Assembly: GCA_963663865.1 (NCBI GenBank)
Contig: OY760686.1
Span: 1,120,001 to 1,184,000, forward strand
Source: Spirochaetota bacterium
GTDB taxonomy: Bacteria; Spirochaetota; UBA4802; UBA5550
DNA length: 64,000 bases
Reading direction: 5' to 3'
The translations under genes were made by a program, and so were the position numbers. The notes under the pieces were generated by a model. That model was not told where the DNA came from. It ran no database searches and saw only the letters and a list, made by a program, of their open reading frames with translations. Below, piece by piece: positions 1 to 64,000 of the stretch. Every line of letters begins with the position of its first letter. Position 1 is the stretch's first letter.

Positions 1-198
1 TATTACAACCGCGCCTTTCGCGGTTATTTCTCCGTAGGCGTCTCTGAAAGAGCAAGCCTCCTTTGTGCATCCGGGTGTGTTGTCTTTCGGATAGAAGTAC
101 AGCACTACTTTTTTGCCCCTGAAGGAGGAGAGGGATACATTCTCTCCAGTCTCATCAGGAAGAGTGAAATCGGGCGCTTTTGTTCCTTCGTTAATCAT
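1..198 (-). CDS. bcp: Peroxiredoxin Bcp/PrxQ (5' part; runs off the window)
   Basis: Manual translation from ATG at 198: MINEGTKAPDFTLPDETGENVSLSSFRGKKVVLYFYPKDNTPGCTKEACSF, the BCP signature. GGAGG RBS upstream. Confidence 0.93.
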   Translation of the reverse strand, partial: MINEGTKAPDFTLPDETGENVSLSSFRGKKVVLYFYPKDNTPGCTKEACSFRDAYGEITAKGAVVI

Positions 199-264
199 GG
201 TTCCTCCCCGGCATAGATGCTCAATGCCTGTTGTTTTATATGGGAGCGATGTGTGACGTTTATG

Positions 265-1050
265 TTACGAACCGCCGGGATTTTTGGAGGATTTCCGGCG
301 TTGCGTGACTGCGAGGGTTATTATCCCCCCGCAAAAAAAGGCTATTGAGAAGAGCTGGCCGTCTGAGAGACCATGAAAGAAAATGCGGTAGTCGTTACGG
401 AAGAACTCAACTGTAAAGCGACCGGCCGAGTAGAAGATAGCGGAAAAGGCGAATAGCCGACCTGGAGCAAAAAGCTTTTTTTTGTAGAGTCCCGCGAAAA
501 GCATGCCGCCGACTATGAGATAGGCAGCGCTGATGAGCTGTGTCGGTATGACGGGCTGAAATGTAGCGGTTGCCGGCGCAATCGGGTCGGTGAATGTCAC
601 CCCGATGGGGCAGTCTGTGTGTACGCCGAAGCAGCAGCCTCCGAAAAAACAGCCGATGCGCCCTATCCCTATGCCGAGTAGGTACGACGGCGAAAGGAGG
701 TCCGCGAGAGGGGCGAGCTTGAGCTTCCAGCTTTTAACAAGAACAAGCGCGGCAGCGGTTCCCCCGAGAATTCCGCCCCAGCTTACGAGGGCGGGGTCAG
801 CTTTATCTATGCCGGTTTCGAGAATCTGCGGCAGGTTCATGAGGATTCCAGTGATATAGGCCCCTCCGAGGCCGCAGGCCCCTATAATCAGCAGGGAGTT
901 GGATACTATGTAGCGCTTGAACTCGGAGTGCCTTGAAAGGCGCAGAGCCAGAGAATAGGCGATAATAGATGCCGCCGCCACGAGTACGCCGTATGTGGCC
1001 ACCGTGAAATCTCTGCCGAATATTGATAAGTGAAAGAGTACGGGATGCAT
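265..1050 (-). CDS. lgt: Prolipoprotein diacylglyceryl transferase family protein
   Basis: MHPVLF start, TYG, GRIGCFFGGCCFG, PTQL and RFTVEFFR motifs; multi-TM. Confidence 0.85.
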   Translation of the reverse strand: MHPVLFHLSIFGRDFTVATYGVLVAAASIIAYSLALRLSRHSEFKRYIVSNSLLIIGACGLGGAYITGILMNLPQILETGIDKADPALVSWGGILGGTAAALVLVKSWKLKLAPLADLLSPSYLLGIGIGRIGCFFGGCCFGVHTDCPIGVTFTDPIAPATATFQPVIPTQLISAAYLIVGGMLFAGLYKKKLFAPGRLFAFSAIFYSAGRFTVEFFRNDYRIFFHGLSDGQLFSIAFFCGGIITLAVTQRRKSSKNPGGS

Positions 1051-1084
1051 AATTACCTGCCGTTATCGTGCTTTAGTGTTCGGG

Positions 1085-1342
1085 CTATTTCAACATGAAC
1101 AGGGCGCCGAAACATGCCCCGCAGACGGTAAAAAAAAGCGCCCCGAGAGAAACCGCGACTATCGACATGACAAGCCCTGCTGTCGCGGTTCCTGAAGGGA
1201 GGCCGGTTTCGAGGGCTGACTTTCTGCCCATAGCCCCGAGTATTATACCTACTATTCCCAGCACAATGCCGAGGGGAGAGAAGTAGAACGATAGAGTAAA
1301 AAAAAGAGCCAGTATTCCGAGAACTAAAGAGCCGATATCCAT
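1085..1342 (-). CDS. Small 3-TM membrane protein (DUF4190-like)
   Basis: Likely start MDIGSLVLGI at 1342. SLVLGI...GIILG...ATAGLVMSI pattern; paralog of the next gene. Confidence 0.7.
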   Translation of the reverse strand: MDIGSLVLGILALFFTLSFYFSPLGIVLGIVGIILGAMGRKSALETGLPSGTATAGLVMSIVAVSLGALFFTVCGACFGALFMLK

Positions 1343-1482
1343 AGATTCCCCCGGGCTTATGGTGTCTATTGAGTTATTATTTTCGGTGTATTGGGGTCTG
1401 TCAAGCTGAATAAGAAAACGGAGAGAAGGTAAGGCTTCAGGTGTCTGAAGGTTGTCCTCCACACACCTGAAAAAGGGACGCA

Positions 1483-1830
1483 CTACTTCTTGTTAAGCTC
1501 TTTAAGGGCTTTGTCGAGGTCTTTTGTTGCATCCTGCATCTGCTTCTGGAAATTGGGGTCTTTGAGGCCCTGCTCAATTCCTTTGGTTACAGCTGAAGCG
1601 CAAGCGAAGCATGTAAGCCATACGATAGCACCGATAACGAGACCGATGATTGACATTACCAGACCGGCTGTTGCTGCCCCTGTAGGCTCCTTTGTTTCCG
1701 CCGCGTTTTTACGAGCGAGAGCTCCGAGAACGATACCAACGATACCGGCTATCGGCGCTATGAACGCGAAAGGCCCGAAAAAGCAGAATACCAGAGATAC
1801 GATTCCGAGTACGAGTGCCGCTATTCCCAT
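1483..1830 (-). CDS. Small 3-TM membrane protein (DUF4190-like) with C-terminal helix
   Basis: MGIAALVLGIVS...GIVLG...ATAGLVMSIIG; GGAGG RBS. Confidence 0.75.
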   Translation of the reverse strand: MGIAALVLGIVSLVFCFFGPFAFIAPIAGIVGIVLGALARKNAAETKEPTGAATAGLVMSIIGLVIGAIVWLTCFACASAVTKGIEQGLKDPNFQKQMQDATKDLDKALKELNKK

Positions 1831-2266
1831 GATAATCCTCCACTTGGGTTATTTTTTTTAATATTGTTTATTATTAAGGTGCAATTTGTCAAGCCAGGTT
1901 TTTGCTAATTTGCTATATCAAGGGTCTGTATAGGAAAAAATTTATATTTTTTTAATATTATGCTTCAATGAACCAGTTGATTTATGCGGTCAACGCAGGT
2001 GTAACTTTCTAAAATGTTGAATCATTTCAGAAATGAAAATAATACATATATGTATTATTGAATGAGCTGAGGTTCAAATATGTTACATTGTTCTGCCTTG
2101 CGGCCGGCAGTGATGCAGAACAATGGTCTATTTAGCCGCTGAGTTAATACACGTACTACCATATTACCTGAACAATATCATACCCCGAACAAAAAATCCA
2201 GTATTAAATGCTTAAAGTTAAACTTTTTTCGATAAAATCAATGCTTGATCTATTCCGTGAAAGTTA

Positions 2267-2282
2267 TGGCACGACTTGTGCT
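2267..2282 (+). promoter_or_regulatory. Sigma54 (-24/-12) promoter of the nif operon
   Basis: TGGCACGACTTGTGCT: GG at 2268-2269, exactly 10 nt, then GC at 2280-2281. Lies about 40 nt upstream of the nifH ATG. Confidence 0.85.
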
Positions 2283-2284
2283 GA

Positions 2285-3148
<864 letters not shown>

Positions 3149-3172
3149 CGAAAACAAAGTGGAGGAATTCTT

Positions 3173-3529
3173 ATGATAATGGTGAGAGCAATAATAAGGC
3201 CGGAAAAGGTGGACTCAGTTTTATCATCTCTTATGGACGCCGGGTTTCCCGCGGTTACAAGGATATCTGTTGTAGGAAGGGGGAAGCAAAGAGGCATAAA
3301 AATTGGCGAAGTGACGTATGACGAAATTCCAAAGGACATGATTCTTATGGTTATAAACAATAAGGACAAGGATTATGTTATTAAGACAATTATTTCATCT
3401 GCGCGCACAAGCGACAAGGGCTCTTTTGGAGATGGTAAAATTTTTGTCTCACCTGTAGATGAAGTTTACACAGTCAGCTCCGGAATAAAAGAGATTCCGG
3501 GCGGTGAGATGGAAGAGGTGCCCGTATGA
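3173..3529 (+). CDS. nifI1: PII-family nitrogenase regulator NifI1
   Basis: AIIRPEK, GRGKQRG and GDGKIF; located between nifH and nifD. Confidence 0.93.
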   Translation: MIMVRAIIRPEKVDSVLSSLMDAGFPAVTRISVVGRGKQRGIKIGEVTYDEIPKDMILMVINNKDKDYVIKTIISSARTSDKGSFGDGKIFVSPVDEVYTVSSGIKEIPGGEMEEVPV

Positions 3530-3903
3530 AAGAGGTGATGGCCGTTATCAGGATGAATATGATCAACCAGACTAAACGGGCTCTCACTGCGGCGGGTGTA
3601 TCATCCTTCACAGTGAAGGAAGCCCTTGGGAGAGGCAAGGGCATGGTCGATTTTTCAATTCTCAAGGGAGCGGAGCAGGGATATGAGGAAGCCATTTCAC
3701 AGCTCGGTCAGTCCCAACGGCTTATCCCCAAGCGGGTAATACTATTTGTTGTTCCAGACTCCCATGTCGAGACGGTGGTTAACACAATTATAGACGTTAA
3801 TAGAACGGGAAAATCCGGAGACGGTAAAATATTCGTAATGCCTGTTCTGGATGCTGTCAGGGTCAGGACCGGTGAGTCCGGTCTTGAAGCGCTTGATGAA
3901 TAG
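3526..3903 (+). CDS. nifI2: PII-family nitrogenase regulator NifI2
   Basis: MKEVMAVIRMNMINQTK, GRGKG, long T-loop and GDGKIFVMP. Confidence 0.93.
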   Translation: MKEVMAVIRMNMINQTKRALTAAGVSSFTVKEALGRGKGMVDFSILKGAEQGYEEAISQLGQSQRLIPKRVILFVVPDSHVETVVNTIIDVNRTGKSGDGKIFVMPVLDAVRVRTGESGLEALDE

Positions 3904-3921
3904 TATTCTCAGGAGGAAAAA

Positions 3922-5559
3922 ATGGAAAATCTAAAACGTAAGGATATGAGTCCGGTTGAAGTGAAAGCCGAACTTTTAAAAGTATATCCCCCTAAAGTCG
4001 CAAGAAAACGAGATAAGCAGATAATTATTAACAGAAAAGACGAAGAAGGAAACTCGCCTGAGATTCAGGCTAATGTCAGAACCATACCGGGAATTATTAC
4101 TCAGCGCGGATGCAGCTATGCTGGATGCAAGGGCGTTGTTCTTGGTCCAACACGCGACATAGTAAACCTGACCCATGGGCCGATAGGATGCGGCTTTTAC
4201 AGCTGGCTAACCAGACGCAACCAGACTAAACCGGAAACGGCCGATTCTCCAAATTATATGACATACTGTTTTTCCACAGATATGCGTGAGGAAGAGATAA
4301 TATTCGGAGGGGAAAAAAAGCTTAAGGCCGCAATACGCGAGATCTACAACATGATCAAACCTAAAGCGATTGGTATTTTCTCGACTTGCCCGGTCGGTCT
4401 TATTGGAGATGATGTTCATGCCGTGGCCAGGGAGATGAAAGAAGAGCTCGGTATTAATATTTTCGGTTTCAGCTGTGAGGGATACAAGGGGGTCAGTCAG
4501 TCCGCCGGTCATCATATTGCCAATAACGAGTTGTTCAGGAATATTGTCGGTCTGGATGATACTGTTAAGGACGGGGATTATAAAATCAATCTGCTTGGAG
4601 AGTATAATATTGGTGGAGACGCTTTTGAGATTGAAAGGACTTTGAACGATTGCGGTATAACTCTTACTGCTTCGTTCAGTGGAAATTCAACGTATGAGCA
4701 ATTTGCCAATGCTCACACTGCAGATCTTAATACAATAATGTGTCACCGTTCTATAAACTATCTGGCTGAGATGATGGAAAAGAAGTTCGGTATCCCCTGG
4801 ATTAAAATTAACTTTATAGGCGCTGAGGCAACAGCAAAATCGCTTCGGAAAATAGCCGAGTATTTTGACGATGATGCATTGAAGGCAAAGGTCGAAGAGG
4901 TAATCAAACTGGAGATGGCCGAGGTGATAAAGGCCAGAGATGAAGCCAGAAAGATAACAGAAGGTAAAACGGCCATGCTTTTTGTCGGAGGTTCCAGGGC
5001 CCATCATTATCAGGAGCTTTTTGCGGAGCTGGGTATGAAAACGTTAACCGCTGGATACGAGTTCGGACATAGAGACGACTATGAAGGAAGAAGAGTTATC
5101 CCGGGTATCAAGGTTGACGCGGACAGCAGGAACATTGAGGAGATTTCAGTGGCACCCGATGAGAAGAGATTCAGGCCAAGGAAATCACCGGAAGAGATGG
5201 ATAAATTAAAAAACTCCGGAGTAACCTTTGAGGAGTACAGAGGAATGATGGCTGACATGGAGGATGGTACTCTTTCTATTGATGATATCAGCCAGTTTGA
5301 AACAGAGAAGCTCCTTGAGATATATAAGCCGGATATTTTCTGCGCCGGTATAAAGGAAAAGTATGCCGTTCAGAAATCGGGGATACCGCTTAAACAGCTG
5401 CACAGCTATGATTATGGCGGACCATATGCTGGATTCAGGGGTGCGATAAACTTTTATAATGACATGAAGAGAATTCTTTCAACGAAAATCTGGACCTATT
5501 CAAAGGCCCCGTGGCAGAAGAATCCGGAACTGAGCGCCAAATTCGCGTGGAAGGAATAA
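3922..5559 (+). CDS. nifD: Nitrogenase MoFe protein alpha chain (group II type, with internal insertion)
   Basis: RGCSYAGCKGVV, HGPIGC, TCPVG; cofactor ligands MCHRSINY and LHSYDY; GGSRAHHY. Confidence 0.98.
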   Translation: MENLKRKDMSPVEVKAELLKVYPPKVARKRDKQIIINRKDEEGNSPEIQANVRTIPGIITQRGCSYAGCKGVVLGPTRDIVNLTHGPIGCGFYSWLTRRNQTKPETADSPNYMTYCFSTDMREEEIIFGGEKKLKAAIREIYNMIKPKAIGIFSTCPVGLIGDDVHAVAREMKEELGINIFGFSCEGYKGVSQSAGHHIANNELFRNIVGLDDTVKDGDYKINLLGEYNIGGDAFEIERTLNDCGITLTASFSGNSTYEQFANAHTADLNTIMCHRSINYLAEMMEKKFGIPWIKINFIGAEATAKSLRKIAEYFDDDALKAKVEEVIKLEMAEVIKARDEARKITEGKTAMLFVGGSRAHHYQELFAELGMKTLTAGYEFGHRDDYEGRRVIPGIKVDADSRNIEEISVAPDEKRFRPRKSPEEMDKLKNSGVTFEEYRGMMADMEDGTLSIDDISQFETEKLLEIYKPDIFCAGIKEKYAVQKSGIPLKQLHSYDYGGPYAGFRGAINFYNDMKRILSTKIWTYSKAPWQKNPELSAKFAWKE

Positions 5560-5572
5560 GAGGAGGATTGCT

Positions 5573-6949
5573 ATGCTTTTAAGACATACACCGATAGAAG
5601 TTAAAGAAAGAAGTGCCGTTACGATTAATCCGGCAAAGACATGTCAGCCTGTTGGAGCGATGTATGCAGCGCTTGGGATACATGGATGTCTCCCTCATTC
5701 ACACGGTTCTCAGGGATGCTGTGCTTATCACAGGAGTGCCCTGACTCGCCATTTCAAGGAGCCGGTAATGGCGGCTACAAGTTCATTTACAGAGGGCGCG
5801 TCCGTATTTGGAGGACAGGCGAACCTGCTAAGCGCGATAGAGAACATTTTCACTATCTATGACCCCGAAGTCATAGCTGTACATACAACCTGTCTGTCAG
5901 AGACAATTGGCGATGATGTTCCGCAGATATCGGCAAAAGCCAGAGAAGAGGGGAAAATACCGCCCGGGAAAACCGTTATAAGCGCCAGCACTCCAAGCTA
6001 CGTCGGATCTCATGTAACGGGATATTCAAACATGGTTAAGTCCATTGTGGATCAGGTTTCCGAATCAAGCGGAGTAAAAAGAGATGTTGTTAACCTCATT
6101 CCGGGTTTTGTTGAACCTTCAGACATGGCTGAAATGAAGAGACTGGCCTCAGAGATGGGAATTAAAACGCTTATGTTTCCGGATACCTCCGGTGTTTTAA
6201 ACGGGCCTATGACGGGAAGGTTTAAGATGTATCCTGCAGGAGGGGCAAGGTTGGATGAAATAAGAAGAGCCGGAGACAGCGTGAAAACGCTGGCGCTGGG
6301 CAGTCTTGCTGCCGGACAGGCGGCAAGGTCGCTTGATACGAAGTGCAAGGTTGACTGCGAGATACTTGATCTTCCAATCGGATTTCTTGCAACAGACCGC
6401 TATGTTGAAGCTCTCAGGAAATCCGGTGACTACAATGTTCCAGATTCTATAACTTTCGAAAGAGGACAGCTAATAGATGTTATCTCTGATATGAGCCAGT
6501 ATCTATACGGAAAGCGTGTAGCCCTGGCCGGAGACCCTGACCAGCTTGTTGCTCTGACAGAGTTCCTCGTGTCTATGGATATGCATCCGGTGCACATAGT
6601 TACAGGTACTCCCGGAAAGAAGTTTGAGGAGAAAATCCGGGAGCTGACTTCTGGTATTCCGGTTGAGGTTAATGTAAAAGCTGAGGGCGATTTGTTTCTG
6701 CTGCATCAGTGGATAAGGAATTCTCCTGTTGATCTTCTTATAGGAAATACCTATATGAAGTACATTGCCAGAGATGAGGATATTCCGCTTATAAGGCACG
6801 GCTTCCCTATACTGGATCGTGTCGGTCACTCATATTTTCCAAGCGTTGGATACAGAGGGGGGCTAAGGCTTGTAGAAAAAATTCTCGAAGCTGTTATGGA
6901 TCGACAGGATAGAAATTCGCCTGAAGAGGCATTTGAACTTGTGATGTAA
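5573..6949 (+). CDS. nifK: Nitrogenase MoFe protein beta chain
   Basis: INPAKTCQPVGA, HGSQGCC, TTCLSETIGDD and GFPILDR. Confidence 0.98.
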   Translation: MLLRHTPIEVKERSAVTINPAKTCQPVGAMYAALGIHGCLPHSHGSQGCCAYHRSALTRHFKEPVMAATSSFTEGASVFGGQANLLSAIENIFTIYDPEVIAVHTTCLSETIGDDVPQISAKAREEGKIPPGKTVISASTPSYVGSHVTGYSNMVKSIVDQVSESSGVKRDVVNLIPGFVEPSDMAEMKRLASEMGIKTLMFPDTSGVLNGPMTGRFKMYPAGGARLDEIRRAGDSVKTLALGSLAAGQAARSLDTKCKVDCEILDLPIGFLATDRYVEALRKSGDYNVPDSITFERGQLIDVISDMSQYLYGKRVALAGDPDQLVALTEFLVSMDMHPVHIVTGTPGKKFEEKIRELTSGIPVEVNVKAEGDLFLLHQWIRNSPVDLLIGNTYMKYIARDEDIPLIRHGFPILDRVGHSYFPSVGYRGGLRLVEKILEAVMDRQDRNSPEEAFELVM

Positions 6950-7021
6950 TATAATCCGGGGAGGGGGAGGTGTTAAAATGCCGCCTCCTGCGGAAAGCCT
7001 AATTCTTATAACGGAGGCATT

Positions 7022-8377
7022 ATGATTAACTTGCTGGAAGCCAGACAAAAGCACATTTATACTAAAGGGAATGCACCTTTTGAAATAGAATGTGATAAGC
7101 ACAGTCTTGCCGGATCTGTAAGTCAGCGTGCCTGCGTTTTTTGCGGGTCGAGGGTGGTGTTATACCCTATTGCTGATGCTGTGCATCTTATTCACGGACC
7201 CATCGGTTGTGCGGCATATACCTGGGATATCAGGGGTTCTCTAAGTTCAGGTCCTGAACTTCACAGGTTAAGCTTCTCAACTGATTTGTCTGAGAAAGAT
7301 GTAATTTTCGGCGGTGAAAAAAAACTGGAAGCGTCTCTTGATGAGCTTATCTCAATGTACAGTCCGAGAGCCGCTTTTGTTTATTCAACCTGTATCATTG
7401 GAATAATCGGAGACGATGTAGACTCAGTATGCAGGAAAATGTCTTCTAAGTACGGTATACCTGTTTTATCAGTTCATTCTGAAGGATTCAAGGGGACCAA
7501 AAAGGATGGCTATAAGGCAGCCTGCGATGCTCTTTTTAAGCTAATAGGCACTTCTTCAAAAAAGGATAAAATTCCATTATCGATTAATATTATGGGAGAG
7601 TTTAACCTCGCCGGTGAAGCCTGGATGATAAGGGATTATTACAAAAAAATTGGGATAAAGGTCATATCAACAATGACTGGAGATGGAAGGATAGATGATA
7701 TCAGGCAGGCTCACAGGGCATGTTTGAACGTTGTCCAGTGTTCAGGGTCAATGACAAGTCTGGCTGTGATGATGAAGGAGCAGTACAATATTCCATTCAT
7801 CAGAGTATCATACTTCGGTTTTGAGGATATGTCTCAGTCACTGTATGACACCGTGAAGCACTTCGGAGACAAAGAGCTTCTCAGCAACGCGGCCGAACTC
7901 ATTAAATCAGAAGTAAAGGATATTATTCCACAATTAGAGAAGTATAAAAAAAGTTTGAGCGGGAAAAAAGCTGCTATCTATGTCGGCGGCGCATTTAAGG
8001 CCTTTTCCCTCGTTAAATCTTTAAGATACCTGGGCATAAAGGTTGTTCTTGCCGGTTCTCAGACGGGAAACAGAGACGATTATGAATTTCTGAAAGAGTT
8101 GTGTGATGAAGGAACAGTTATAGTTGATGATTCGAATCCACTGGAACTGTCAAAGTTTATTATAGAAAAAGGGGCCGATCTTTTTATCGGTGGAGTCAAA
8201 GAAAGGCCTATGGCTTATAAGCTGGGGGTTGCTTTTTGCGATCACAATCATGAACGGAAGATACCCCTCGCTGGATTTCAGGGAATGCTCAACTTCGCGC
8301 AGGAGGTCTATTCCTCCGTTATGAGTCCGGTGTGGAGATTTGCATCTCCGAAGAAAAACTACCCCGGGGGTAAGTAG
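7022..8377 (+). CDS. nifE: FeMo-cofactor scaffold NifE
   Basis: SQRACVFCG, HGPIGCAAY, TCIIG, VQCSGS and DHNHER. Confidence 0.96.
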   Translation: MINLLEARQKHIYTKGNAPFEIECDKHSLAGSVSQRACVFCGSRVVLYPIADAVHLIHGPIGCAAYTWDIRGSLSSGPELHRLSFSTDLSEKDVIFGGEKKLEASLDELISMYSPRAAFVYSTCIIGIIGDDVDSVCRKMSSKYGIPVLSVHSEGFKGTKKDGYKAACDALFKLIGTSSKKDKIPLSINIMGEFNLAGEAWMIRDYYKKIGIKVISTMTGDGRIDDIRQAHRACLNVVQCSGSMTSLAVMMKEQYNIPFIRVSYFGFEDMSQSLYDTVKHFGDKELLSNAAELIKSEVKDIIPQLEKYKKSLSGKKAAIYVGGAFKAFSLVKSLRYLGIKVVLAGSQTGNRDDYEFLKELCDEGTVIVDDSNPLELSKFIIEKGADLFIGGVKERPMAYKLGVAFCDHNHERKIPLAGFQGMLNFAQEVYSSVMSPVWRFASPKKNYPGGK

Positions 8378-8378
8378 C

Positions 8379-9740
8379 ATGAAAAGCAAAGATCATTCAC
8401 CAAAAACAGTTACGCAAAATTCATGTAAGCTTTGCAATCCTCTTGGTGCGTGCCTCGTGTTCAGAGGGGTAAGGCAGTCTGTCCCGCTTTTGCACGGATC
8501 ACAGGGATGTGCAACATATATCCGCAGGTATATGATAAGTCACTTCAAGGAGCCAATTGATATTGCTTCTTCAAATTTCAGTGAGAATACCGCAATTTTC
8601 GGCGGCAAAGGGAATCTGGGAACAAGTCTTGATAATGTTATATCACAGTACAAACCTGAAATTGTTGGTATTGCTTCAACCTGTCTTTCTGAAACAATTG
8701 GTGAGGACGTGACGATGATATTAAAAGAATACAAAGCAGAGCGAAACAGGGAAGGATGGGTGCTTCCTGAGATTGTTTATGTGTCTGCGCCGAGCTATCA
8801 GGGATCTCACTATGATGGATTTCAGGCTGCCATAACATCACTGATAAATCATTTATCAGAGTGCAGGGAGCCCGGGAAGCATATCACGCTTATACCAGGT
8901 ATGGGATCACCGGCAGATTTAAGATATCTTAAAGAAATAATGCACGATTGGGGAATAGACTGCATAATGATGCCCGACTATTCAGACACTCTTGACGGGA
9001 CTATCTGGCATGATTATGAAATGATTCCGGCAGGCGGGGTCAGCGTAGAAGATATTAAAAGAACCGGAGATTCCGAGGCATCAATTGAATTTTGCAGCTT
9101 TTATGACGGCCCAACTGGAGGCAGTCAGTTGCGAGAGAAATGCGGAGTAAACTGTTACCGCTCCGGATATCCGATAGGGCTTACCAAGACAGATGAATTC
9201 TTTTCAATGCTTGCTGAGATTTCCGACAAAGAAGTACCTGAAAAATATAAAAAGGAAAGAGGCAGACTCGTTGATTCTTATGTCGATTCGCATAAGCATA
9301 TGTTCGGAGTAAGGGTGCTCATTTATGGTGAAGAGGATATGGCGGCATCATTGTGCTCTTTCGTGTGTGAGACCGGAATGATACCAGTTGTAGTCGGAAC
9401 TGGCGGTGACTGTTCCGTCTTTAAACAAACGATCTCCGAGATAACTTCTGAATATGGATGTGAACCGATTGTTGCAGTTAATGCTGATTTCAAGGAATTA
9501 GAGGATTTAGCTGAAGAACACAGGCCTGATGTAATTATTGGAAGCAGCAAGGGATATGCCATGTCCAGACGAATGGGTATCCCATTAATTCGGGTCGGGT
9601 TTCCAATTCATGACAGAGTTGATGGTCCGCGTACCATGCATTTCGGATACCGTGGAACACAGCAGCTATTTGATAGAATTGCAAACGCAGTGATACAAAC
9701 AAAGCAGGATAAGCATGCTGCCGGATACACATATATGTGA
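8379..9740 (+). CDS. nifN: FeMo-cofactor scaffold NifN
   Basis: CKLCNPLGA, HGSQGCATY, TCLSETIG and GFPIHDR. Probable ATG at 8379, just after the nifE stop. Confidence 0.95.
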   Translation: MKSKDHSPKTVTQNSCKLCNPLGACLVFRGVRQSVPLLHGSQGCATYIRRYMISHFKEPIDIASSNFSENTAIFGGKGNLGTSLDNVISQYKPEIVGIASTCLSETIGEDVTMILKEYKAERNREGWVLPEIVYVSAPSYQGSHYDGFQAAITSLINHLSECREPGKHITLIPGMGSPADLRYLKEIMHDWGIDCIMMPDYSDTLDGTIWHDYEMIPAGGVSVEDIKRTGDSEASIEFCSFYDGPTGGSQLREKCGVNCYRSGYPIGLTKTDEFFSMLAEISDKEVPEKYKKERGRLVDSYVDSHKHMFGVRVLIYGEEDMAASLCSFVCETGMIPVVVGTGGDCSVFKQTISEITSEYGCEPIVAVNADFKELEDLAEEHRPDVIIGSSKGYAMSRRMGIPLIRVGFPIHDRVDGPRTMHFGYRGTQQLFDRIANAVIQTKQDKHAAGYTYM

Positions 9741-9750
9741 GGTGAATAAT

Positions 9751-11013
9751 ATGGCAATAAATTATGATAATCATCCCTGTTTTAACGATAAAGTCAGGCA
9801 TACCTTTGGAAGAGTGCATCTACCTGTTGCGCCGGCTTGCAATGTACAATGCAATTTCTGTGACAGGAGGTTTGACTGTGTTAATGAGAGCAGACCTGGA
9901 GTTTCAAGCTCAATCCTCGAGCCAAACGAAGCTCTTGAGTATCTTGATCGGATTGTCTATGCAAAAGGGAACATCTCTGTAGTGGGTATCGCCGGCCCGG
10001 GGGACCCTTTTGCGAATTCCGATAAAACGATTACAACAATTGACCTTGTAAGAAAAAAGTACCCTGATATAATACTTTGTGTGGCGACTAACGGTCTGAA
10101 CCTTGATAGCTATGTGGATGAATTGACGTTTTATAACATTAGTCATATTACTGTTACGGTTAATGCTGTAAACCCGTCCATATCAAAAAAAATCTATTCC
10201 TGGATTAGGCCTGGCAAAAAGACCATCCCTGTTGAAGCAGGGGCCTCTATGCTGCTTGAAAGTCAATTGAGATCAATAAGCAGAATGAAGGAAAGGGGGT
10301 TGACGGTTAAAGTCAATACAATAATTATTCCTGGAATTAATGATTTTCATGTTCCTGAGGTAGCGGAGAAAATGTCCCGACTAAAAGTGGATATTTTCAA
10401 TGCCATCCCGCTTTATAATAATCCAGAAAGCGTATTTAAGAATATTCCTGAGCCATCAAAAGAGCTTGTTACCGAGATCAGGGAGAAGTCGTCTGAATTT
10501 ATAAAACAGATGCATCATTGTACGCGCTGTCGAGCTGATGCAGTGGGCCTCCTGGGCGATACAGATACTGTAGATTCATTCTCCCTGATGAAAGAGTCAA
10601 GAATTCGCGATAGTAAACTTTCCGAACGTCCTTATGTTGCCGTTGCAAGTATTGAGGGATTTCTTGTCAGCGCTCACCTTGGTGAGGCAGAAGAGCTTAT
10701 GATTTACAAAAAAATGGGAGAAGATATTGAGCTCGTCGAAAGAAGGAAGACCCCCGCACGAGGGGATGGAGATCTGAGATGGGAGAGACTCGCTGGAATT
10801 CTAAGCGATTGTTCAACCATTATTGTAAACGGTATCGGCGAAAAGCCGAAATCAATTCTGTCGAATAATGGCATTAATGTAATTGTTGCTGAAGGTATGA
10901 TACATGATGCGGTCACAGGAATAATGAACGGAGCGGATATTGCTTTCATGCAAAAGAAAGTCAGAAAAGCATGCGGGGCTGAATGCAGCGGAAATGGAAC
11001 AGGATGTCTTTGA
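9751..11013 (+). CDS. nifB: Radical SAM NifB with C-terminal NifX-like domain
   Basis: HPCF, CNVQCNFC, ESRPG, AGPGDP and CTRCRADA; C-terminal HLGEAE domain. Confidence 0.97.
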   Translation: MAINYDNHPCFNDKVRHTFGRVHLPVAPACNVQCNFCDRRFDCVNESRPGVSSSILEPNEALEYLDRIVYAKGNISVVGIAGPGDPFANSDKTITTIDLVRKKYPDIILCVATNGLNLDSYVDELTFYNISHITVTVNAVNPSISKKIYSWIRPGKKTIPVEAGASMLLESQLRSISRMKERGLTVKVNTIIIPGINDFHVPEVAEKMSRLKVDIFNAIPLYNNPESVFKNIPEPSKELVTEIREKSSEFIKQMHHCTRCRADAVGLLGDTDTVDSFSLMKESRIRDSKLSERPYVAVASIEGFLVSAHLGEAEELMIYKKMGEDIELVERRKTPARGDGDLRWERLAGILSDCSTIIVNGIGEKPKSILSNNGINVIVAEGMIHDAVTGIMNGADIAFMQKKVRKACGAECSGNGTGCL

Positions 11014-11047
11014 TTATCATTTGAAGTTATAATATGAGGAGGAAGAA

Positions 11048-11356
11048 ATGGATAGACCAGAACATCATATTTTTGTGTGCGGCAGTTTTAGAACAACCGG
11101 TACACCTCAGGGGGTATGCCAAAAAAAGGGTTCTCTGTCTCTTATTCAGTATCTCGAAAATGAAATAATTGACCGAAGTATGCAGGGAGTATCAGTATCA
11201 AGTACCGGCTGTCTGAAAGCATGCGACAGAGGGCCTGTGATGGTTATTTACCCGCAGAACACCTGGTATGGGAAGGTTGAATCTGAAAGTGTGATTGATG
11301 AAATACTTGATGCTCTTGAAGAAGGCAAAGAGGCAGATAACTATATTCTGAAATAG
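11048..11356 (+). CDS. Thioredoxin-fold [2Fe-2S] ferredoxin
   Basis: HIFVC...GVC...TGCLKACDRGP...YPQNTWY pattern; a common nif-associated gene. Confidence 0.9.
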   Translation: MDRPEHHIFVCGSFRTTGTPQGVCQKKGSLSLIQYLENEIIDRSMQGVSVSSTGCLKACDRGPVMVIYPQNTWYGKVESESVIDEILDALEEGKEADNYILK

Positions 11357-11358
11357 GC

Positions 11359-12273
11359 ATGAACGGAAAAAAAAGATTAATTGTATATGATACCACCCTT
11401 AGGGATGGTGAACAGGCTCCAGGGTTTTCCATGTTCCCTACAGAAAAGCTTGCGTTGTTTCGCAGGCTTTTCGCATCAGGGGTTGACGTGGTTGAGGCAG
11501 GGTTTCCCGCCGCCTCCCCTGATGAAGTAGAATCTGTTTCCCGGATTTGCAGTGAGAGCGGTAACGTTGTTGTTTCAGTGCTTGCCAGATCTGTAGAGTC
11601 TGATATACGCACAGCCTGGAATTCAGTGTGCGGCGCTAACAGGCCAAGGCTCCATGTTATTATTCCGTCTTCCGATATACAGATAGAGCACCAGTTAGGG
11701 AAGACAAGGTCTGATGTAATGAAATCGGCTAAAAAGTCTATGGAGCTTGCCATAAAGCTCTGTGATGATGTACAGTTTTCGGCTATGGATGCGACAAGGG
11801 CTGACAGGATATTTCTTAAGAAACTGTTGGATATGGCGGTTGAAGAAGGAGCAAAAACAATTAATATTTCCGACACGACCGGATATGCTCTTCCAGCTGA
11901 GATAAGCTGTATTATTGAATACTTGAAAAACGAAATGAAAAATGCTGACAGAGTATGTTTTTCAATACACTGTCATAATGATCTGGGGCTGGCGACAGCC
12001 AACACACTCGCAGCTGTTGAAGCTGGAGCCGATCAGGTAGAATGCACACTCGCGGGTATCGGTGAAAGAGCTGGAAACGCCGCGGTTGAGGAATTAATGA
12101 ATATTATTATAAAACACAATGGAAGGTTTAACGTAGAAACTAAAGTTGATTATAACGCCTTAATTGAGGCGTGTAGATATATGTACAAAATGCTGGGGAT
12201 GGAGCTTCCCGCGAATAAGCCTGCCATAGGGAAGTATGTTAATGTAAAGCAAGAGCCATATCGGATGCCCTGA
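11359..12273 (+). CDS. nifV: Homocitrate synthase / isopropylmalate synthase-like DRE-TIM protein (short)
   Basis: DTTLRDGEQAPG, EAGFP, HCHNDLG and GIGERAGNA. Last gene of the nif operon; lacks the usual C-terminal part. Confidence 0.7.
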   Translation: MNGKKRLIVYDTTLRDGEQAPGFSMFPTEKLALFRRLFASGVDVVEAGFPAASPDEVESVSRICSESGNVVVSVLARSVESDIRTAWNSVCGANRPRLHVIIPSSDIQIEHQLGKTRSDVMKSAKKSMELAIKLCDDVQFSAMDATRADRIFLKKLLDMAVEEGAKTINISDTTGYALPAEISCIIEYLKNEMKNADRVCFSIHCHNDLGLATANTLAAVEAGADQVECTLAGIGERAGNAAVEELMNIIIKHNGRFNVETKVDYNALIEACRYMYKMLGMELPANKPAIGKYVNVKQEPYRMP

Positions 12274-12634
12274 TTATCATTGAGATGTTCTGGCCTTCTT
12301 CAAAATTTAGGGTGTCAACAATATCAGTTAGTGTCATGGATTCAATTATTCCTATGGGACTGTTAGCTGATAACGATGACAGGAACCTCCCTCTTGTTAC
12401 AAGGGAGATTATTCCTGGAATGTGGTTTGCGGCTGAGGTTGAGGAACCGGCTATTCTTGTCAGCAGCACGTCTGTTTCCTTGAAAAGCACATAAACCTTT
12501 GTTCCGATCTGGTAATAGTCATCAAGTTCCAGCGTGAGAGTTTTCAGTATTACTTCCCTGCCGCAGCTGACTGACACCAGGCGATGAACTCCATATCGGC
12601 CAATGTTCTTAATATGACCTTCAATTCTATTCAT
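12239..12634 (-). CDS. TOBE-domain molybdate-binding protein
   Basis: MNRIEGHI...FKETDV and ANHIPG...IRASDM, two TOBE-like halves; follows modC. Confidence 0.75.
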   Translation of the reverse strand: MNRIEGHIKNIGRYGVHRLVSVSCGREVILKTLTLELDDYYQIGTKVYVLFKETDVLLTRIAGSSTSAANHIPGIISLVTRGRFLSSLSANSPIGIIESMTLTDIVDTLNFEEGQNISMIIRASDMALALH

Positions 12635-13505
12635 TTCTATCCTCCAGCTTCATTATGCCGAGATGAAAGGCTTTGGCTGTTATATGAACTTTTTCACCCT
12701 TTTTGAATTCTGATGCGTCTGAACGAGTTGTTACAAGTTTTAGCGGTTGATTTGAACAGCTGGCTGTAATGGTTGATGAAACATCGTCGTGATTTATGCC
12801 GAGAATAACTCCCGGAAGATAGAGCTTATGACTTGATTCAGGATTTGCGGCAAACTTGGAAGGCTCAGAATCGGAGATAATTCGGCCGCTGTCGATTGTG
12901 ATAACTCTGTCGGCCATTCTGTAAATTTCTTCCAGGTCATGCGAGACCATAATTGTGGTCGTACGGTTTTTTCTGCAAAGCGTTTTTATAGCTTCCTGAA
13001 GCCTGGATCTGTTCGTATGATCGGTTGCGGAAAGGGGTTCGTCCAGCAGTAGAATTCGTGGCCTGGTTGATAGCGACCTGATTAATGCGAGACGTTGTTT
13101 CTGCCCCCCCGACAGTATTGATGGATAACAGTGTGATAGAGAATCCAAACCGGAAAGGCGGAGTAGGTCTTTAATAAAGGAGTCATCTCTACAAGCGTAT
13201 CTCATGTTGCTCAATACAGTCTTTTTTCTGAAAAGAGCATAGTCCTGAAAGACGAAGCCGGTTTTTCGTTTATAGGGAGGGATATTTATCTTTACGGAGG
13301 AGTCGAACCAAATTTCATCGGAACATACAATGCTTCCGGAATCAGGCGTGGCAAGACCGGCAATGCATCTCATAAACGATGTTTTTCCGCTTCCCGAAGG
13401 TCCGGTTAGAACATTAAAGCTGTTTTCTTCAAGATCCAAACAAATGTCAAGATCTCCTGTTCTGTCGGCAAAATTCAGTTTTTTTGTAACGCGGACTTTA
13501 AGCAT
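12627..13505 (-). CDS. modC: Molybdate ABC transporter ATP-binding protein
   Basis: GPSGSGKT, VFQDYALF, LSGGQKQR and LLLDEP. Confidence 0.92.
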   Translation of the reverse strand: MLKVRVTKKLNFADRTGDLDICLDLEENSFNVLTGPSGSGKTSFMRCIAGLATPDSGSIVCSDEIWFDSSVKINIPPYKRKTGFVFQDYALFRKKTVLSNMRYACRDDSFIKDLLRLSGLDSLSHCYPSILSGGQKQRLALIRSLSTRPRILLLDEPLSATDHTNRSRLQEAIKTLCRKNRTTTIMVSHDLEEIYRMADRVITIDSGRIISDSEPSKFAANPESSHKLYLPGVILGINHDDVSSTITASCSNQPLKLVTTRSDASEFKKGEKVHITAKAFHLGIMKLEDRNE

Positions 13506-14175
13506 GACTGTTGCCTTTGTTCCTGTTCATAATGTTGATGAGGAAAAGAAAAATAATACTCAGTGTTACAAGAGTTAAAGAATAGATATTTGCTGTGTAA
13601 AAGTCAGCCTGTTCTACGCTTTCGTAGATTGCTATTGAAGCAACTCTGGTAACTCCAGGGATGGCTCCGCCGACCATAAGTATAACGCCAAATTCTCCGA
13701 GAGTGTGCATGAATGTCATCACTACGCCTGTTAAAAGAAATGGCTTAAGCTCCGGAAGTACTATACTCCAAAAGGTTATCATCCTCCCCCTGCCCAGAGT
13801 GTAGGATGCTTCAATGCTGCTGCGGTTGATTGACTGGAAGCCGTTTTTAAGCGGCTGAACCATAAATGGCAAAGAGTGAATGCAGGAGGCGAGAACTATT
13901 CCCTTAAAAGAAAAGACAAATGATATATCAAGATGATCCTGTAAAAATTGACCAAGAGAAAAGCGCGGAGAAAAAAGCATCAGAAAGTAAAATCCGAGGA
14001 CTGTTGGAGGAAGAACCATTGGTAGAGTGATTAGAGCTTCGATAATATTTCCGAAAATTCCTTTACTGTTTGAAAGCAGGTAGCCTAAGGGGAAGGCAAC
14101 AATCAGAAGAAGCAAGGTTACTGAGAGGCCCATGAGACCAGAGATAATGAAGGGGGAAGCGTCAAAGCTAATCAT
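13498..14175 (-). CDS. modB: Molybdate ABC transporter permease
   Basis: TLPMVLPPTVLGFY, SLPFMVQP, EASYTLG and TLGEFG. Confidence 0.95.
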   Translation of the reverse strand: MISFDASPFIISGLMGLSVTLLLLIVAFPLGYLLSNSKGIFGNIIEALITLPMVLPPTVLGFYFLMLFSPRFSLGQFLQDHLDISFVFSFKGIVLASCIHSLPFMVQPLKNGFQSINRSSIEASYTLGRGRMITFWSIVLPELKPFLLTGVVMTFMHTLGEFGVILMVGGAIPGVTRVASIAIYESVEQADFYTANIYSLTLVTLSIIFLFLINIMNRNKGNSHA

Positions 14176-14923
14176 AACCGTATTCCTTCAGAATATATCT
14201 CGCTTCAGCTGAAAGCATGTATTTATAAAAAGAGGATGCCTGCTCCGGGAACCGGCTTCTTTTTAGTAATACCATAGACTGTTTAAGAGGGATGTGTTGA
14301 GATTTTGGAACCTCAATCCAATATTTGCCTTTAACATCGTATTTTCTAATATCCTTATTGTAGAGAGATGACATGGCGATAAAAGCGGCATCGGCCGCGC
14401 TGATGCCCATCTGCAGTGAACCTGATACTGTTTCAGAAAAAACAAGTCTGCCCCTGAGTTTATGATAAAGATTATTATGCTTCAAAACCTCAACGGAGGC
14501 TTTACCGTATGGAGCCACTTCGGGATTAGCGATTGCGACCTTCCTGAAGGATTGATTTAGAAGGCAGTCGATTTTACTGTGCGGCTTAAATGACCTGACA
14601 CAAAAAAGTACGAGACGGCCTTCGGCGTAGACTGCTGGTTCTGACAATGTCATACCGGCTTTTTCTAATTGTTCCGGGAAGTTGGTATCAGCTGACATGA
14701 ACAGGTCGAAGGGGGCCCCGTTCATAATCTGAGAGAAAAGCTTTCTGCTGGATCCGCTTATGAAGGATACTGTTATATCGGGATGCTTAGCTTCAAAGCT
14801 TTTTTTTATACTGACCGAAGGATTGGACATGTTAGACGCCATCGCGACTCTTATCTCCGCCGGCCGGGCAGCAGTGGGTATCAGAAAAAGTATTATACCT
14901 GCGGTTATTATTAATGATCTCAT
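14168..14923 (-). CDS. modA: Molybdate ABC transporter substrate-binding protein
   Basis: Signal peptide; GSSRKLFSQIMNGAPFDLFMSAD and IANPEVAPYG. Confidence 0.95.
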   Translation of the reverse strand: MRSLIITAGIILFLIPTAARPAEIRVAMASNMSNPSVSIKKSFEAKHPDITVSFISGSSRKLFSQIMNGAPFDLFMSADTNFPEQLEKAGMTLSEPAVYAEGRLVLFCVRSFKPHSKIDCLLNQSFRKVAIANPEVAPYGKASVEVLKHNNLYHKLRGRLVFSETVSGSLQMGISAADAAFIAMSSLYNKDIRKYDVKGKYWIEVPKSQHIPLKQSMVLLKRSRFPEQASSFYKYMLSAEARYILKEYGYD

Positions 14924-15046
14924 AATTATTCAACCTCACCAGCATAATGTCAAATAATTGTATTCATCTGTCAAAGCGATAATTCTGAATTTACTCTAAT
15001 TTAACAGGCATGTAACAGTAGATTGATAAGAGACTGTGGAGGGTGC

Positions 15047-15108
15047 AATAAAAAAGGCCGAACCCTGAGGTTTCTTAAAACAGACTTGCCTCAGTGGAAC
15101 GACCTCTC
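15047..15108 (-). terminator. Probable terminator downstream of flgE
   Basis: Minus strand has an imperfect stem (GAGGTCG...CTGAGG / CCTCAG...CGGCCTT) followed by a T run. Confidence 0.5.
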
Positions 15109-15146
15109 ATTAAAACAGGCGTTATTAAGTTGATAAGAACTAATAT

Positions 15147-16520
15147 CTATCGTTTCAGATTTATCAGCTCCTGAAGCATCTGGTCAGACGTAGTTATTGT
15201 CCTGGAGTTTGCCTGAAAGCCTCTCTGTGTTACGATCATGTCGGTGAACTGGTCTGAGAGGTCAACGTTGGACATCTCAAGAGCGCCCGCGATGATTTTT
15301 CCCCGGCCGGCCTGGCCCGCAGATCCAATGTTTTCCATACCGGAGTTGTTTGAGACCTCAAAGAGGTTCTCGCCGCTCGCGGTAAGCCCCTGCGGGTTGG
15401 TGAATACGGCTGTGGCAACCTGGCCGACAATCTGCTTTGTGCCGTTGGAATATACACCTGTTATCATACCCGAGTTGTCAATGTTGAATGATTCCATATA
15501 TCCCATACTGAATCCGTCCTGTTCGACCGCTTTGGTAGTCGATTGGGATGAGAACTGGGTTATGCCTTCAACAAGCCCTGCGTTGCCGAGGTTCAGCGAT
15601 ATCGTTCGTACATTGGGATCCCCTTCGAGTCTGAAGCTCGCGTTTGCGAGAAGGCGTCCCTGGTTGATCTCATCCGGAGTTCCCGCGTCGCCAGCAGAAA
15701 TCAGCCTTCCGTCAGGGCTGAACCTGAGGTTTATGCGGTTAGATGGGTTGGAGTTATTATCCTGGCCGCCGGTTGAAGGAACATCGAGTGTCATGGCTCC
15801 CTGCGCTCCTGAAACGGCAGCAGAGGCTGTCCACTGATTAGCGTCCGTTTTCCAGAATGTCATTGTAAGACGGCGGTGCTCGCCCTGATTGTCGTAAACA
15901 TCTATGTTGGTTGTGACACCGGCAGATGCTCTCATTCTGTCGGTAGCGTTAGGCGGAACTATCGGGCTTCTTGAGTCAAGGTTGCACTGATACCGCACGT
16001 TTGAGGTCTCTCGTGCCTCGGTTTTCTTGTATACCGGAATGACCAGGTCTTCGACAGTGCCGCTCGGGTTGACTGACATCATTCCTGATTCATCACGTGT
16101 GGCCATCCAGCCCTGTACCTTCAGTCCGTTGCCCGGATTTACGAGAGTACCGTCCTTATCGAGTCCGAAAGCTCCTGCCCTCGAATAGTACTGTTTCTCT
16201 CCGTCAGCCACAACAAAGAAGCCGTCGCCTGATATGGCAAGGTCTGTCTGGTTGCCTGTGGTCTGAAGGCTTCCCTGCGTGAATATTCGGTCTATAGAAG
16301 CTATTGTCATGCCGAGTCCAACCTGTTTCGGGTTAACTCCTCCGCGGTTCTCTTCGGGCTTGGCAGCGCCGGAAATGGTTTGAGAAAGCATGTCCTGAAA
16401 AGAGACCCTGCTTGCTTTGAAACCTGTGGTGTTGACGTTGGATATATTGTTACCTACAACGTCCATTCTTGTCTGATGATTTTTCAGGCCTGAAACACCC
16501 GAGAACAGTGAACGCATCAT
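15147..16520 (-). CDS. flgE: Flagellar hook protein
   Basis: MMRSLFSGVSGLKNHQTRMDVVGNNISNVNTTGFK; C-terminal LEMSNVDL...QRGFQAN. Confidence 0.98.
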   Translation of the reverse strand: MMRSLFSGVSGLKNHQTRMDVVGNNISNVNTTGFKASRVSFQDMLSQTISGAAKPEENRGGVNPKQVGLGMTIASIDRIFTQGSLQTTGNQTDLAISGDGFFVVADGEKQYYSRAGAFGLDKDGTLVNPGNGLKVQGWMATRDESGMMSVNPSGTVEDLVIPVYKKTEARETSNVRYQCNLDSRSPIVPPNATDRMRASAGVTTNIDVYDNQGEHRRLTMTFWKTDANQWTASAAVSGAQGAMTLDVPSTGGQDNNSNPSNRINLRFSPDGRLISAGDAGTPDEINQGRLLANASFRLEGDPNVRTISLNLGNAGLVEGITQFSSQSTTKAVEQDGFSMGYMESFNIDNSGMITGVYSNGTKQIVGQVATAVFTNPQGLTASGENLFEVSNNSGMENIGSAGQAGRGKIIAGALEMSNVDLSDQFTDMIVTQRGFQANSRTITTSDQMLQELINLKR

Positions 16521-16587
16521 AATGGCAAATCCCCTTGAATAAAATCTGTAGTATTAGTATCGTTTGAAAAGCTATTTATCATTATCA

Positions 16588-17085
16588 TTAATTGCCGTTC
16601 AGACCCGAAGCTGCGGCACCGGATATGAATTTTTTCTCCTCCGGCTGATGAATGGCCTTGACGCTGTTAAGGTCAATTTCATGTCCATTTACATTCAGCC
16701 TTACCTCATTCTCGGCGAAAAATACGGACTGGACTCTGCCTTTTACGACTTCACCGTTGAGAGGGTTGACCGCCTCAATATCTTTGCCCAACAGAGCGGA
16801 TGCCTTCATTGATTCGGAGCTGGTATAGAGTGACTTAACCTCTTTGTTGAGATTGCTCATCTGTTCAAGCGACGAGAATTGGGCCATCTGTGCGATGAAC
16901 TGCTGGTCTTCCATCGGCTTGGTGGGGTCCTGGTGTTTCAACTGGGTTACAAGGAGTTTAAGAAAGGAATCCTTACCCAGATTGGTTTTTTCGCCCTCAA
17001 AGTTAACGCCGATTTTTTTATTAGCGGAGCTTACCTGAAGCTTTGCCCTGTTGACTTCTGCCGCTGACATTGTAAGATTTTCCAT
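16588..17085 (-). CDS. flgD: Flagellar hook capping protein
   Basis: LGKDSFLKLLVTQLKHQDPTKPM...FIAQMAQFSSLEQM. Confidence 0.97.
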   Translation of the reverse strand: MENLTMSAAEVNRAKLQVSSANKKIGVNFEGEKTNLGKDSFLKLLVTQLKHQDPTKPMEDQQFIAQMAQFSSLEQMSNLNKEVKSLYTSSESMKASALLGKDIEAVNPLNGEVVKGRVQSVFFAENEVRLNVNGHEIDLNSVKAIHQPEEKKFISGAAASGLNGN

Positions 17086-17093
17086 ATTATCTC

Positions 17094-18467
17094 CTATATG
17101 ACCATGTTGATTGAGCCGTTGTGAACAGCTGCTGAATTTATTTCGTAAACACCTGCAGCTTCAATTTCCATTGACCTGCCTTTCATGTGTTGATAATTAA
17201 CATGTTCCTGTTCAGACTTTTTGTTCTCGCCTCTCACATTGACCTGAAAAGCGCCCACTGAAAGACCGGAGCTTTCAAGCTGGGCTTTTATATGAGCGAG
17301 GTTTTCCATGAGAAGCGTTCTGGCTTCCTGTGTCTCGACGAGGAAGCGCCCGTTTACGACACCCTGGTCCAGGGCGAGGTTCATGCTCACACTGCCCAGT
17401 TCCTTAGGGTTCAGCCTTATCTGAAAATTGGCATTTTTCCCGTCCCTGACCTGGACTTTCCCTTTTTCAACAAGCTCGTTGATCTGCTCCCTGAACGGGC
17501 TGCTCTGTCTGAAACTGCTGCTCCGGGCATCCTGTCCGCTCTGTGCTTCCTTCACGCTTTCGCTGATCGAATGGCTGCGGGTTTCCAGATTGAAGCTTTC
17601 CTGTCTTCTCTGCTCGCCGTTCTCAGGCTTGAAAAACTCCTGTGCCGTTACCCTGTTCTCCTTCACTGCTTCAGCGGGCTTTTCCGGCTCAGCGGAAGAA
17701 AGTTTGCCTTTTTCAACAGCGCCGGATTTCTTTTTCCCGTCCTCTTTCCTGTCCAGCTCGCGGACTTTCTTTTCGAGGTCCTTTATCATTCCCGAAAAGG
17801 CAGGGTCGGCTGGTGAAAAGCTTGTGTCCTTTTTTTGCTTTGTGTCTCCGGCAGCAGCGATAAGATCAACGTCTTTTGATGGGCGGCCGTTGCGGGCAGC
17901 TGGTTTTGACTCGTTATCCGGGTCAATATCCCCCTCAATAACTTTGGTTGCTGTGACCGTGAGCGCTGCGGCATTTTCGGTATCTATTTTTTGGGGGTGG
18001 ATATCGGCCTTTTGATTTGTGCCGTTTTTATCTGTTTCTGCTGCGGCTTTCTTGACCGTCTCAGCCTTTTTTTTACCGTCAGCGCGGAGGGGGGGGGCAG
18101 CTGTGGTCTGCTCTTTGCAGGCCTTGTCGGGACTTTCAGCAACTTTCTCCTTTTCCTGCTTTGAATCAGGCGTTTCGTCCTTTTTTTTCGCGGACTTTTC
18201 TGTCCGGGACTGGTTTTCTTCGCAGCTTTTTGCGCTGGCCGATTCGGGCTTCCTGTCGGTGCTTTCCGTGTCGCGGCGGGCTTCGCCGGGCTTATCCGAG
18301 TGGTTGAGAGAGGCTTTGTCGTCGCGCTGTTCAGACGGGCGCTCATCGTTTATGCGTCTGGTAAGCATATCCTCAAAAGAGGGGGCGTTTCCGGGCGTTT
18401 TAACAGGAGACTGGGGGAGCATATTTTCATTTACGCTCTGTAGTCTCATTGCAGAGATATCAATCAT
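17094..18467 (-). CDS. fliK: Flagellar hook-length control protein
   Basis: Low-complexity charged N-terminus; C-terminal IRLNPKELGSV domain; upstream of flgD. Start chosen at MIDISAM. Confidence 0.88.
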   Translation of the reverse strand: MIDISAMRLQSVNENMLPQSPVKTPGNAPSFEDMLTRRINDERPSEQRDDKASLNHSDKPGEARRDTESTDRKPESASAKSCEENQSRTEKSAKKKDETPDSKQEKEKVAESPDKACKEQTTAAPPLRADGKKKAETVKKAAAETDKNGTNQKADIHPQKIDTENAAALTVTATKVIEGDIDPDNESKPAARNGRPSKDVDLIAAAGDTKQKKDTSFSPADPAFSGMIKDLEKKVRELDRKEDGKKKSGAVEKGKLSSAEPEKPAEAVKENRVTAQEFFKPENGEQRRQESFNLETRSHSISESVKEAQSGQDARSSSFRQSSPFREQINELVEKGKVQVRDGKNANFQIRLNPKELGSVSMNLALDQGVVNGRFLVETQEARTLLMENLAHIKAQLESSGLSVGAFQVNVRGENKKSEQEHVNYQHMKGRSMEIEAAGVYEINSAAVHNGSINMVI

Positions 18468-18496
18468 AACCTTACCTTGGTGGTGATATACAGCTA

Positions 18497-18523
18497 ATAT
18501 CGAATGGAAACTGATTTTCCTGA
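18497..18523 (-). promoter_or_regulatory. Putative sigma28 (FliA) promoter of fliK-flgD-flgE
   Basis: Minus strand reads TCAGG-N14-TTCGATAT, about 30 nt upstream of the fliK start; partial match to the FliA consensus. Confidence 0.4.
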
Positions 18524-18760
18524 ATTGATATTTTTTTCTTGCGCGGGTGGACACGCTGATTATATATGACTAAATTGATAGAGATTCTTGAGAATGACTT
18601 GTCAGGTAATACTTTATTGCCGGACGAGGGATTTTCAGGTGTTCGCTATTGAAATATTGCGGCGATTGTAAAATAGTGGAAGTCAGGCTGAAGCTGTTTT
18701 ATAATACATTGACAAATATATGCGTTTGAAAAAGCCTGAAAAAACAGGCTGGAGGTTTCT

Positions 18761-19609
18761 ATGTGGGATTATACTGGAAAGGTTAAAGAATATTACACGA
18801 ATCCGAAGAATGTCGGGAAAATTGAAGACGCTACGGCAGTTGCCGAAGTAGGAAGCATAGTATGCGGCGACGCGCTTAAGCTTTATCTGAAGATAGATGA
18901 AAATGAGGTTATCACCGATGCAAAGTTTGAGACATTCGGCTGCGGCAGCGCTATAGCTTCATCCTCCGCACTGACAGAGATGGTTAAGGGCAAGACTGTG
19001 TCCGAGGCCGAAAAGATAACGAACAGGGACATCGCGGAGTTTCTGGGAGGCCTCCCTGAAGAGAAAATGCACTGCTCAGTTATGGGAAACGAGGCCCTTG
19101 AAAAGGCCATAAAGATTTATCGCGGACAGGAGATTGTGGAAGAGGAGGACACCGAGGGTGAGATTGTCTGTCACTGTTTCGGTGTAACTGACAAACTTAT
19201 AAGAAAAGTAGTGAATGAAAACAACCTGAAAACTGTTGAAGAGGTGACGCACTATACCAAAGCCGGAGGCGCGTGTGGTTCCTGTATCCATAAAATCGAA
19301 GATATCATAGACGAAGAACTCAAGTCGCCAGGGGCTGCGGGAAATCAGGCTAAACGCGGGAATAAACCTCTCTCAAACATCAGAAGGATGCAGCTTGTCG
19401 AGGAAACTATAGCAACCGTCATTCGCCCGGAGCTTCAGAAGGACGGAGGCGACATCGAGCTTGTCGATATTGAGGGCAAAAAGGTATTTGTCGCTCTGAG
19501 GGGCGCGTGTTCAACGTGTATGGTGTCTCAGGTCACGCTGAAAAACCTCGTTGAAGCGAGGCTTCGGGAGTTTGTTGAGGCGGATATTGAAGTGCTGCAG
19601 GCAGGCTGA
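18761..19609 (+). CDS. nifU: Fe-S scaffold NifU (three-domain)
   Basis: MWDY, CGDAL, FGCGSA, KMHCS; central CHCFGV...GGACGSC; C-terminal DGGDIE...GACSTC. Confidence 0.97.
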   Translation: MWDYTGKVKEYYTNPKNVGKIEDATAVAEVGSIVCGDALKLYLKIDENEVITDAKFETFGCGSAIASSSALTEMVKGKTVSEAEKITNRDIAEFLGGLPEEKMHCSVMGNEALEKAIKIYRGQEIVEEEDTEGEIVCHCFGVTDKLIRKVVNENNLKTVEEVTHYTKAGGACGSCIHKIEDIIDEELKSPGAAGNQAKRGNKPLSNIRRMQLVEETIATVIRPELQKDGGDIELVDIEGKKVFVALRGACSTCMVSQVTLKNLVEARLREFVEADIEVLQAG

Positions 19610-19633
19610 GCTGATTCAGAAGAGGAGAAGAGA

Positions 19634-20824
19634 ATGTCAGAAACCGTTTACCTTGATAATAACGCAACAACCATGGTCGACCCCGAGGTGCTTGACGCCA
19701 TGCTTCCTTTTCTGAAAGGAAGTTACGGCAATCCGTCAAGTATACACAGTTTCGGCGGCAACCTTGCCAAGTATGTGGATGATGCCAGACAGAAGCTGGC
19801 TGCCTTTATAGGGGCAGACAACGACTACGAGATTGTCTACACGGCAACAGGCACAGAGAGCGACAACATGGCAATCATGGGTGTCCTGTCTTACTATAAG
19901 GAAAAGAGGCATATAATCACAACAAGGGTGGAGCATCCCGCTATATTGTCTCTTTGCAAGAAGCTTGAAAAAGACGGCTATCGCGTTACCTATGTGCCTG
20001 TTGACAGCAGGGGCAACCTTGATCTGCAGATGCTCAAGGACTCGGTTGACGATGACACAGCAATAGTATCAGTCATGTACGCCAATAACGAGACAGGCGT
20101 TCTTTTCCCTGTTAAGGAAATAGGGGCCTTCTGCCGTGAAAGGGGAGTCTCGTTTCACGTGGATGCCGTACAGGCAGCCGGAAAGGTGAAGATAGATGTA
20201 AACGATATTAACTGCGACCTGCTTACTCTGTCAGGGCACAAGCTTCACGCCCCCAAGGGAATAGGCGCTCTCTACATAAGGCGGGGGACAAGGACGCGCC
20301 CTCTTCTTTACGGGGGACACCAGGAGCGCGGAAGGCGCCCCGGTACAGAGAATGTGCCGGCAATTGTCGGTCTTGGAAAGGCAGCGGAGTTAGCGCAAAA
20401 TCATCTTGCTGATACGGGCGAAATGAAGAGGCTTCGTGATAAGCTTGAGCAGGGGCTCCTCAGCGCTTTTCCAAATGCCTCCCTTAACGGAGACAGAGAG
20501 AGACGCGTTCCAAACACGACTAATATAGGGTTTGAGTTTATTGAGGGCGAGGCGATACTGCTTTACCTTGATGAAAAGGGAATAGCGGCGTCTTCGGGCT
20601 CGGCGTGTTCGTCAGGCTCGCTTGAACCGTCGCATGTACTCAGGGCAATGGGAGTGCCGTTTACGTCGGCTCACGGCTCCATCAGGTTCAGCCTCAGCAG
20701 GTTTACTACGGAGAAGGAGATTGATTACACCCTTGAGGTCATGCCGCAGGTTGTCAACAGGCTGCTTGAAATATCCCCCTACTGGGACAATGAGAAGAAG
20801 CAGGGGATACCGATTAATCTGTGA
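19634..20824 (+). CDS. nifS: Cysteine desulfurase NifS
   Basis: YLDNNATT, HVDAVQ, SGHKLH and SSGSACSSG. Confidence 0.97.
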   Translation: MSETVYLDNNATTMVDPEVLDAMLPFLKGSYGNPSSIHSFGGNLAKYVDDARQKLAAFIGADNDYEIVYTATGTESDNMAIMGVLSYYKEKRHIITTRVEHPAILSLCKKLEKDGYRVTYVPVDSRGNLDLQMLKDSVDDDTAIVSVMYANNETGVLFPVKEIGAFCRERGVSFHVDAVQAAGKVKIDVNDINCDLLTLSGHKLHAPKGIGALYIRRGTRTRPLLYGGHQERGRRPGTENVPAIVGLGKAAELAQNHLADTGEMKRLRDKLEQGLLSAFPNASLNGDRERRVPNTTNIGFEFIEGEAILLYLDEKGIAASSGSACSSGSLEPSHVLRAMGVPFTSAHGSIRFSLSRFTTEKEIDYTLEVMPQVVNRLLEISPYWDNEKKQGIPINL

Positions 20825-20934
20825 CGGTATTCTCCCCTTTATATGAAGATGTTGTGTTTTGTTAAGGCGCGAAAAGCGTAATTTTAAATTGTCCCGGGGC
20901 AGCCCTGAGGCCGCCTGGACTTTCAGTGAAAGGA

Positions 20935-21771
20935 TTACCTGCCTACGTCGCTGATAAGCTTTCCTAATGTCGAATCGTGCGTCTGCACGGTTTTCTGATT
21001 GGCCTCGTAGCTTCGCTGGACCTCGATCATGTCTACCATCTCGCGGACAATGTTTACGTTGGATTTCTCAAGAAAGCCCTGCCGTACGGCTGGTGTTTCA
21101 GTCCTGGCAGCCGGCCCGGAGAACTCGGTCTCCCGGTACATGGAGTCGCCTTCTTTTTTTATCTCGCGGATGTTTTCAAAGTCAACAATCTTTAAGCGGT
21201 CGAGTACAATCGGATTGGCCCAGTCGTTTGAATTCTGTCCGACCATTTCTCGGGGATCCCTTGAAATATCACCGTTTACGATTATCTCTCCACGCTGATT
21301 AACGATGAAGTTGTTGTGCTGAACGACAATCGGGCCGTTTTGTCCTACTACTTGGTTGCCGTTTTTTGTCACAAGGATGCCGTTCTGGTTAATGGTAAAG
21401 GCCCCGTCGCGTGTATAGCGCTCGCCGCGCTCGGTCATGACTGTGAAAAATCCCCTTCCTTCAAGAGCAAGGTCGAAGTTGTTTTCAGTCCTCTGAAGGC
21501 TTCCCTGTTCAAAATGAGTGAACACCTCGTTGACTTCGACTCCGGTCCCAAGCTTTCCCACGAAGGGCATAGTATCGTATGAACCGGCCGGTGTTACACC
21601 AAGTCCGCTTTCATTTATTCTCCTTATCAGCATGTCGGGAAAGGACTTGAAGATGGCCGTGTCCTTTTTGTATGCTGTCTTGTCGACATTGGCAAGGTTG
21701 TTGGACACGGTGTCCATTCTGGCCTGCTGAGCGAGCATTCCGCTTGCGCCTGTATATATTCCTCTGAGCAT
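20935..21771 (-). CDS. Flagellar basal-body rod protein (FlgF/FlgG family)
   Basis: [27 protein letters not shown] and LEKSNVN...QRSYEAN. Confidence 0.93.
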
Positions 21772-21794
21772 GGTTCCTCCTTCAACTGATTACT

Positions 21795-21823
21795 CTATCG
21801 GAACAAGCAGGACATAATCTTAA
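21795..21823 (-). promoter_or_regulatory. Putative sigma28 promoter of the rod gene
   Basis: Minus strand reads TTAAG-N16-TCCGATAG, about 25 nt upstream of the ATG. Confidence 0.45.
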
Positions 21824-22072
21824 TGTAAATTGTAATGATAAACAAATGAATTAAAGCTGCATAAAAACCGAATTATTGGGGATGAAATTTGTATCTATGG
21901 TGATTTATCTGTTTATTCCAACTGGGCTTTTTCGTGAATATTAATTCTTTCTGGGTTTAAGGGAAGAATGTTGTGCAATAGAATATACAAAGTAGTAAAA
22001 GCGAATGTAAATTCTTCTATGCCGCAGAGCAAAAACATTCAGGTTGAATTTTCATATTTTTGAATCAGAATT

Positions 22073-22098
22073 AAAAAAACCGCCCCGAAGGGCGGTTT
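22073..22098 (-). terminator. Rho-independent terminator
   Basis: Perfect hairpin AAACCGCCC-CGAA-GGGCGGTTT with a minus-strand T run, downstream of the lipoprotein gene. Confidence 0.85.
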
Positions 22099-22127
22099 GA
22101 GCTTTTTTTGATCACATCAGATTTTTA

Positions 22128-23447
22128 TTACTCTATTGCTGCAGCTGATACCCACAGGCAGTCCAGGTTTGGTACGGTTGAACCTGTTGCCTTGATGACA
22201 ACATTGTATGTTCCTGCTGCAAGAGTTGTACTGAGCGGCATATCATCGAAGTTCTTCATTATCCACCACGATGACCAATCAGCAGAAGGACCGTTTACTG
22301 TACCTGTGCTTAGCGTAACTGTCGCAACAACAGTGTCATCTGACGGGTTGGTAAAGTAGATTTCCATGTTGAGAGAATTTAGAGCTATAGGACCTCCAAA
22401 AACAGAACCTGATCGAAGTCCAACAGAAGCTATTTCATAGGTCGTTGTTACTGAAGCAGTAAAGGTGTTGTCTGCTACTCCCCATGAACCTATTCCTGAA
22501 TTTCCACTAACGATATCATCCAATTCAGCTTCGACAACTGAGGTAGCTCCATATCCGCCGACAGTACCGGCAAATGTCATAGCCTCGCATTCAATCAAAG
22601 TATCAGTCGTTTCACTGAGCACAGGTATTGGTTCTGATGTCGGTACAATAGGGGCACCTCCGTCAGCCTTGTTCAGCCAGCAGAAGTCCAGGTTAGGCGC
22701 GGTCACGACAGCATCGGGTTCACCTGTAACCGCAATTACGATCTTATACTCTGTACCTGCCTGTAGTTCAGCGCTGAGAGGCATGTTGTCGAAGTTTTTC
22801 ATTACCCACCAGTTTGACCAATCAGCAGAAGGGCCTGTGATTTTCTCATCGCTGAGGGTCACAGTTGCAGCTGCACTGTCATCAGATGCCAGGAGGAAGC
22901 TAATGGCAAGAGCGGTCCCTGAGAGAGCGGGTGCTTCAACATCTTCTCCCATACCAAGATAAGCTGAACCAATCCTCAAGCCCATGCTTGAGACGTTAAA
23001 TTCCGGAGTAAAGACATAGGTCAGAGTGTTACCTGCCTTTCCGTAAGAGCCTACACCGGAACCTCCGCTTACAAGTGTTTCATCTTTTCCAGTCTCTACA
23101 ACAGACGCTCCTTCTTGAGTGGGTGTTCCAGCGAATGTAAATGCTTCACATTCAATCTTGATTGTTTTCGACGAATCAAGAGTCGGAAATGCTTCAGATG
23201 TTGGTACATCGTCATCGTCATCATCTGTAGGAGTAACATCGTCATCATCATCTGTAGGTGTAACATCGTCATCGTCATCCGTCGGTGTTACATCGTCGTC
23301 GTCATCTGCAGGTGTTACATCGTCATCATCGTCGACAATCTGTGTCTTGTCTTTGCTGTCATCATCATCACAGCCTGTTGCAACGAAAACAAAGGAAAAC
23401 AGAAAAAGCACTAATGCCAAAAGAGATAGAAAACGGTTTTTAAACAT
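22128..23447 (-). CDS. Acidic lipoprotein with Asp-rich linker and two tandem CBM6/35-like domains
   Basis: MFKNRF..FVATGC lipobox; (DDDDDVTPT)n; two internal repeats IECEA...GPSADWSxWWxMKNFD...PNLD; GGAG RBS. Confidence 0.8.
   Translation of the reverse strand: MFKNRFLSLLALVLFLFSFVFVATGCDDDDSKDKTQIVDDDDDVTPADDDDDVTPTDDDDDVTPTDDDDDVTPTDDDDDDVPTSEAFPTLDSSKTIKIECEAFTFAGTPTQEGASVVETGKDETLVSGGSGVGSYGKAGNTLTYVFTPEFNVSSMGLRIGSAYLGMGEDVEAPALSGTALAISFLLASDDSAAATVTLSDEKITGPSADWSNWWVMKNFDNMPLSAELQAGTEYKIVIAVTGEPDAVVTAPNLDFCWLNKADGGAPIVPTSEPIPVLSETTDTLIECEAMTFAGTVGGYGATSVVEAELDDIVSGNSGIGSWGVADNTFTASVTTTYEIASVGLRSGSVFGGPIALNSLNMEIYFTNPSDDTVVATVTLSTGTVNGPSADWSSWWIMKNFDDMPLSTTLAAGTYNVVIKATGSTVPNLDCLWVSAAAIE
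23206..23334 (-). repeat. 27-nt coding tandem repeat (about 4.5 copies) encoding DDDDDVTPT
   Basis: Repeated ACATCGTCATCRTCATC(T/C)G...GG units with synonymous variation. Confidence 0.9.
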
Positions 23448-23742
23448 AATCTCCTCCGAGGTGTTTATTGTTACAGATGCCAATTTCTACGCTTTATTAT
23501 TTTAAAACGCAATAAAATTTACGCATGGCAAATTCTCTTTTATTCCACATCAGGAATTCAAAAGATTAATCTGCTTCGCTTTATATGATATCAATTATTA
23601 ACAACGAAGCTTCTTACATTTTTAATATGCTTATAAACATCGCCCTCCGCGGCCTACGTTTATAAGGCTGATACAATTACTGTTTATATTCCAATAACAT
23701 TAAACGTAAGAATAAGAGCTTTTGGAAAAAGGAGGCGCCAGC

Positions 23743-24708
23743 ATGATGCTATTCAAAATCATTAAAAGATTTAATACTATTGCGGCAGTCCATAGATGCA
23801 TGCTATGCGATGTCGCGGGGCATTTCAGGCATTCTCTAATATTCGCAAGCGGCGACAGGCATAAGCTGATTGCAAGAATAATGCTGGCAGCCCATTCGCT
23901 GGAAAAGGGTCTGGCGATGCCCCGGAAAAAAGAGAACTGGGGCGGGCAAAAGGCTATTCAGCTTATAGTGCTGATTGAAAGATATATCAGGAAATATCCC
24001 GTAGAAGAGAGAGTCCATTCTGCTCTTGTCACATTGCAAAGCTTTCGTGATGATATATTCAGCGAAAAAAATCACGGCACAGCGCACGCGATAGATCAGC
24101 TGTTGTCTCGTTGCGGAGTGAGTTGTGAAAAAATAGAAGGCGCAATAAGAAAGATTAAGAAGCCCCGTTTCAGCATGACATATGAAGATATTGTTTCTTT
24201 CTATGAGTCGCGGGCCAGCGTAAGGGAGTTTTCTGATAAGCCGGTTACAGCTAACGAAGTCCGAAAGGTCTGCCGTATGGTAAGAACAACGCCGAGCGCG
24301 TGCAACAGGCAGCCATGCCGGCTTTACACTTTCAGAGACAGGGGCATAATCGAGAAGCTCATTAATAATCAGCTGGGCGATCAGGGCTGGTGCATGAACT
24401 GCAACCTGCTGTTTGTGGTCACGGCTAATCAGTCCTACTACAATGCGACATATGAAAGGTACCAGCCGTTCATTGACGGAGGCATGTTCGCCATGAACCT
24501 GGTTATGGCGCTGCATTCGCAAAAGATCGCCACCTGCTGTAAGATGTTTATTCAGCAGCCGGGGCTTGAGAAGAGGTTTAAAAAGGCCGCCGGAATCCCG
24601 GCATGTGAACGCCCTGTAATGCTGGTCCTGGCAGGACATTATCCCAGGCGGAAGGTGGTCCTTGCTCCGCTCAGCCGCAGGGTTGAGCTTGAAGTCTCAA
24701 TTGTATGA
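23743..24708 (+). CDS. Nitroreductase family protein with N-terminal extension
   Basis: RASVREFS, TPSACNRQP and IDGGMFAMNL; N-terminal HSLEKGL; GGAGG RBS. Confidence 0.88.
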   Translation: MMLFKIIKRFNTIAAVHRCMLCDVAGHFRHSLIFASGDRHKLIARIMLAAHSLEKGLAMPRKKENWGGQKAIQLIVLIERYIRKYPVEERVHSALVTLQSFRDDIFSEKNHGTAHAIDQLLSRCGVSCEKIEGAIRKIKKPRFSMTYEDIVSFYESRASVREFSDKPVTANEVRKVCRMVRTTPSACNRQPCRLYTFRDRGIIEKLINNQLGDQGWCMNCNLLFVVTANQSYYNATYERYQPFIDGGMFAMNLVMALHSQKIATCCKMFIQQPGLEKRFKKAAGIPACERPVMLVLAGHYPRRKVVLAPLSRRVELEVSIV

Positions 24709-24760
24709 TATCTGAAATGACGGGGTATTTAATATACAGTGTTTGACGCGCGGCGCTCTG

Positions 24761-26032
24761 TCAGGCGCCCCCCGGAATCCTATCGATGCGTGCTCCAAGA
24801 GATGAGAGCTTTTCGGGAAGCCTCTCGTACCCGCGGTCAGAGTGGTAGATGCGTCTTATCTCCGTTTCGCCTTTTGCGGCAAGCGCCGCGACAACGAGTG
24901 CCGCTCCGGCTCTGAGGTCAGACATCATCACCGGCGCTGATGAAAGCGATTTCACTCCCCTTACTATGGCCGTGTTGCCTTCAATCGTTATGTCAGCTCC
25001 CATTCGTCTCAGCTCAGGGACATGAGTAAATCTGTTCTCGAAGATTGTCTCGGTAACAGTTGAAATGCCGGGAACTACTGCCGCTAACGCCATGACAGGC
25101 GCCTGCAGGTCGGTGGGGAAGCCGGGATAGGGCACGGCCCTGATGATTGTACCTTTGAGCTTTTTGGACGGGTAAACAGTTGCAGTGTCCTTTGAAGTGT
25201 CCACCCGGTAGCCCATTTCCCTTAGCGAGTCGATGAGGGCGCCTATATGTTCCGGGACAATTTTTTTGATTGTAACCTTGCCGCCGGTAATTGCACCCGC
25301 GATTAGAAATGTTCCCGCCTCAATTCTGTCAGGCATAACCGTATATGTTACCGCGTTGAGCTTTTTGACTCCTTCAATCTCAATGCGCTCGGTTCCCAGC
25401 CCTGTAATTTTGGCGCCCATTTTAATGAGAAAGCTCCCCAGATCGACAATGTCCGGTTCCATAGCGCAGTTTTCAAGAACTGTTCTGCCTTTCGCAAGAA
25501 CAGCCCCCATCATGAGATTGGCAGTAGCCCCGACAGAAACCTTGCTCATCTTATAAGAGGCACCCTTGAGTTTGTCCTTTCCAGTTCTTGCCGTGATGTT
25601 CCCGTGTTCCAGTGTTATCTCAGCTCCCATCGCCTCAAAGCCTGAGAGGTGAATATCCACCGGTCTTTCTCCGATGGCGCATCCGCCGGGCAGGGAGACT
25701 ACTGCCTCTCCGTTAAGGGCGAGAAGCGGGCCCATGACGTAATAGGAAGCCCGCATGGTCTTGACCAGCTCGTAGGGGACCTCATTGCTCTTTATGTTTT
25801 CAGCCGTGATTGAAAGCGTGTTCTTTTCCTGGCTGAATTCACATTTAGCCCCAAGGACCTCAATTACTTTTATTATTGTACGTATATCCATAAGGTTGGG
25901 AACGTTTTTCAGGACTGTTTTCCCTTCGGCGAGAAGGCTGGCGACAATTATGGGAAGCGCCGCGTTTTTTGCCCCTGAAATGGATACTTCACCGGAAAGC
26001 TTTTTTCCGCCTTTTATTCTGTAAATGTCCAA
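24761..26032 (-). CDS. murA: UDP-N-acetylglucosamine 1-carboxyvinyltransferase
   Basis: SGAKNAALP, LPGGCAIGERP, YPGFPTDLQ and DLRAGA. TTG start at 26032 after an AGGAG RBS. Confidence 0.97.
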   Translation of the reverse strand: MDIYRIKGGKKLSGEVSISGAKNAALPIIVASLLAEGKTVLKNVPNLMDIRTIIKVIEVLGAKCEFSQEKNTLSITAENIKSNEVPYELVKTMRASYYVMGPLLALNGEAVVSLPGGCAIGERPVDIHLSGFEAMGAEITLEHGNITARTGKDKLKGASYKMSKVSVGATANLMMGAVLAKGRTVLENCAMEPDIVDLGSFLIKMGAKITGLGTERIEIEGVKKLNAVTYTVMPDRIEAGTFLIAGAITGGKVTIKKIVPEHIGALIDSLREMGYRVDTSKDTATVYPSKKLKGTIIRAVPYPGFPTDLQAPVMALAAVVPGISTVTETIFENRFTHVPELRRMGADITIEGNTAIVRGVKSLSSAPVMMSDLRAGAALVVAALAAKGETEIRRIYHSDRGYERLPEKLSSLGARIDRIPGGA

Positions 26033-26306
26033 TTGATTTCTCCTGAAGCCGGAAGGCCTGTGATTTGTCTTTTTTTGCAGAGTACCGTTGTTTTTCAAGC
26101 TTTTTTCCGGCGGGAAGGTCTGATGAGCGGGGTTGAATCCAATTCATTATTCTACTGGTTTGAATTATTATTTGAATGAAAATGTACTATGTAAATAGAG
26201 CAAAAGATTGCATATAAACTCAAAATAAGAGATTGTTTGTTGACAGAAAATTGTTAGGGTATTATTTAGATAAAAAAAATAATATAAACGTTACGGAGGC
26301 AGTAAA

Positions 26307-26687
26307 ATGAAAATCGCATCAATGATTATTGGAATTCTTGGCGCTGTGCTGGGAATTATTCTCGGTATCACATGGATGAGTGATTACTTCAGCATGCAGC
26401 AACAGATCAACGCAGCTGGCGCGATTGCAAAATCGCTGAGCAATTCACTTCTTCAGGCACAAATGGCAGAGCTCAGCAAGCTCTACATTGCGAGTTTTGT
26501 GCTTACAATCGGAGGCGTAATCGCGGTTGTTGCAACTATCATGATAAACAAGCTCAAGGAGAAGACTGCCTATGTTTTGATAGCTGTACCGGTTATTGCA
26601 GCTATTCTTGCTCCTAAATCTCTTGTTTTTACATTCCTCATGCCAATTGCAGCAATAATGGTTTTTGTTAAGAGAAAAAGCCTCTAA
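26307..26687 (+). CDS. Hypothetical membrane protein (about 4 TM)
   Basis: Hydrophobic ORF with GGAGG RBS, AT-rich upstream region and a downstream hairpin. Confidence 0.75.
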   Translation: MKIASMIIGILGAVLGIILGITWMSDYFSMQQQINAAGAIAKSLSNSLLQAQMAELSKLYIASFVLTIGGVIAVVATIMINKLKEKTAYVLIAVPVIAAILAPKSLVFTFLMPIAAIMVFVKRKSL

Positions 26688-26921
26688 TAATTGCTTGCAC
26701 TAATATTTTTCCGGTTGTTTCGGCAGGCGGAAAACTATTAGTGTAATTCAATTTCCTGCTATATTTATCGGATTAAACAGTTAAATTATTTCTCCCACCA
26801 TTTGTTTGTTGCAGTTATGGCTATATGACCCGCAGCCGGAGTTCAGCTTTTTTTCTTGCCCTATATAAATTATCATGCTAAATTATCCCCTGAAAATAAT
26901 TGGAACAAGAGGATTAGGAGA

Positions 26922-28151
26922 ATGACAAAAGAAGGAATCACACTGTTTCTGTCGGTATTGTTTATGTTTAGCGGACTGGCGGTGAAAGCCGCTGACAACA
27001 CACAGCCCCCTGCGGGGAAGTATTTCTACATAAAGTCAGTACAGGCCGGCAGCCAAAATCTGGGCTACTGGGACCAGCCGGGCAAGCCGTCCAGGTTTAA
27101 AAAAGGGGCTAATCTTGCGCTGTACGCGAAGGACGGCTTCGTGGATCAGCAGTTTAAGTTTATGAATGCCGGAGCAGGCATGTACTACATAGTCTCTAAA
27201 AACGGCGGTTATGTTGATATAGCCGGGGGGAAATCCTCAAACGGAACCAATGCTCTCATCTGGGAAGGACATAAGAAGAGCAACCAGAAGTTCAGGTTAA
27301 AGCACACAGGAGACGGCAAGTGGAAAATCCTAACATACACCAACAGGGCTGTTTGCACTCCGCGTAAATACAGCAACGGGACAAATGTCCACATCTGGGA
27401 AGACCACAATGGTTCATGGACGGAATGGTATCTTGTCGATGCTTCAACCGGTGTTAACTTCGGGGCCGAGACTTACAGCAAGACGCCTGATTTCTTTCTT
27501 GAGAACAGGGACAGGGCCTTTAACTACTCGTCACAGACACTGGTAGGGGGCAACAGGGGAACCGCGTATGTAGCGAGGATAGACTACGGCAGGAATATAC
27601 TGCTCGGACTCGACTATACCGGCATCAATCCTATGAATGGTAAGAAGATGGAAGTCAGCACATTCATGAGACTTTATTACGATAAGGGGCAGTACAAGCA
27701 GGCCGCATCAGACCCGGAATTTCAGCTTGTCGGCAAAGCTGAAAAGGATGATAAAAGGCTCAGCATGAGCCACAGTCAGGGAGGAATAACCCTTGAGGTT
27801 ACCGGAAAGAGCAAAGCTTCAGTAATACCAGCCAGCCCGATGTTTTTCATAAATAACAGGACTAAGCAGTTTGAATATACGACACAGACAGCGTTTTCCG
27901 GAGGCACCAGGGGAACCGCAAAGGTGATTAGCATTAAGGGTAATGCGATAGAGCTCAAGGTGACAGAGGAGCTTACTGATGAAAAGACGGGAAAGAAGAC
28001 CGTCAGGAACTCTACAAAAAAGCTTTATTATATAGATGGACAATACACCTTTAACTATGACGGATATGTAACATATGGATACGCCGGAGGTTCTGACAAA
28101 GTTCTTTCAATCAGCGGCGAGCAGGATTCAACAGACTTCAAGGTTAAGTAG
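26922..28151 (+). CDS. Secreted ricin-B (beta-trefoil) domain protein with two C-terminal repeat domains
   Basis: Signal peptide; QQF/NQKF/TEW ricin-like motifs, YVDIAGG and NGTNVHIW; AGGAG RBS. Confidence 0.8.
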   Translation: MTKEGITLFLSVLFMFSGLAVKAADNTQPPAGKYFYIKSVQAGSQNLGYWDQPGKPSRFKKGANLALYAKDGFVDQQFKFMNAGAGMYYIVSKNGGYVDIAGGKSSNGTNALIWEGHKKSNQKFRLKHTGDGKWKILTYTNRAVCTPRKYSNGTNVHIWEDHNGSWTEWYLVDASTGVNFGAETYSKTPDFFLENRDRAFNYSSQTLVGGNRGTAYVARIDYGRNILLGLDYTGINPMNGKKMEVSTFMRLYYDKGQYKQAASDPEFQLVGKAEKDDKRLSMSHSQGGITLEVTGKSKASVIPASPMFFINNRTKQFEYTTQTAFSGGTRGTAKVISIKGNAIELKVTEELTDEKTGKKTVRNSTKKLYYIDGQYTFNYDGYVTYGYAGGSDKVLSISGEQDSTDFKVK

Positions 28152-28243
28152 ATTAAATATGAAAGTTCCAGTCGGCATCTCAAATGCTGACTGGATAGCT
28201 TAACATGCGAAAATCAGAATGCCCATATTCTAAAGGAGGTGTC

Positions 28244-28651
28244 ATGGCTTTCATCGAATGGTCGGACAGCATAAGTGTGGGAGTTAACCAGTTTGACGAT
28301 GATCACAGGAAGCTCTTTGCTATTGCGAATAAACTTCACGAGAGCATTAAACTCGGTTTTCAGCAGAATGCGCTTGTGCCGATTCTCGAAGAGCTTCTTA
28401 ATTACACTATCTACCACTTCGGGCGCGAAGAGCAGAACATGGTCAATCATTCCTATCCTGACTATGAGAACCACAGGAAGGCACATCAGGCAATAATTGG
28501 AAAGGTTCAGGACTTTTATGACCAGGCAAAAAGCGGAAAGACTTCCATTTCATTGAGCCTGCTGGGTTTTTTCAAGGAATGGCTAATGACTCATATTATG
28601 GGCATTGACGCGAAGTATAAACCATTTTTCAAGGATAAGGATATTGCCTGA
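28244..28651 (+). CDS. Bacteriohemerythrin
   Basis: W..SVGV..FDDDHRKL, HFGREE, HRKAH and WLMTHI..D. Confidence 0.95.
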   Translation: MAFIEWSDSISVGVNQFDDDHRKLFAIANKLHESIKLGFQQNALVPILEELLNYTIYHFGREEQNMVNHSYPDYENHRKAHQAIIGKVQDFYDQAKSGKTSISLSLLGFFKEWLMTHIMGIDAKYKPFFKDKDIA

Positions 28652-28684
28652 GGCCTTTTATGGCTGGGTAGTTCGACGCAGCTG

Positions 28685-28719
28685 AAAAAAACGCGGATGA
28701 TATAACCGCGGCTTTTTTT
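28685..28719. terminator. Bidirectional terminator
   Basis: A run, CGCGG...CCGCG stem, then T run, between convergent genes. Confidence 0.7.
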
Positions 28720-28721
28720 CG

Positions 28722-30491
28722 TCAGGGTTCAATGATTTCAGCTTCGCTTAAATCATTCTCTTTAAGGACCGCAATCTTTTTATCGTAACGGTTGATATAA
28801 ATGCTGTCTCTGTAAAAGGTTATGAATGTGTCGCTGTCTATTTCTGTTTCAGATTTTGCTTCCAGTTCAAGGTCAGTGTTGAATTTCCCGAGATAATGCT
28901 TTTCAGTGTCGTTGTTTCTGATAATGGCGTATATGTGATTGTCTCTAATCTCTACAAAGCTTCTCCAGAATATGTTCTCTGTCCCTGTTTTTTTTGCTTT
29001 CAGCGTTTCCCTGTCAATGAGTGTCAGATGGTGCCCTGATTTGTGGCGGCCCTTATGCGTAATTACGACTATGCCGCCTGAGAAGATGTCGTATCGGCGG
29101 CCGCAGATGTTTTTTACCGGAGATTCAAATTCAACCTTACGCTCAGCGGCGTTGATCATGTAAAGGTGATTGTTGTAGTGGCCGCCGTCCAGATACTCGC
29201 TGATTTTGAGGTAGTAGAATTTTTCAGCGAACACATTCTTATCTGTTTCTTCTCTGAGAGTATCCTCTCTGCGGTCAAGCTCATTCTCTTTTTTCTCAAG
29301 CTCTACGGCCTTTGCGTCGAGGATTTCTTCTGCTTTTTCAGGGTCCTTCCTGATAGTCTCCTTCAGCTCATCGCGTTCAATCTCTTTTTTGTCAGCTGCC
29401 AGGTCTTTTTCTTTGCCTGCAATCGACTCTTCTTTCTTTTTCGCGTCCTGTTCCAGCTGTTCTGTTTGTTTCTCAGCAGCCTCAATTTGTTCAGCTTTTT
29501 CAGCGGCGTTTTTATTCTTTTCTGAAAGCTCTTTCTCCTGAGCGGCTATTTCCTTTTCCCGGTCCGCTATTCTTTGAAGCTTCTCTTTTTTTTCAGCCTG
29601 GTCGGTAATCCGTTCAGCAGCCTTCTTCTCTTCCTCGACGCTCTGTTTTTCCCTCTGGAGAGAGGCTTCTTCCTTTTTTAAAGCGCTGTCAGTTTCAGCG
29701 AGTTCCTTCTTTTTCTGCAGGATGTCGCTCCTTGCTGCCGATAGCCCCTTCTTCTGCGAGCCGAGCTTTTCTTTTTCAGATTGCAGATTACGCTCTTTCA
29801 TCTCTGCGAGCTCTTTTCTCTCGGATATTGCAGCTTCATCCTTCCTTATATTTCGCCTGACATTTTCATCGGAGATGGCAAAAGGATCGACCGAGGATAT
29901 GCTTCCTCTGAGAGAGTCCTCAGTCAGCGGGATGATGAGCCTTGTAGCGCCGGGCCACTCGAAGTACTTTGTGGAAATGCCGGCGTTTTTAGTGTTAATG
30001 TGTGTAAGCACAATCTTCTTGTATTTACTGCCGAAGTAGTCCAGGTTGCCGCGGTAAACCGCGTTGTAGTACGTGACAAATAGTGAGATAGTTCGGGACT
30101 GCTTTTGAGAATAGCCGTACATTGTCTCAAGGTATCCCTCAATTATCCTGCGGACGTACTGAATGTGGGAGACTTTTGCTTCCCTGTCGATTGAAATGAT
30201 GTCCGCAGAGAGCAGCGCTGGCTCATTTTTAGAAAGCGCCCGTATTATTGAATACTTCAAAGCAATGTTGTATGAGCTTCCGGCCCCGGCTCGATCAGCT
30301 CCTGCTGCGAGTCCGCTTCCGATACTCTTGACTTCTTCAACACTGTCAGCTCTGGGGGAAGGGCCTGTGTAATTTTTGAACTCAACGCTCCGTGTTCTCA
30401 ACTCGTTAATATCCACCTCAAGAGCGAAAAGCGAGGGAATAAAGGCCAGCAATGTTGTGATTGTTAGAAGCAAGGTCGCGGATTTATTCAT
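28722..30491 (-). CDS. P83/100 family spirochetal protein
   Basis: Signal peptide, ALEVD; F.NY.GP, ADIISI, YGYS and YNAVYRG...WPG..IIPL; central coiled coil. Confidence 0.82.
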   Translation of the reverse strand: MNKSATLLLTITTLLAFIPSLFALEVDINELRTRSVEFKNYTGPSPRADSVEEVKSIGSGLAAGADRAGAGSSYNIALKYSIIRALSKNEPALLSADIISIDREAKVSHIQYVRRIIEGYLETMYGYSQKQSRTISLFVTYYNAVYRGNLDYFGSKYKKIVLTHINTKNAGISTKYFEWPGATRLIIPLTEDSLRGSISSVDPFAISDENVRRNIRKDEAAISERKELAEMKERNLQSEKEKLGSQKKGLSAARSDILQKKKELAETDSALKKEEASLQREKQSVEEEKKAAERITDQAEKKEKLQRIADREKEIAAQEKELSEKNKNAAEKAEQIEAAEKQTEQLEQDAKKKEESIAGKEKDLAADKKEIERDELKETIRKDPEKAEEILDAKAVELEKKENELDRREDTLREETDKNVFAEKFYYLKISEYLDGGHYNNHLYMINAAERKVEFESPVKNICGRRYDIFSGGIVVITHKGRHKSGHHLTLIDRETLKAKKTGTENIFWRSFVEIRDNHIYAIIRNNDTEKHYLGKFNTDLELEAKSETEIDSDTFITFYRDSIYINRYDKKIAVLKENDLSEAEIIEP

Positions 30492-30523
30492 GACTCCTCC
30501 ATAGATTTCACTGACGGGCCCCG

Positions 30524-31450
30524 TTAACTCCGACGCGAGGGGTCCCGATCCTCAAGACCAAAGCACTCGTCGTGTTCAAAATTGCCGAGCGGCTCCATAT
30601 GTACGACGATGTCGTAGACGGCGGGTATAGCAGCTTTGATTTTCCCTTCGAGTTCAACTATTGATTCATGCGCGTCTATGACCCTGAGGGCAGGATTGAC
30701 CTCAACATCCATGTCGACGGCGTAAACAGCGCCGATCTTTTTTATCCGGACTCTGTGCGGATTATGAATTCCAGGCGTGCAGCGGACAATCTCAAATATC
30801 TTTTCGTAGAGCTCCCTGTCATGCTCGCCCTCCATGAGTTCAGTTACTGTACCCATGAAGATTTTGAACGCCGAGAACATTATCCAGCATCCTATAATGG
30901 CTGCCAGTATCTTGTCGATTATGGGCAGGCCAAAGAAGTATGCCGCGGCCAGGCCTGCCAGCACTCCGGCGGAAGTAATGATATCGTTTTGCATGTTTTT
31001 CGCATTGGCAGTCAGCATCGCGCTGGATGTCTTTCGGCCAATAGTGAGCTGGCTGCGGGCCAGAAGAAATTTTCCCGCAATTGAAAATATGGTGACGTAG
31101 ACGGCGAGGGGCTCAGGCTGTACAAACTCTGCTCCTGAAACAATGAGGCGTATCATACTGAGAGTGAGCTGTCCTCCAATGAAGAAAATGATAAAGGCGA
31201 GCAGTGTGGTAGCTATCGTCTCAGCTCTGTGGTGGCCGTAAGGATGTTTTTCATCGGGCGGTGCAGCAATGATGATGGAGGCCGCGAGCGTGATAAAGGA
31301 AATAAGAATATCAGTCAGGCTGTCCAGCCCGTCGCCCGTTACAGAGGCGCTTCCGGACACAACTCCGGCTGTGATTTTCACCACTGCGAGAACGGCGTTG
31401 CCCGCGATGCTTATAATTGAGGCGGTTTTGATCAGCTTGTTTCTATTCAT
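30524..31450 (-). CDS. Cation diffusion facilitator transporter
   Basis: DSLTD, PPDEKHPYGH, NDIITS and VHMEP. Confidence 0.93.
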   Translation of the reverse strand: MNRNKLIKTASIISIAGNAVLAVVKITAGVVSGSASVTGDGLDSLTDILISFITLAASIIIAAPPDEKHPYGHHRAETIATTLLAFIIFFIGGQLTLSMIRLIVSGAEFVQPEPLAVYVTIFSIAGKFLLARSQLTIGRKTSSAMLTANAKNMQNDIITSAGVLAGLAAAYFFGLPIIDKILAAIIGCWIMFSAFKIFMGTVTELMEGEHDRELYEKIFEIVRCTPGIHNPHRVRIKKIGAVYAVDMDVEVNPALRVIDAHESIVELEGKIKAAIPAVYDIVVHMEPLGNFEHDECFGLEDRDPSRRS

Positions 31451-31707
31451 TTATCAATCCTGAAAAGCAGAATTGACTATTATAATAGTGTGCTCTGAAA
31501 TAGCAATGATTTTTAGGATTTGTGTATTGAGGGAGCCTTAAGGGCGGGAGCAGTCAGCTGACTCTGTTTTGAAAAAACATGATCATAGTATTTGTAATTG
31601 TTCAATGTAGCAGAGAAAAAAATCAAAAACTTATGGACACATCAGCCAATTTATATAGAATAAAAAATGAGTTTCACAAAATTATTCAAAACTGAGAGGA
31701 GGATGGT

Positions 31708-31986
31708 TTGAAGAAAATTTCACTGATGATGGTTTTAGTTCTCGCCGGATTGACTCTGGTAACGGCTGCGCCGGTGAAGGACAGCGCGGCTGCATACTGC
31801 ATCAAGCGTGTTATTGAGAGTCACAGGAATGGTGTGTATAAAAATGTCACAATAGGGTGTAAAAACGGGTTCCCGACTGCTCACTATTATGATACAACAT
31901 TTAAAAAACAAAGGAATGTTTGGGCTTATTCAGCCAGCCTGGGTAAAAAGGTCAAGGCCGCATGTCCAAAAAATCCCTGCCAGTAA
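31708..31986 (+). CDS. Small secreted basic protein with 4 Cys
   Basis: TTG start after a GAGGAGG RBS; signal peptide; hairpin downstream (32005-32047). Confidence 0.7.
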   Translation: MKKISLMMVLVLAGLTLVTAAPVKDSAAAYCIKRVIESHRNGVYKNVTIGCKNGFPTAHYYDTTFKKQRNVWAYSASLGKKVKAACPKNPCQ

Positions 31987-32196
31987 GTCCCTGTTGAATA
32001 ATTTCAATGCCCCTCGTGTTTCACAGTCATAGAAGCGGGGGCATTGAGCATTTCTCTTTCTGTGATTGTTCGAAAATCATATGATGTTTTTGCTTTTTGA
32101 GTAATAACGGGCCTCTTGTTCTACGGCATATCCAGCCGATATTAACTTGACATAGCCGGATACACTTTGACGATTACTTCATTCGAGGTAATCGGT

Positions 32197-33372
32197 ATGT
32201 CAGCAACCAGATCAGTCGTTCTAAAAAAAGGCAGAGAAAAGGCCGTAAGAAACCGTCATCACTGGGTGTTCTCCGGAGCAGTAAAGAGTGTTTCGGAAGG
32301 CATCGAAAATGGAGATATTGTTGAGGTCAGAAGCATTGACGGAGAGCTTCTCGGTCATGCCTGCTGCAATCCGCATGGATCAATTCTGGCAAGAATGCTC
32401 TCATTTGGCAGTGAAGACCCACATCACGCAGTAGCTCAGGCGATACGTGAAGCCTGGGACATGAGGCAGGCGCTGCTCACCCGGGATACCGATGCCTACA
32501 GGCTTATAAACGGCGAGGCCGACCGTATTCCTGGACTCGTTGTTGATGTTTACGGAGATGCTGTCGTTCTGCAGGCCGGAACAGCCGGTATTGATAAGCT
32601 GAAAAAATTTGTAACAGATGAGATTGTTAAAATACTAAATCCTGTAGCGGTTATCGAAAAATCCGACTCGCCCTCCCGAGCGGGAGAGGGGCTACCTCCT
32701 TCGGAGGGCCTGCTGTTTGGAAAATCAGAGGGACAGGTTTCTTTTACTGAGGACGGAATGAAGTTCAGGGCTGATCTTCTGACGGGACAGAAGACCGGCT
32801 TTTTTCTTGATCAGAGAGGCAACAGACGCACGGTCCGCTCAATGAGCAGGGGGCGCGACGTTCTCAACCTGTTCTCGTACACAGGAGGCTTTACGGTTGC
32901 CGCCGCGTCAGGGGGAGCAAAGTCGGTCCTGTCTGTTGATGTGTCTGAGGATGCGCTCAAAATGGCAAAGGTAAACGGAGATAATAACAATCCCGGCGGT
33001 GCAGAACTTGCTTATGTGTGCGCTGACGTGTTCAGCTATCTGAGAGAAAACAGGATAGAGAGTGATTTTATTATTGTTGATCCTCCGGCTTTCGCAAAAA
33101 AAAAGAAGGACATAGAACCCGCGTGCAGGGGTTATAAGGATATCAACAGGCTGGTCTTTCAGGGAGCACGTCCCGGAGCCGTCGTCTTGACATGTTCATG
33201 CTCATATCATGTAGGCTATGACCTGTTTCAAAATGTTGTTTTTCAGGCCGCGGCTGAGGCCGGGCGCAATGTCAGGATTATCGGAAGGCACCGCCTCGCG
33301 GAGGATCATCCGGTCAACATATATCATCCTGAGACCGATTACCTAAAAAGCCTGCTGCTTTATGTTTCGTAG
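32197..33372 (+). CDS. rlmI: RlmI-family SAM-dependent rRNA methyltransferase
   Basis: PUA domain HHWVFSG; GQKTGFFLDQR, LNLFSYTGGF, DPPAF, TCSCS and YLK. Confidence 0.92.
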   Translation: MSATRSVVLKKGREKAVRNRHHWVFSGAVKSVSEGIENGDIVEVRSIDGELLGHACCNPHGSILARMLSFGSEDPHHAVAQAIREAWDMRQALLTRDTDAYRLINGEADRIPGLVVDVYGDAVVLQAGTAGIDKLKKFVTDEIVKILNPVAVIEKSDSPSRAGEGLPPSEGLLFGKSEGQVSFTEDGMKFRADLLTGQKTGFFLDQRGNRRTVRSMSRGRDVLNLFSYTGGFTVAAASGGAKSVLSVDVSEDALKMAKVNGDNNNPGGAELAYVCADVFSYLRENRIESDFIIVDPPAFAKKKKDIEPACRGYKDINRLVFQGARPGAVVLTCSCSYHVGYDLFQNVVFQAAAEAGRNVRIIGRHRLAEDHPVNIYHPETDYLKSLLLYVS

Positions 33373-33401
33373 CGATCAATATTCATGAACGGGAGAATAA
33401 A

Positions 33402-34337
33402 ATGATAAGTGCCAGCGGTATTTCAAAGTCGTACGGCAGTATTAGGGCCGTCAATGGAATATCTTTTTCGATCAACGAGGGCGAGATTACCGGGCTTCTG
33501 GGCCCGAACGGGGCCGGCAAGACGACGACGCTCCGAATGCTGACAGGATATCTCAAGCCTGACAGCGGAGAGGTTGTAGTCGGCGATCTTCGCGCGGGTG
33601 AGGCTGATGTCAGGCTCCGGCAGATGATCGGCTATCTTCCTGAGTCGGCGCCGGTTTACGGCGACATGCTCGTTTACGATTACCTGAGCTACATTGCCTC
33701 AGTCAGGGATATTCCTGATTCTCATGCAAGCATTGAGCGTGCAGCTGTTCTCTGCGGGATACTTCCGGTAATGCACAGGAATGTCAATGAGCTTTCAAAG
33801 GGATACAGACAGCGTGTCGGTTTGGCTCAGGCTATAATACACGACCCGCAAATCCTCATACTCGATGAACCCACAACGGGTCTTGATCCGAACCAGATAG
33901 TCGAGATCAGGAGCCTTATCCGTGAAATTGGGAAGAAGAAAACGGTAATCCTTTCCACTCATATTCTTTCCGAAGTGGAAGCGGCGTGCGACAGAGTGAT
34001 TATCATCAATAGAGGGAATATCGCGGCAGATGAGCGTACCGAGAGTCTCCTCTCGTCAGCTTCGGGCGGTCTGACGGTAAGGGCGGCGGGCGTTTCCGCG
34101 GATGAGCTGGTTGCGGCGCTGTCCTCGCTACAGGGAGCAGGCAGCGCTGTGCAATGCGAGGGAGAGCCGGGTTTAGCTTCCGCGGTTGTAAGGTCTGTGC
34201 AGAATGGTACAGACCTGCGTCCCGGTGTTTTTAACCTCGCGCGCGACAGAGGCTGGACGCTCTATGAGCTGTCCAGAGAACAGAATACGCTTGAAAACAT
34301 TTTCAGAGAGCTTACCTCCGGAGGCAATAATGAATAG
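33402..34337 (+). CDS. ABC transporter ATP-binding protein (GldA-like)
   Basis: GPNGAGKTT, LSKGYRQR and LDEPTTGLDP. Confidence 0.93.
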   Translation: MISASGISKSYGSIRAVNGISFSINEGEITGLLGPNGAGKTTTLRMLTGYLKPDSGEVVVGDLRAGEADVRLRQMIGYLPESAPVYGDMLVYDYLSYIASVRDIPDSHASIERAAVLCGILPVMHRNVNELSKGYRQRVGLAQAIIHDPQILILDEPTTGLDPNQIVEIRSLIREIGKKKTVILSTHILSEVEAACDRVIIINRGNIAADERTESLLSSASGGLTVRAAGVSADELVAALSSLQGAGSAVQCEGEPGLASAVVRSVQNGTDLRPGVFNLARDRGWTLYELSREQNTLENIFRELTSGGNNE

Positions 34338-35037
34338 AAAAGGAATTCAGGCTGTCGCTTCAAGGGAGATGGCATCCTATTTCACGAGTCCAATCGCCTA
34401 TATAGTCATAACAGTGTTTCTTCTTTTTACGGGATTCATGTTTTTTAAGGACTTTTTTTATTTCAACCAGGCTGAGATGAGGAACCTGTTTCAGTCGCTG
34501 CCTCTTATGTTTACCTTTTTCGTTCCTGCAGTAACCATGCGGCTTTTCTCCGAGGAGAAGCAGACCGGCACAATTGAGATGCTGCTTACGATGCCGTTAA
34601 CTGTTTCCGAGATTGTAATAGGAAAGTACATAGCAGCGTGCGTATTTATCGGGGCAATGCTTGCTCCCACGCTTGTCTATCTCTTTACTGTTCTTCTTGT
34701 CGGTTCTCCTGATATGGGACCTGTCGCGGGCGGTTACCTTGGTGCGCTGTTTTTAGGTTCGGCAATGGCCGGAATAGGCATGATAACATCGGCTCTCACC
34801 CGCAATCAGATTGTCGCCTTTATTACAGCCTGGGCTGCCGGATTCTTCCTCTGGATGATCAATAAAATAACGGTCTTTCTTCCCGGTGCCATGTCATTTC
34901 TTGAACAGGCCGGGACTGATTATCATTTTCAGAACATATCGAGGGGACTTATAGACACGCGTGACATTATCTACTTTGTTTCAGTCGCAGTTATATCAAT
35001 ACTGCTGACAGTAAAAATCCTTGAGGAAAGGAGATAG
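34330..35037 (+). CDS. ABC-2 permease (GldF-like)
   Basis: YFTSPIAY, TMRLFSEEKQTGTIEMLLT and RGLIDTRD. ATG at 34330 overlaps the upstream gene end. Confidence 0.9.
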   Translation: MNRKGIQAVASREMASYFTSPIAYIVITVFLLFTGFMFFKDFFYFNQAEMRNLFQSLPLMFTFFVPAVTMRLFSEEKQTGTIEMLLTMPLTVSEIVIGKYIAACVFIGAMLAPTLVYLFTVLLVGSPDMGPVAGGYLGALFLGSAMAGIGMITSALTRNQIVAFITAWAAGFFLWMINKITVFLPGAMSFLEQAGTDYHFQNISRGLIDTRDIIYFVSVAVISILLTVKILEERR

Positions 35038-35042
35038 TTGAC

Positions 35043-37217
35043 ATGAGCAAAGTCGTTTTGAAAATAAAAGGACTATTAAAGTCTGCACCCGGATATTTCA
35101 GGTCGATAGTGGAAGGGAGAAACAGAAATGCCGGTTTCATTCTGTATATAGCTGTTATTCTGCTATTGAATGCAGCTGCTTCAACTCTGAACTTCCGGCT
35201 TGACCTTACGAGGAACAGCGCCTATTCACTTTCAGAAAAAAGCATTGACCTTGTTTCAAATCTCAGCAGCAACATGAAGGTTAAGGTGCTTTTCTCAGAG
35301 GACCTTCCCGCTGAACATGCCGCTGTGCACAGGTATATCAGGGATATTCTGGATGAGTATGAATACTACGGTAACAGGTTCTTTGCTGTCGAGTACGTAT
35401 CCGGCGATGAGATGGAGAAGACGGCCTCAGAGTATGGAATTCAGCCTGTTCAGAGCAGGGAGCTTGTTGATGACCAGCTGAAGATAAGAAACACCTACAT
35501 GGGTCTGGTCATTCAGTACACCGATTCAGTCGAAAAGATATCGCCTCTGGCAGATGCGGAGGGACTTGAATATAAAATAACCTCCGCGATGGAGAAGATG
35601 TCTTCAAAGGCCGAGTCACTTCAGAAGCTGGACAGTCCTCTGGCGCTCAGGCTCTACACTTCCGATCAACTCAGGAAGCTGCCTATATCAGGCATAGAAA
35701 AGCTGGAAGAGACTGTAATGGAGGCAGCTGAAAAGGCATCGCGTTTAAATTATGGTAAAATCAAATTCGAGAAGGCCGGTGCGGGTGAGGGGCAAAACCC
35801 TGAAGAGCTTAAGAAGGCTTTCGGAATTGAGGTCGTGTCATGGAATGCCGGTACAGACAGAAACGGCCGCTATCTAAAACCCGGAAGCGCTCCACTGGGA
35901 CTTGTATTAACCAACGGAAGCAAACACAGAGCTATTCCTCTTGAGGTACAACCGACACTTTTTGGCGGGTATATTCTTTCCGGGCTGGAGGCCCTTGAAG
36001 ATTCCATCAATGACGCTGTTTCTACGCTCTTAAACTCCGGTCTCAAGGTGGGCTATGTAACAGGGCATGGTATCGCGGGACTCGATGATAACAGGACACG
36101 CGAAGGTGCGGCCCTTCTCAAGGAACTCCTGTCCGACCGTTATGAGCTGGTTCCTCTCGATCTTTCGAAAGATGAGATACCCTCCGATGTGGACACACTG
36201 ATTGTGAACGGGCCCGAGAAGAGGATGAGTGAACTTGAACTTTTCCGAATTGATCAGCATCTCATGAGGGGCGGCTCAGCTTTTGTTTTGCTTGACTCGT
36301 ACATTGAAGAGCAGCAGGACCAGTACGCTGCCATGTTGGGACAGCAGCCTTCAGTCGCGGTGGTTGACAGCGGGTTGACTGAGATGCTTTCCTCATACGG
36401 GATCAGAGTCAACAAGGACATCGTTCTGGATAAGAGCTGTACCCAGGTCCAGGCGGGCGGACAGGTGATGGACTATCCTGCTATACCGCTTATAAGAAAA
36501 GAAGGCCTGTCTGACTCAAATCCGGCAACGGCCTATCTCAACAGCCTGCTTTTTATCAAGAGTTCATCAATAACGGTTGATGATGAGGCTGTCAAAAAGA
36601 GCGGGCTTGCAGCGAAGCCTCTGACAAGGTCGAGTTCTTCAAGCTGGCTGATGAAGGACAATGTCAGCTTCGATCCGTTCTCCATGATGGCTGTTCCCGA
36701 AAAGGATATGAAGCCGTACAGCCTTGCCGTTTACGCTGAAGGGAAGCTGAAGAGCAGCTTCGCGGGCAGAATTGTTCCGGGGATATCAACAGAGAAAAAC
36801 AGATCAGGCCTTATTAAGAGCGCAGGAAGGCTTGACGAAACTGTTAAGGGCCTGCAGAGCAGACTTGTTGTCGTAGGAACATCGGAAATCGCGTCATCGG
36901 GCTTTATTATGGACGCGAGAAAGATTCTCTCCGGTGGCGGCGCCGCATCTGTTTCAGGAAATGAAAACTTCCTTCACGGCGCAGTTGATTACCTGACCGG
37001 GAATGTCTTCATCCCCCCCATGATGAACAAAGGAATGGAGTATAACCCTCTTGAGATGACTGAGCCCGGAACCAGGTTTTTCCTCAAGTCGCTCAACATA
37101 GCGGGGGTTCCAATTCTGATTATATTGACCGGGCTTCTCGTCTGGAGGCGCAGGAATCAGAGAAAGGCCATGATTAAGGCCAGGTTTTTGAAGGAGGCCG
37201 CTGATGAGGTTCGATAA
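35043..37217 (+). CDS. GldG-family ABC auxiliary protein
   Basis: RLDLTRNSAYSLS, EYKIT, GHG and DQHLMRGG; C-terminal TM plus RRR. Confidence 0.88.
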   Translation: MSKVVLKIKGLLKSAPGYFRSIVEGRNRNAGFILYIAVILLLNAAASTLNFRLDLTRNSAYSLSEKSIDLVSNLSSNMKVKVLFSEDLPAEHAAVHRYIRDILDEYEYYGNRFFAVEYVSGDEMEKTASEYGIQPVQSRELVDDQLKIRNTYMGLVIQYTDSVEKISPLADAEGLEYKITSAMEKMSSKAESLQKLDSPLALRLYTSDQLRKLPISGIEKLEETVMEAAEKASRLNYGKIKFEKAGAGEGQNPEELKKAFGIEVVSWNAGTDRNGRYLKPGSAPLGLVLTNGSKHRAIPLEVQPTLFGGYILSGLEALEDSINDAVSTLLNSGLKVGYVTGHGIAGLDDNRTREGAALLKELLSDRYELVPLDLSKDEIPSDVDTLIVNGPEKRMSELELFRIDQHLMRGGSAFVLLDSYIEEQQDQYAAMLGQQPSVAVVDSGLTEMLSSYGIRVNKDIVLDKSCTQVQAGGQVMDYPAIPLIRKEGLSDSNPATAYLNSLLFIKSSSITVDDEAVKKSGLAAKPLTRSSSSSWLMKDNVSFDPFSMMAVPEKDMKPYSLAVYAEGKLKSSFAGRIVPGISTEKNRSGLIKSAGRLDETVKGLQSRLVVVGTSEIASSGFIMDARKILSGGGAASVSGNENFLHGAVDYLTGNVFIPPMMNKGMEYNPLEMTEPGTRFFLKSLNIAGVPILIILTGLLVWRRRNQRKAMIKARFLKEAADEVR

Positions 37218-38151
37218 AAAGATTGCAGCAGGGATTTCAGCGCTTGTACTGCTCGTGTTGTATCTGCTTTTGCGCGATGTCACGTTCAAATCCGGTATGC
37301 CCGAAATAGCAGACTGGAAAGGCGATGCAGATTTACTGACTGTCACCGGTCCCTCAGGCACGGTGAAGCTTGCCAGAGAGGGTGACCGATGGTTTGTCGG
37401 AGAGAAAAAGTATCCGGCTGATGGCGGTGTTGTTGCTCAACTGCTGAAGAAGATCAATGAACTCGAAGGACTTGAGCTCGTAGCGGAGAAAGCATACTTC
37501 CCGGGCTACGGGCTTGATGGAGATTCAACTGTCAGCGCTTCATTATCGGTCGGCGGGAAAGAGGTCAGGAAAGTAGTATTTGGAGGAAAGAATTCAGCGG
37601 CATCCCATACCTTTGTTCGGATCGATGGTTCTGATTCGGTCTATCAGCTTCCGGGATCATTCGACAGCGATCTTAAAAAAAATGTGGACGATTTCCGTGA
37701 CAGAAGGGTCATATCGCTTTCACCCGACGCTCCCGAGAAGCTGACAATAAGCTACCGCGGGAAGACTTATGAAATTACTAAAGTAAAAAAAGGGGGGGAT
37801 GAAGGCCTGTACTCATGGCAGACATCTTCTGGTCTTGAACTCGACCGTTACGAGGTCGAATCGAGGATTGGATACCTTTGTTCCGTACAGGCTTCGGCTT
37901 TCCTGCCCGACGGCACTGTTCTCAGAGGGGAGCCTATCTGCACAGTAAGGGCGGCACACAGCGGAGGAGAGACCGCTCTCAAAATCTATTCAAGGGGCGA
38001 TACAGATGCGAATACTTACAGGGCAGCGTCGTCGGAAAGCCCGTACGCATTTACTATTGACTCCTGGAAGGCTGAAGAATTTTTTATTGATAATATATCA
38101 AAACTGCAGCATAATAAAAAGCAGCCAGGCGCTGAGGGCGCAGGCCAATAA
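37204..38151 (+). CDS. DUF4340-like protein
   Basis: N-terminal TM; YPAD, YGLD and FRDR motifs; usual position after gldG. Confidence 0.75.
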   Translation: MRFDKKIAAGISALVLLVLYLLLRDVTFKSGMPEIADWKGDADLLTVTGPSGTVKLAREGDRWFVGEKKYPADGGVVAQLLKKINELEGLELVAEKAYFPGYGLDGDSTVSASLSVGGKEVRKVVFGGKNSAASHTFVRIDGSDSVYQLPGSFDSDLKKNVDDFRDRRVISLSPDAPEKLTISYRGKTYEITKVKKGGDEGLYSWQTSSGLELDRYEVESRIGYLCSVQASAFLPDGTVLRGEPICTVRAAHSGGETALKIYSRGDTDANTYRAASSESPYAFTIDSWKAEEFFIDNISKLQHNKKQPGAEGAGQ

Positions 38152-38168
38152 AACAGGGATGGAGTCAA

Positions 38169-40535
38169 ATGCAGGATAATAACGGACAAAACAAAACTCT
38201 CGTTCTCGCGAGCGACGTTCTGCCGGAAACCCTTACAATTATACCGCTTTCGCAGAGGCCGATATTTCCGGGCATGATGGTGCCCCTTGTTCTCAGCGGC
38301 GATGATATGATAAACAGCGCCAGCGAGATCATGGAAACTGATCATAAGATTGCGGGAGTTGTTCTTATAGAAAAGAATCACGAGGGAAATGCTGTCAGCG
38401 ATGATCTTTACCGTGTCGGAGTGGCAGTGAAAGTACTGAAGGTAACTCCGATTGACGATAAGAGCATTCAGGTGATGGTGAACGCCCTTGGCCGTTTCAC
38501 CTTCAGAAGCGTAGTTGAGGACGGCCCGCTTTTAAAGTGGAAGGTCCTTCATCACAGGGAGGAGCCGGCTGACAGCACCGAAGAGATGAAGGCCTACTCT
38601 ATGGCTATCATATCCTCTATACGAGATCTTATTAAGTCTAACTCCCTGTTCCAGGAGGAGTTCAAGCTTTTCCTGAACAGGTTTACCGCAGAAGACCCCG
38701 GAAAGCTGGCGGACTTCGTCTCCTCCATGACATCGGCCGACTCGAGGGAAATACAGGAGGTTCTGGAAACCTTCGAACTAAGAAAGCGGGTTGAGAAGGT
38801 AATAGTCCTTCTTAAAAAGGAGATAGAGCTCAGCAAGCTTCAGAAAAAGATATCGCAGCAGATAGAGGAGAGGCTGACTAAGCAGCAGAAGGAGTTTTTC
38901 CTTAGAGAACAGCTGAAAGAGATAAAGAAGGAGCTTGGTCTTGAGAAAGACGAAAAGACCACTGAGATAGAAAAGATTGAAGAGAGGCTGACCTCACTGA
39001 AGCTGACTGAAGAAGCACGGAAGAGAATTGAAGAGGAGCTTTCAAAGCTGCGATTTCTTGAGCCCCATTCCGCGGAGTACGGGGTAAGCAGAAATTATCT
39101 CGACTGGCTTACACAGCTTCCATGGGGAAAGTATTCTCAGGACAATTACGATATCGCAAAAGCCCGGAAGGTGCTTGACCGTGACCATTTTGGCCTTGAG
39201 GACATAAAGGAAAGGATACTTGAGTTTATTAGTACCGGAAAGATGAAGGGGAATATCAGCGGATCGATTATTCTCTTTGTCGGCCCTCCAGGCGTCGGCA
39301 AAACGTCGATAGGGAAATCGGTCGCGGAGTCCCTCGGTCGTAAGTTCTACAGGTTTTCGCTCGGAGGTATGCGCGACGAGGCGGAGATCAAAGGGCACAG
39401 AAGAACCTACATCGGGGCAATGCCCGGAAAAATCATTCAGAGCCTCAAGACCGTAGACGTGGCAAACCCGGTAATTATGCTTGATGAGATCGACAAGATA
39501 GGGGCAAGTTTTCAGGGAGATCCTGCTTCGGCGCTGCTTGAGGTGCTTGACCCTGAGCAGAACATGAATTTTCTTGATCACTACCTGGATGTCAGGTTCG
39601 ATCTTTCGAATGTTCTGTTTATAGCTACGGCAAATCAGCTCGACACCATTCCAAGGCCTCTTCTCGACAGGATGGAGGTCATGAAACTCTCGGGCTATAT
39701 TCTTGAAGAAAAGCTTCAGATCGCCAGGAAATATCTTGTTCCAAAACAGCGCTCTGAGCACGGGCTTTCAAAGGATATGGTTTCAATCGATAACGGGGCT
39801 CTCAAGTATATTATAGACGGCTACGCGAGGGAGGCCGGGGTGAGGAGCCTTGAAAACCATATACGCAAAATAATGCGAAAGGTTACACGCAAGTTTGCGG
39901 AAGGTTTTGACGGCAAGATCAGCATAACGCACGATAATGTTCCTGATTATCTCGGACACAGGATTTTCTCCGAGGAGTCTCTATACGACAAGAGTATTCC
40001 CGGAGTCGTGTTAGGTCTGGCATGGACAAGCATGGGCGGAGCGACTCTCTACATTGAGGCCACTGACATTCCGGCAAAGGCAAGGGGGTACAAGCAGACT
40101 GGACAGCTCGGCAATGTAATGAAGGAGTCTACAGAAATAGCTTACACCTATATCAATTCAAGGGCGGTGGACTACGGAATTGATCCGGAGTACTTTAACA
40201 ACCGGATGATACACCTTCACGTTCCAGCCGGTGCGACTCCCAAGGACGGCCCTTCGGCGGGCATTACCATGGCAACAGCGCTCTATTCGCTGGCCAAGAA
40301 CAAGCCTATCAAAAGAAATGTTGCCATGACCGGTGAGCTTACTATAACTGGAAAGGTCCTGCCGATAGGCGGTGTAAAGGAGAAAACCATAGCTGCTAAA
40401 AGAGCAAAGGTAAAGACCATTATTTTCCCCTACGAGAACAAAAAGGATTTTGACGAACTCCCGGATCACATCAAATCAGGGCTTACACCGCATTTTGTGA
40501 ATTACTTCGATGAGGTCTTAAAGATAGTATACTGA
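38169..40535 (+). CDS. lon: ATP-dependent Lon protease
   Basis: GPPGVGKTS, GHRRTYIGA, LDEIDK and PKDGPSAG. Confidence 0.98.
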   Translation: MQDNNGQNKTLVLASDVLPETLTIIPLSQRPIFPGMMVPLVLSGDDMINSASEIMETDHKIAGVVLIEKNHEGNAVSDDLYRVGVAVKVLKVTPIDDKSIQVMVNALGRFTFRSVVEDGPLLKWKVLHHREEPADSTEEMKAYSMAIISSIRDLIKSNSLFQEEFKLFLNRFTAEDPGKLADFVSSMTSADSREIQEVLETFELRKRVEKVIVLLKKEIELSKLQKKISQQIEERLTKQQKEFFLREQLKEIKKELGLEKDEKTTEIEKIEERLTSLKLTEEARKRIEEELSKLRFLEPHSAEYGVSRNYLDWLTQLPWGKYSQDNYDIAKARKVLDRDHFGLEDIKERILEFISTGKMKGNISGSIILFVGPPGVGKTSIGKSVAESLGRKFYRFSLGGMRDEAEIKGHRRTYIGAMPGKIIQSLKTVDVANPVIMLDEIDKIGASFQGDPASALLEVLDPEQNMNFLDHYLDVRFDLSNVLFIATANQLDTIPRPLLDRMEVMKLSGYILEEKLQIARKYLVPKQRSEHGLSKDMVSIDNGALKYIIDGYAREAGVRSLENHIRKIMRKVTRKFAEGFDGKISITHDNVPDYLGHRIFSEESLYDKSIPGVVLGLAWTSMGGATLYIEATDIPAKARGYKQTGQLGNVMKESTEIAYTYINSRAVDYGIDPEYFNNRMIHLHVPAGATPKDGPSAGITMATALYSLAKNKPIKRNVAMTGELTITGKVLPIGGVKEKTIAAKRAKVKTIIFPYENKKDFDELPDHIKSGLTPHFVNYFDEVLKIVY

Positions 40536-40566
40536 GTGTTTAAGTTTTATGGGATGGGCTGAACGC

Positions 40567-42165
40567 TCATCCCATAAGGGTCTGAATCGCCTTAAGAAGC
40601 TCGTTTTTCTTGTATGGCTTTTGTAGATACAGAAAGTATTTGTTGTCATTAAGAAGTTCATTAAGTCCTTCCTTAGAATAGCCGGAAGATATTATTCCCT
40701 TGAGATCCGGGTTGATCTTACGCATTTCAATGAGGGTGTCCTTGCCGTTTCTCCCCGGCATAATCATGTCCATTATTACAATGTCAATATATTGCCACGT
40801 TTGTCTGTAGTATTCCAGAGCGCTGTTGCCGTCCGGAAAAGCCGTCGCTATGTGGCCTGCATCTGTCAGCATGTCTGTTGAAATTTCCCTGAAGTCTTTC
40901 TCATCATCTGCGAGTAATATTCTGGCCGGTGCAAAATCCGCAGATACGTTGTGTTCGAATAATCTGCTTCCTTTATCATTTAAGGACGATAGAGGCAGGT
41001 AGACTGAAAAGGTGCTCCCATTCCCCGGGCTGCTCAAAACAGAAACGGTTCCATTGTGACTCTGCACAGTCCCAAGTACCGCGGATAGCCCCATTCCAGT
41101 TCCTTTGCCTTCAGGCTTTGTCGTAAAAAAAGGCTCAAAGATTCTGTTCTGTATTTCTTCGGGAATTCCGCAGCCCGTATCCGTTATACTCATTTTTACA
41201 TATTTACCGGGATTGATTTTTATAAACGAGCTGCCTGTAAGATGTTCTGTAACAACTTCAATATCAGTCTTTATTATTATTTCTCCGCCGCCGGGCATTG
41301 CATCTCTGGCGTTTATGCAGAGGTTGAGAAGCAAGTTCTGTATCTGGGTATGGTCGCCCTGAATTACAGGATCTCTTTTATCCAAATTTGTCTTTATCGT
41401 AATACTTTTATCGAAGGTATGTTTGAGAATTCCAGCCACATCTGTTGCAATTTTGTTGATATCCAGCTGTGAAGACTGAATTTTACCCTTCCTGGCGAAG
41501 GAGAGCAGCTGTGATGTAAGCCCCGATGCATTGTTAACGCTGGTAATGAGTTTTTCGGCAAAACTGCGAACTTCCTGGTTGTCCTTTTCTCTCGCAATAA
41601 TAAGCTCAGTCAATCCCATTATTGCCGCAAGTTGATTGTTGAAGTCATGAGCAATACCGCCTGCGAGCTGTCCAATGGCGTCCATTTTTTCTCTGTGATG
41701 CAGTTTTTCCGAGAGAAGCATACGCTCCTCTTCGATTTTTCTTCGTGCTTCAATTTCACTCATGAGTTTTTTGTTAATTATTTTAAGTTCGGCGTTTTTA
41801 AGTATTAGCTCCTGTGCCTGGCTATAGGTGAGGCTATTGAGTCTATTTTTTTCGTTTTGCAGAATTTCAGTTAAATTTCTGTTTTCAAGAATAACGGCGA
41901 GCATCTGAATCGAGTTTTGAAAGAGTATCAAGTCATTCCTGGGGATTTTATCATAATCACCATGTATTATTATAAAACCGTAGTTCTTGTTAATTGTCTG
42001 AACAGTATGGTATCTGATGGAGCTATCAGGGACTTCGCTGGTGAACGTCAGTTTGATATCCACGAGCTCTGTCTCCAGCGACTCGATAAAAAGTTTTATT
42101 ATTCTTTCCTGACTTCCTGTCTGGGCAAGTGTCAACATAAGAAGGAAGAGATCATGCGCATTCAT
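40567..42165 (-). CDS. Hybrid histidine kinase / response regulator
   Basis: AGGIAHDFNN, NARDAM, FEPFFTTK..GTGMGL; receiver domain DDE...DMIMPG...KP. Confidence 0.95.
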   Translation of the reverse strand: MNAHDLFLLMLTLAQTGSQERIIKLFIESLETELVDIKLTFTSEVPDSSIRYHTVQTINKNYGFIIIHGDYDKIPRNDLILFQNSIQMLAVILENRNLTEILQNEKNRLNSLTYSQAQELILKNAELKIINKKLMSEIEARRKIEEERMLLSEKLHHREKMDAIGQLAGGIAHDFNNQLAAIMGLTELIIAREKDNQEVRSFAEKLITSVNNASGLTSQLLSFARKGKIQSSQLDINKIATDVAGILKHTFDKSITIKTNLDKRDPVIQGDHTQIQNLLLNLCINARDAMPGGGEIIIKTDIEVVTEHLTGSSFIKINPGKYVKMSITDTGCGIPEEIQNRIFEPFFTTKPEGKGTGMGLSAVLGTVQSHNGTVSVLSSPGNGSTFSVYLPLSSLNDKGSRLFEHNVSADFAPARILLADDEKDFREISTDMLTDAGHIATAFPDGNSALEYYRQTWQYIDIVIMDMIMPGRNGKDTLIEMRKINPDLKGIISSGYSKEGLNELLNDNKYFLYLQKPYKKNELLKAIQTLMG

Positions 42166-42173
42166 AATTGCCG

Positions 42174-42824
42174 TTATTTTTTAAGGAATTCAGGGGCATA
42201 TTCTGCAAGCCAGTCATCGGGATCCTGGTAGAATGGATTTTCCGTTATAACACCCTTGCTGATTGTGTACGGATGAGTCCTCAAAACCTGCATTATAATG
42301 TCCCCGGTAAATCTGGTGATGTTGTATAGGCAGATGCTTATCCATGGTTTGCGGGATATGAAATAGTTCAGTCTCGATTCGTATACCATCAGGTGTTCCC
42401 TTCCAGGAATCGCTTCAAGTGCCCATACCATCTCGGCTGTTGCTCTGACATTTCTGGGCCCCTTAGACTGACTATGAGTATAAAAGCTGTCAAGTCTCTC
42501 GTCCATGTCCAGGGGCGAGAATGTTCCCTGAGGGTAGTAAAGATCCTTTGGTGAGGATATTACTATTGAATCTTGATTGCTCAGACATGATGAATAATCC
42601 GGATGAGCTGATGAGTACTCGCTAATAAAGTCGTTTGAATTTCTCTCAGATGGACAGTAAAAATTGAGATCATTGTTTTTGAAACCCTGCGATAATAATC
42701 CGAATATTATTGAGTCTCTCTCCTCTTCGGTTTCGTAGAGACCGCACATGTGAACGCCCCAGTTGCATGTATAGCCCCCGAAGCCAAGTTCGAAGGAAGC
42801 AAGTTCTGATGTTTTGATGTGCAT
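42174..42824 (-). CDS. Stand-alone MEDS domain protein
   Basis: HMCGLY, RATAEMVW, YESRLN, ICLYN, LRTHP and NPFY motifs. Confidence 0.85.
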   Translation of the reverse strand: MHIKTSELASFELGFGGYTCNWGVHMCGLYETEEERDSIIFGLLSQGFKNNDLNFYCPSERNSNDFISEYSSAHPDYSSCLSNQDSIVISSPKDLYYPQGTFSPLDMDERLDSFYTHSQSKGPRNVRATAEMVWALEAIPGREHLMVYESRLNYFISRKPWISICLYNITRFTGDIIMQVLRTHPYTISKGVITENPFYQDPDDWLAEYAPEFLKK

Positions 42825-43002
42825 TTCCGGCCTCCCGTGTGAAATTATTTATGGGCAGTATGGGGTTTCAACAGTTAAAGTGTAATACAGTAATTGAAAA
42901 AAGCCAATATTCCCTGCCACAAAAGCATACGATTGGCTGAGTATAGCATAAAACTGGATTCGTGTACAGTGTTTTTCGTCGTGACGCCTGGTGGGTATTG
43001 TT

Positions 43003-43520
43003 AGTAGGGAGCCTGGCGGCTGTTTTCACGCTGAGAGCGTGGTACTGTGTTTGTTCGGGACGGTCTCGACCGTCCCGAACAAACTGTTTTCTGTGCGGAG
43101 CGGACAGGCTATTTTCCGCCACTTTTTTGTCGCGCCACAAAACTTGAACTGTTTTTAGGCAGGGGGCCTGCCTGTCATTTTTCACACTGGGAGTGTGAGA
43201 CCTTTTTCATCGACCACTTTCGTCCGGGCGAAAGTGGTCGACCCTGGGCGGCTTAGGCACTAGTTCATCCTGAACGTCGGCGCTGTGCGATTTGCATCCA
43301 TGAAAATCGCACTGGTTGCGTTCTTGAAGAAGGAGGCCTGCAGTTTAAAATTCCGCCATCAGGTTCCGGCACCCGGTAGAGCCGCCCAAATTGGGCGGCT
43401 CTACCCCACCATGACATGCTACGCGCCCCTTAGGAATAAGATGAGTCGGTAAGCCGAAGGCCGTAAAATTGGCGGCAGATTTCGTTCTGCCACTTTTCTA
43501 TCAAAAAGAAAAGCGGCAAA
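43003..43520. repeat. Composite palindromic repeat cluster (REP/MITE-like), copy A
   Basis: Hairpins at 43049-43084, 43210-43241, 43285-43312 and 43375-43405. Modules are shared with 57314-58216. Confidence 0.8.
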
Positions 43521-43529
43521 GATGATACA

Positions 43530-44513
43530 TCACTTTTTCTTCCCGAAATTTATCTCCTCTCTGACGTGATATGGAGGTTTCCCCTGGGATTCATGATAAA
43601 TTCTTGTCATTATCTCAGCGATAATTCCCATCTGGATGAAGATTAGACCGGCAATAACGAAGAGGATTGTCATGTATAGAAAAGGATTACCGGTCATGTT
43701 CATGCCCATATAGTACTTCATGAGAATGGTTGTGACCGTAGTAGCCAGTCCAAGCAGCATAAAAACAAGACCTGTTCCGCCGAAGATGTAAATCGGTTTT
43801 GTTGAAAAGGTTCCCATAAATTTCACGGTTATGAGATCCAGGAGCACCTTAAAGACACGCTTAAGTCCGTACTTTGATTTCCCGTATATTCTGGGATTAT
43901 GGTTTACGGGAACCTCGGTAATCCTTGCGCCCACCCATGACGCATGGACTGGAATGAAGCGGTGCATCTCGCCATATAGATTTACTTCCCTGAGTATTTC
44001 ACCCCTGTAGAGCTTGAGCGAGCATCCCAGATCGTGCAGTTTGACACCGGAGATTTTTGAGATAAGAGCATTGGCTATTTTTGAAGGAAGCTTTCTCGTA
44101 AAAGCCTTATCCTTTCTGTTGACTCTCCATCCGCTGACAACGTCGTATCCTTCATCCATTTTGTTAATCATCCTGGCGATATCATCAGCATCATTCTGCA
44201 GATCAGAGTCCATGAAGGCTATGAGGTTCCCGGTTGAGTAGTTTATCCCCGCGGACATGGCGGCAGTCTGGCCGAAGTTTCGTCTGAAGATGACAAGTTT
44301 AACTTTTTTATCCTTTGACGCAATCGATTTCAACTTCTCCTGTGAACTGTCAGTACTGCCGTCGTCTACAAATATAATCTCATAGCTTATTTTGAGGGCG
44401 TCCATTGCCTTTTTTACTTTACCATACTGAAGGTCAATGTTCTCTTCTTCGTTGTATACAGGAAGGATTAGTGATAAAAAGTGTTTACGGTTTATTTTAT
44501 TTGATGTAGCCAT
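43530..44513 (-). CDS. GT2 glycosyltransferase (ArnC/DPM-like, 2 C-terminal TMs)
   Basis: PVYNEE, VDDGSTD, RNFGQ, MDSDLQ and GEMHRF. Confidence 0.93.
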   Translation of the reverse strand: MATSNKINRKHFLSLILPVYNEEENIDLQYGKVKKAMDALKISYEIIFVDDGSTDSSQEKLKSIASKDKKVKLVIFRRNFGQTAAMSAGINYSTGNLIAFMDSDLQNDADDIARMINKMDEGYDVVSGWRVNRKDKAFTRKLPSKIANALISKISGVKLHDLGCSLKLYRGEILREVNLYGEMHRFIPVHASWVGARITEVPVNHNPRIYGKSKYGLKRVFKVLLDLITVKFMGTFSTKPIYIFGGTGLVFMLLGLATTVTTILMKYYMGMNMTGNPFLYMTILFVIAGLIFIQMGIIAEIMTRIYHESQGKPPYHVREEINFGKKK

Positions 44514-44583
44514 ATTATCCTCTCTAAGCTGTTATGGTCGATAAATCACTGTAATCGTCTGATGAAATTAACGGTTGCAAGTC

Positions 44584-46551
44584 CTATTTTTTATTTACTA
44601 TTTCTATGTAATCGGCAGTGATTTTAAAAGCCTCACGCAGGAAAAGGTCTTTTTTAAGGTCAACTTTGCCGTCCTGTTCTCCGGAGTCTCTGACTTCGTC
44701 GTTAAGTTTTTCCTGGTTTTTCCTGACATTGTCCGCTTCTTTTTTTAAACTCATTGTTTTCTGCGATAGCTGTTCTTTATACTTTTGAATCTTTCTTCTC
44801 AGCTCAAGGTATTCACTGTCTTTTGATAGTCTGGAAGTTGATAATGTTCTCAAACGTGAAAGTATGTAAGTGTTGACTTGCGACGTGTCTCTGGAGCGCA
44901 ACTGGCTGCCGATGGGTTCCCACTTTAAAGGATCAGGAAGCTTGTCCTCTCCAATGTCCCATATTGAAGTAAGAGACGGCACTACGATGTGGGGGGATAT
45001 TCCGTTAAGCTGGTTGGATGTTCCTCCCGGTTGATAAAAAAGATGTGTCGTGACCTTCATAGACCCATAGGGAAGTTCATTGTAAGATTGAACTGTTCCT
45101 TTTCCAAATGTATTGGTGGGTCCGATAACGATTCCTCTTTGATAGTCTTTTACGGCGCCGGCTAAAATCTCGGATGCGCTTGCGCTGAACCCGTCAACGA
45201 GAATGACAAGGGGGCCATTATACTTTCTGTAATCGTTCCCTATCATGCTTTCGGAGAAGGACAGTGTCTGGGCGAAATGATTGGGGGCTTTTATCTGAAC
45301 TACAGGGCGTTCTCCGAGAAACAGTCCTGCTATGTTGACTGACTCATTAAGCAGCCCGCCGGGATTGCCTCGAAGATCCACAATCATTCCATCAACCTTT
45401 TCTTCGATGCTCTTGTTTACAAAGTTCATCATATCGGAAGACGAGGAGGTGGTTCTCTCCTCGTTAAGATAAAATGACGGAAGGTTGATGTAGGCGATCT
45501 TTGCTTTCCTGCTATGGTGATTGAATTCTTTTATTTCAAGTTTTGCGGCGCTGTCTTCAAGGTTTATTCTGTCTCGTATGATAGGTATTATCTTTCTTTC
45601 CGGTGTTTTGGATGAGGGTGTATCTCTGAGTATGGTCAGTATAACCCTTGTTCCTTTTTTCCCCCTGATCTTTTTTACAACCTCGGAGAGTTCAAGTTCG
45701 ATGACATCTTCAGCTTCTTCGTCATCCTGCGCGACGGCAATAATCTTGTCGTTAGGTTTAAGCTGAAGCTTCTCCGGCAGCATGTCAGCGGGGCCGCCTT
45801 TTATTATTGATTCGACAGTAGTGAAGCCATCCTGTTGACGGAGCCTTGCTCCTATGCCTTCGAGTTTAAGCTCCATCGATATCTTGAAATCCTCAGTCTC
45901 TTCCATTGAAAGATATGAAGAATGAGGGTCAAGTGAGGCCGCAAAAGCGTTTACGAACCTTGCCAGGATATCATCCTTATTTGCCTTTTTGACTTTATTG
46001 TGAAACCATGTGTATTTTTTCTTCAGGTATTTTTGAGCGTATTTGATATCCTTCCCGATGGTAATGTAGTTGAGAATCTGTAGTTTAACTCTCTTTCGCC
46101 AGCGTTCCTCCATCTCCTTTTTGTCTACGGCATAAGCTGTTTTTTCCCTGTCGATTGTTATATCCTCATCAATTGAGAAATCATGCTTTACATCAAGAAG
46201 CTTTAGCGAAAGGATAAAGCTCTCATTGTACCGTTCAAGAAAGGTGTTGTATATCTGGAAGATTGGCTCGTAGTTTGAACTGCTGATATAATCGTCGAAT
46301 AAATACTTATGCTTGTTAAAAGTATCAATATCTGATTTATAAAAGTAGTATTTGCCCGGATCAAGGGCTTTGATGTAGTTGTCGAGTGTTTTCTCCGAAA
46401 GCTCGTCTGACAGCTGGTTCTTGTTGACGTGCATGTATAGAAATTCGCCGATAACGGAACGGACATCGTCCTCTTTTAGGCCCTGCGATTTCTTTGTGCA
46501 GGAAAAAACGAGCAGCAGTGTCATTATGGGGATAAGAAAATTTCTGATCAT
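44584..46551 (-). CDS. prc: Carboxy-terminal processing protease (Prc/Tsp, S41), lipoprotein
   Basis: Lipobox FSC; DPHSSY, LEGIGA (PDZ), DLRGNPGG, SASASE and GKGTVQ. Confidence 0.92.
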   Translation of the reverse strand: MIRNFLIPIMTLLLVFSCTKKSQGLKEDDVRSVIGEFLYMHVNKNQLSDELSEKTLDNYIKALDPGKYYFYKSDIDTFNKHKYLFDDYISSSNYEPIFQIYNTFLERYNESFILSLKLLDVKHDFSIDEDITIDREKTAYAVDKKEMEERWRKRVKLQILNYITIGKDIKYAQKYLKKKYTWFHNKVKKANKDDILARFVNAFAASLDPHSSYLSMEETEDFKISMELKLEGIGARLRQQDGFTTVESIIKGGPADMLPEKLQLKPNDKIIAVAQDDEEAEDVIELELSEVVKKIRGKKGTRVILTILRDTPSSKTPERKIIPIIRDRINLEDSAAKLEIKEFNHHSRKAKIAYINLPSFYLNEERTTSSSSDMMNFVNKSIEEKVDGMIVDLRGNPGGLLNESVNIAGLFLGERPVVQIKAPNHFAQTLSFSESMIGNDYRKYNGPLVILVDGFSASASEILAGAVKDYQRGIVIGPTNTFGKGTVQSYNELPYGSMKVTTHLFYQPGGTSNQLNGISPHIVVPSLTSIWDIGEDKLPDPLKWEPIGSQLRSRDTSQVNTYILSRLRTLSTSRLSKDSEYLELRRKIQKYKEQLSQKTMSLKKEADNVRKNQEKLNDEVRDSGEQDGKVDLKKDLFLREAFKITADYIEIVNKK

Positions 46552-46716
46552 CAGCCTTTCTCCAAAGTCGAATATTAGGGTCTGAAGTAACGCGGACACT
46601 AAAAAATCATAGTAGGATTTCTACGGCTCTATCGTCAATTACAATTGACCGGTGTATCGGGATTTTTTATTGACACGACAGCACAAAAAACTGAGACTCT
46701 TCACAACTAACCGGAG

Positions 46717-48171
46717 ATGGATATGATTTACGATAAGACAATACATGAACTTTCTGAACTGCTTGACAGCGGCAAATTATCAGCTGTTGAGATAGCATCG
46801 GAATTAATCAACAGGGCTGAAAAGCATAATCCTGTCATAAATGCCTTTATTACGGCACCCGGTGAGGATTTGTTAAAGGCTGCTGAAGAATCAGACAGAA
46901 GGAGGGCCGCAGGGCAAAAGCTTTCTCCTTTCGATGGCATTCCAATAGCTGTGAAGGACAACATAAATGCTGCCGGTGTAAGAACAACCTGCGGTTCAAA
47001 AATACTCTCAGAATTTGTTCCGGCTTTTGATGCCTCGTCGTACTCCAAAATGAAAAAGATGGGCTTTCTCCTTCTTGGCAAGACCAATATGGATGAGTTT
47101 GCCATGGGCTCAACGAACGAGACCTCTTTTTTCGGCGCCGTCAAAAACCCGTATGACACAGAGCGTGTTCCCGGCGGCAGTTCGGGAGGTTCAGCCGCGG
47201 CCGTTTCAGCCATGATGGCGCCGGGAGCCCTGGGATCCGATACAGGAGGTTCAATCAGACAACCAGCCGCATTCTGCGGAGTCACTGGTATAAAGCCGAC
47301 ATACGGAAGGGTTTCAAGGTACGGACTTGTGGCTTTCGCCTCATCACTTGACCAGATTGGGACTTTCGCCCGGTCGGTTGATGATGCTGCTCTTCTCCTT
47401 GCTGCAATTTCAGGACATGATCCTAAGGACAGCACTTCAGTTGAATGCCCGGTCGATTTCGGCCCTGGTTCAATTTCAGATGATGTTAAGGGCATGAAAA
47501 TAGGTGTGCCCGATGAATATTTCAAGGGGACCGATCCTGAGATTAAGGATATGGTCATGTCCAGGGTAAAAATGCTTGAAGATGCAGGAGCTTCAATAGA
47601 GACAATTTCTCTGAAGCTGACAGACTATGCCATACCGCTCTACTACCTTATAGCTACCGCGGAGGCCTCGTCCAATCTGGCACGCTTTGACGGTGTGCGT
47701 TACGGCTACCGTTCCCCTTCCGCGGAATCACTGGAAAGCCTTTACACGCTTTCGAGAAGCGAAGGCTTCGGCAAAGAGGTAAAAAGGCGTATTATCCTGG
47801 GAACATTTTCGCTCAGCTCTGGATATTATGATGCATACTATCTTAAGGCTTTGAAGGGAAGGGCGCTCCTGGTGGAAGATTACCGTCAGGCTTTTTCGAA
47901 GGTTGACGCGATAATAACTCCTACGTCCACTTCGGCGGCTTTCAAAATAGGCGAGATGATGACCGACCCGCTTCAAATGTACATGTCGGACATTCTGACC
48001 ATATCGGCCAACCTCGCGGGAATTCCCGGAATAAGCATTCCGGCAGGTTTGAACAGCCAGGGGCTTCCGGTAGGACTTCAAATTATGGGGAACCACTTTG
48101 AAGAGAACAAGATACTCGGCCTCGCGCGTTTTATCGAGAAGAACAGTGAAAGGATATCGCCGACTTTATAA
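46717..48171 (+). CDS. gatA: Glu-tRNA(Gln) amidotransferase subunit A
   Basis: KDNI, GKTNMDEFAMG, PGGSSGGS, GSDTGGSIRQP and SSNLARFDG. Confidence 0.97.
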   Translation: MDMIYDKTIHELSELLDSGKLSAVEIASELINRAEKHNPVINAFITAPGEDLLKAAEESDRRRAAGQKLSPFDGIPIAVKDNINAAGVRTTCGSKILSEFVPAFDASSYSKMKKMGFLLLGKTNMDEFAMGSTNETSFFGAVKNPYDTERVPGGSSGGSAAAVSAMMAPGALGSDTGGSIRQPAAFCGVTGIKPTYGRVSRYGLVAFASSLDQIGTFARSVDDAALLLAAISGHDPKDSTSVECPVDFGPGSISDDVKGMKIGVPDEYFKGTDPEIKDMVMSRVKMLEDAGASIETISLKLTDYAIPLYYLIATAEASSNLARFDGVRYGYRSPSAESLESLYTLSRSEGFGKEVKRRIILGTFSLSSGYYDAYYLKALKGRALLVEDYRQAFSKVDAIITPTSTSAAFKIGEMMTDPLQMYMSDILTISANLAGIPGISIPAGLNSQGLPVGLQIMGNHFEENKILGLARFIEKNSERISPTL

Positions 48172-48622
48172 GACGGCATTGACCGCTGCGGCATTTATAT
48201 TTGTGTCGTGTTCTCATTATCAAGAGGCTGTAATATACGATGCTCTTGAGTTCACCGTCCACGAAAAGGAAGCGGTCTATTCAGCTGTCTACGGTGAAAG
48301 GCCGGTAAAGACCAGGCGCTACTATTTTAAGGGAATCCGCCGCTTTGATTTTTCGTCGCATACGGAAGAACAGATGGAAATAGCCCTGCATGCCGTGAAG
48401 AGTTTCGAGGCGGGGCGTTTTGAAGAGGCCTTAAACCTTTTTAACAACCTTTCAAAATATGACAGTATCAGGGCCCAGTCATGCAACAATGCCGGAATTG
48501 CCCTTGAATCCATGAAGAGGCAAGGTGAAGCGATTGATATGTACCTGAAGGCTTCGATGTACAGGCCTGACTCCGATATATACCGGAAAAACTTTTTAGC
48601 CTGCATGGCAGGAGGAGTTTAA
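48146..48622 (+). CDS. TPR-like lipoprotein
   Basis: Probable GTG start at 48146; lipobox FVSC; TPR-like NNAGIALE...EAIDMYLKA. Confidence 0.65.
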   Translation: MKGYRRLYKTALTAAAFIFVSCSHYQEAVIYDALEFTVHEKEAVYSAVYGERPVKTRRYYFKGIRRFDFSSHTEEQMEIALHAVKSFEAGRFEEALNLFNNLSKYDSIRAQSCNNAGIALESMKRQGEAIDMYLKASMYRPDSDIYRKNFLACMAGGV

Positions 48623-48623
48623 A

Positions 48624-49172
48624 ATGCGGCCGCTGTTGGGTTCGTTATGTTATATAATTATAGCAATTGTTCCAGCCTCCGCGCTTCAGGTTTCGTATTC
48701 ATTTGGGGGGGGATATAGCTGGAATGCCGATGATGACACTCCTTTCGGGAAGGGAGGAATATCAATCATTCAGCCGGTTGTCGAGGATTTCTCTGTCGGA
48801 CTGGAATACAATATCGTTAGCAGTATCCATCCGGATTTTGAGGCACCGGCATCACTCTTCGAGCTTTCATGCAGAAAGTATTTTTATGATGTGCCTGCAA
48901 AATACGGCGTTGACTCTTTCTATCCGTTCGCCGCGGTGCTCCCCGCGGTATTGTATCGGCAGAATCGTGATCTTGTGCCCGGGATTGAAATACAGCTTGG
49001 CTTTGACCTGATGTACGAGACGTGGATGATAGACCCGATCAGCTATTCCATGTCATGGCTGGCCAGGTCAAGACAGCTCATCTCTGTGGTCTTCTACGCT
49101 ACCGGCCTTTATATGAAGGACTACTGGAGCGGTGATTCTGGTATCAGAGTTTACTCCGGGACTCTGTTCTAA
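48624..49172 (+). CDS. Hypothetical exported protein, possibly a small beta-barrel
   Basis: Signal peptide, alternating beta-strand pattern and terminal Phe; GGAGGAG RBS. Confidence 0.6.
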   Translation: MRPLLGSLCYIIIAIVPASALQVSYSFGGGYSWNADDDTPFGKGGISIIQPVVEDFSVGLEYNIVSSIHPDFEAPASLFELSCRKYFYDVPAKYGVDSFYPFAAVLPAVLYRQNRDLVPGIEIQLGFDLMYETWMIDPISYSMSWLARSRQLISVVFYATGLYMKDYWSGDSGIRVYSGTLF

Positions 49173-49359
49173 GAAGCGAACTGGCAAATGATGACCGAGA
49201 GCTTTATCCCCCCTTTTTTACATTACAGTCAAAAGTTGTTTCTCTAAACAAAAATTGATTTTATTTCAATCAGCCTGTACCTTTTGTGAGTGGTGTTTTT
49301 ATACAGCTTGAAATGATGAGGGCTGTTTTGGTGTGATTCAAGTAAAAAGGAGGCAATGT

Positions 49360-49653
49360 ATGAAAGCCGGACTGCTTATGACCGGGAATGGAGCGCTGGT
49401 ATACCTGACATCTCATAAGGCTTATATTGATGATAGCCTTGTCGAGAAGTTCATAAGTAAGGGAATAGACAAGTTTATTGCCTACGAACTGCCGGTGGAA
49501 GAGGCAAGGAAGCGTTACGCGGGTCATTTCGACAGGGTGATACAGGATTTGCGTGAAACCGATGATCTGAGAATACTGGATTATGACGGCTCAAGGGCTT
49601 TCAAGATTTTTTCATTTAAGGAACTCGGAAAGCAGTATATGTATGAGGGATAG
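49360..49653 (+). CDS. Small hypothetical cytosolic protein
   Basis: AGGAGG RBS before MKAGLLMTGNG; KGIDKFIAYE and DLRILDYDG. Confidence 0.75.
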   Translation: MKAGLLMTGNGALVYLTSHKAYIDDSLVEKFISKGIDKFIAYELPVEEARKRYAGHFDRVIQDLRETDDLRILDYDGSRAFKIFSFKELGKQYMYEG

Positions 49654-49701
49654 TAATTCTTGTTTTAAATTATTCGTAGTTAGCGTGGTGTCCGAGCGTT
49701 G

Positions 49702-49736
49702 AAAAAAAAGGGCTTCCCGACGAAACGGAAAGCCCT
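49702..49736 (-). terminator. Rho-independent terminator
   Basis: Minus strand AGGGCTTTCCG...CGGGAAGCCCT followed by a T run, right after the 49743 stop. Confidence 0.8.
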
Positions 49737-49742
49737 GAGGTA

Positions 49743-50708
49743 TTAATACTTATTCATCAACCGTTCAAGAGCATTTTTAGCCTTTGGATATTTCTCCTGA
49801 TTGGATATTCTTTGAATGTTCTTTTTGAAGCCGGGCTTTGCGAGGTTTACAACAAATCCGCCCCCGGAAAGGTTGGTCTGTGCAAGCTGGTCAAATACCA
49901 GGTATCTGAGCTCGTTGTCTCTGTTATCGGATGCTGATTTCACGATTGTATCTACCATTGTGAATCTTTCTGTCGCATCCATCTTGTTCAGGTGGTTAAG
50001 AAGGACATTGCCTCTGTTTTCATTAATAAACTGGCTGGAATTTGCAGTCTTCATGTATGTTTCCATAACGTACTTTGAGCCAAGCGCCTGGGAGAGGCTG
50101 GTCGAAGAACCCTGAGAGCTTTTGTTTTGCTCGTTCGAAGCAGCTTTTTTTTCTCTCATGTATGCTGCATAGTTGAATAATTTATAGCTATTGCCATCCT
50201 CGTAGTAGATGTTCCATTCCTGGTTCGAGCCGTTATTGTGGCCGTAGGGTATGACAGCCTGTCCCTGTTTTTTTTTGCTAACTCCGCCCTGCGCATCGGC
50301 GACTTTTCCGTTTGAGAGTTTTATTATGAAGCGTGAATCGTTAACCATAAGAAATTTCACATATTCCGGCCTGCTGTCTGTGGCTAAAATCTCGTGCTTT
50401 TTCTTGATCAGTTTTCCTGTTTTAATTGTTTTTGTGTTCAGGTACTTGCCCTCTCCAATGTTTCTGAGTCTGAATTCACCATTAGAGCCGTTCTTATGTG
50501 CTGACCATTGTTGATCTCTGTTGGTTCTATTTATGGAGTAAAGCTTGATTTCACCGTTTTTTGCCTCCATGTACATATTAGTTCCAGCGTTTTTGATAAA
50601 AATTTTCTCCGGAAGCTCGGTGATGACACTGTAATTTTTTGCCGAAAGCGCAGACAGTCCCACCAGGACAAAAAGCAGCGAGACAGAGAGAGTTATAAGT
50701 TTTTTCAT
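49743..50708 (-). CDS. Secreted ricin-B-like domain protein with C-terminal helical domain
   Basis: Signal peptide; QQW and NQEW motifs, VADAQGG; Ser-rich linker. Confidence 0.75.
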   Translation of the reverse strand: MKKLITLSVSLLFVLVGLSALSAKNYSVITELPEKIFIKNAGTNMYMEAKNGEIKLYSINRTNRDQQWSAHKNGSNGEFRLRNIGEGKYLNTKTIKTGKLIKKKHEILATDSRPEYVKFLMVNDSRFIIKLSNGKVADAQGGVSKKKQGQAVIPYGHNNGSNQEWNIYYEDGNSYKLFNYAAYMREKKAASNEQNKSSQGSSTSLSQALGSKYVMETYMKTANSSQFINENRGNVLLNHLNKMDATERFTMVDTIVKSASDNRDNELRYLVFDQLAQTNLSGGGFVVNLAKPGFKKNIQRISNQEKYPKAKNALERLMNKY

Positions 50709-50917
50709 GTGTTCCTCCTTATTGTTTCATAATAGTTTATCAGCCAAAAACAATACGTCAAGTATTAATAGCCAAAAAAAACTACATAAAACCGCAATTT
50801 GAATAAAAATTTATCATTGCTCTTTGTGTGTTCAGAGCTTAATTTAACGTCAGGGAAGACATGATTCTACGCCTTTTACAATTGAAGCGATGAAAAGAGG
50901 ATAAATGGATCCCCTCT

Positions 50918-51616
50918 TTATCTGACAAGGACCTCTTTGATATGGTCCCTGCAGATATCCGCCAGCCTGGCGGCTGTTTCAGGCGATGTTTTTTCGGTTT
51001 TTCTCAATTCAACTGACGGGATGTTGTCTCTGGGAACAAAACGCTGAATAATAAACTTTTTAACTCCCTTAAGCTCTGAGCACATCTGCCTTATTACTGC
51101 ATCGCTGTGAATGCCTGGAACCGCAGTTGTGCGGATCTCGTAATCTAAACCCGAGTTTATAAGCAGTTCAAGGCTCTTGAGGACCTTTTCCTTATTGTTT
51201 ATGACCTGAGTGACGGTGCTGTACTGCTCGGCAGGCATTTTGTAATCCATGGCTATGTAGTCACAGTACTTCAGGCATTCCTTAAGGGTTTCTGGAAAGC
51301 TGCCCTGTGTGTCGAGTTTGATCTTGAATCCCCTTGACTTGATGAATTCAAGCGTTTCGGGAAGCTTCTTCCTTAGAGTCGGCTCTCCCCCGGTAATACA
51401 CACCGCATCAATCCAGTTCGCCTTCGCCCTTGCGAGCACTTTGCCGAGTTCTTCGAAAGAGATAAAGCTCTCTGAAGACGGAATAAGCTCAGGGTTGTGG
51501 CAGTACACGCATCTGAAGTTGCATCCTGAAGTAAAGAAGAGAAGGGCAAGGTGCCCTTCGTAGTCTATTGTTGATTCGCTTCTGCTGAATGAGAAAAGAG
51601 CCGAGTGACCTGTCAT
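50918..51616 (-). CDS. nrdG: Anaerobic RNR activating radical SAM enzyme
   Basis: STIDYEG, GCNFRCVYCHN, ITGGEP, KLDTQG and EIRTT. Confidence 0.93.
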   Translation of the reverse strand: MTGHSALFSFSRSESTIDYEGHLALLFFTSGCNFRCVYCHNPELIPSSESFISFEELGKVLARAKANWIDAVCITGGEPTLRKKLPETLEFIKSRGFKIKLDTQGSFPETLKECLKYCDYIAMDYKMPAEQYSTVTQVINNKEKVLKSLELLINSGLDYEIRTTAVPGIHSDAVIRQMCSELKGVKKFIIQRFVPRDNIPSVELRKTEKTSPETAARLADICRDHIKEVLVR

Positions 51617-51617
51617 G

Positions 51618-52010
51618 TCAGTTCTCGCGGGCAAGGGCCAAAAGCTCTTTGATCTGAACAGGCTTGATCCGTGGATCAGCAAGGCTGTAATCTGTTTCGA
51701 GCTGAAGATATGCCGGTACGAATTCATAGATGCCCGAGGATTGCTGCTCGGGCCTCGGGTCTTCAGCCTTGACGTACGAAGCTGTTTCTTCAGAGTACCT
51801 CATAATCTGGAGTGCTGGAATCCTCTGTCCGTTGACCGTTTCAGCGGTTGCGTAGGCTTCCATTCCCTCAACCGTCGACAGATTCTGGTAATCGAGCTCG
51901 AATTCTTTGCTGTATTCTGGGCTCGATAGAATATCGATAACTTCATTTTTAAGCTCAGCGCATTTCGGGCAGTTGTCTTTTCCGTATATTACAATCAGTT
52001 TCTTTTCCAT
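51618..52010 (-). CDS. Thioredoxin/glutaredoxin-fold redoxin
   Basis: IYGKDNCPKC active site and cis-Pro RIPAL; located between nrdD and nrdG. Confidence 0.85.
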   Translation of the reverse strand: MEKKLIVIYGKDNCPKCAELKNEVIDILSSPEYSKEFELDYQNLSTVEGMEAYATAETVNGQRIPALQIMRYSEETASYVKAEDPRPEQQSSGIYEFVPAYLQLETDYSLADPRIKPVQIKELLALAREN

Positions 52011-52021
52011 TATTTCCTCTA

Positions 52022-54862
52022 TTATAGTCTGCATACTCCGTCCGAGCATTGCGCGTCTTTATTCGATACGGCTGAATACTCCGCGCTGCCGCTGTCTCTG
52101 CTCGGGCTGTACGGCGGAATCAGGTCAATGCCCAATTCTGAGCCGTTCCCCATGACGCTGTAGTTGCCGGCTCCCCTTGATTTAAGCTCGCCTTTTTTTG
52201 ACTTGTTCCAGTCATGAATAACGCTGAAGTATCCAACAATCCTTGATATTCCGTCCACATCCGCGCTTCCGCACTGCTCGCACTTTTCAATTAGCCCGCG
52301 CATTTCGTGATGGCACTGGTTACAGTAAGTGAACTCAGGGCTGATTGTAAGCTGAGCCGATTGGGTCCTGAAGAAGGTATTCTTAACCAGTCTGAATATG
52401 CTTTCTGATGAAGGTCTCTCTTCTCCGACAAACGCGTGCGTAATGGCGCCAGACTCAATCAGTCCGTGGAATAGTCCCTGAATCCTGATTCTCTCAACAA
52501 GGCTTACATTCGAGTCAGCCGACAGGTGTATCGAGTTGGTGTAGTAGATTGTGTCATTATCAAGGCCGCCCTTAACGATGTCATTAGCGTGTTGCGGGAA
52601 GTATATCATGTCAGTCTTTGCAAGCCTTCTGGCTGCGCTCTCTGCCGGCGACTCCTCAAGGGTGAACTTGAGGCCGAACCTTTCCGTGTACTCTCTTAAC
52701 TTAACATTCATTGAAGCTACAATCCTGATTGCAAGCTTAACGGCCTCCGGTGATTCATGCATTTCGAGTCCGGTAATGAACTTGACCGCGTCGTTGACGC
52801 CGATCAGGCCGACAATGTATGTAGCGGACTCAAGGTCGACGTACTTAGTACCGTCGGAGCATTCCTTGCCAATCTGCCAGAGGGGGCCTCCCTTCTGCAT
52901 CATCTTTTCTCCGACGAATTTTTTCTTCAGAAGGTGGGCTTCAATGGCCATGTCCATGGATTCGTAGACTTTTTCAATCAGGCCGTCAATGGTTCTGTTC
53001 CCTTCTTCCGCAGCGAGGTATGCCGCGTGTGGAATGTTGATGGTAACGTTCTGGAAGCCGCAGAAGCGCATGCTTTCAGGGTGCATCAGCATGTAGTTGT
53101 CGTTGATCGTTGTTCTCAGCCTGCAGCAGGCTGAAAGCGTTACCTGATCGCGGTCGAAGATAAAATAGACCGACCCGTTCCTGGACGCTACTTCGCATGC
53201 CCTCCTCAAGATGGCAAGCTGTTTCGGATCGGTGAAGGATTCGGCGCTTACGTGGAAATCGCATTTCGGGAACTCGAATATTCTTCCATTACGGTCACCC
53301 TTTTCCCAGACTTCAAGCATCTTGACCGCGAACTCACCTGCGATATCCTCGTAGTCTCCGTAGGTTACGATTCTCTCTCCGGCCCCGGCCAGATCTTTTT
53401 CAACAGCTGAATCGTAGACAATCTGGCCGCTTTGGTCGAGGACCTCTTTGAGCACGGTCCTTTCGCCGTATTTGAGCTCCATCAGGCTGTATCCGTTTGC
53501 TGTTTTGACGCCGGTGCTGTATTCGTCAAGGAAGACCTTAACTCCGTCGGCAATCATCAGCATGTAGCGTCCTCCTGCTCCGATAGCCGGCACCTTCTTC
53601 ATGTACTCAGGTACGCCTGAGTGGATGTTGAAGTCGAGGAAGATGCTCTGTCCTCCTCTCGAGAAAGCGTTCTGAGAGCCGTTGAATATGAGCTCCTGTG
53701 CCCTCTGGTACAGCTCTTTTCCTGATAGGCCCTCAAGAAGCGGAGCGTAAAGGATGTTGATATACGCAACCCCGAGCGCGCCGGCATAGTATGCCTGCAT
53801 TGAGGCAAGGAAGGTGTTAAGGTGTCCGGTAAGCACCTGGGCCGATTTCGCAGGGTCGGATTCGCTTGTCAGGTTGACCAGGCCTTTGAGGCCGTATTTC
53901 TTGATATACTCGATGGAGTGTGACGAACAGTAGACCCTGTCAGGAAAGCCCAGGTCGTGGATGTGGATTCGTCCCGTAGCGTGAGCCCTTTCGAGCTCTT
54001 CGCCGAAGAGAAAGCGCAGGGCATACTGCTTCAGCACAATCTCGCCGATTGTCTGAGTAACCGCCTCAGGATTGTTGTTTTTGATATTGCTGTTCTCATC
54101 GGATTTTGAGAAGAGAAGGCCCTCGAGAACGGGCTTTGATATGGAGAACTGTGCTGTGTTTTTAAGTGAATCGTGATGGCCGCGCTCCTCGAGCTCATTG
54201 TTGACCATCTCACGTACAAGGGCAGTGCTGATGGTTGATCCGTTCCAGGCGAATGCCCGGTTCTCAACTGATTTTGCTATGCTCCGTGACTGTTCATAGC
54301 CGAGCGTGGTTTCCTTCTGAAGCGCTTCGATTATACGGGACTTGTCCCAGGGAAGAGTCATGTTTTCGGTAGTCGATTCTACAAGCAGAAGCGCGTCTGT
54401 CGAGTCTGGTCTGCCGGCTTCAAGCTTCGTCCTGATTTTGATCTGGTTTCTGATATTCTCACGTTTCTTTCTGTAGAGCTTGAAATATCTCATTACGTCG
54501 TGGTATCCGTTTTGGGACAGGATAATTTCAACGAGGTCCTGCATGTCCTCAATCATAGGAACCCGCGATCCTTCCTTTTCAGCGACGTAGTAGGGGGAGT
54601 TGATGTTGTTAAGCTCCTCTATTACTCTGCGGGTTATCTCTCCGGAGTCTGGAATGCCGCTCTGGGCCTGCAGATCGGCCTTTACCTTTTCTGAAGCCTT
54701 CTCAATTGCAGTGGATATCTTTACTGCGTTGAAAGGCACAATCTGCCCGTCCCGCTTCATGAATCCGTCAAAGCCGTAGCTGCGTCCGTCTGGATTGATT
54801 GAATTGTTACTATTGTGTTCCGGGTTTTTCTGTAATGGTTTTTCGTTCAGTTTAACGTTCAT
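52022..54862 (-). CDS. nrdD: Class III (anaerobic) ribonucleoside-triphosphate reductase with two ATP-cone-like domains
   Basis: KRDG cone, IHIHDLG, YCSSHS, SACCRLR, ESPAES, YYTNS, Zn site CNQC..CEQC and glycyl loop SRIVGY. Confidence 0.97.
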   Translation of the reverse strand: MNVKLNEKPLQKNPEHNSNNSINPDGRSYGFDGFMKRDGQIVPFNAVKISTAIEKASEKVKADLQAQSGIPDSGEITRRVIEELNNINSPYYVAEKEGSRVPMIEDMQDLVEIILSQNGYHDVMRYFKLYRKKRENIRNQIKIRTKLEAGRPDSTDALLLVESTTENMTLPWDKSRIIEALQKETTLGYEQSRSIAKSVENRAFAWNGSTISTALVREMVNNELEERGHHDSLKNTAQFSISKPVLEGLLFSKSDENSNIKNNNPEAVTQTIGEIVLKQYALRFLFGEELERAHATGRIHIHDLGFPDRVYCSSHSIEYIKKYGLKGLVNLTSESDPAKSAQVLTGHLNTFLASMQAYYAGALGVAYINILYAPLLEGLSGKELYQRAQELIFNGSQNAFSRGGQSIFLDFNIHSGVPEYMKKVPAIGAGGRYMLMIADGVKVFLDEYSTGVKTANGYSLMELKYGERTVLKEVLDQSGQIVYDSAVEKDLAGAGERIVTYGDYEDIAGEFAVKMLEVWEKGDRNGRIFEFPKCDFHVSAESFTDPKQLAILRRACEVASRNGSVYFIFDRDQVTLSACCRLRTTINDNYMLMHPESMRFCGFQNVTINIPHAAYLAAEEGNRTIDGLIEKVYESMDMAIEAHLLKKKFVGEKMMQKGGPLWQIGKECSDGTKYVDLESATYIVGLIGVNDAVKFITGLEMHESPEAVKLAIRIVASMNVKLREYTERFGLKFTLEESPAESAARRLAKTDMIYFPQHANDIVKGGLDNDTIYYTNSIHLSADSNVSLVERIRIQGLFHGLIESGAITHAFVGEERPSSESIFRLVKNTFFRTQSAQLTISPEFTYCNQCHHEMRGLIEKCEQCGSADVDGISRIVGYFSVIHDWNKSKKGELKSRGAGNYSVMGNGSELGIDLIPPYSPSRDSGSAEYSAVSNKDAQCSDGVCRL

Positions 54863-54866
54863 ATAC

Positions 54867-55319
54867 TTACTTCCTCAAAAGATTTTTTATTTCCTGCTCA
54901 AATGTCTCCACGTCCTTGAAGTCTTTATAAACCGACGCGAAGCGGATATATGCGACCTTGTCCAGGCTCCTGAGCTCTTCAATTATCAGGTTGCCTATTG
55001 AACCAGATTCGATTTCTTTTTCGTATTGCTTTCTGATGATGGTCTCTATGGTGTCAACGGTGCTTTCAATCTGGTCAGCGCTTACCGGCCTTTTTTCTGT
55101 TGCTTTCAGTATGCCTCTGAGAATTTTTTCTCTGTCAAATGGCTCCCTTTTTCCGTCTTTCTTGACAACCATGAGATTTCCCATCTCTATTCTTTCGTAT
55201 GTTGTGAATCTCTTGTCGCATTCAAGGCAGATTCTGCGCCTTCTTATTGTATTGGCCCCAGATTTCTCTCTTTTGTCGACTACCCTGTGAGAATGTGAAC
55301 CGCAAAATGGACATTTCAT
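54867..55319 (-). CDS. nrdR: Transcriptional repressor NrdR
   Basis: MKCPFCG, IRRRRICLECDKRFTTYE and VAYIRFASVY. Confidence 0.98.
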   Translation of the reverse strand: MKCPFCGSHSHRVVDKREKSGANTIRRRRICLECDKRFTTYERIEMGNLMVVKKDGKREPFDREKILRGILKATEKRPVSADQIESTVDTIETIIRKQYEKEIESGSIGNLIIEELRSLDKVAYIRFASVYKDFKDVETFEQEIKNLLRK

Positions 55320-55374
55320 CTCTCTTTCTCCTGAATAAATCTTCGGAATTTGGCAGTATAAGTCAAACAAAAAA

Positions 55375-55421
55375 ATACAATATCTTGTGTAATAATGAAA
55401 AAATAACGCTATATGTTGTGT
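55375..55421. promoter_or_regulatory. Tandem NrdR boxes
   Basis: ATACAATATCTTGTGT (55375-55390) and ACGCTATATGTTGTGT (55406-55421), starts 31 bp apart, match acaCwAtATaTwGtgt upstream of nrdR-nrdD. Confidence 0.88.
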
Positions 55422-55589
55422 ATAGTTCTTTTTTAATATTATGTCTCTAATATTTGTTTAAATTGTAAACAAAATTGTATCCCAGGGTATGTATGAAAGA
55501 ATTATGTATTGCAATTTTTTATATCAGATTTATAGATGCTCAGCTTTCACGGGTTATTTTTATCTCCAATGTGAGTGAAATGATTCATT

Positions 55590-56261
55590 ATGTTCGATAA
55601 AAACGAATTTTCTTCTATTAATGTGGAAGGATTAGACTCTCTCCTGTCAGTTTACGATGAACTTGAAGCAGCTAACACCAGACAAAGAAACGGGTACGGA
55701 TTTGGCTGCCTTGAAGGGTGCTCGATATGCTGCGGCACATCAGCTTTGAACATTGAGGCTACGGTTTTCGAGCTTGTACCCCTTGCCCTGTATCTGCATG
55801 GTGCAGGACTGACAGATCACTTCTACTCTGTTATTACGGGCCGGGGATTTGACTCTTCCTGCGTAATGCATTCCCCCGGCGATCAGGTCTTTACCGGGTC
55901 GGGGTGTTCGGCCTACAGATGGAGGCCGCTTGTCTGCCGTCTGTTCGGATATTCCGCGGTGAGCGGCAGAGATGGGCGTGCCAGGTTCTCAGCCTGCCGT
56001 GTCATGAAAGAGCGCTACCCTGGAATAGCTGACAGAATGAACACCCTGCTTGAGGCAGATTGCGGAATTCCCGTAAACAGCGAGGTAGGCATGCGAGTCT
56101 GTCAGCTCAATCCTGCGCTTGCCTCGAAACGTTACGGTATTAATGAAGCGCTGTTCAGAGCGATAGAGTTTATCGGATTGCGCATGCGCTACGCGGCTGA
56201 GTCGGACAATACGCTTAATGATATTCCACCAATACTTCCTGACGGAGAGAGAAGCGCATGA
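55590..56261 (+). CDS. YkgJ/CxxCxxCC-family cysteine cluster protein
   Basis: CLEGCSICC...C...CSAYRWRPLVCRLFG. Confidence 0.88.
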   Translation: MFDKNEFSSINVEGLDSLLSVYDELEAANTRQRNGYGFGCLEGCSICCGTSALNIEATVFELVPLALYLHGAGLTDHFYSVITGRGFDSSCVMHSPGDQVFTGSGCSAYRWRPLVCRLFGYSAVSGRDGRARFSACRVMKERYPGIADRMNTLLEADCGIPVNSEVGMRVCQLNPALASKRYGINEALFRAIEFIGLRMRYAAESDNTLNDIPPILPDGERSA

Positions 56262-56284
56262 GGTTTTGCCCGGGAGTCTGAGGG

Positions 56285-57196
56285 TCAGTCACTGGTGAGG
56301 GGCTTTATCCTGCCGAACCTGAAGATGAGATAACCCGCTGCGGTAATGAGCGCGTAGCCTGCGGCACTGTAACTGTCGGGAATTTCAGAGAAAACCGCCA
56401 TTCCGATAAGGCTTGAGAAAATTACGTTGGTATAGTTGTATATGGAGATTTCTCCAGCGGGCGCCAGACGGTAAGCGACTGTGAGTGAGAACTGTCCGCC
56501 TGCCGCGGCGAAGCCGGCTCCAATGAGGTAGATGAACTGAAGGGGTCTCGGCATTACAAAGCCTGCCGCCGCGGGCGGAAGCGTTATCAATGTCGATACC
56601 ATCGAAAACCAGAAGACTATCGTATAGCTGTTTTCTTTCCCACCGAGGTAGCTTACAAAGACATAGGCAAGGCCCGCGAACACAGCTGAGAGGAAGCATA
56701 TTACCGCCGGAAATGTCTGTCCGAAGTCAAAGCCCGGTTTGATAATGAGAGCTGAACCGAGTAGCGCGATAAGAAGAGCGGCCATCTGGTTGATGGAGAT
56801 TTTTTCTTTCAGGAAAAAGAATGCAAAAACTGACACAAAAAAAGGATGCATTTTATTCAGCATGCCTGAGTCCGCGAGTATAAGCCTGTCTATCGCGTAA
56901 AAGTAGAAGATTACGCCGATCGTTCCGAAGATGCCTCGTCCGAGCAGAGCCAGTCTGTTCTGCGGGCTGCCCCATGGGCTTTGCCGCTGCTTGGCTAAAA
57001 GTATTACCGCAATGATGAGGCTGACAAGGTTTCTGAAGAAGGCCTTCTCAAATACCGGGATGGGGCCTGACAGCTTGACGAAAGCGCCCATCGCGGCAAA
57101 GCTTAGCGATGAGAGCAGCATCAGGGTGACTGCTTCGGCTTTTTGTTTTGCGGGATTATAGGTGTTCATGGTATTTTTATGATTGATCAAGCCCAT
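56285..57196 (-). CDS. DMT/EamA family transporter
   Basis: Ten-TM pattern; FFRNLV, FFLKEK and AYRLAPA. The true start may be 57169. Confidence 0.9.
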   Translation of the reverse strand: MGLINHKNTMNTYNPAKQKAEAVTLMLLSSLSFAAMGAFVKLSGPIPVFEKAFFRNLVSLIIAVILLAKQRQSPWGSPQNRLALLGRGIFGTIGVIFYFYAIDRLILADSGMLNKMHPFFVSVFAFFFLKEKISINQMAALLIALLGSALIIKPGFDFGQTFPAVICFLSAVFAGLAYVFVSYLGGKENSYTIVFWFSMVSTLITLPPAAAGFVMPRPLQFIYLIGAGFAAAGGQFSLTVAYRLAPAGEISIYNYTNVIFSSLIGMAVFSEIPDSYSAAGYALITAAGYLIFRFGRIKPLTSD

Positions 57197-57313
57197 CTTG
57201 CCGGTTGATTTGGTGCTGCATTTTTTTTAGAATATCGCCGCAGTTTGCCCGGCAGATAAATCAGTGATAATATCGATTTTTTAGTGACTGGAGGATTCGT
57301 CAATGAATTTTCT

Positions 57314-58216
57314 GGCAGGGAGCCTGCCTGGCTTTTTCACACTGGGAGTGTGAGGCCTTTTTTTAGTCACTTTCGTCCGGGTTTTTTGCCGCAGGCTTTA
57401 ACTCGCTCAGCTGTGCGAGACGCATTTTTGGCAGGAAGCCTGCCGTCATTTACACGCTGAGAGCGTGGCACTTCTTTTGCCGCTTTTTGACCGGCCAAAA
57501 AGCGGCGGGAAAAAGCCGTTCCTCAGGCGCCGGAAAGGCTTGGCTTTTGCAATTACCTGTCTGTTGCAGCGCCGTTATCATCATCCTGATGAAACGGCAC
57601 CCGGGCGATTTGCATCCATGCAAATCGCACTGGTTGAGTTGTTGAAACAGGGTGCATACATAGTCTTTCCATCCCCATGATGTTTTGATATTCTGTTTCG
57701 GTATCGGGTTTTGTTATTAAAACGTACGGCATCAGAGAAAATGAAAAAAATTGCATTGGAATATAAAATAATTCACGGCCGAAGGATATGGGACGTGTAA
57801 CTAATAGATATCAAAGGGTAACGATACAACTGGAACATAAACGGTATTGAAACGGTGTACGACTGGAGCAGTAACGGAGATATAACGGAGTAGTAACGGA
57901 GCTGTAGATGTTAACATGAGGCCGTGAGGGAGCAAAAATGCCCGGGACGTTTTTGCATTGTCAGCTGTTGTTGTGAGAAGCCGGGGGATTTTTCCAACAA
58001 GCGGGTGAAGATATCTATGCATTATGGCATATTACGTAATAATATTGATCTAACCGTCATTATGTTCCGGCACCCGGTAGAGCCGCCCAATTTGGGCAGC
58101 TCTACCGGGTGCCGTATTGTGCAGGTATATCTACGCAGGGAACGGTCGAGACTGTTCCGCATCATCCACCAAGACTACATCGAGTCATCCATGGTATAAA
58201 AAGAAAAGCAGCGAGA
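57314..58216. repeat. Composite palindromic repeat cluster, copy B
   Basis: Same modules as 43003-43520 at 57314-57381, 57430-57467, 57605-57650, 58064-58114, 58139-58158 and about 58195-58216. Confidence 0.8.
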
Positions 58217-58221
58217 AAAGC

Positions 58222-58250
58222 TTGACATTAAGAATTGTACTGGTTATGAA
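58222..58250 (+). promoter_or_regulatory. Putative sigma70 promoter of the RHS gene
   Basis: TTGACA-N16-TATGAA, upstream of the GAGGAG RBS and ATG at 58281. Confidence 0.5.
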
Positions 58251-58290
58251 TTTCTCACATACCATTTGAGGAGCCGGCAGATGAATATTA

Positions 58291-58333
58291 TTCAAGCCCT
58301 TTCAAGCCCTTTCAAGCCCTTTCAAGCCCTTTC
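58291..58333 (+). repeat. 10-bp tandem repeat TTCAAGCCCT x4 (+TTC)
   Basis: Four perfect copies starting 10 nt after the first base of ATG 58281. Confidence 0.97.
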
Positions 58334-58344
58334 TGATTATTCTT

Positions 58345-60537
58345 ATGTTATCATTTTTCATTATCTGTGCAGATAATATTTACGCGAACCACGCGGTCAA
58401 TCCCGACGGGTCTTTCGCCTATAGCATTCCAATTGAGGTCCCGCCCGGAACGAATGGAATAGCCCCTTCGCTTTCTCTTACATATAACTCAAACGCCGGC
58501 AACGGAATCTGCGGTGTCGGGTGGCAGCTTTCCGGACTGCCGTACATTACGCGCGACAGTACCTATCCTGTAAACTATGACGGGTTTGACCATTACACAG
58601 GGCCTGCCGGACGGCTGGTAAATATCGGCGGCAGCGTCTATCATTACGAGGATGAGAACTTCTGCAGGGTGGAGGCACATGGTTCTTATGGCGACGGCCC
58701 TGAGTACTGGGTAGAGACAAAGCCTGACGGGACGAAGTATTATTACGGATATAACAGCGGGGAATGCGACTTCGGTTCCAGCTATCGTTCAAAGATATCA
58801 ATGGTAAAAGGCAACGGATCTATAACTTCTAATACAAGGGTCTGGGCCCTGTCAAAGGTTCAGGATATTAACGGAAATTATTACAGCATCAAATATACCC
58901 AGTCAAATGGCCAGTTTTACCCTGAGGAAATTATTTATACCGGAAATGTCGTAACAGATTACGATGTCCGCCGGTCAGTTGAGTTCGATTACGAATCAAG
59001 GACAGACGATATTGCTGATTATTCATCCTCATCAAGAGTCGAGACATATAACAGATTGAAAAGCATAACGGTAAAGCTTGACGGAGATGAGGTCAGGAAA
59101 TACACTCTTTATTACTCAAGCACTTCATCCTATGGAGGGCTTAGAAGCCGTATTGCCAATGTTGCCGACAGCGGTCTGCCTGCGGGAGAAAATTTTTACA
59201 GCTTCAGCTGGACAAACTCGCCTGTATCTTACAACTCTTATTATGGAAATCTGAACTACGATACTGAGAATATTGGTAATTCCTATTTTGGCGATTATGA
59301 TGGTGACGGCAAGCTCGATTACATGATAAAAAACGGCGCCTCCCTGAAGGTTTTCAAATTTAACGGATCAGGCTGGGTTGATATCGGACAGTACTCGGGT
59401 GTCGGTTATGTTTATAATATGATGGTGGATGTGAACGGCGATAATAGATCAGATCAGATAATGCCAACTATGGATTTCTCTCAGGCAGATTACAATTTTC
59501 ATTTCTATCATACAATCAGGTATGCCGGTTCCGGGACACTGGAGAATGTCACTTTCGGCAATGACGCTTATACGGCAAGTGCTGTTACGGTTGATGCCAG
59601 AGTGCGCTACGTTGATGTCAACGGGGACGGGAAATGTGATATAGTGTATAGAGACGCGAATAATAACCACAAATTCCTGTATCGGACTGAACCCGGTCAG
59701 GGGAATTATCCTCAATCCGGGGGGAACTGGAGGCTGGGGACAAGCGTGCAATTCCCGAGCGGGAGCACGGATTCCGGATCTGATTATCCCTGTTTCACAT
59801 ACACTGACGCTACAGGTGATGGGAAAGCTGATATTGTATTTATAAAATACGATCCAGTATCGGGGACAGTTAAAGCAAGGGTTTGTGTAAACAAGGGCTC
59901 AGGATGGCAAGAGAGCTTTACAGCTTATTCATTTCCATCGAGTTATTCTACGATATCTGACAGATATACTGTTACAGACATGAACGGAGATGGACTGACG
60001 GATATTGTTTACAGAAATGATAACAATCAGCATTATATTTATTCAAGCACAGGGACTTCATTCAGGCAGAGCGCGTACACGGATATTTTGGGAACTGAAT
60101 CGGATTCAGCTTATTATAACTACTATGATATGAATGGCGACGGTTGGACGGACATTGTTGCCATGAATTCCTCTGGGAATTTTACAATAGCTCTGGCAAA
60201 GTCTGTCATAGGCAAAAACTGGACCACTGTAAGCAAATCTCTGGGGAACGGAGATAAGGAAAGGTACCGGTTTGGAGATTTCAACGGAGACGGCCGGGTT
60301 GATATTTTATATATCAACAAATCATCAGATCAATTAGTGCTCGGGACTTCATTTTGTAAGGCAATAGAGAAGATTTCTACAGCGACTCCGCCGAATCAGA
60401 CATTAACGAGTGTTGTTTATGAGCTTCCGACAACCATGACAGATAATATTGATGATTGGGTTGCTGACAGTGCTTTATATTTGTCGGGAGGGAGCGGTAA
60501 ATTTATGCCGGATAATACCCCGAGGAGCCTGATATAA
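58345..60537 (+). CDS. N-terminal part of the RHS toxin: SpvB/TcB-like domain plus FG-GAP/VCBS repeats
   Basis: GSFAYSIPIEVPPG..PSLSLTYNS..GNG..GVGW; seven DxxGDxxxD repeats. Confidence 0.88.
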   Translation: MLSFFIICADNIYANHAVNPDGSFAYSIPIEVPPGTNGIAPSLSLTYNSNAGNGICGVGWQLSGLPYITRDSTYPVNYDGFDHYTGPAGRLVNIGGSVYHYEDENFCRVEAHGSYGDGPEYWVETKPDGTKYYYGYNSGECDFGSSYRSKISMVKGNGSITSNTRVWALSKVQDINGNYYSIKYTQSNGQFYPEEIIYTGNVVTDYDVRRSVEFDYESRTDDIADYSSSSRVETYNRLKSITVKLDGDEVRKYTLYYSSTSSYGGLRSRIANVADSGLPAGENFYSFSWTNSPVSYNSYYGNLNYDTENIGNSYFGDYDGDGKLDYMIKNGASLKVFKFNGSGWVDIGQYSGVGYVYNMMVDVNGDNRSDQIMPTMDFSQADYNFHFYHTIRYAGSGTLENVTFGNDAYTASAVTVDARVRYVDVNGDGKCDIVYRDANNNHKFLYRTEPGQGNYPQSGGNWRLGTSVQFPSGSTDSGSDYPCFTYTDATGDGKADIVFIKYDPVSGTVKARVCVNKGSGWQESFTAYSFPSSYSTISDRYTVTDMNGDGLTDIVYRNDNNQHYIYSSTGTSFRQSAYTDILGTESDSAYYNYYDMNGDGWTDIVAMNSSGNFTIALAKSVIGKNWTTVSKSLGNGDKERYRFGDFNGDGRVDILYINKSSDQLVLGTSFCKAIEKISTATPPNQTLTSVVYELPTTMTDNIDDWVADSALYLSGGSGKFMPDNTPRSLI

Positions 60538-63500
60538 GCGTGTGTTATGAGCCGGATTATAGAAAAATAAGTTCAACAGTTTACTCATATCACAACGGAC
60601 TGATAAAGAAGGGATTGCCATATGAGAGGAAGAGTGTCGGATTTGAAAGAGTTGCGTCCAGAATGGGGGATGGAACCTATGCAAGGAATGATTATATTCA
60701 GACAGGGCTTTCGTTTCCCGGAAGAATGGCATACCATTATGAGTTTAGCTCCGAAAGACAGACAATTAGTCGAAAGTATTATACGTATCTGGAGGAGACG
60801 CCGTATTCCGGAGTGAAGTGGATTAAGACGGATTCTGAACTCAGTCATGACTATGAATCAGGAGTAGCTGTTTCAAATATTCTGAGAGAATATGGCTACG
60901 ACGAAGGCGATAGTGGTTGTTATGGTAACGTAACTTCAATAGCGATGAGTGTCAACGGTAATGATGGACTATATACGGAGATATCTTACAGTCCGAATCA
61001 ATCGGACTGGATAATTAACCGGGTAATATCGGTAAAGAAATGGGAGAACAGCAGCTGCGCCAATCTTATTTCATGGTCGAGCTTTGGTTACGATAATTAC
61101 GGATGGGGAGGAAATATCAAGACGAAGGCAGATTACCTGAAGGAAGGTACGAGCTGGAGGGCTATTGAAAGAAATTTTGGATATGATGATTACGGAAATA
61201 TAACATCGCTTTCTTTCCCAAATGGGACAGGAGGAAATTCCAGCGTCATAACGAACACATATGACGAGGACTATCATACCTTTCCTGTTGAAGAAATATC
61301 ATCTAATGACAGCGGCACAGAGCTCAAAACAATTACTACCTATGATTATGCTACTGGAAATAAAACATCAGTTACGGATGCCAATGGCAATACTACTGTT
61401 TATGAATATGACGATTATGGAAGAATTGTTGCTGAGAAGGCCCCTGGCGATGACTGGACAAAACAGTATTTATACTCCAAAGAATACTTCCCGGCGCCTT
61501 ACAGCGTTGTTGAGAGCCGCTTTAAAGACGATTCGTCTCTCGGTTATTCGTGGAAGCGTGAATACTATGACGGGCTTAAGCGCGTTGTAAAGACCGAGTC
61601 GAAGGGGTACAATGGACATGCGCTTGTTCAGGAGTTTAGCTATAATCTGCTCGGAAGGCTTGAGTCAAAGACAAACCAGTACCTGAGCGGATGCGATACT
61701 CCTCAGAAAACGGAATATGAATATGACAGCGCCGGAAGGCCGCAGAAGGCGGAAGCTCCGGATTCAACGGTCAAGAGAACGGAGTACAGCTACGCGGGAA
61801 ACCTCAAGGTGCTCAGGGAGATAGATGCTGACGGCAATGCCAGTTTGAGCAAGTATGACGCGCAGGGGAGGCTCAGGTACCAGGTTGATCCGTCGGGCGG
61901 AACGATAACATATAACTACGATGCCCTCGGCAGGCTGATATCGACTGTTGACGCGGGCGGGAATGTAACCTCAATTGCCTACGATACTCTCGGAAGGAAG
62001 ACGTCGATTACTGATCCGAACACGGGGACTACCTCGTTTACCTACTATGACAGCGGCGACGTAAAAACCCAGACGAACGCGCGAGGTGTAACGCTTACCT
62101 ATACCTACGACTCGCTTAACAGGATAACATCTGAGAGCTCTTCAGACGGGACTGTCAGGGCCGAGTATGTCTATGACAGCGGGACTACGAACAACCTCAA
62201 GGGCAGGCTTTACGGTGTAGATGACAATTCGGGGAGCACGGTGTTTTCATACGACGCGAGGGGTAATGTCACTCACACCCTGCGTTCAATAGACTCAGAC
62301 GGAGACGGGGTAGAGGACCGCGAATTCGCGGCATCATTTGCTTACGATTCGCAGAAGAGGCTTGTTGAAACGGCCTATCCTGACGCGAATCATCTTGTTG
62401 TGAAGAGGGTATACGGTGAGGCCGGGAACCTCCACGCGGTGACAGACGAGTCGGGCAACGCCTTTGTGCAGTACAGAAGGTCTGGGTCGACAGCGACTGC
62501 CATGAACGGCCATTCCATAAGCAGGATGACCGGAAACGGTGTTGAGACAGTAGTTGATTTTAATCCCGCCAACATGAGGCCCGTCACTCTTGAGACAAAG
62601 AGAGGGAATGATGTTCTTGAGCAGATGAACTATACGTTCAGGCCAGGGGGCAATATTCTTTCAATAACCGACGGATGTACCTCTGACGGAGATGACAGTG
62701 AGAGCTTTGTATATGATAACCTGGGCAGGCTTGTACAGGCATCGTCTGCTTCAAGCATGTATGGAACAAGAATTTATACATATGGTGCTCAGGGAAATAT
62801 TGAAACGGTTCAGTATACAAGCAATACGGGCCTTGTTTATTCATATGGCAACAGCAGTCATCCTCATGCAGTAAGTTCAATAATGTCGGCTCCGTATAAT
62901 ATGCCATATGGCTCATACAGCTATGACTCAACCGGCAACATGACTTACAGAAACGGCAAGACGCTTGTCTACGACGCGAAGAACCGTCTCATAGAGGTGA
63001 GAAGCGGCGCTAATCTGGTTGAAAGCTACGTCTACGACTTTACCGGAGCGAGGATAATCAAGAAGCTCGCTGACGGTTCGGCGGTGTTCTCCATAAACGG
63101 GATGCATGATCTGAAGACAACGCCCGGTTTCCCCGATCAGTACGTGAACTACATAACGGGGGCCGAGGGCGATCTTGCCGCGCAGATTGAGGGAGTCAAC
63201 ACGGCAGCCGGCGCGAGCGTCTACCCTGTTGTGAAGAACATGTACAACTGGAAGAGCCCGGCGGGCCTGATGCTAACGATAAACGCGTACGCGAGCGCCT
63301 GGCTGAACAATCCGGCGAACTACAGAAGGCTGGGTTACGCGCTCTTCGGTCTGCTTTTGGCGGCGTGTTCATTTGTGCTGTTCTACAGTGTGAGAAGGTA
63401 TAAAGCAGCAAGGAGCGCTAACGCGTGTTCCATGCTGCCATGGTCCTGGCTGAGGCACAGCGTACCTGGAATACTGCTTTTCTTCGTGTTCACATCATTC

Positions 63501-64000
63501 GGGCTTACCGGCTGCTTCGACGGGTCAGTAGACAACACGACCTTGAGCAACGTCAAGTACATGCACCCGAACCATGTCGGTTCAGTTGCAATGGTAACCG
63601 ACCACGAAGGAACGGTGGTGGCGCGCTACAAGTACGAGCCTTACGGGAAGGTACTGGCGCAGTCAACAGGCACCGGAATTTCAGACTACAAGTACACATC
63701 ACAAAAGTCGGACGCTACAGGCCTGTACTACTACAACGCGAGGTACTACGACCCTGACATCGGCAGGTTCATAACAGCTGATACCGAGATACCTGATGTA
63801 AAGAACTCTCAGGCCTTTAACAGGTACATGTACGTTGTTGGAAATCCGGTGAATTATGCTGATCCCAGCGGACACTGGGGATTCGGCTGGCTGAAGGATT
63901 TAGCTGGTAGTGCGTGGAGTTATACACAAAGTGGTCTTAAAACAGCCTATAAGTATACTATCGGTTGGATGTATGATAATGTAATAAAACCTACGGGGCA
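60516..64000 (+). CDS. C-terminal part of the RHS toxin: TcB-mid, YD repeats, RHS core and start of the toxin domain (open at the window end)
   Basis: Manual translation of about 60516-61810 and 63240-64000 in the same frame gave no stop: TVYSYHNG..GFERV, YDxxG(R/N) repeats, YMHPNHVGS, GLYYYNARYYDPDIGRF, NRYMYVVGNPVNYADPSGH. The part in between was only skimmed. Confidence 0.88.

What the first reader, a model, noticed from the sequence alone, without database searches (positions are those of the whole stretch)
63190..63880. RHS cocoon with two internal TM helices ending in a lipobox: a possible membrane-tethered, lipidated toxin cassette
Seen: between the last YD repeats and the RHS core (YMHPNHVGS) lies an insertion of about 100 aa. 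It contains TM1 LGYALFGLLLAACSFVLFYSV (63330-63392), a basic loop RRYKAARS...WLRHS, and TM2 VPGILLFFVFTSFGLTG-C (63462-63515) ending in a lipobox-like LTGC. The DPSG-H autocleavage site follows at 63861-63875. Known: RHS/TcB-TcC shells are soluble beta cocoons, usually delivered by T6SS or TcA, and a lipobox is normally N-terminal. Inference: with the N-terminal Sec signal exporting the shell, TM1 could stop transfer and TM2 could act as an internal lipoprotein signal. Lgt/LspA would then lipidate the RHS core plus toxin and anchor it in the envelope, a delivery route that needs neither T6SS nor TcA. Similar hydrophobic inserts may exist in other spirochete RHS proteins, so novelty needs checking.
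Basis: partly seen in the sequence, partly recalled or inferred. Interest (0 to 1): 0.82.

Follow-up and report, generated by a model that had tools for sequence, protein, structure and literature searches.

The report
RHS toxin with internal signal peptide
A spirochaete toxin-container protein carries, just before its closing plug, a conserved pair of membrane helices whose second helix looks like a lipoprotein export signal placed in the middle of the protein, which suggests an undescribed way of building and anchoring such toxins.

Summary
An insert of about 100 aa lies between the last RHS strand and the RHS core. It holds TM1 (63330-63392), a basic loop, and TM2 ending in LTGC (63462-63515). 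These are the only strongly hydrophobic segments of the 1153-aa frame.

In 7 relatives of 41-55% identity (whole aligned stretch) the Cys is invariant, 8 of 8 rows. The motif is [LFI]-[TP]-G-C.

The same module (TM1, positive loop, TM2) precedes the RHS core in two other RHS genes of this genome. It also occurs in Leptospiraceae, other Spirochaetota and Myxococcota/deltaproteobacteria. In a Verrucomicrobia/Planctomycetes family TM2 ends instead in a signal-peptidase-I-like [VA]-x-A|A (8 of 9), with no Cys. The second helix therefore behaves as an internal signal peptide of whichever class.

Most RHS proteins lack the module (111 of 120 examined).

Cleavage, lipidation and the delivery route are inferred, not shown. 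The window copy itself is broken upstream (73 bp missing, plus a repeat-number frameshift). An intact paralog carries the same module. Eight full-text searches found no description of it.

Verdict: a new variant of a known kind. Interest 0.7.

The parts
58281..58333 (+). ATG preceded by GAGGAG, followed by a 10-bp tandem repeat (AAGCCCTTTC x4, 58294-58333) in the signal-peptide coding part. This ATG is out of frame with the RHS ORF in this copy.
   Evidence: the intact paralog has 6 copies and is in frame
58345..60537 (+). N-terminal fragment of the broken RHS gene: SpvB domain and FG-GAP propeller (TcB-like)
   Evidence: PF03534 51.9 bits, PF13517 83.5 bits
60524..60525 (+). Junction where 73 bp present in the intact paralog are absent, which changes the frame
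   Evidence: compare P0003
60540..63221 (+). RHS/YD-repeat shell (aa 1-894 of the second frame)
   Evidence: AF2 model: pLDDT 81.3, pTM 0.76. Closest to TcdB2-TccC3 (TMq 0.70) and to RHS/Tc/teneurin shells with Z 28-35.
63222..63329 (+). Conserved pre-TM stretch with the MYNWK motif and a predicted helix (aa 895-930)
   Evidence: N903 is invariant in A1; helix 907-923 in the model
63330..63392 (+). TM1, read as a stop-transfer helix (aa 931-951)
63393..63461 (+). Basic loop (aa 952-974), 5 K+R and 0 D+E, predicted cytoplasmic
63462..63515 (+). TM2, a signal-peptide-like h-region ending in the lipobox LTG-C (Cys codon 63513-63515)
63516..63557 (+). 14-aa linker between the Cys and the RHS core
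63558..63875 (+). RHS-associated core (aspartyl-protease plug) ending in DPSGH
   Evidence: D1081, D1108, P1109 and G1111 are at least 90% conserved in A3. Matches the TccC, YenC2 and SGS cores.
63876..64000 (+). Start of the C-terminal toxin. It runs on past the window end to about window coordinate 64571. It is hydrophobic and glycine-zipper-like.
   Evidence: (glycine-zipper hits, all below the curated cut-offs)

Best explanation
The insert is a conserved topogenic cassette in a Sec-exported, TcB/TcC-like fused RHS toxin container of a spirochaete. The proposed sequence of events is as follows. The N-terminal signal peptide exports the shell. TM1 stops transfer. The positively charged loop stays in the cytoplasm. 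TM2 re-initiates export of the RHS core and toxin, so that shell and plug end up on the same (periplasmic) side and can close the cocoon. TM2 has the build of a lipoprotein signal peptide: a positive n-region, an uncharged run of 13-26 residues, and L-T-G-C. The most likely outcome is that Lgt lipidates the Cys and LspA cuts before it. That would leave a shell fragment held in the cytoplasmic membrane by the hairpin, plus a lipid-anchored core-toxin fragment docked into it. Shown here: the architecture, its conservation, the charge bias, the lipobox match, and the presence of LspA. Inferred: membrane insertion, cleavage, lipidation, and where the complex finally sits. How the toxin reaches a target is unknown. 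The toxins found in this family are hydrophobic glycine-zipper-like or Tlde1-like, and the downstream ORFs begin like exported lipoproteins. This points to action in the envelope of neighbouring bacteria.
For: (1) A HMMER search of 1.84 billion representatives with the 115-aa insert gave 11 hits at E<=0.001. I fetched 9 of them; P0011 and P0013 were not examined. All 9 fetched show the TM2-G-C end, and all but P0010 align over at least query residues 17-113. In alignment A1 (the window plus 7 of these; P0004 and P0009 left out as near-duplicates) the Cys, the Gly before it, a Pro and a Phe of TM2 are invariant. Overall identity to the window is 41-55%. (2) The module recurs in distant RHS genes. 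Among 99 core hits in 76 loci, 22 have a hydrophobic segment in the 130 aa upstream: 16 end in a Cys (Spirochaetota, Leptospiraceae, delta/Myxococcaceae), 3 end in AxA-like sites without Cys, 2 are N-terminal signal peptides directly followed by a core, and 1 is marginal. A third RHS gene of the same genome has TM1, then KRRFKGL..KK, then TM2 ending FLTAC, then a 55-aa acidic/Gly/Thr/Pro tether. (3) In a Verrucomicrobia/Planctomycetes family TM2 ends [VA]-x-A|A in 8 of 9 and has no Cys. (4) The loop has more K+R than D+E in 20 of 20 rows where both helices were delimited. (5) N-terminal signal peptides are present in 6 of 6 loci with complete N-termini, in 6 of 9 of the PVC family, and in P0006, P0010 and P0014. 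(6) In this genome the lipoprotein regex is about 15-fold enriched at frame starts. Predicted native lipoboxes use F/L, A/T/S, A/G, so LTGC is typical. LspA is over its cut-off. (7) Stand-alone genes of the form signal peptide + RHS core + toxin exist in CPR bacteria, so this unit can be exported alone. (8) On a tree of 161 RHS rows built without the insert, the module changes state 4 times against a mean of 26 in 200 shuffles.
Against: There are no experimental data of any kind. I found no natural precedent for an internal lipoprotein signal in bacteria, so Lgt/LspA may not accept such a substrate. In the window's own family the uncharged run before the Cys is 17-25 residues. That is long enough for a stable, uncleaved TM helix. 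TM2 is more conserved than is usual for signal peptides. The AF2 model gives the insert only pLDDT 33-75, and I had no coordinates, so I could not tell whether the helices project out of the shell or lie in it. Both Lgt matches are below the curated cut-off (111.3 and 81.1 against 118.9 bits). Several Leptospiraceae sites have T, N or H at -1, which the classical lipobox does not allow. A cytoplasmic-membrane anchor in a diderm does not by itself explain delivery to another cell. The window copy is broken upstream, so here the module may be inactive.
Confidence: 0.5

Rival explanations
1. The hairpin is a plain, uncleaved membrane anchor. The two helices tether the closed end of the cocoon to the cytoplasmic membrane. 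The conserved small residues and Cys at the end of TM2 serve packing or turn formation, not processing.
For: The hydrophobic runs are of TM length (17-25 residues in the close family). TM2 is well conserved. There is no precedent for internal LspA sites (0 papers). The positive loop fits any helical hairpin.
Against: It does not explain why the end of TM2 matches a lipobox in one clade and a -3/-1 AxA site in another. It does not explain why flexible Gly/Ser/Thr/Pro tethers follow the Cys, as in lipoproteins. It does not explain why N-terminal signal peptides sit at the same place in stand-alone core-toxin genes.
Confidence: 0.3
2. The helices never enter the producer's membrane. They are shielded in or on the cocoon of a soluble secreted protein and insert into the target membrane to help the toxin act. 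This would resemble the predicted TM helices buried in the mosquito SGS1 shell, or the N-terminal TM domains of prePAAR T6SS effectors.
For: SGS1 shows that predicted TM helices can be housed inside an Rhs/YD shell (PMC9935623, passages read). Many toxins of the family are themselves hydrophobic. AF2 places no confident position on the insert.
Against: The module lies N-terminal to the RHS core, so it is not released with the toxin at DPSGH. A chain threaded through SecYEG would normally release 21-residue hydrophobic helices sideways into the membrane (general knowledge of Sec). The charge bias and the signal-peptidase-type ends have no role in this model. The link between module and hydrophobic toxin is not significant (6 of 14 against 13 of 59, Fisher p=0.17).
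Confidence: 0.15
3. Chance hydrophobic junk in a decaying pseudogene, with no function.
For: The window copy is broken in two places, and the surrounding locus holds orphan fragments and an IS-like pair.
Against: The same module is present in the intact 2137-aa paralog frame. It is conserved at 31-45% identity over the insert itself (HMMER hits other than the genome's own fragment) in other organisms and across phyla.
Confidence: 0.03

Closest known systems
TcB-TcC (BC) cocoons of Tc toxins, e.g. TcdB2-TccC3, YenB-YenC2
   Same: SpvB N-terminus, FG-GAP propeller, RHS shell, RHS-associated aspartyl-protease core and a variable C-terminal toxin. The model matches TcdB2-TccC3 with TMq 0.70 and Z 30-31 over about 940 residues.
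   Different: Here it is one chain (in the intact paralog) with an N-terminal Sec signal. No TcA was detected, though that control was silent. There are about 97 extra residues with two TM helices before the core. Immunity-like genes and orphan cassettes follow, as in interbacterial polymorphic toxins.
Sec-exported and T6SS Rhs polymorphic toxins (WapA, RhsA, Tse15)
   Same: RHS shell, core, polymorphic toxin, downstream immunity genes and orphan toxin cassettes. Structural Z is 28-35.
   Different: No PAAR/VgrG-type domain was seen in the Pfam scan and no TssC in the genome. The known TM domains of T6SS Rhs effectors are N-terminal (prePAAR; abstract of 10.1101/2020.10.28.356139 seen in the listing), not placed before the core.
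Bacterial teneurin-like proteins with N-terminal Sec/SPII signals
   Same: A YD-shell toxin container predicted to be lipid-anchored in Gram-negative bacteria (PMC13018210, passages read).
   Different: There the lipoprotein signal is at the N-terminus of the whole protein. Here it is about 1800 residues in, preceded by a stop-transfer helix, and it would lipidate only the core-toxin fragment.
Mosquito SGS1
   Same: An Rhs/YD shell combined with predicted TM helices (PMC9935623). Its core matches the window's core (E 1.2e-12).
   Different: The SGS1 helices are C-terminal cargo after the aspartyl-protease site and lie inside the shell. Here the helices come before the core and carry signal-peptide features.
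Myxobacterial SitA lipoprotein toxins delivered by outer-membrane exchange
   Same: Polymorphic toxins that are lipoproteins (PMC5562445, title and abstract seen in the listing). Module-bearing RHS genes occur in Myxococcaceae (L027).
   Different: SitA has an N-terminal lipobox and no RHS shell. No homology was tested here, so this is an analogy only.
Internal signal peptides of viral polyproteins
   Same: A stop-transfer helix followed by an internal signal peptide cut by signal peptidase (listing; mechanism recalled).
   Different: Those are eukaryotic ER systems. No bacterial lipoprotein example was found.

Membership tests
RHS / BC-type toxin cocoon | RHS/YD repeats | tested here: met
   PF05593 134.9 bits and TIGR01643 103.3 bits
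RHS / BC-type toxin cocoon | RHS-associated core with conserved aspartates and the DPxG motif | tested here: met
   TIGR03696 73.8 bits against a cut-off of 32.5. D1081, D1108, P1109 and G1111 are at least 90% conserved in A3.
RHS / BC-type toxin cocoon | Cocoon fold | tested here: met
   AF2 pLDDT 81.3; Foldseek E 2.4e-45 to 6suq; VIA Z 35.1, rmsd 2.9 A, 701 residues aligned to 9ifo_A
Tc toxin (ABC) | TcB-type N-terminus (SpvB + propeller) | tested here: met
   PF03534 and PF13517 in the 58345..60537 fragment
Tc toxin (ABC) | A TcA translocator encoded in the genome | tested here: inconclusive
   PF03538 gave no match, but it also rang in none of the 14 control genomes
T6SS Rhs effector | PAAR/VgrG linkage and a T6SS in the genome | tested here: not met
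   No PAAR family in the Pfam scan. TssC PF05943 is absent from a genome that is 98% complete, and the control rang in E. coli.
Bacterial lipoprotein (Lgt/LspA substrate) | Lipobox with Cys after an uncharged h-region and a positive n-region | tested here: met
   R972, then 19 uncharged residues, then L-T-G-C. It matches the regex that is about 15-fold enriched at frame starts in this genome. Cys is invariant in 8 of 8 rows.
Bacterial lipoprotein (Lgt/LspA substrate) | Signal at the N-terminus of the precursor | tested here: not met
   The Cys is residue 992 of the broken frame and residue 1803 of the paralog's 2137-aa frame
Bacterial lipoprotein (Lgt/LspA substrate) | Lgt and LspA present in the genome | tested here: inconclusive
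   LspA 106.9 bits, over its cut-off. Two Lgt-like matches at 111.3 and 81.1 bits, below the 118.9 cut-off.
Bacterial lipoprotein (Lgt/LspA substrate) | Diacylglyceryl modification and cleavage before the Cys | not testable with these tools
   Needs labelling, globomycin and mass spectrometry
SGS1-type cocoon-buried helices | Helices are C-terminal cargo after the aspartyl-protease cleavage site | tested here: not met
   The helices lie at aa 931-991, before the core at aa 1007-1112

The most novel reading that the evidence does not exclude
A stop-transfer helix plus an internal signal peptide, inserted in the last beta-turn before the RHS core, is a conserved device. Through it, signal peptidase (type II in spirochaetes and Myxococcota/deltaproteobacteria, type I in Verrucomicrobia/Planctomycetes) cuts a Sec-exported RHS container into a membrane-held shell and a separate, often lipidated, plug-plus-toxin chain. 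This would be the first natural internal lipoprotein signal peptide in bacteria. It would define a T6SS- and TcA-independent way of assembling, anchoring and perhaps handing over RHS toxins in the cell envelope.
Probability: 0.4. Interest if true: 0.85.

Novelty: new variant of a known kind. Interest (0 to 1): 0.7.

Why it matters
RHS/Tc/teneurin shells are described as soluble containers delivered by T6SS, by TcA or by plain secretion. A conserved internal membrane hairpin with a signal-peptidase site would add a new assembly and anchoring step. It would also extend the substrate rules of Lgt/LspA to internal sites. And it gives a concrete, cheap experiment (globomycin, Cys-to-Ala, lipid labelling on a small cassette) on how Sec-exported RHS toxins without any known injector are deployed in spirochaetes, Leptospira, myxobacteria and PVC bacteria.

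Tried and rejected
(1) Word-indexed search with the insert: only 1 hit among 74 candidates, P0003 at 95% identity to the insert. The exhaustive HMMER search was needed to find relatives.

(2) Association between the module and hydrophobic toxins: 6 of 14 against 13 of 59, odds ratio 2.65, Fisher p=0.17. Not supported. Rows without a full-length core match, with toxins under 60 aa, or duplicated were dropped by the script.

(3) Conserved accessory neighbour genes: an all-against-all BLASTP of ORFs around the three RHS genes of this genome and nine module-bearing loci found only RHS fragments and an IS-like pair. No shared partner gene emerged.

(4) Internal translation start before TM2. A Met precedes TM2 in the window, but the position is Met or Leu among relatives. 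The nearest AAGGAG lies 16 nt upstream (read). I did not pursue this.

(5) AF2 modelled the shell well but gave the insert low confidence. No coordinates were available to me, so the question of inside versus outside the cocoon stays open.

(6) The TM1 Cys (LAAC) also fits the regex. However, it is absent from P0005, P0012 and P0014 and would face the cytoplasm, so I rejected it as a lipidation site.

(7) Earlier notes of this scan held nothing relevant.

(8) Literature: 8 full-text searches found no description of TM helices or a signal peptide before the RHS core. The exact phrases for an internal lipobox or internal lipoprotein signal occur in 0 papers. The library lacks most subscription journals.

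(9) L022 was flagged by the hydropathy filter but shows one marginal segment only. I treated it as a false positive.
Full report
THE OBSERVATION

The window lies at G000:C1:1120001-1184000 of a single-contig 3.16-Mb genome. The genome encodes three FlaA homologues over the cut-off, while none of the 14 control genomes does. The organism is therefore a spirochaete, a diderm with a periplasm.

The finding sits in the frame 60540..>64000 (1153 aa, P0002).
- TM1: aa 931-951, 63330-63392
- TM2 ending in Cys: aa 975-992, 63462-63515
- YMHPNHVGS: 63558-63584
- DPSGH: 63861-63875

On a 19-residue Kyte-Doolittle scan the two segments reach 2.06 and 1.88, against a mean of -0.55. Only 7 windows exceed 1.6, and all are in these two segments.

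Pfam and NCBIfam find RHS repeats and the RHS-associated core (TIGR03696, aa 1032-1112, 73.8 bits). No family covers the insert. Against solved TccC2, 157 query residues span what is 60 residues in the chain, so the insert is about 97 aa.

THE GENE

The upstream ORF 58345..60537 carries SpvB and FG-GAP domains. Together the two frames make a fused TcB/TcC-like protein.

The window copy is broken. It lacks 73 bp at 60524/60525 that the paralog at G000:C1:771521-777934 has. The paralog reads as one 2137-aa frame. The window copy also has 4 instead of 6 copies of a 10-bp repeat in the signal-peptide coding part. This puts the SD-led ATG (58281) out of frame. I kept the pieces apart throughout.

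The toxin after DPSGH runs past the window end. It is hydrophobic and glycine-zipper-like; the Pfam hits are all below their cut-offs. The next ORF begins like an exported lipoprotein (by eye). Downstream lie orphan core/toxin cassettes, some of which keep the TM insert.

An AF2 model of P0002 built with a 40-row alignment has pLDDT 81.3 and pTM 0.76. It matches TcdB2-TccC3 (Foldseek E 2.4e-45, TMq 0.70). It also matches RHS, Tc and teneurin shells at Z 28-35. The insert is modelled as three helices (907-923, 925-960, 970-987) at pLDDT 33-75. No coordinates were available to me, so the position of the helices relative to the shell is unknown.

IS THE CYS CONSERVED?

It did not occur.

HMMER against 1.84 billion representatives with the 115-aa insert gave 11 hits at E<=0.001. 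I fetched 9 of them; P0011 and P0013, which have many short repeated matches, were not examined.

Eight fetched relatives come from other sources and share 31-45% identity over the insert. A ninth, P0004, is a near-identical (96%) orphan fragment of the same genome. All show TM1, a basic loop, and TM2 ending in F-G-[LFI]-[TP]-G-C, followed by the core.

Alignment A1 holds the window plus 7 relatives; P0004 and P0009 were left out as near-duplicates. In it the Cys, the preceding Gly, and a Pro and a Phe of TM2 are invariant. TM1 keeps only its hydrophobicity. P0006, P0010 and P0014 begin with clear Sec signal peptides followed by the SpvB domain.

HOW UNUSUAL IS AN INTERNAL LIPOPROTEIN-SIGNAL MATCH?

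I applied a regex for a positive residue, 6-20 uncharged residues and a lipobox to all frames of at least 150 aa in this genome. It hits 139 distinct Cys. Of these, 100 lie within the first 60 aa and 24 lie more than 150 aa inside a frame (0.039 per 1000 aa).

Five of the 24 are in the pre-core inserts of the three RHS genes: TM1 and TM2 in the window copy, TM1 and TM2 in its paralog, and TM2 in a third, divergent RHS gene. A sixth falls in the paralog's toxin domain.

The third gene lies at G000:C1:180919-187284 on the minus strand. It reads: signal peptide, SpvB, shell, TM1, KRRFKGL..KK, TM2 ending FLTAC, a 55-aa acidic/Gly/Thr/Pro tether, then the core.

Among the 100 N-terminal hits the commonest residues are F/L at -3, A/T/S at -2 and A/G at -1. 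LTGC is therefore an ordinary lipobox for this organism. The regex itself limits which residues can appear (the position labels printed there are shifted by one).

LspA is present. Two Lgt-like genes score just under the curated cut-off.

THE MODULE OUTSIDE THE CLOSE FAMILY

A scan of one genome per species with A1 returned 80 loci. Most match the core only. A core HMM found 99 cores in 76 of them, and 65 of these have at least 100 aa of upstream frame. Of those 65, 47 have no hydrophobic segment in the 130 aa before the core.

The 22 rows with a segment fall into four groups:
- 16 cores in 13 loci where the last segment ends in a Cys. These are Spirochaetota, Leptospiraceae, a delta-proteobacterium and Myxococcaceae. 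Most are followed by 31-57 residues of Gly/Ser/Thr/Pro-rich linker; the two closest relatives, L009 and L010, have 13-14.
- 3 with two helices but no Cys, ending ..ASVAQA|A, ..LQVYA|G and ..EAHA|A.
- 2 CPR genes in which an N-terminal signal peptide is followed directly by core and toxin.
- 1 marginal case (L022).

Among 120 RHS proteins gathered by overall similarity or by the insert, only 9 carry the module.

The Verrucomicrobia/Planctomycetes type was followed up. Nine proteins of 40-100% identity share TM1, a basic loop and TM2. TM2 ends [VA]-x-A|A in 8 of 9, about 8 residues before the core. Six of the 9 have N-terminal signal peptides.

Across 20 rows where the script could delimit both helices, the loop holds 1-7 K+R and 0-2 D+E, always net positive. 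The uncharged run before the Cys is 13-26 residues. Six of 6 module-bearing loci with complete N-termini start with a signal-peptide-like sequence.

I built a FastTree of 161 RHS rows from 330 aa of shell plus the core, with the insert left out. On it the module changes state 4 times, against a mean of 26 in 200 shuffles. One clade of 18 rows, all with the module, joins the spirochaete and Myxococcota/delta rows (support 64). The PVC rows form a separate group. Related rows share labels, so this shows few origins, not function.

READING

With an N-terminal Sec signal, shell and plug can meet only if the chain crosses the membrane an even number of times. TM1, a positive loop and TM2 give exactly that arrangement.

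The end of TM2 changes between a lipobox and an AxA site in different clades, while the rest of the architecture is kept. Lipoprotein-like tethers follow the Cys. Stand-alone genes exist of the form signal peptide, core, toxin. These facts are best explained if TM2 is an internal signal peptide that is processed.

I give about 0.5 to cleavage with lipidation in this family, about 0.3 to an uncleaved hairpin anchor, and about 0.15 to helices shielded by the shell, as in SGS1 (PMC9935623, passages read).

The insert replaces a short turn between two neighbouring strands: about 8 residues in the RHS consensus against about 125 here. A cut there need not open the shell; that is inference.

The delivery route is not shown. 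No TssC was found. No TcA VRP1 domain was found, but that control was silent. No conserved partner gene was found. The toxin types seen are glycine-zipper-like, plus Tlde1 in P0012, which is over the cut-off. Together with the exported immunity-like ORFs they suggest envelope targets.

NOVELTY

Bacterial teneurin-like shells with N-terminal SPII signals are in print (PMC13018210, passages read). N-terminal TM domains of T6SS Rhs effectors are in print (abstract seen in the listing). So are lipoprotein polymorphic toxins in myxobacteria (PMC5562445, listing).

The large survey of polymorphic toxins (PMC3482391, passages read) does not mention TM helices before the RHS core in the passages I saw. 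Only the first 300,000 characters of that paper are held. Eight searches found no description of this module, and the phrases for an internal lipobox or signal occur in no paper of the library. Supplementary files were not consulted.

I rate it a new variant of a known kind.

Noticed in passing
window 58281-58333; paralog G000:C1:771615-771674: A 10-bp tandem repeat (AAGCCCTTTC) lies inside the signal-peptide coding part of the RHS gene. There are 4 copies in the window copy and 6 in the intact paralog, and the copy number decides whether the SD-led ATG is in frame. This could be a slipped-strand on/off switch.
   Followed up: partly
window 60524/60525: The window copy lacks 73 bp relative to the paralog, which splits the gene into two frames. 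Together with the repeat difference (20 bp) the total is 93 bp, a multiple of three. The stretch between the two differences is nevertheless out of frame with the upstream ATG.
   Followed up: partly
G000:C1:180919-187284 (-), outside the window: A third, divergent 2121-aa RHS frame with signal peptide, SpvB, the same TM1-loop-TM2-Cys module, a 55-aa acidic tether and a glycine-rich hydrophobic toxin.
   Followed up: partly
G000:C1:1186263-1193427 (beyond the window end; loci L003-L006): An array of orphan core/toxin cassettes. One keeps the whole TM insert but breaks off inside the core. An IS-like ORF pair at 1190399-1192422 (-) resembles ORFs in locus L085.
   Followed up: no
L028, L035, L039, L064, L074, P0016 (linker after the Cys): Leptospiraceae and related rows share a short motif in the tether, roughly G-x-P-[PI]-W..L and later [DN]-T-P-S-V. 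Its function is unknown.
   Followed up: no
L082:109-1164 and L080:1053-2417: CPR bacteria (Peribacteria, Saccharibacteria MAGs) encode small stand-alone proteins made of an N-terminal signal peptide, an RHS core and a toxin. No shell is visible on the short contigs.
   Followed up: partly
window 289-1020 (-): One of the genome's two Lgt-like matches (81.1 bits, below the curated cut-off) lies in this same window.
   Followed up: no
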